From Nanobdellota archaeon (GTDB lineage Archaea; Nanobdellota; Nanobdellia; Nanobdellales; Nanobdellaceae): a stretch of DNA of 8,386 nucleotides. The notes under the pieces are model-generated. The model worked only from the letters and a program-made list of their open reading frames with translations, ran no database searches and had not been told where the DNA came from. How positions within the stretch are numbered: position 1 is the stretch's first letter; each line of letters starts with the position of its first letter. Location: positions 1 through 8,386 of the forward strand of contig JAIXNB010000013.1 in assembly GCA_020697515.1 (NCBI GenBank). The letters are read 5' to 3'. The position numbers and the translations under genes are program-made. This document shows, piece by piece, positions 1-8,386 of this stretch.

Positions 1-1
1 A

Positions 2-625
2 GATACTAATATTTTTAGAAGTGTAAAAAAATTTCCAAGAATAAATATATATTATGGTGCCATTATAAATGTCTCAAAAGCAAAGAAAGCCTTATCTCTA
101 GCTGCAGAACTATTTTACAATGTAAAATTTTTCAACGATCTTGTATTTATATTATCAAGAGACTTTAAGTTCAATAGATTAGCTATTAATAAGTATTTTC
201 ATAATGGCTTGGTCAATCCAGGATATCTAAAAGTAGAAGATCATCCTAACGTCAGATATATAGCTATACCTACAAAATTTTTGAAAAGGATTGTGGAGAA
301 CAATTTAAGCATAGTATTCTCTATAAAGGAGTTAAAAAAGGAGTATGTATTTTTAGGTAGGGTGATGTATTTAATAAAAATTCTACAGAAGAAGAATATA
401 CCGGTTATTTTAGGATCCTTTGCCACACATCCTGAAGAAGTTCCATATAAGAGTTATTTACTAGCTTGGAGGAGGATCTTGGGGATAAACTACCCAAAAG
501 ATCTTGTATTCTCCAAGTTCATCTGGAATCAGATTCGCAGAACTAGAAAAGCCAAAAGTCCTTGGATTTTCGCAGAGGGATTTGAAATAATCAAATTCCC
601 CTACGAAGATTGTTCTGAAGAATAA
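2..625 (+). CDS. rnp3: RNase P protein component 3 (Rpp30/Rnp3-like), 5'-truncated by the window edge
   Basis: I translated this frame back from 209 and found no stop to nt 2. The TTG at 209 in the ORF track is therefore only the first start-like codon, and the gene continues upstream of the window. Stop is TAA at 623-625. The C-terminal half (NLSIVFSIKEL...KKNIPVILGSFATHPEEV...LLAWRRILGINYPKD...) follows the pattern I recall for archaeal Rpp30 TIM-barrel subunits: a short beta strand ending in S-x-A after a basic helix, then an l-l-G-i segment. The family call is by eye only. Confidence 0.55.
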   Translation, partial: DTNIFRSVKKFPRINIYYGAIINVSKAKKALSLAAELFYNVKFFNDLVFILSRDFKFNRLAINKYFHNGLVNPGYLKVEDHPNVRYIAIPTKFLKRIVENNLSIVFSIKELKKEYVFLGRVMYLIKILQKKNIPVILGSFATHPEEVPYKSYLLAWRRILGINYPKDLVFSKFIWNQIRRTRKAKSPWIFAEGFEIIKFPYEDCSEE

Positions 626-628
626 GAA

Positions 629-1198
629 TTATATCTTTAGGATGCCTTTTTCTATTAGTCTATCCATACTTCTTCTTAGTATCTTTCTAAAGATGGCTCT
701 CTTTTGAAGACCTCCTAGCTTCATTGCAGCTTTTCTAAGGCTTCCTTCATCTATCAAAATCTTCAAGTATTGTTTTTGTTTTTCTGTTAACTTATTATCA
801 TACTTTAAAGCTAATCTTGCTAACTCCATAAGATCTATTTTTAGACCCTTCCAAGCAAAATCCTCTGAGTTTATATCATCTCTAAAGATTTCTACAGGTT
901 CAAATCTTATTATAACTATTTCCCTGTTTTCCTTTATCCAGGGATAATGCTCTTTTAGAGCTCGAAATAATTCTTCTTTATTATTAAAACCATCTAACTG
1001 TGCTTCCTCATCAGTAATTTGATGAAGTTTCTTTGTATATATATCTAATATCTTAAATTTTCCAATAACTTTTCCACCAGCATGAACAATAACGATATCT
1101 CCCTTTCTTAAATTTGGTTTTTCTATACGTATTGTCAATCTTTTTTTCCCTGTTTTTAAAAGCTCTGTATATTTTCCATCAAACTGAAGATGTTTCAT
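629..1198 (-). CDS. ASCH (PUA-like) domain protein with C-terminal helix-turn-helix-like tail
   Basis: 189 aa ORF starting at ATG 1198. The N-terminal ~100 aa show ASCH hallmarks: LQFDGKYTELLKTGKKRLTIRIE, KGDIVIVHAGG, ITDEEAQLDGF, EELFRALKEHYP, IVIIRFEPV. These are colinear with E. coli YqfB as I remember it (AGRKTITIRD ... YVIEF). Residues 137-189 (LTEKQKQYLKILIDEGSLRKAAMKLGGLQKRAIFRKILRRSMDRLIEKG) resemble a sigma-70 region-4/LuxR-type HTH. Its stop is only 3 nt from the stop of the convergent Rpp30-like gene. Confidence 0.8.
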   Translation of the reverse strand: MKHLQFDGKYTELLKTGKKRLTIRIEKPNLRKGDIVIVHAGGKVIGKFKILDIYTKKLHQITDEEAQLDGFNNKEELFRALKEHYPWIKENREIVIIRFEPVEIFRDDINSEDFAWKGLKIDLMELARLALKYDNKLTEKQKQYLKILIDEGSLRKAAMKLGGLQKRAIFRKILRRSMDRLIEKGILKI

Positions 1199-1200
1199 TG

Positions 1201-1208
1201 TTTATAAT
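1201..1208 (+). promoter_or_regulatory. TATA-like box (TTTATAAT) for the C/D box sRNA
   Basis: TTTATAAT is centred about 27-30 nt upstream of the C box at 1234. That matches archaeal TATA-to-TSS spacing and puts the TSS 1-3 nt before the C box. Confidence 0.4.
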
Positions 1209-1223
1209 TTTATGATAAAACCA

Positions 1224-1231
1224 TTTTATAA
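1224..1231 (-). promoter_or_regulatory. TATA-like box (TTATAAAA on the minus strand) for the ASCH-HTH gene
   Basis: The minus strand reads ...attaTTATAAAAtggttttatcataaaattataaacaATG. The box is centred about 29 nt before the ATG at 1198 and no SD is visible, consistent with a leaderless mRNA. Confidence 0.35.
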
Positions 1232-1286
1232 TAATGATGACATGTCGGTATACCGATTAGATGAGGATCCGAACTGCCCCTGACTA
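1232..1286 (+). ncRNA. C/D box sRNA (2'-O-methylation guide), dual guide
   Basis: The architecture is canonical with exact archaeal spacing. C box ATGATGA is at 1234-1240, followed by the 12-nt guide CATGTCGGTATA (1241-1252). D' box CCGA is at 1253-1256, followed by a 4-nt linker TTAG. C' box ATGAGGA is at 1261-1267, one mismatch to RTGATGA, followed by the 12-nt guide TCCGAACTGCCC (1268-1279). D box CTGA is at 1280-1283. The element lies in the intergenic gap between two minus-strand genes, is locally GC-richer than its flanks, and has a TATA-like box at the correct upstream distance. Confidence 0.72.
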
Positions 1287-1329
1287 CAAGTCTATAACCG
1301 AAATATTACTCATTTTAGTATGAAATAAA

Positions 1330-1782
1330 TTAGACATCTACTACCATTGTCGCTATCCAGTATGCCTTCCTAATTCTTTTTATATCTAGATTATGGTAAG
1401 TTATTGCCTTAACTTCTTTTTTAAATCCATGTTTATTTGTATCGTATTTTTCTCCAAATAGATTTGTTCTTACATACCAAACTTTTTCTTTTTCCTTTTT
1501 CACCCTCCTAAGATTTTTTATGCGAATATCTCCAATTGCAAACTTATCTACATAGAATATATCGAGAATTCTAGTTCCAAGCTCGAATATAACTTCGATT
1601 ATATCATTAGCTTCTAGTTCTATCTCTTTTTGTTCTTTTTTCTCAACCTTATCAATATCATAGATTAGATTAAGCATCCCGAGCATGAGAGCTTCGATAG
1701 TTCTTTTTGGAGTGTTACCATATGCGACTATTTTTACATCAGCGGTGTGATCTTCATATTCAAACTCTCTTAACATAACCAT
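1330..1782 (-). CDS. Archease (RtcB tRNA-ligase / RNA methyltransferase accessory protein)
   Basis: 150 aa. The N-terminal FEYEDHTADVKIVAYG and the C-terminal KAITYHNLDI...YWIATMVVDV are the signature archease motifs (HTAD...; KA-x-TYH; terminal hydrophobic-D-V). Size is typical for the family. Confidence 0.93.
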   Translation of the reverse strand: MVMLREFEYEDHTADVKIVAYGNTPKRTIEALMLGMLNLIYDIDKVEKKEQKEIELEANDIIEVIFELGTRILDIFYVDKFAIGDIRIKNLRRVKKEKEKVWYVRTNLFGEKYDTNKHGFKKEVKAITYHNLDIKRIRKAYWIATMVVDV

Positions 1783-1803
1783 TTTAAATATTTCGAGAAG
1801 GAC

Positions 1804-1813
1804 TTTATAAAAA
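1804..1813 (-). promoter_or_regulatory. TATA-like box (TTTTTATAAA on the minus strand) for archease
   Basis: The minus strand reads gttaacatcttaacaaaTTTTTATAAAgtccttctcgaaatatttaaaATG. The box is centred about 27 nt before the ATG at 1782 with no SD, so the mRNA is probably leaderless. Confidence 0.45.
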
Positions 1814-1841
1814 TTTGTTAAGATGTTAACGTATCAGCAAC

Positions 1842-2711
1842 TTATTCATTTTCTTTTAATTCTTGCTTAGATTTAAACAACAACTCATAGTATAGTGGGA
1901 TATTTCCAAATAAGTAGAAATAGGCATCAGCCAACAAAGCAATTATCAATATAAATGCTAGTTCATGAATAACCTTGGCATTGACTATTAGATAAGTTAC
2001 TATCAACACTATTAGCGTAGTGGCTTCCATCAAATACCCAACTTTTAGAGATAACTTTACCTTATCTTCAAAAGTCCCTTCTTCTTTTAGAATATTAGTA
2101 GCAAGTACTATATTGTTGTCTATTGCATAGCCTAAGATCATTAGAAATGCTATAAATGCAATAATGGATATAGGATAACCCAACATAGATACTAAGAACG
2201 CTGTTGCACTCAAATCAAATAAAATAGTTAATACTATTGCCAAAGCTGATACTTTATTTTTCATTCTTATTAATACAGCAATTGACACAAGTATCAGGGC
2301 AATTATAACTAGTTTTATAAATTCTTTAAATATTATAGATCCAAAATAAGAATCATACTGTTGGATCTCAATATCTTTAATTTCAAGATTCAAATTAAAC
2401 TTCTTATTAATAATATCCACTACTCTTTGAGCATCAAGCGATGAACCTTCTATGTATACAAGACCTTTAGTCTCATACACTCTTATATCAGGGTATATAG
2501 TACTTAGTTGTTTATATATGTCTGTTGGATTCAAATTTACCTCTTTAGGGATTACGATGATATATCCACCTTTAATAGATACATCTTTTTCAAATATATA
2601 CCCATAGGACATCTTTTTATATATTAAAAATCCCCAGAATGCCACTATTAGTAGCAAATTAAAAATTATTAACTGTTTGGAATACTTTTTTACAAATTTT
2701 ATGATGTCCAT
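1842..2711 (-). CDS. secF: SecF-like protein-export membrane protein (SecD/SecF family, 6-TM)
   Basis: 289 aa. It has an N-terminal TM (LIIFNLLLIVAFWGFLIY), a ~95-aa extracytoplasmic domain and five further hydrophobic helices. The TM4-loop motif FLMILGYAIDNNIVLATNILKEE matches the archaeal SecD/F signature (GYS-x-D-x-x-I-x-L-x-x-R-x-L). A GAGG Shine-Dalgarno-like motif lies 5-6 nt before the ATG. Size fits SecF rather than SecD. No SecD partner is present in the window. Confidence 0.72.
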   Translation of the reverse strand: MDIIKFVKKYSKQLIIFNLLLIVAFWGFLIYKKMSYGYIFEKDVSIKGGYIIVIPKEVNLNPTDIYKQLSTIYPDIRVYETKGLVYIEGSSLDAQRVVDIINKKFNLNLEIKDIEIQQYDSYFGSIIFKEFIKLVIIALILVSIAVLIRMKNKVSALAIVLTILFDLSATAFLVSMLGYPISIIAFIAFLMILGYAIDNNIVLATNILKEEGTFEDKVKLSLKVGYLMEATTLIVLIVTYLIVNAKVIHELAFILIIALLADAYFYLFGNIPLYYELLFKSKQELKENE

Positions 2712-2761
2712 ATCCTCAGTAATTAAAATATAAATTTTTAAATATACAAACTTTGGAATAT

Positions 2762-3766
2762 ATGAAGAGAGGGTTATCGTTTATCGTGGAGATAATATTA
2801 CTACTAATCTTATTTATGATATATTTCAATCAATTATTCCCCAGCGTATCTTTACCAGAATATTATAATGAAATTGTAGATATTCTTTACTTAGATTCAT
2901 TAGCTTATTCACTTATAGATCAGAAAATAAAACAAATCCTAGACCATTTTGATGTAGATTTGATATATATTACATTTAAACAGGTTTTATCATCACGGTT
3001 TAGCCGGTTCTACATACGGCTACATTATTATGAACCAGTGTTTGTGAAGGGTGATGGAGATTGTATACTCTTTATGTATCCTCTTCCATATGAATCTTCT
3101 AGTATTGACTTAAAGATTTTTGGATGGGATGGGATACAATGCACAAATTTATCATATTCTAAAGATTGGTATATGTTTATAGTACATGGCCTAGATGATT
3201 CCTTAAGTAACCAAAATATTTCTATAGATATCAGTGAATATCCTACTTTAGATCCCTACTCCTTATTCTTGTTTGATATTGATGGAAATCCGCTAAAAAT
3301 AAACGCAATGGCGTTAGATAGTAGCTTTTTAAATTTGTCAATAGAGAGTCTGTATAATAGAGAGGTTATTATCATGGGGAGAGTTAAGAACAACATTATA
3401 GAGCAAAATCTAACATATCTAGCAGGTAGATATCCAATTGTTTCCAAAATCAAAAATGCGGTTAATGTACAATTTGTTATGACTCATTCATCTTGGATAA
3501 CACTTGCTATAGATAAAAATTGTTATTCTCGTGGAAGATTATTGATAAAGATATCATACCCTGAAAAAGGAATGATAGTAAACAAAAATTACAATATGAT
3601 AATGTGTAATAGCGCACAAATGGCGTACTATTCTACTATAAACTTCTTTAGACCATTCGTAGATATACTTAAAGTACAAGGAATGCATAAGGCAAGTTAC
3701 AAATATGGGAGTAGTATAACATTTCCGGGCCTAATCTATAATACTATAGATATATATGTCGCGTAG
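2762..3766 (+). CDS. Hypothetical exported or membrane-anchored protein with a type IV pilin-like (class III) signal-peptide-like N-terminus
   Basis: I prefer ATG 2762 over the track's TTG 2753. This gives MKRG|LSFIVEIILLLILFMIYF, a basic residue-Gly followed by a hydrophobic helix, close to the archaeal prepilin peptidase motif but not a perfect match. There is no other TM segment. It has 4 Cys and 4 N-x-S/T sequons. A TATA-like TTTTTAAATA lies about 27 nt upstream. I recognise no family. Confidence 0.6.
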   Translation: MKRGLSFIVEIILLLILFMIYFNQLFPSVSLPEYYNEIVDILYLDSLAYSLIDQKIKQILDHFDVDLIYITFKQVLSSRFSRFYIRLHYYEPVFVKGDGDCILFMYPLPYESSSIDLKIFGWDGIQCTNLSYSKDWYMFIVHGLDDSLSNQNISIDISEYPTLDPYSLFLFDIDGNPLKINAMALDSSFLNLSIESLYNREVIIMGRVKNNIIEQNLTYLAGRYPIVSKIKNAVNVQFVMTHSSWITLAIDKNCYSRGRLLIKISYPEKGMIVNKNYNMIMCNSAQMAYYSTINFFRPFVDILKVQGMHKASYKYGSSITFPGLIYNTIDIYVA

Positions 3767-4352
3767 TCAGTTATATCTAATTACCCTATTTCTATTGTTT
3801 TTCTACATTTCCTTATTTACAAATTATATATCCTTAATAGAACAAAATGCCTTGAAATATAGGAAATATTTTGAGAATCTTCTAACTATTTATAAAGTAG
3901 AAAATTTTCATAATCTATATAAAAAACTATATAGGATAAAGAATAGTACAGTATGTGGCTTAACCATATATTATAATTGTAGTAATAACAATGTTTCAAT
4001 TGAGAATCCAGGATTTAGTTATGCAGTTATTTTAGACGAAAATCTAAATTTTATGAATACTTCGGTTGATCAAAAATGGATAAACTTTACAGTAAATGAA
4101 AAGAGAATATATAATGTAAAACAAAATATATGTATTTTTAGAGGATATATTGCAACGATTAAAGAATTCAATAACATGCAACCAATAATCGGAACACGGG
4201 CTATACTATATATAATCGATAATTTATCCTCCCAAAACGTCTCTGAGGAGTTCTTGCTACTTGTTAATAAAATAGAAAAGGATTTTAATATCCGGCTAGT
4301 AAATGATACAATAGAATATTACAACAATTATTTTAGGATACTACTCCAATAA
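3756..4352 (+). CDS. Hypothetical N-terminally anchored or secreted protein, sequon-rich
   Basis: 198 aa. Its ATG overlaps the upstream ORF by 11 nt, which suggests an operon or translational coupling. The N-terminus MSRSQLYLITLFLLFFYISLF is a signal-anchor-like helix. There are 8 N-x-S/T sequons in 198 aa (NST, NCS, NVS, NTS, NFT, NLS, NVS, NDT). I recognise no family. Confidence 0.55.
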   Translation: MSRSQLYLITLFLLFFYISLFTNYISLIEQNALKYRKYFENLLTIYKVENFHNLYKKLYRIKNSTVCGLTIYYNCSNNNVSIENPGFSYAVILDENLNFMNTSVDQKWINFTVNEKRIYNVKQNICIFRGYIATIKEFNNMQPIIGTRAILYIIDNLSSQNVSEEFLLLVNKIEKDFNIRLVNDTIEYYNNYFRILLQ

Positions 4353-4470
4353 TACGTTACTTTGAGGATTTGTATATTCTTCGAGCAGCGGTATAGCATT
4401 ATCAAACTATTGTATATTTTAAGATAATAATTAAATTTTAAATGATCCCTCATCTTAAAAACACTCTATA

Positions 4471-4541
4471 ATATATCCTTAGGATATCCTGCCCTTAATA
4501 TTTTAACAACCTTCATAGATTATGTTAACATTAGTTAACAT
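4471..4541. repeat. Copy A of a 71+ bp perfect direct repeat (intergenic element)
   Basis: ATATATCCTTAGGATATCCTGCCCTTAATATTTTAACAACCTTCATAGATTATGTTAACATTAGTTAACAT is identical base-for-base to 8316-8386. The flanks to the left (4441-4470 vs 8286-8315) are unrelated. Identity to the right cannot be followed because copy B hits the window end. Confidence 0.95.
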
Positions 4542-4586
4542 GGTGTTAACATCTATTTAACATATTGTTAACAATAAAATTAACAT
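4503..4586. repeat. Phased array of seven TTAACA (mostly GTTAACAT) motifs at 10-12 bp spacing
   Basis: TTAACA starts at 4503, 4525, 4535, 4546, 4557, 4568 and 4580. Spacings are 22 (2x11), 10, 11, 11, 11 and 12. Four copies are preceded by G and five are followed by T. The copy at 4522-4531 is the full 10-bp palindrome ATGTTAACAT. The array ends 4 nt from the trm1 stop codon (4591-4593). Confidence 0.9.
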
Positions 4587-4590
4587 TGTG

Positions 4591-5700
4591 TTAGGTTGTA
4601 AAGATATCTTTTAAAATAGGGTACTCTCTAGATTTTATTGTTAGGGGTCCAAAGTGTGTTCTGACAGCATTGAATTGCTCGAGAATTCTTTCAATCTTAG
4701 GGATATTTGGTACTTTTTGAGATTTAGCTAACAGGCTTATATTATAATAGTACCATACATCTTTATACTTAAAATCTCCATTAAGAATTTTCAGTAGAAC
4801 ATCATGCGACTCTTTATGTAATGATCTACACCGTACAATACTGTTCACAAACAAGTTATCATATAAAGGGCCTATATATATTGGTCCAAGCATCTTCATC
4901 TGTTTTTTGCATAATGGGCAAATTTTCTCATCTACGGATTTATAATGACAGGCTGGACAATAATATATATGCTTTATGTTTCCCATGACGAAATTAACAT
5001 CCTTACTTTTCTTAGATTTAATAAAAAATATTCTATAGTGGTGTAAATAATAGTATCCGAATATAGGGATCATTGCTGCATCAAATCTCAGTGCTTCTTC
5101 AATTACATATTTTGCCAGAGTCCTTAATCCGAATTCTAAATAGAAATCTGTTCGAATTCCTAAGCAAGAGTATTTTCTATAACATGCTTTTGATCTAACT
5201 CCTGATAAAGCGGAAATATCTGTTGCAGTGACACCTAGCATACCTCTATTTCTCAATGATAAAACAGCTGGCTGGATAAACCCTACTGGGCTACCAAATG
5301 GATCTATGTCTATATAATCATATTTATTTTTTAGCATTAAAATACGGCAGTCTTCATTGGAAACATTGATATTTTCAAAATATATTCTATTAAGTTCTAA
5401 ATTTTTCTTTATAAAATATATAGCATTATTATTTATATCATTTATCACAATTCGTTCTATTACTTCTGGGATCTCTAAAAGTATCCTTATACTCCTAATA
5501 CCAGACCCTGCCATCGCATCTAAAATAGTTAGTCTTTTTCTGTATATATCAGAATAAGTTTTTAAAGCAGCAATTGTAAAATCTCTATTTATTCTCATTT
5601 TAGGATTATAAAATACTCCCACCCGTCTAGAAAGTTTCTTCAACCATTCTTCGGAATAGATTATTTTAGCAGATCCTTCAGATATTATAGTAAATTCCAT
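4591..5700 (-). CDS. trm1: tRNA (guanine(26)-N2)-dimethyltransferase Trm1
   Basis: 369 aa with the Trm1 hallmarks: VFYNPKMRINRD, SAM-binding ILDAMAGSGIRSIR, IDIDPFGSP, and a C-terminal Cys cluster CPACH...CPLC (zinc finger). Length is typical for archaeal Trm1. Confidence 0.95.
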   Translation of the reverse strand: MEFTIISEGSAKIIYSEEWLKKLSRRVGVFYNPKMRINRDFTIAALKTYSDIYRKRLTILDAMAGSGIRSIRILLEIPEVIERIVINDINNNAIYFIKKNLELNRIYFENINVSNEDCRILMLKNKYDYIDIDPFGSPVGFIQPAVLSLRNRGMLGVTATDISALSGVRSKACYRKYSCLGIRTDFYLEFGLRTLAKYVIEEALRFDAAMIPIFGYYYLHHYRIFFIKSKKSKDVNFVMGNIKHIYYCPACHYKSVDEKICPLCKKQMKMLGPIYIGPLYDNLFVNSIVRCRSLHKESHDVLLKILNGDFKYKDVWYYYNISLLAKSQKVPNIPKIERILEQFNAVRTHFGPLTIKSREYPILKDIFTT

Positions 5701-5760
5701 ATTATTTACTTAGCAATCAAAAATAAAATGAGAGGACTGAACGACCAAATAACAAAGTAA

Positions 5761-5770
5761 ATATTTTTAA
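5761..5770 (+). promoter_or_regulatory. TATA-like box (ATATTTTTAA) upstream of tRNA-Glu
   Basis: An A/T box centred about 33 nt upstream of tRNA position 1. It would give a short 5' leader requiring RNase P processing. Confidence 0.35.
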
Positions 5771-5798
5771 CTTTACCTGGTAAACTATATAGTATCAA

Positions 5799-5873
5799 GC
5801 CCCCGTCGTCTAGCCAGGTCTAGGATGCGGGGTTTTCGTCCCCGAGACCCGGGTTCGAATCCCGGCGGGGGCA
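5799..5873 (+). tRNA. tRNA-Glu (anticodon UUC), intronless, CCA not encoded
   Basis: Hand-folded cloverleaf of 75 nt. Acceptor is GCCCCCG/CGGGGGC and the discriminator is A. D stem is GUCU/GGAU with an 11-nt loop containing GG, and position 26 is G. Anticodon stem is CGGGG/CCCCG with loop UU-UUC-GU. The variable loop is AGAC. T arm is CCGGG-UUCGAAU-CCCGG. T-rich runs follow at 5882-5886 and 5897-5900. Confidence 0.96.
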
Positions 5874-5910
5874 AGTTTAGTCTTTTAATCTGGGACTTTT
5901 AGAGTTTGTT

Positions 5911-8277
5911 TTACTTTTCTTTTAACCAATTAAATATCTTTTTAGCCCCCTTCTTTATTTTTCTTCTAGCTTCCCCGACTTTAATATCAAAATATTTTGC
6001 AACTTTCCTCATACTCCAGGCTAAATAAATTTTTGATATTAATAATAACTCCTCTTCCTTGGTTAGTTTTGGCCTATCTTTTTTGGTATACATAAAATAG
6101 TATGTTGTTAGGTTTCGAACTATATCTGCTGCAGCCTCATAAGTCATGGGTCCTCTAAAATATACTTTGGCTCTTTGTATTTGGTTATCGGTTAGTAATG
6201 GGTTGAAATGAGGTTCATGTTCATAAGGAGTTTGTAGAAGTTGCCAGATTAATTCAGGAGTCATATCGAAGAATACATCAGTTATTTGATTTAAGAATCT
6301 CCATCTAAACTCGTAATTTAGCTTTCTTACTATTTTGTTAGTTTTTTCATCGAGTGGTTTTAATACTATAACAGAATACTCCCCAGAAACTCTGTTTTTC
6401 TCTGGGGATATATGAACTACTACAAAACCATTTTTCTGCCAAAATCTTAAAAGTTCAACTGTTGCTCCAAATCCAGAGCCTAACCAATTATATTTAATAT
6501 TCTCAGCCCAAATAGATAGCTCGCGTAGCGCCGTAGATCCTAAGCCCTTGCCCTGAGCTTCGGGATGGGTAGCAATTCTAACAATTCTTAATCCTTTTAG
6601 TTTAGGAAACTCAGTTTCCCTATAATGTTTTGCAATTACGTCCGGAATTATGTTACCTTTGGGTTTATAATCCTTTAGCATTCTTTTGATAGTATCTTCC
6701 GGAATATTTCCTTCATACGCTACTTGTATAGCTGTTACAATCTTATTAGATCCTAATTCAAGTGAAAATCCATCATGATGTGGCGCATCGGCTATCATGG
6801 CGATATCATTGGGTCTATTTTGATAATGTGCCAAGATATATATCCCGACGAACTGCCTAAGTTTTTCCTCTTCTTTTTCAAACCACTTTTCTAGAGGAAT
6901 TTTGTAAAATATTGTAGCTTTTTCCTTTATCTGTTGTAAATCCTTTTCATCCAAATGGGCGGGTTCAGCATCTAATAATAGTGTATCAAACAGCCATTTT
7001 TCAATTGGGTCATTATCATTATATCTTATTGGCTCTTTCATTTTATACTCATATACCTTAAAATTCGTATTTTCCTTTAGATGTTTTAGGAACCTTACTG
7101 AAAAGGATCTTCCAGCTCCCTCATAACCATGGATAGTTGAAGAAAACACTAACTTCTTATATTTTTTTAAATAATCGTATAAAATAGTAACACTTATACC
7201 TGCAGCTTCATCCACAAATAGAAAATTATATTTTTTATCCAAGATATTTAATGGTTCTCTATATTCTATGAAGATCTTATTTTTTATAGAGAGCTTCTTC
7301 TTAGATACTTTTTTGAAATTTATATTTAATTTTTTTAGCCCTATCTCCAAGAACTCGAACAGTGTTTCTATATTGTCAAAAGATGGAGAAGTTATTCCAA
7401 TGTCCCACTTTCCTTTTTTATCTAAAAGTATTTCTGTTAAACCTGCTATTGCTAGTCCTAAAACTGCGCTCTTACCTCTCCCTCTATCAGCAATCACAAC
7501 ATAAGCTTTCCTATCTTTATCTAGCAATCCCTCTAATAACTTTAGCACTTCTATTTGATCTTGTGTATATGCAACCCTATATATTCTCTCCGAGAAAAGT
7601 GTATCTGAGGGAAGAATTATCTTTTTTCTCTCAGGAAATATCACATCTCTTTCTACTTTTTTTTCAGGCCCCTTTATTACACCCTTTTTGACATCATAGA
7701 TGTATATTCCTCTATGTTCCAAGAGTTTTCTTTTGAATCTTTTTTCAAATATTTTTCTAACATCCTTAAGTTCATAGGGAGGAGTTAGTAGATGCTTATG
7801 GAAGGTAGTATAAACCTGTTCAAAGTTCTCAAAATCTTCTATTAACATAAATATTACCCCCCCACCTCTAACTGTTCCAACTAACCTCCCTAAATCATCT
7901 GGAGTAAGACTTCTATACATGTCTAGAATTAAAAAATCATATGTTTTACCCATATATTCTTTTGAATTCCTATATTTACCTCTCTTTATCTTTAAATATG
8001 ATAAATCTTCTCTGTTTATAAGATCTTTAAATTCACTATATCTTTTTAAGTAATCTCCATGATAGTCCTCAGTAACATACAAACCTATTACTTCACTTTT
8101 AAAATTATACATAATCTTTGCATATGAAAGTACCATATTTGCTAGCAACCTCTCATAATTTCTTCCAGATAGAACAACTAATCTCCTATGATTGTTCTGT
8201 ATTGCCTCTGCAACAGCAGATTCAAACAAATCCTTCAAATCTTTTGGTAAGTCATATTCAGCATTAACTAACACCAT
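5911..8277 (-). CDS. tmcA: tRNA/RNA cytidine N4-acetyltransferase TmcA (archaeal Nat10 homologue)
   Basis: 788 aa. It has the N-terminal HRRLVVLSGR (DUF1726-type) region, helicase Walker A ADRGRGKSAVLG, Walker B FLFVDEAAGI and GNAT acetyl-CoA motif RIVRIATHPEAQGKGLGSTAL, followed by a helical C-terminal RNA-binding region. The domain order matches TmcA/Nat10. Confidence 0.95.
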   Translation of the reverse strand: MVLVNAEYDLPKDLKDLFESAVAEAIQNNHRRLVVLSGRNYERLLANMVLSYAKIMYNFKSEVIGLYVTEDYHGDYLKRYSEFKDLINREDLSYLKIKRGKYRNSKEYMGKTYDFLILDMYRSLTPDDLGRLVGTVRGGGVIFMLIEDFENFEQVYTTFHKHLLTPPYELKDVRKIFEKRFKRKLLEHRGIYIYDVKKGVIKGPEKKVERDVIFPERKKIILPSDTLFSERIYRVAYTQDQIEVLKLLEGLLDKDRKAYVVIADRGRGKSAVLGLAIAGLTEILLDKKGKWDIGITSPSFDNIETLFEFLEIGLKKLNINFKKVSKKKLSIKNKIFIEYREPLNILDKKYNFLFVDEAAGISVTILYDYLKKYKKLVFSSTIHGYEGAGRSFSVRFLKHLKENTNFKVYEYKMKEPIRYNDNDPIEKWLFDTLLLDAEPAHLDEKDLQQIKEKATIFYKIPLEKWFEKEEEKLRQFVGIYILAHYQNRPNDIAMIADAPHHDGFSLELGSNKIVTAIQVAYEGNIPEDTIKRMLKDYKPKGNIIPDVIAKHYRETEFPKLKGLRIVRIATHPEAQGKGLGSTALRELSIWAENIKYNWLGSGFGATVELLRFWQKNGFVVVHISPEKNRVSGEYSVIVLKPLDEKTNKIVRKLNYEFRWRFLNQITDVFFDMTPELIWQLLQTPYEHEPHFNPLLTDNQIQRAKVYFRGPMTYEAAADIVRNLTTYYFMYTKKDRPKLTKEEELLLISKIYLAWSMRKVAKYFDIKVGEARRKIKKGAKKIFNWLKEK

Positions 8278-8315
8278 TTTAACCCTTGATATAAAAATAA
8301 TTTTATTTTAATAAT

Positions 8316-8386
8316 ATATATCCTTAGGATATCCTGCCCTTAATATTTTAACAACCTTCATAGATTATGTTAACATTAGTTAACAT
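8316..8386. repeat. Copy B of the 71+ bp perfect direct repeat, truncated by the window end
   Basis: Identical to 4471-4541 at an offset of exactly 3845 bp. It begins 39 nt upstream of the tmcA start codon (8277), so it occupies the tmcA upstream region. The visible TTAACA motifs are at 8348, 8370 and 8380. Confidence 0.95.

Follow-up and report, generated by a model that had tools for sequence, protein, structure and literature searches.

The parC centromere/operator of plasmid R1 carries, beside a promoter, two sets of five 11-bp iterons in direct orientation, and the ribbon-helix-helix protein ParR binds them cooperatively and in phase, with one dimer per iteron (PMC2241845). In the archaeal virus SSV1, the ribbon-helix-helix repressor F55 binds tandem 11-bp repeats (ATAGATAGAGT) in a concentration-dependent manner, at sites that lie at or next to the BRE/TATA and the transcription start (PMC5569661). 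Here we describe an array of palindromic hexamer boxes that is present in two copies in an 8,386-nt stretch of archaeal DNA (the window). It appears to be neither a gene, an RNA nor a transposon, and is best explained as a conserved cis-acting DNA element of a Nanopusillus lineage.

A repeat search of the window gave a single long repeat, in which positions 4471-4541 and 8316-8386 are 100% identical over 71 nt, just as the first-pass annotation had reported. Read in reverse complement, the window corresponds to part of a longer contig from the same organism, a Nanopusillus sp. (ENA contig ERZ27236680 k127_29727, hereafter L001; L001 coordinate = 16647 - window coordinate). This longer contig extends the repeat to 102 bp, still at 100% identity. 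Copy A (minus strand) lies complete in the window at 4471..4572 (L001 12075-12176), and 71 of the 102 bp of copy B (minus strand) fall within it at 8316..8386 (L001 8230-8331). The spacing of 3845 claimed earlier is recovered in L001 coordinates, and the sharp boundary against unrelated flanks is found at both ends of both copies. A chance match is excluded because the exact match covers 71-102 bp in only 8-20 kb. As to whether copy B also continues into the array past position 8386, it does run on for 31 bp, but the boxes at 4579 and 4590 belong to copy A only. The genes had been named correctly: Pfam identifies tmcA (5911..8277, minus strand; RNA cytidine N4-acetyltransferase, with TmcA_N, NAT10 helicase and GNAT domains) and trm1 (4591..5700, minus strand; tRNA m2,2G26 methyltransferase, PF02005), and a tRNA-Glu(UUC) is found at 5799-5873 on the plus strand. 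Convergent with trm1 is ORF198 (3756..4352, plus strand), a lineage-specific membrane or pilin-like ORF that served as the anchor for locating orthologous gaps.

The element is made up of G-WWWW-C palindromic hexamers, with two boxes of the GATATC type followed by seven or eight of the TTAAC type; the 102-bp repeat holds two and seven of these, respectively, mostly 11 bp apart. The boxes of copy A start at 4472, 4483, 4494, 4502, 4524, 4534, 4545, 4556, 4567, 4579 and 4590, giving start-to-start differences of 11, 11, 8, 22, 10, 11, 11, 11, 12 and 11 bp (most within 10-12 bp) and a Rayleigh peak at 10.9-11.1 bp. The GATATC-type pair (4472..4488) comprises TATATC at 4472-4477 and GATATC at 4483-4488, 11 bp apart, and reads GATATC-N5-GATATC in the alignment of L134, L135 and L138. 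It is followed by CTTAATATTTTAAC (4494..4507), which has the look of a TATA box and equals two TTAAC-type boxes 8 bp apart; its counterpart is CTTAACATTTTAAC in L138 and TTTAACATTTTAAC in L134. Five TTAAC boxes then occupy 4524..4572 of the duplicated tract (GTTAAC at 4524, 4534 and 4545, TTTAAC at 4556, GTTAAC at 4567), spaced by 10, 11, 11 and 11 bp, and a 32-nt core within this block, TTAACATGGTGTTAACATCYATTTAACATA, is nearly invariant across species. Beyond the duplicated tract, copy A alone continues at 4579..4595 with ATTAAC (4579-4584) and a degenerate GTTAGG (4590-4595) that overlaps the trm1 stop codon, both of which align with L132 and L138. On L001, three or more boxes follow one another at 10-12 bp in the two copies and nowhere else, with 0.01 such chains expected in shuffles. 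A structured RNA is not supported, as the GC content of the element is ~27% (vs ~65% for the tRNA), its sole fold consists of AU hairpins formed by the palindromes, and it has no Rfam match.

Copy A had been described as filling the gap behind trm1, opposite a convergent gene and with no obvious minus-strand gene to control, and this is what we see. It begins 18 nt past the trm1 stop and is separated by 118 nt from the ORF198 stop. The intervening spacer (4353..4470) is species-specific: L134, L135 and L138 lack it and have their GATATC boxes within 8-21 nt after the ORF198 stop. The spacer shows no sign of folding and resembles no other sequence retrieved. In the sister species the element fills the gap of ~120-175 nt. 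L138 spans the whole trm1/ORF198 gap and aligns base by base with the entire element; L132, L134 and L135 hold partial homologues, with both ends of the element in the corresponding place. Identity to L138 is higher for the element (83%) than for ORF198 (71%) or the trm1 3′ end (74%). Box cores match L138 at 37/38 positions and spacers at 40/59 (Fisher p = 2.5e-4), with 24/24 and 18/26 for L132 (p = 0.004), although this test is somewhat biased, as MAFFT anchors on repeated boxes and one of the sequences under comparison also supplied the box definition. L133 has no trm1/ORF198 gap because its two genes overlap by 24 nt. Judged from these alignments, the trm1/ORF198 convergent gap is the ancestral site, the element was in place before at least three related lineages branched off, and copy A is under purifying selection. 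The contigs of sister species L132, L134 and L135 all stop inside the array, which could reflect either more copies, and hence a dispersed family, or polymorphism in array length.

Copy B lies on L001 between the helicase stop (L001 8202) and the tmcA ATG (L001 8370). It had been placed 39 nt upstream of the tmcA start; the position stands, with a measured distance of 38 nt before the ATG. These 38 nt (8278..8315, minus strand) are the tmcA core-promoter region adjoining copy B, and contain the octamer TTATTAAA at 8307-8314 on the minus strand (-37). The same octamer is found at -29 in L004 and L006, and we infer that it is the tmcA TATA box; copy B terminates exactly at it. In ~20 kb of L004, L006 and L007, a density of at least five boxes per 150 nt is reached in the helicase-tmcA gap only (19 boxes in 587 nt, vs 10 in 2318 nt of all other gaps), and the only weak matches of a profile HMM outside the known copies are in this gap of L004. 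Box phase coherence in this gap of the distant relatives gave p = 0.14, 0.03 and 0.23, which is not significant given their number. The comparison reveals a loose TTAAC-box cluster that predates the Nanobdella/Nanopusillus split. Because the B locus of distant relatives lacks both the GATATC pair and the tight array, we take copy B to be secondary and the direction of copying to be from A to B. Recent copying and constraint had been offered as alternative reasons for the perfect identity; both apply, with constraint shown by the conservation of copy A across species and copying by the identity of A and B.

Several other explanations for the repeat were weighed. An assembly artefact, in which a single true copy was mis-joined or doubled by the assembler, could be suspected given that L001 is the only contig spanning complete copy B and the window's contig ends 71 nt into it. 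However, copy A is found with the same context in four assemblies from at least three samples (L001/L129; L002, GCA_015662215.1; L130, JGI 3300013798; and L131), with a 1-nt insertion within one box in L130. Of the two junctions of copy B, the right one is shared by the window and L001, and the left one is present in L001 alone; L001 is a MEGAHIT contig built at k=127, more than the length of the 102-bp repeat, so reads must contain the junction k-mers. As the context of copy B also fits the helicase-tmcA synteny of relatives, we regard an artefact as extremely improbable. The first-pass annotation had further proposed a MITE/REP-like dispersed family or recombination sites looping out the 3.8-kb module, and neither proposal is upheld, because inverted ends, target duplications, an integrase and an overlap with the tRNA are all lacking, and rearrangement breakpoints lie elsewhere. 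Insertion at two sites of a non-autonomous mobile element or a member of a dispersed repeat family (MITE, REP or PATE-like) would fit two identical, sharp-ended copies and three sister-species contigs that stop inside the array, as at multi-copy repeats. A negative metagenome scan is unreliable as a counterweight, since its 0 matches, although JGI contig L130 contains the searched 24-mer, are a false negative. Still, terminal inverted repeats and a target-site duplication are absent at either copy, and copy A is positionally orthologous in four lineages and therefore a stable chromosomal feature. With the profile HMM finding only two copies in ~22 kb of this genome and none further in ~108 kb of related Nanopusillaceae loci, and no matches in phage, plasmid and viral collections, such an origin is distinctly unlikely. 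Att or dif-like sites bracketing an excisable or recently integrated tmcA-tRNA-Glu-trm1 module are very improbable, even though perfect direct repeats do surround a discrete segment with a tRNA gene: no integrase or recombinase is present within or close to the segment, the tRNA lies clear of the repeat, an 11-6-11 dif-type inverted repeat is absent, and excision would remove three housekeeping genes. Both segment ends are native, because the helicase-tmcA adjacency is kept as far as Nanobdella and trm1-ORF198-ORF334-SecF as far as L133, and the breakpoints relative to relatives fall between tmcA and trm1 and after the ASCH gene rather than at the copies.

A role in chromosome maintenance, with phased iterons nucleating a segregation or initiation complex at a centromere-like partition site or within an origin or terminus of replication and the duplication being incidental, would accommodate conservation above that of the flanking genes at a copy with no gene start. 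The five 11-bp iterons resemble R1 parC, and the family-wide box cluster adjoins the replication genes GINS51 and a helicase, with Cdc45/RecJ 6 kb away. Nevertheless, parA, parM, segA and orc1/cdc6 are absent within ~20 kb, as is an ORB-type dyad plus G-string; the element leaves no room for an unwinding region in the sister-species gap, L133 has no site at trm1, and GC skew is governed by gene orientation. We consider this role unlikely. Slightly less credible still is a promoter cassette in which ATTTTAAC, serving as TATA box, drives transcription into the array along the window's plus strand, giving a short antisense or non-coding RNA opposite the trm1 3′ end (copy A) and the helicase 3′ end (copy B). 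This stretch resembles the putative TATA boxes of tRNA-Glu (TATTTTTAAC), eIF2-alpha (GTTTTTAAC) and GINS (CATTTTAAAAC) on the same contig, is conserved in L134 and L138, and on L001 each copy is directly behind a plus-strand gene. Yet L138 has two ordinary TTAAC boxes at this stretch, the AU-rich product would lack a stable fold for a thermophile and matches nothing in Rfam, and hexamers that are palindromic at the DNA level favour recognition of double-stranded DNA.

The reading we find reasonably probable is that the element is a phased, iteron-like array, a putative docking platform for a protein, that was recently patch-copied from A to B. The proposed protein-binding cassette is thereby retained in its generic part, given the phased palindromes and conservation above the flanking genes. 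Its sharing by RNA-modification genes is unsupported, because the conserved place of copy A is behind trm1, between convergent genes, and because no boxes precede tmcA in L003, the closest tmcA relative in which another gene lies upstream. A small dimeric DNA-binding protein would occupy one box per helical turn, with the boxes on one face of the helix, and may polymerise cooperatively into a nucleoprotein filament, by analogy with ribbon-helix-helix proteins on 11-bp iterons. The Pfam lists contain no ribbon-helix-helix, ParR-like or other candidate regulator gene within 20 kb. In this species alone, the middle 102 bp of the helicase-tmcA gap would recently have been overwritten by an exact copy of A, probably when box microhomology seeded ectopic gene conversion or template switching across the 3.8 kb. 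We propose that the cell could tolerate this because one set of boxes gave way to another and the core promoter of tmcA, which begins at the tract edge, stayed intact. Bound to copy B, the putative protein would lie immediately ahead of the tmcA TATA/BRE, where it might either repress or activate the gene. Since no gene starts at copy A, the role of the protein there would be architectural or insulating, perhaps as a roadblock that separates the two convergent units or as a site of chromosome organisation.

Against known systems, the element resembles bacterial REP/BIME sequences in having short palindromic units behind genes, often between convergent genes, and REP/BIME are bound by architectural proteins. 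However, REPs occur in tens to hundreds of copies, form GC-rich stem-loops that act as RNA or as DNA and lack positional orthology between species, whereas this element is known in two copies, is AT-rich and strictly phased, and has one positionally conserved copy. With the protein-binding archaeal origin recognition boxes (ORB and mini-ORB) it shares repeated boxes in a conserved non-coding region near replication genes; ORBs, though, are longer dyads with a G-string, inverted around an AT-rich unwinding region and usually beside orc1/cdc6, and the element has no G-string dyads, inverted unwinding-region flanks or orc1/cdc6. R1 parC is matched by five TTAAC boxes at 10-11 bp, with further phased boxes, and by a copy B that abuts a putative promoter. 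The element differs from parC in having no parR, parM or any partition gene nearby, in being chromosomal and archaeal with its ancestral copy between convergent gene ends rather than around a promoter, and in using two kinds of palindromic hexamer (GATATC, TTAAC). The F55 sites of SSV1 are viral, have two repeats each of a different sequence and are always at promoters, whereas copy A has no promoter to control; like the F55 operators, though, the element is archaeal, and its copy B ends at the putative tmcA TATA box.

A repeat search of the window returned a single outstanding direct repeat, in which positions 4471-4541 match 8316-8386 over 71 nt at 100% identity, with the second copy cut by the window edge. 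The first-pass annotation had reported this perfect 71-bp repeat and a sharp boundary to it. Both claims are strengthened on L001 (ENA contig ERZ27236680 k127_29727, 25.7 kb), a longer contig of the same organism that was retrieved by exact TmcA protein match and runs beyond the window end in reverse complement (L001 = 16647 - window). Past the window edge the match continues for a further 31 bp, giving a full repeat of 102 bp at 100% identity (L001 8230-8331 and 12075-12176). Copy A, in the convergent gap between trm1 and the lineage-specific membrane/pilin-like ORF198, is complete at window 4471-4572; copy B, in the helicase-tmcA gap, comprises 8316-8386 and 31 bp outside the window. A flank comparison detected no residual similarity around the two copies, and both repeat ends are sharp. 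The earlier gene labels also hold, with Pfam domains in TmcA and Trm1 and a tRNA-Glu(UUC) called by ARAGORN and Rfam. Judged by its TmcA homologues, the organism belongs to Nanopusillus (Nanoarchaeota / Nanobdellota).

Four assemblies, derived from three or more samples, share an identical trm1 / copy A / ORF198 context (L001/L129; L002, NCBI GCA_015662215.1; L130, JGI 3300013798; L131, ERZ23486682). These share an overall identity of 99.96-100%, and L130 carries one box with a 1-nt insertion. The right junction of copy B is seen in the window and in L001, and the left junction in L001 only. Because L001 was built at k=127, which exceeds the repeat length, the copy B junction k-mers must exist in the reads. 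The context of copy B, a helicase followed by tmcA, is conserved synteny throughout the family. The window extends L002 by 269 nt and terminates within copy B, which fits an assembler stopping in a repeat; the repeat accounts for the breaks that short-k assemblies of these organisms show here.

Along the + strand of the window, the element consists of successive hexamers of the form G-WWWW-C, namely TATATC (4472-4477), GATATC (4483-4488), CTTAAT (4494-4499), TTTAAC (4502-4507), GTTAAC three times (4524-4529, 4534-4539 and 4545-4550), TTTAAC (4556-4561) and GTTAAC (4567-4572). Two more boxes beyond the duplicated tract are present in copy A only: ATTAAC (4579-4584) and, overlapping the trm1 stop, a degenerate GTTAGG (4590-4595). 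From one box start to the next the distances are 11, 11, 8, 22, 10, 11, 11, 11, 12 and 11 bp, with periods of 11 and 22 given by Tandem Repeats Finder and a Rayleigh periodicity peak at 10.9-11.1 bp. Chains of at least three boxes spaced 10-12 bp apart are found on L001 only in the two copies, where shuffled sequences lead us to expect 0.01. The phasing of the boxes is not due to chance. The GC content of the element is ~27%, compared to ~65% for the neighbouring tRNA, the only RNA structures predicted for it are AU hairpins that arise from the palindromic boxes, Rfam gives no match, and TAA stops interrupt it in all frames on both strands. It is therefore an element acting at the DNA level, and a structured non-coding RNA or a coding sequence was set aside. 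In form, the 102-bp unit is an iteron-type array in helical phase, as in type II partition centromeres.

Comparison with related lineages bears on the history of copy A. In the sister species L132 (Trm1 82% identity), the boxes GTTAAT, GTTAAA, GTTAAA, GTTAAC, GTTAAT and GTTAAC stand immediately after the trm1 stop in the same register as copy A, with partly diverged spacers. Two further relatives found via ORF198, L134 and L135 (73-74% identity), carry GATATC-N5-GATATC-N4-TTTAAC a few bases from the ORF198 stop. In L138 (66% identity) the trm1/ORF198 gap is covered in its entirety (175 nt) and aligns to the full 102-bp unit. This alignment includes the stretch CTTAATATTTTAAC, which is TATA-like in the present species; the L138 version, CTTAACATTTTAAC, is two further boxes, and since both L138 and L134 have two plain TTAAC boxes here, a TATA box was rejected as the main reading. 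A 32-nt core, TTAACATGGTGTTAACATCYATTTAACATA, hardly varies among the sampled species. Identity to L138 is 83% for the element, against 71% for ORF198 and 74% for the trm1 3' end. Box cores match at 37/38 positions in L138 compared to 40/59 for spacers (p = 2.5e-4), and at 24/24 compared to 18/26 in L132 (p = 0.004), in alignments that are partly box-anchored and make both tests somewhat biased. The boxes are thus conserved relative to their spacers, in the manner of an operator array. The more distant L133 has no gap, its trm1 and ORF198 homologue overlapping by 24 nt, so the element arose in a subclade and was retained there. This comparison indicates that copy A is the ancestral copy and is under constraint. 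The contigs of all three sister species (L132, L134 and L135) break within the array, which is compatible with further copies or with polymorphism in array length.

Between copy A and ORF198 lies a 118-nt spacer specific to this species; it shows neither a fold signal (z = -0.1) nor homology to any other fetched sequence. It also lacks the boxes of a C/D or H/ACA sRNA, and such a gene was rejected on these three grounds. A 41-codon ORF starting 18 nt after copy A was likewise rejected as a small gene, the region being missing in the sister species.

Copy B lies in an old setting. The gene order eIF2alpha, Nop10, PAC2, MJ0538, L44e, GINS, helicase, tmcA is kept from NZ13-N to Nanobdella, and the helicase-tmcA gap in those relatives is unusually long, at 175-215 nt. 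We see neither a tight array nor a GATATC pair in these gaps, and helical phasing of their boxes is not significant once box number is fixed. Even so, each is the sole site in its 20-kb locus with at least five TTAAC/GTTAA boxes per 150 nt. Together the helicase-tmcA gaps hold 19 boxes in 587 nt, compared to 10 in 2318 nt for all other gaps; shuffling the helicase-tmcA gaps themselves yields 0.8-0.9 boxes. A profile HMM of the element recovers all known copies, and its only other hits are two weak ones, both in the helicase-tmcA gap of the relative L004. In the present species this gap is 167 nt long, and its middle 102 nt are identical to copy A. Because copy A is base-by-base orthologous to the trm1-side element of other species, the direction of copying is A to B, and from these alignments copy B is judged secondary, having landed in an old box-rich gap. 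The tract ends exactly at the start of TTATTAAA, which stands at -29 from the tmcA ATG in the relatives L004 and L006 and at -37 here. As TATA-like boxes precede the ATG of other genes on the contig by 25-35 nt, TTATTAAA is likely the tmcA TATA box. No boxes precede tmcA in L003 (77% identity), the closest tmcA relative in which the upstream neighbour differs; linkage to tmcA alone therefore does not account for the boxes.

The first-pass annotation had suggested a MITE/REP-like family, but we find no terminal inverted repeats by repeat search, the ends GTTAACAATATG... and ...AAGGATATAT (L001 + strand) are not complementary, and neither copy has a target-site duplication (flanks ...GTCGCCA / ATTATTA... 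for copy B and ...TTTTATT / TATAGAG... for copy A). A transposon or MITE was rejected on these features. As to dispersal, two copies are seen in the ~22 kb covered of this genome, and nhmmer detects no further one across ~108 kb of related loci. A Trm1-based search for related loci in metagenomes gave no relatives, BLAST against plasmids and phages no match, and viral scans including IMG/VR nothing similar beyond two chance two-box matches in a phage. A metagenome scan for a 24-mer of the element gave 0 matches, a weak result, as the JGI contig L130 contains that 24-mer. The suggestion that the repeats could loop out the 3.8-kb module they bracket also falls, since the segment holds only the housekeeping genes tmcA, tRNA-Glu and trm1, Pfam shows no integrase or recombinase in the segment or among the genes listed for the 20 kb, tRNA-Glu at 5799-5873 lies clear of the repeat, and both outer flanks (helicase-tmcA and trm1-ORF198-ORF334-SecF) are native synteny in relatives. 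An att-bounded integrated or excisable module was rejected accordingly, and so was an origin of the repeat in local rearrangements, whose breakpoints lie away from both copies.

Archaeal origins of replication have ORB or mini-ORB dyads and a G-string around an AT-rich unwinding element, usually beside orc1/cdc6. The element has neither a G-string nor an ORB-like dyad, there is no orc1/cdc6 in the 20 kb, and the sister-species gap is filled wholly by boxes. It is also conceivable, if rather improbable, that the phased TTAAC/GATATC arrays serve as cis-sites for a system of Nanopusillaceae, not recognised before, that organises or partitions the chromosome. A small protein would then polymerise on iterons placed one box per turn, with the helicase-tmcA box cluster as the ancient primary site and the trm1 site as a younger second one; if true, this would explain why a promoterless gap is conserved better than the surrounding genes. 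Among genes within 10 kb on either side, no parR/parM or parA/parB-like Pfam families were found.

These sequence comparisons best support an iteron-like array for protein binding that is specific to the lineage, maintained by selection and recently duplicated nearby. The array is phased, palindromic and conserved across species, the exact 102-bp copy is recent, and copy B borders the tmcA core promoter on its upstream side. A small DNA-binding protein, acting as a dimer, would occupy one box per helical turn and oligomerise, and at copy B the complex would touch the BRE/TATA of tmcA. As no promoter is available at copy A, the complex must be assumed to act there as an architectural element or insulator between convergent genes, or in chromosome organisation. 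For the copying itself, the best explanation would be ectopic gene conversion or template switching over a short tract, across a distance of 3.8 kb, probably aided by box microhomology, as the tract has a GTTAAC box at its left end. Replacement of one box cluster by another, with the core promoter left intact, is probably why the copy was tolerated.

No candidate box-binding protein was found in the neighbourhood. At window 629-1198 (-) is an ASCH-domain protein with a confidently predicted C-terminal four-helix domain, but this helical domain matches the archaeal ASCH-associated HTH, which is reported to bind tRNA rather than DNA, making the protein a poor candidate for such a regulator. A 2026 preprint describes the ASCH plus C-terminal helical domain architecture, with its tRNA-binding HTH, as an archaeal tRNA ac4C deacetylase. 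The window would thus place a candidate ac4C eraser 4.7 kb from the ac4C writer tmcA, along with trm1, archease, a tRNA and a putative C/D sRNA. The last, at 1233-1284 (+) between the ASCH and archease genes, reads AATGATGA, 12 nt, CCGA, 4 nt, GATGAGGA, 12 nt, CTGA, and has no Rfam match. At 1817-1830, 40-57 nt upstream of the archease ATG and before a TATA-like box, GTTAAG-N2-GTTAAC (reverse complement CGTTAACATCTTAAC) resembles the TTAACATNTTAAC sub-motif of the element. Recurrence of this sub-motif, seen also upstream of the L004 tRNA-Glu, amounts to three independent loci where 1.4 are expected, and is not significant.

Gene arrangement also varies around the repeat. The tRNA-Glu(UUC) region (window 5701-5910) is inverted and adjacent to tmcA here, the inversion being relative to L004 and L007; in NZ13-N and Nanobdella this tRNA shares the strand of tmcA and lies 1.5-3 kb downstream, and the cysteine desulfurase present there is absent from this species. 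Comparison with L133 shows an inversion of the trm1-to-ASCH block. Outside the window, a 535-nt gap before nurA (L129 20237-20770) contains GC-rich islands such as CCCCGCCC...GCGGGG, with no Rfam or tRNA match; gaps in this genome are otherwise tiny, and one or more unannotated non-coding RNAs are probably present. The sequences flanking tmcA in L003, its nearest relative among other species (1-308 and 2673-3050), are unusually GC-rich and non-coding with no Rfam match, and may be unannotated RNA genes.

Similar box patterns were seen in genomes outside Nanoarchaeota. The matches listed for the degenerate pattern GTTAAM-N5 x4 in genome contigs include no Nanoarchaeota. Among those listed (L009-L088, e.g. 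L058 6790-7170 and L023 285-330), rumen Prevotellaceae MAGs carry four GTTAAM boxes with 11-bp spacing as an abundant dispersed or tandem repeat, with 68-bp tandem units of CTTTAACTNC in L058, and a Nitrososphaeraceae MAG has a 2 x 22-bp GTTAAC array very like that of copies A and B.

Nanoarchaeota genomes are tiny and tightly packed, and to our knowledge almost no regulatory DNA has been described in them; we know of no iteron-like protein-binding array, an established type of element, from this phylum. Here, a non-coding element of ~110 bp is better conserved than its flanking genes, and together with the old box-rich gap (Nanobdella to Nanopusillus) and the copied patch it offers a concrete bait for a DNA-binding protein of a lineage that is uncultivated or grown in co-culture. 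A handle on the binding protein is the main interest of the element. RNA acetylation to ac4C is a heat-responsive modification in archaea, and if the protein controls tmcA it would bear on how this acetylation is regulated. In addition, the locus provides a clear case from nature of ectopic copying over a short tract, between sites of similar function, in a reduced genome.

Known systems show how such an array could work. ParR binds R1 parC, which comprises two sets of five 11-bp iterons, with one dimer per iteron (PMC2241845), and F55, a repressor from an archaeal virus, recognises 11-bp repeats in tandem at the BRE and transcription start (PMC5569661). R1 parC/ParR and the F55 operators are the closest mechanistic precedents.

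Follow-up and report, generated by a model that had tools for sequence, protein, structure and literature searches.

The window, that is, the whole stretch of 8,386 nucleotides that was analysed, holds a cluster of TTAACA hexamers between two convergent genes, one coding for a protein of 198 amino acids and the other being trm1. This TTAACA array is one part of a larger non-coding DNA element of about 125 bp, in which two GATATC-type boxes are followed by a TTAAYAT/TTAACA pair, here called the leader pair, and then by TTAACAT direct repeats that extend into the trm1 stop codon. A block of 102 bp of the element (copy B) is present a second time (copy A) upstream of tmcA. The features around copy B are the following.

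3756-4352, plus strand: gene for the 198-aa protein, convergent with trm1
4471-4572: copy B, a 102-bp block 100% identical to copy A, flanked by the convergent 198-aa gene and trm1
4472-4488: two GATATC-type boxes, 11 bp apart (TATATC at 4472-4477, GATATC at 4483-4488)
4495-4509, plus strand: leader pair, 8 bp apart (TTAATAT at 4495-4501, TTAACAA at 4503-4509)
4525-4586, plus strand: core array of six TTAACAW units on a lattice of about 11 bp (starts at 4525, 4535, 4546, 4557, 4568 and 4580)
4589-4595, plus strand: degenerate last unit TGTTAGG, overlapping the trm1 stop codon (4591-4593, minus strand)
4591-5700, minus strand: trm1 (Pfam TRM, E = 1.6e-85)
5799-5873, strand opposite to tmcA and trm1: tRNA-Glu (Rfam scan)

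The element has a G+C content of 25%, as compared to 30% for the window, and no open reading frame of 20 amino acids or more was found within the array. In this species, both boxes jointly form a 15-bp palindrome, ATATCCTTAGGATAT (4473-4487). The 198-aa protein and its 334-aa neighbour both have pilin-like N-terminal signal/transmembrane segments, are rich in N-x-S/T sequons and are without a Pfam match. The 118-bp spacer between the 198-aa gene and the element (4353-4470) was considered as a site of a small open reading frame or non-coding RNA and discarded, as it is missing in relatives and resembles a decayed duplicate of the 3' end of the 198-aa gene.

To judge from its proteins, the host is Candidatus Nanopusillus (Nanoarchaeota), a tiny archaeon of hot springs or vents: identical or near-identical proteins occur in Candidatus Nanopusillus sp. 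(MAG GCA_015662215.1), and more remote homologues are found in Nanopusillaceae and Nanobdella. A split reverse gyrase is consistent with Nanoarchaeota, and reverse gyrase is a marker of hyperthermophiles. Nanoarchaeota and other DPANN symbionts possess tiny genomes with few recognisable regulators and very short intergenic regions, and hardly anything is known of how these organisms regulate their genes or organise their chromosomes. A scan for sigma-70 promoters and terminators was set aside as irrelevant for an archaeal host. A parent contig of 25.7 kb (L001; ENA metagenome assembly ERZ27236680, k127_29727) was reached via the TmcA and ASCH proteins, and its gene neighbourhood includes GINS, a RecJ/Cdc45-like protein, NurA-HerA and the N-terminal half of reverse gyrase. 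No regulator or other DNA-binding gene linked to the element was found. The tail of the ASCH protein had been described as HTH-like, but its matches to HTH families fall far short of the cut-offs (E = 0.061 for Pfam UPF0122 and E = 0.0014 in NCBIfam), and a link between this tail and the array would be speculative.

On the plus strand, TTAACA starts at 4503, 4525, 4535, 4546, 4557, 4568 and 4580, so that the seven hexamers span 4503-4585 with spacings of 22, 10, 11, 11, 11 and 12 bp between successive starts, and one lattice position, between the first unit (4503) and the remaining six, is empty (the sequence of 4500-4595 is TTTTAACAACCTTCATAGATTATGTTAACATTAGTTAACATGGTGTTAACATCTATTTAACATATTGTTAACAATAAAATTAACATTGTGTTAGG). 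The seven phased hexamers reported in the initial annotation are therefore present, and the array abuts trm1 as described there, the stop codon falling within the degenerate last unit; the two boxes to the left of the array and the second copy had gone unnoticed. Clustering and phasing go far beyond chance, as had been estimated from composition: up to seven same-strand hexamers occur per 90 bp, as compared to three at most in 2000 dinucleotide-preserving shuffles, and the whole window contains 22 copies on both strands versus 9.1 +/- 3.1 in dinucleotide shuffles. Phase coherence, expressed as resultant length, is best at 11 bp (0.96) and declines to 0.82 at 10.5 bp and to 0.37 at 10 bp, and between 4523 and 4593 Tandem Repeats Finder detects repeats with periods of 11 bp and 22 bp. 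The earlier placement of all units on one face of the helix holds approximately, but the period is 11.0 bp rather than 10.5 bp. With units of 7-8 bp and linkers of 3-4 bp the array is indeed unlike CRISPR, in which repeats of about 23-50 bp alternate with unique spacers of similar length, and its short direct repeats about one helical turn apart resemble the sites of cooperative DNA binders, as had been proposed. Units 1, 3 and 5 of the core array are extended palindromes of the form WTGTTAACAW, giving rise to a super-period of 22 bp that is found in this species only. Intrinsic curvature, which had been suggested as a check, was unremarkable for the array (11th-83rd percentile of the window) in a rough wedge model, a weak result that carries no weight here. 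The array is present in contigs from six independent assemblies and is therefore not an assembly artefact.

Homologues of Trm1 and the 198-aa protein gave access to related lineages, four of which (L009, L250, L251 and L252) carry the element at the same junction between the 198-aa gene and trm1. In the case of L009, whose Trm1 is 82% identical, the array lies directly past the trm1 stop codon with its last unit 5 bp away, and the contig ends inside the array. In L250 and L251, whose 198-aa proteins are 74% and 73% identical, the boxes are located 2-12 bp past the stop codon of the 198-aa gene, and these contigs also end inside the element. The intergenic region is complete in L252 (198-aa protein 66% identical), which carries two inverted units (ATGTTAA) ahead of the direct run. 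The units of the core array match one-to-one between the window and L252, L009 and L251; the five distal units in L252 and L009 are spaced by exactly 11 bp, and in L251, where 40 bp are deleted from one unit to another, the phase is almost unchanged. Pairwise comparisons gave the following identities.

Window and L252: element 100/120 identical (83%); synonymous-type third positions 38/76 (50%), all third positions 56%; Fisher p = 1e-6
L009 and L252: array 60/65 (92%); all third positions 54%; Fisher p = 4e-8
Window and L009: array 48/57 (84%); synonymous-type third positions 83/121 (69%); Fisher p = 0.03

When the alignment of the window with L252 was divided into windows of 40 nt, the central array (4524-4563) scored best (0.88), single coding windows reaching up to 0.85. 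Among the few close lineages compared, these alignments indicate a conservation of the element on a par with that of coding sequence and clearly higher than that of neutral sites. Absence of the array from orthologous loci with conserved flanking genes had been named as the outcome that would speak against the proposal; instead, it is kept in four lineages and is much more conserved than synonymous sites. Its range is narrow: neither the array nor intergenic DNA was found at this locus in L010, L254, L255 and L256 (Trm1 about 59-60% identical), and the element is missing there because trm1 and the convergent gene overlap.

The boxes read AGATATCCTTAAGATATC in L250, L251 and L252, where their spacing of 11 bp is unchanged, and the leader pair in the relatives reads TTAACATTTTAACA. 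The anatomy that is conserved consists of AATAATAGATATCCTTAAGATATC, next TACCCTTAACATTTTAACA, then a variable stretch of about 30 bp, and then TTAACATGGTGTTAACATCYATTTAACATA..TTAAC.ATA..ATTAACA. The suggestion that a palindromic GTTAAC core points to a dimeric binder did not survive this comparison. Only four of the seven TTAACA units in the window carry GTTAAC, and the base preceding TTAACAT in the relatives can be G, T, C or A; what is conserved as a core is therefore the asymmetric head-to-tail heptamer TTAACAT and not the palindrome. A cluster of methylation sites of a restriction-modification system (GTTAAC or GATATC) was likewise rejected, as GTTAAC is not conserved in the relatives.

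The second copy lies 3.8 kb from the first in direct orientation, so that copies A and B flank tmcA, the tRNA-Glu gene and trm1. The features around copy A, together with two further places at which the motif occurs as a pair, are the following.

8275-8277, minus strand: ATG of tmcA
8300-8311, minus strand: predicted tmcA TATA box TTAAAATAAAAT, at -34 to -23 from the tmcA ATG, assigned by position
8300-8323, minus strand: flank of copy A, ATTTTATTTTAATAATATATATCC, matching the copy-B flank of L252 (ATTTTATTTCAATAATAGATATCC)
8316-8386: copy A, running off the window end, 100% identical to 4471-4541 (repeat search)
Beside copy A: gene for the N-terminal half of reverse gyrase (NCBIfam rgy, E = 1e-155, model positions 6-556 of 1172)
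1816-1830, minus strand: possible short extra site GTTAACATCTTAACA, immediately preceding the TATA box of archease, with 8-bp spacing as in the leader
16210/16221 of contig L003, outside the window: pair TTAACATTACTTTAACA, with 11-bp spacing, upstream of the nurA TATA box

The parent contig contains the full 102 bp of copy A (L001 8230-8331; the copy B block corresponds to L001 12075-12176), comprising five TTAACA-type units, the leader of about 50 bp and both boxes. Copy A is located between the stop codon of the reverse-gyrase N-half gene and tmcA, and it ends 38 bp upstream of the tmcA ATG. It was found in a single assembly only, in which the 102-bp repeat is spanned by 127-mers, and its junctions are therefore read-supported. 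Copy B of the same species is present in five more assemblies (L004-L008) with 99-100% identity; in L004 it contains a 1-bp insertion in an outer unit, and the contig of L006 ends inside the array. L002 and L253, the closest relatives that were available (TmcA proteins 75-77% identical), have no copy A ahead of tmcA. Comparison of the lineages indicates that a small clade inherited copy B from its ancestor and that copy A arose recently by partial copying. Homology of the window to L009 ends about 40 bp upstream of trm1, so that the neighbourhood of tmcA and tRNA-Glu is specific to this species, and the synteny of tmcA varies among lineages.

Relative to tmcA, copy A extends from about -140 to -39, next to the predicted TATA box. 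TTAAAATAAAAT is predicted to be this box from its position: roughly twelve other genes on the contig have a T/A box at about -36 to -20, which agrees with leaderless mRNAs. The flank of copy A is closer to the copy-B flank of L252 than to the copy-B flank of its own species. As this flank, homologous to that of copy B in L252, holds the predicted TATA box, the duplicated element appears to have supplied the core promoter of tmcA. Apart from both elements, the 25.7-kb contig contains 30 TTAACA hexamers on both strands, among which just two same-strand pairs 6-12 bp apart occur; at least two such pairs were obtained in 4 of 1000 shuffles (p about 0.004). The pairs at archease and nurA are a suggestive, if thin, indication of a promoter-associated motif.

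The reading that we favour, tentatively and with a confidence that falls somewhat short of even, is that this selectively constrained, lineage-specific cis-acting element is a cooperative protein-binding array that serves at tmcA as an operator or upstream control site. The two GATATC boxes and about 8-10 direct repeats of the TTAACAT type on their 11-bp lattice would constitute a binding platform, onto which one or two sequence-specific DNA-binding proteins would load head-to-tail on successive turns of the helix; once loaded, they would form a cooperative nucleoprotein filament, a second protein possibly occupying the GATATC boxes. On copy A such a filament would lie directly upstream of the tmcA core promoter and could act as an operator or upstream control array; ancestral copy B fills the gap between two convergent genes. 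Transcriptional control would be the most likely role because copy A is located at the tmcA promoter and motif pairs are found at two further promoters. Copy B does not fit neatly with transcriptional control, as it is placed between two gene ends with no downstream gene to regulate. Two bolder versions, namely that the element is a self-contained, movable control cassette (array plus TATA box) which a genome-reduced nanoarchaeon copies to other loci to rewire expression, as at tmcA, or that it is the first recognisable chromosomal partition or fork-barrier site of Nanoarchaeota, seem distinctly unlikely.

Copying of the element to a new place might also be the behaviour of a selfish or neutral dispersed repeat without host function. 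It would be a segmental duplicate or a small non-autonomous element, which entered the junction of trm1 and the 198-aa gene in the ancestor of the clade and was recently copied to tmcA. Such an origin is unlikely in our estimation, and it draws on the restriction of the element to close lineages (L010, L254, L255 and L256 lacking it), on the 100% identity over 102 bp of two copies 3.8 kb apart, the second of which is not upstream of tmcA in L002 and L253, on the unlike synteny of tmcA between lineages, and on four contigs (L006, L009, L250 and L251) that end inside the element, as expected of multi-copy or length-variable DNA. The 25.7-kb contig contains two copies; that contigs of four assemblies break within the element is a hint of additional copies or of length variation. 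Terminal inverted repeats or target-site duplications are nevertheless not seen at the boundaries of copies A and B, and the same orthologous position in five lineages, units that correspond one-to-one and conservation far above that of synonymous sites are unexpected of a neutral insert. Searches with exact 19- to 24-mers of the element returned no match in genome, metagenome and viral collections; these included 22- to 24-mers of leader and boxes, the metagenome collection being incomplete in this respect, as its scan missed the element-bearing JGI contig L004, and the conserved 19-mer TTAACATGGTGTTAACATC, with no viral match. The composite element was not found in viral contigs either: none of the 36 viral matches to the box pattern adjoined a TTAACA cluster, and phage and plasmid records searched by blastn yielded chance-level matches only (E about 0.1-0.4). 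The pattern ATGTTAA-N4 repeated three times matched more than 119 contigs in the viral collection and had more than 120 matches in the metagenome collection, none of them with the leader. A composition-matched control 7-mer, TAAGTAT, had 97 viral matches, so that matches to the bare pattern represent a background of 11-bp tandem repeats and carry no signal of relatedness. This same abundance of phased 11-bp triplets of AT-rich 7-mers in public contigs, together with the tandem 11-bp architecture and the variable number of units (the 40-bp unit-to-unit deletion in L251 and the 1-bp indel in an outer unit of L004), would agree with a neutral minisatellite that arose from replication slippage. 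We nonetheless consider slippage very improbable as an explanation: the linkers differ within one array and are conserved between species (GGTG, CYAT), which is the opposite of concerted slippage, the non-repeat parts (boxes and leader) are conserved as well, and the excess of conservation over synonymous sites is at odds with neutrality.

The conservation of the element throughout, linkers included, could also be that of an RNA-level element, such as a small or antisense RNA that starts within the element and has UUAACAU repeats (antisense to the 3' ends of trm1 or of the 198-aa gene) or a protein-bound UTR element. Its T/A-rich promoter-like stretches would be compatible with transcription, and the fold of the plus strand is more stable than that of shuffled sequences (-32.2 kcal/mol, z = -4.5). 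This fold, however, arises from self-complementary GTTAAC units that pair with each other and that are mostly non-palindromic in the relatives, and the consensus fold of two full-length orthologues is only -11.1 kcal/mol with AU-rich helices. Conserved C/D or H/ACA boxes were not seen by inspection, an Rfam search of the element gave no match at E <= 1 (only tRNA-Glu was found in the scan), and the G+C content of 25% contrasts with the G+C-rich tRNA of this reverse-gyrase-bearing genome of hyperthermophile type. The lack of an open reading frame and of an Rfam match, and the low G+C content in an organism with reverse gyrase, argue for a function at the level of DNA rather than of RNA structure, and we give the RNA-level explanation a low probability. 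A DNA-level function might instead be that of a chromosome-maintenance site, that is, an origin, a centromere-like partition site or a polar fork barrier, to which an initiator, adaptor or contrahelicase would bind as it does at iterons, parC or Ter arrays. R1 parC and plasmid iterons are built from direct repeats of 11 or 22 bp, the element is intergenic between convergent genes with many replication and repair genes nearby, and its strong conservation would suit such a role. The called genes of the 25.7-kb contig, on the other hand, include no orc1/cdc6, rep, parA, parM or segAB gene, the adjacent hypothetical genes encode pilin-like membrane proteins and not partition proteins, relatives of about 60% Trm1 identity have no intergenic DNA at this locus, and a duplicated origin or centromere at a distance of 3.8 kb would be unusual. 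In archaeal oriC, ORB-type repeats flank an unwinding element at a conserved locus, commonly next to orc1/cdc6, and the motif is presumably without resemblance to ORB or mini-ORB repeats. A maintenance site is therefore improbable, and the likeness to plasmid iterons or partition centromeres that had been put forward did not hold up with trm1 and two pilin-like genes as neighbours. Two specific forms of this idea were rejected. The genes for the 334-aa and 198-aa proteins, taken as a ParM/ParR-like pair with the array as parC, encode proteins with pilin-like N-termini and without a Pfam match. The dif architecture consists of imperfect inverted arms of 11 bp with a 6-bp spacer and is unique in a genome (PMC2958812). 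The boxes of the element measure 6 bp each and are separated by a spacer of 5 bp (in this species a loop of 3 bp), inspection showed no 11-6-11 arrangement, and two direct copies are present.

Returning to the protein-binding array as the preferred explanation, the element would offer a defined bait for finding a nanoarchaeal DNA-binding protein, and it may exemplify the acquisition of a promoter through duplication of a regulatory module. Even if it were a selfish repeat only, it would still account for the recurrent contig breaks in the assemblies of this lineage. The literature searched on origins and promoters of Nanopusillus, on tandem repeats of Nanoarchaeota and on the motif contained nothing pertinent, and it describes no cis-regulatory element for this lineage.

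Several known systems show a comparable layout. Bacterial REP/BIME sequences and archaeal MITEs are likewise short, non-coding, repeated more than once and located where convergent genes end, and they too interrupt assemblies; in contrast to these, the present element is without terminal inverted repeats or target duplication, consists of phased direct repeats and has an orthologous copy that is constrained. The iterons of theta plasmids (R6K, RK2, pPS10, F and P1) also have an asymmetric head-to-tail core and a phasing of one or two helical turns, here seen as the 22-bp super-period. Helically phased tandem direct repeats are thus found here as in iterons (seven units on an 11-bp lattice), but the units of 7-8 bp are shorter than the classical 17-22 bp, no rep gene and no recognisable unwinding element or DnaA/ORB boxes accompany them, and housekeeping genes lie to either side. 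In R1 parC, short direct repeats spaced by about 11 bp adjoin or surround a promoter, and small dimeric proteins that bind them in a cooperative manner form a helical filament. R1 parC (ParMRC type II) and other repeat arrays bound by ribbon-helix-helix proteins, namely the omega heptads of pSM19035 and the ParG boxes of TP228, have a period of about 11 bp and an array length comparable to those of the element, which differs from the parC systems in having no parM/parR or other partition gene nearby, in its location on a nanoarchaeal chromosome and in its second motif, the GATATC boxes.

Helically spaced short sites closely upstream of or overlapping BRE/TATA are also known in archaea: the tandem repeats of 11 bp to which SSV1 F55 binds, the TRP boxes of TrpY and the regularly spaced boxes of the Lrp-type regulators Ss-LrpB and Ptr2. 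Their motif sequences are unrelated to the one described here, and copy B, unlike these arrays, is not promoter-proximal. A repeated motif at helical spacing is present in the element as in these archaeal operator arrays, and their site placement would be like that of copy A at the predicted tmcA promoter. The element is real, non-random, conserved, duplicated and non-coding, and with a function that would be exerted through bound proteins it is a fresh instance of a known architecture with a narrow phylogenetic range.

The element, a stretch of about 125 bp of non-coding DNA, is interrupted by a contig end in four independent assemblies, at position 1 of L006 (same species, other assembly) and at positions 1311, 2480 and 1663 of L009, L250 and L251 (related lineages), respectively. 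In practice, the element breaks assemblies of the Nanopusillus lineage, and these contig ends suggest either more genomic copies or variation of the unit number at the population level. When L010, a relative without the array (Trm1 59% identical), was compared with the parent contig L003, the trm1-to-ASCH block was inverted relative to the S15-RecJ-57aa-245aa block, and therefore synteny near trm1 and tmcA is fluid in the family.

Features located on the side of copy B that faces away from trm1 are as follows (window coordinates).
2753-3766: hypothetical gene, overlapping the next
3756-4352: hypothetical gene encoding 198 aa
4353-4470: 118-bp spacer from the stop of the 198-aa gene to the GATATC-type boxes of the element
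4328-4453, minus strand: unconserved 41-aa ORF in the spacer

The spacer is missing in relatives and the minus-strand ORF is not conserved. Local alignment indicates that the spacer is similar to the 3' end of the 198-aa gene in L251 (a similarity reached by 2 of 500 shuffles), and TCTTAAAAACA, located beside the boxes, is common to both. The spacer probably arose by partial duplication followed by decay. The proteins predicted from the two overlapping genes display N-termini resembling type IV pilins or class III signals (MKRGLSFIVEIILLLILF... and MSRSQLYLITLFLLFF...) and numerous N-x-S/T sequons, and no Pfam family was detected for either of them. Both genes evolve fast: between lineages with 82% identity in Trm1, their identity is 66-74%.

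Outside the two elements, TTAACA pairs were encountered at two predicted promoters.
Window 1816-1830, minus strand: TTAACA pair of archease, directly upstream of a predicted TATA box
L003 16210-16227: TTAACA pair of nurA, directly upstream of a predicted TATA box
L003 15735-16268, outside the window: 534-bp intergenic region upstream of nurA

The archease and nurA pairs are the sole such pairs in the remainder of the 25.7 kb, and two were reached in 4 of 1000 shuffles. The region upstream of nurA also contains G+C-rich self-complementary blocks, such as CCCCGCCCATCGAAACCGATGATCA...CCAGCGGGGC and GAGAGAGGAC...GTCCTAAAGGGAGAGGG, against a genomic G+C content of about 30%. No Rfam match was obtained in this region, and the blocks are probably unannotated structured RNAs.

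Among the viral and metagenome contigs (L011-L249), ATGTTAA arrays with 11-bp spacing occur in the intergenic DNA of many phage contigs, and one example, AAATGTTAAAGAAATGTTAAAATTATGTTAAAG, was found again in related contigs. The number of phage arrays is similar to that of a control motif. They are not related to the Nanopusillus element, and the recurrent ones may be operator or origin repeats.

Three further genes were noted.
Window 629-1198: ASCH-domain protein
Window 5911-8277: TmcA, the ac4C-forming acetyltransferase
L003 976-2754, just past the window end: reverse gyrase, helicase half (NCBIfam rgy)

The genes for the ASCH protein, whose C-terminal 85 residues gave only sub-threshold HTH matches, and for TmcA lie about 5 kb apart. 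Because YqfB, a bacterial ASCH protein, hydrolyses N4-acetylcytidine, the two proteins may have a functional link through ac4C metabolism. The reverse gyrase gene, located upstream of copy A with its stop 27 bp from that copy, encodes the N-terminal helicase half only (E = 1e-155, model positions 6-556 of 1172). The reverse gyrase of the parent contig is of the split type and marks a hyperthermophile-type genome. A split reverse gyrase is known in Nanoarchaeum equitans.
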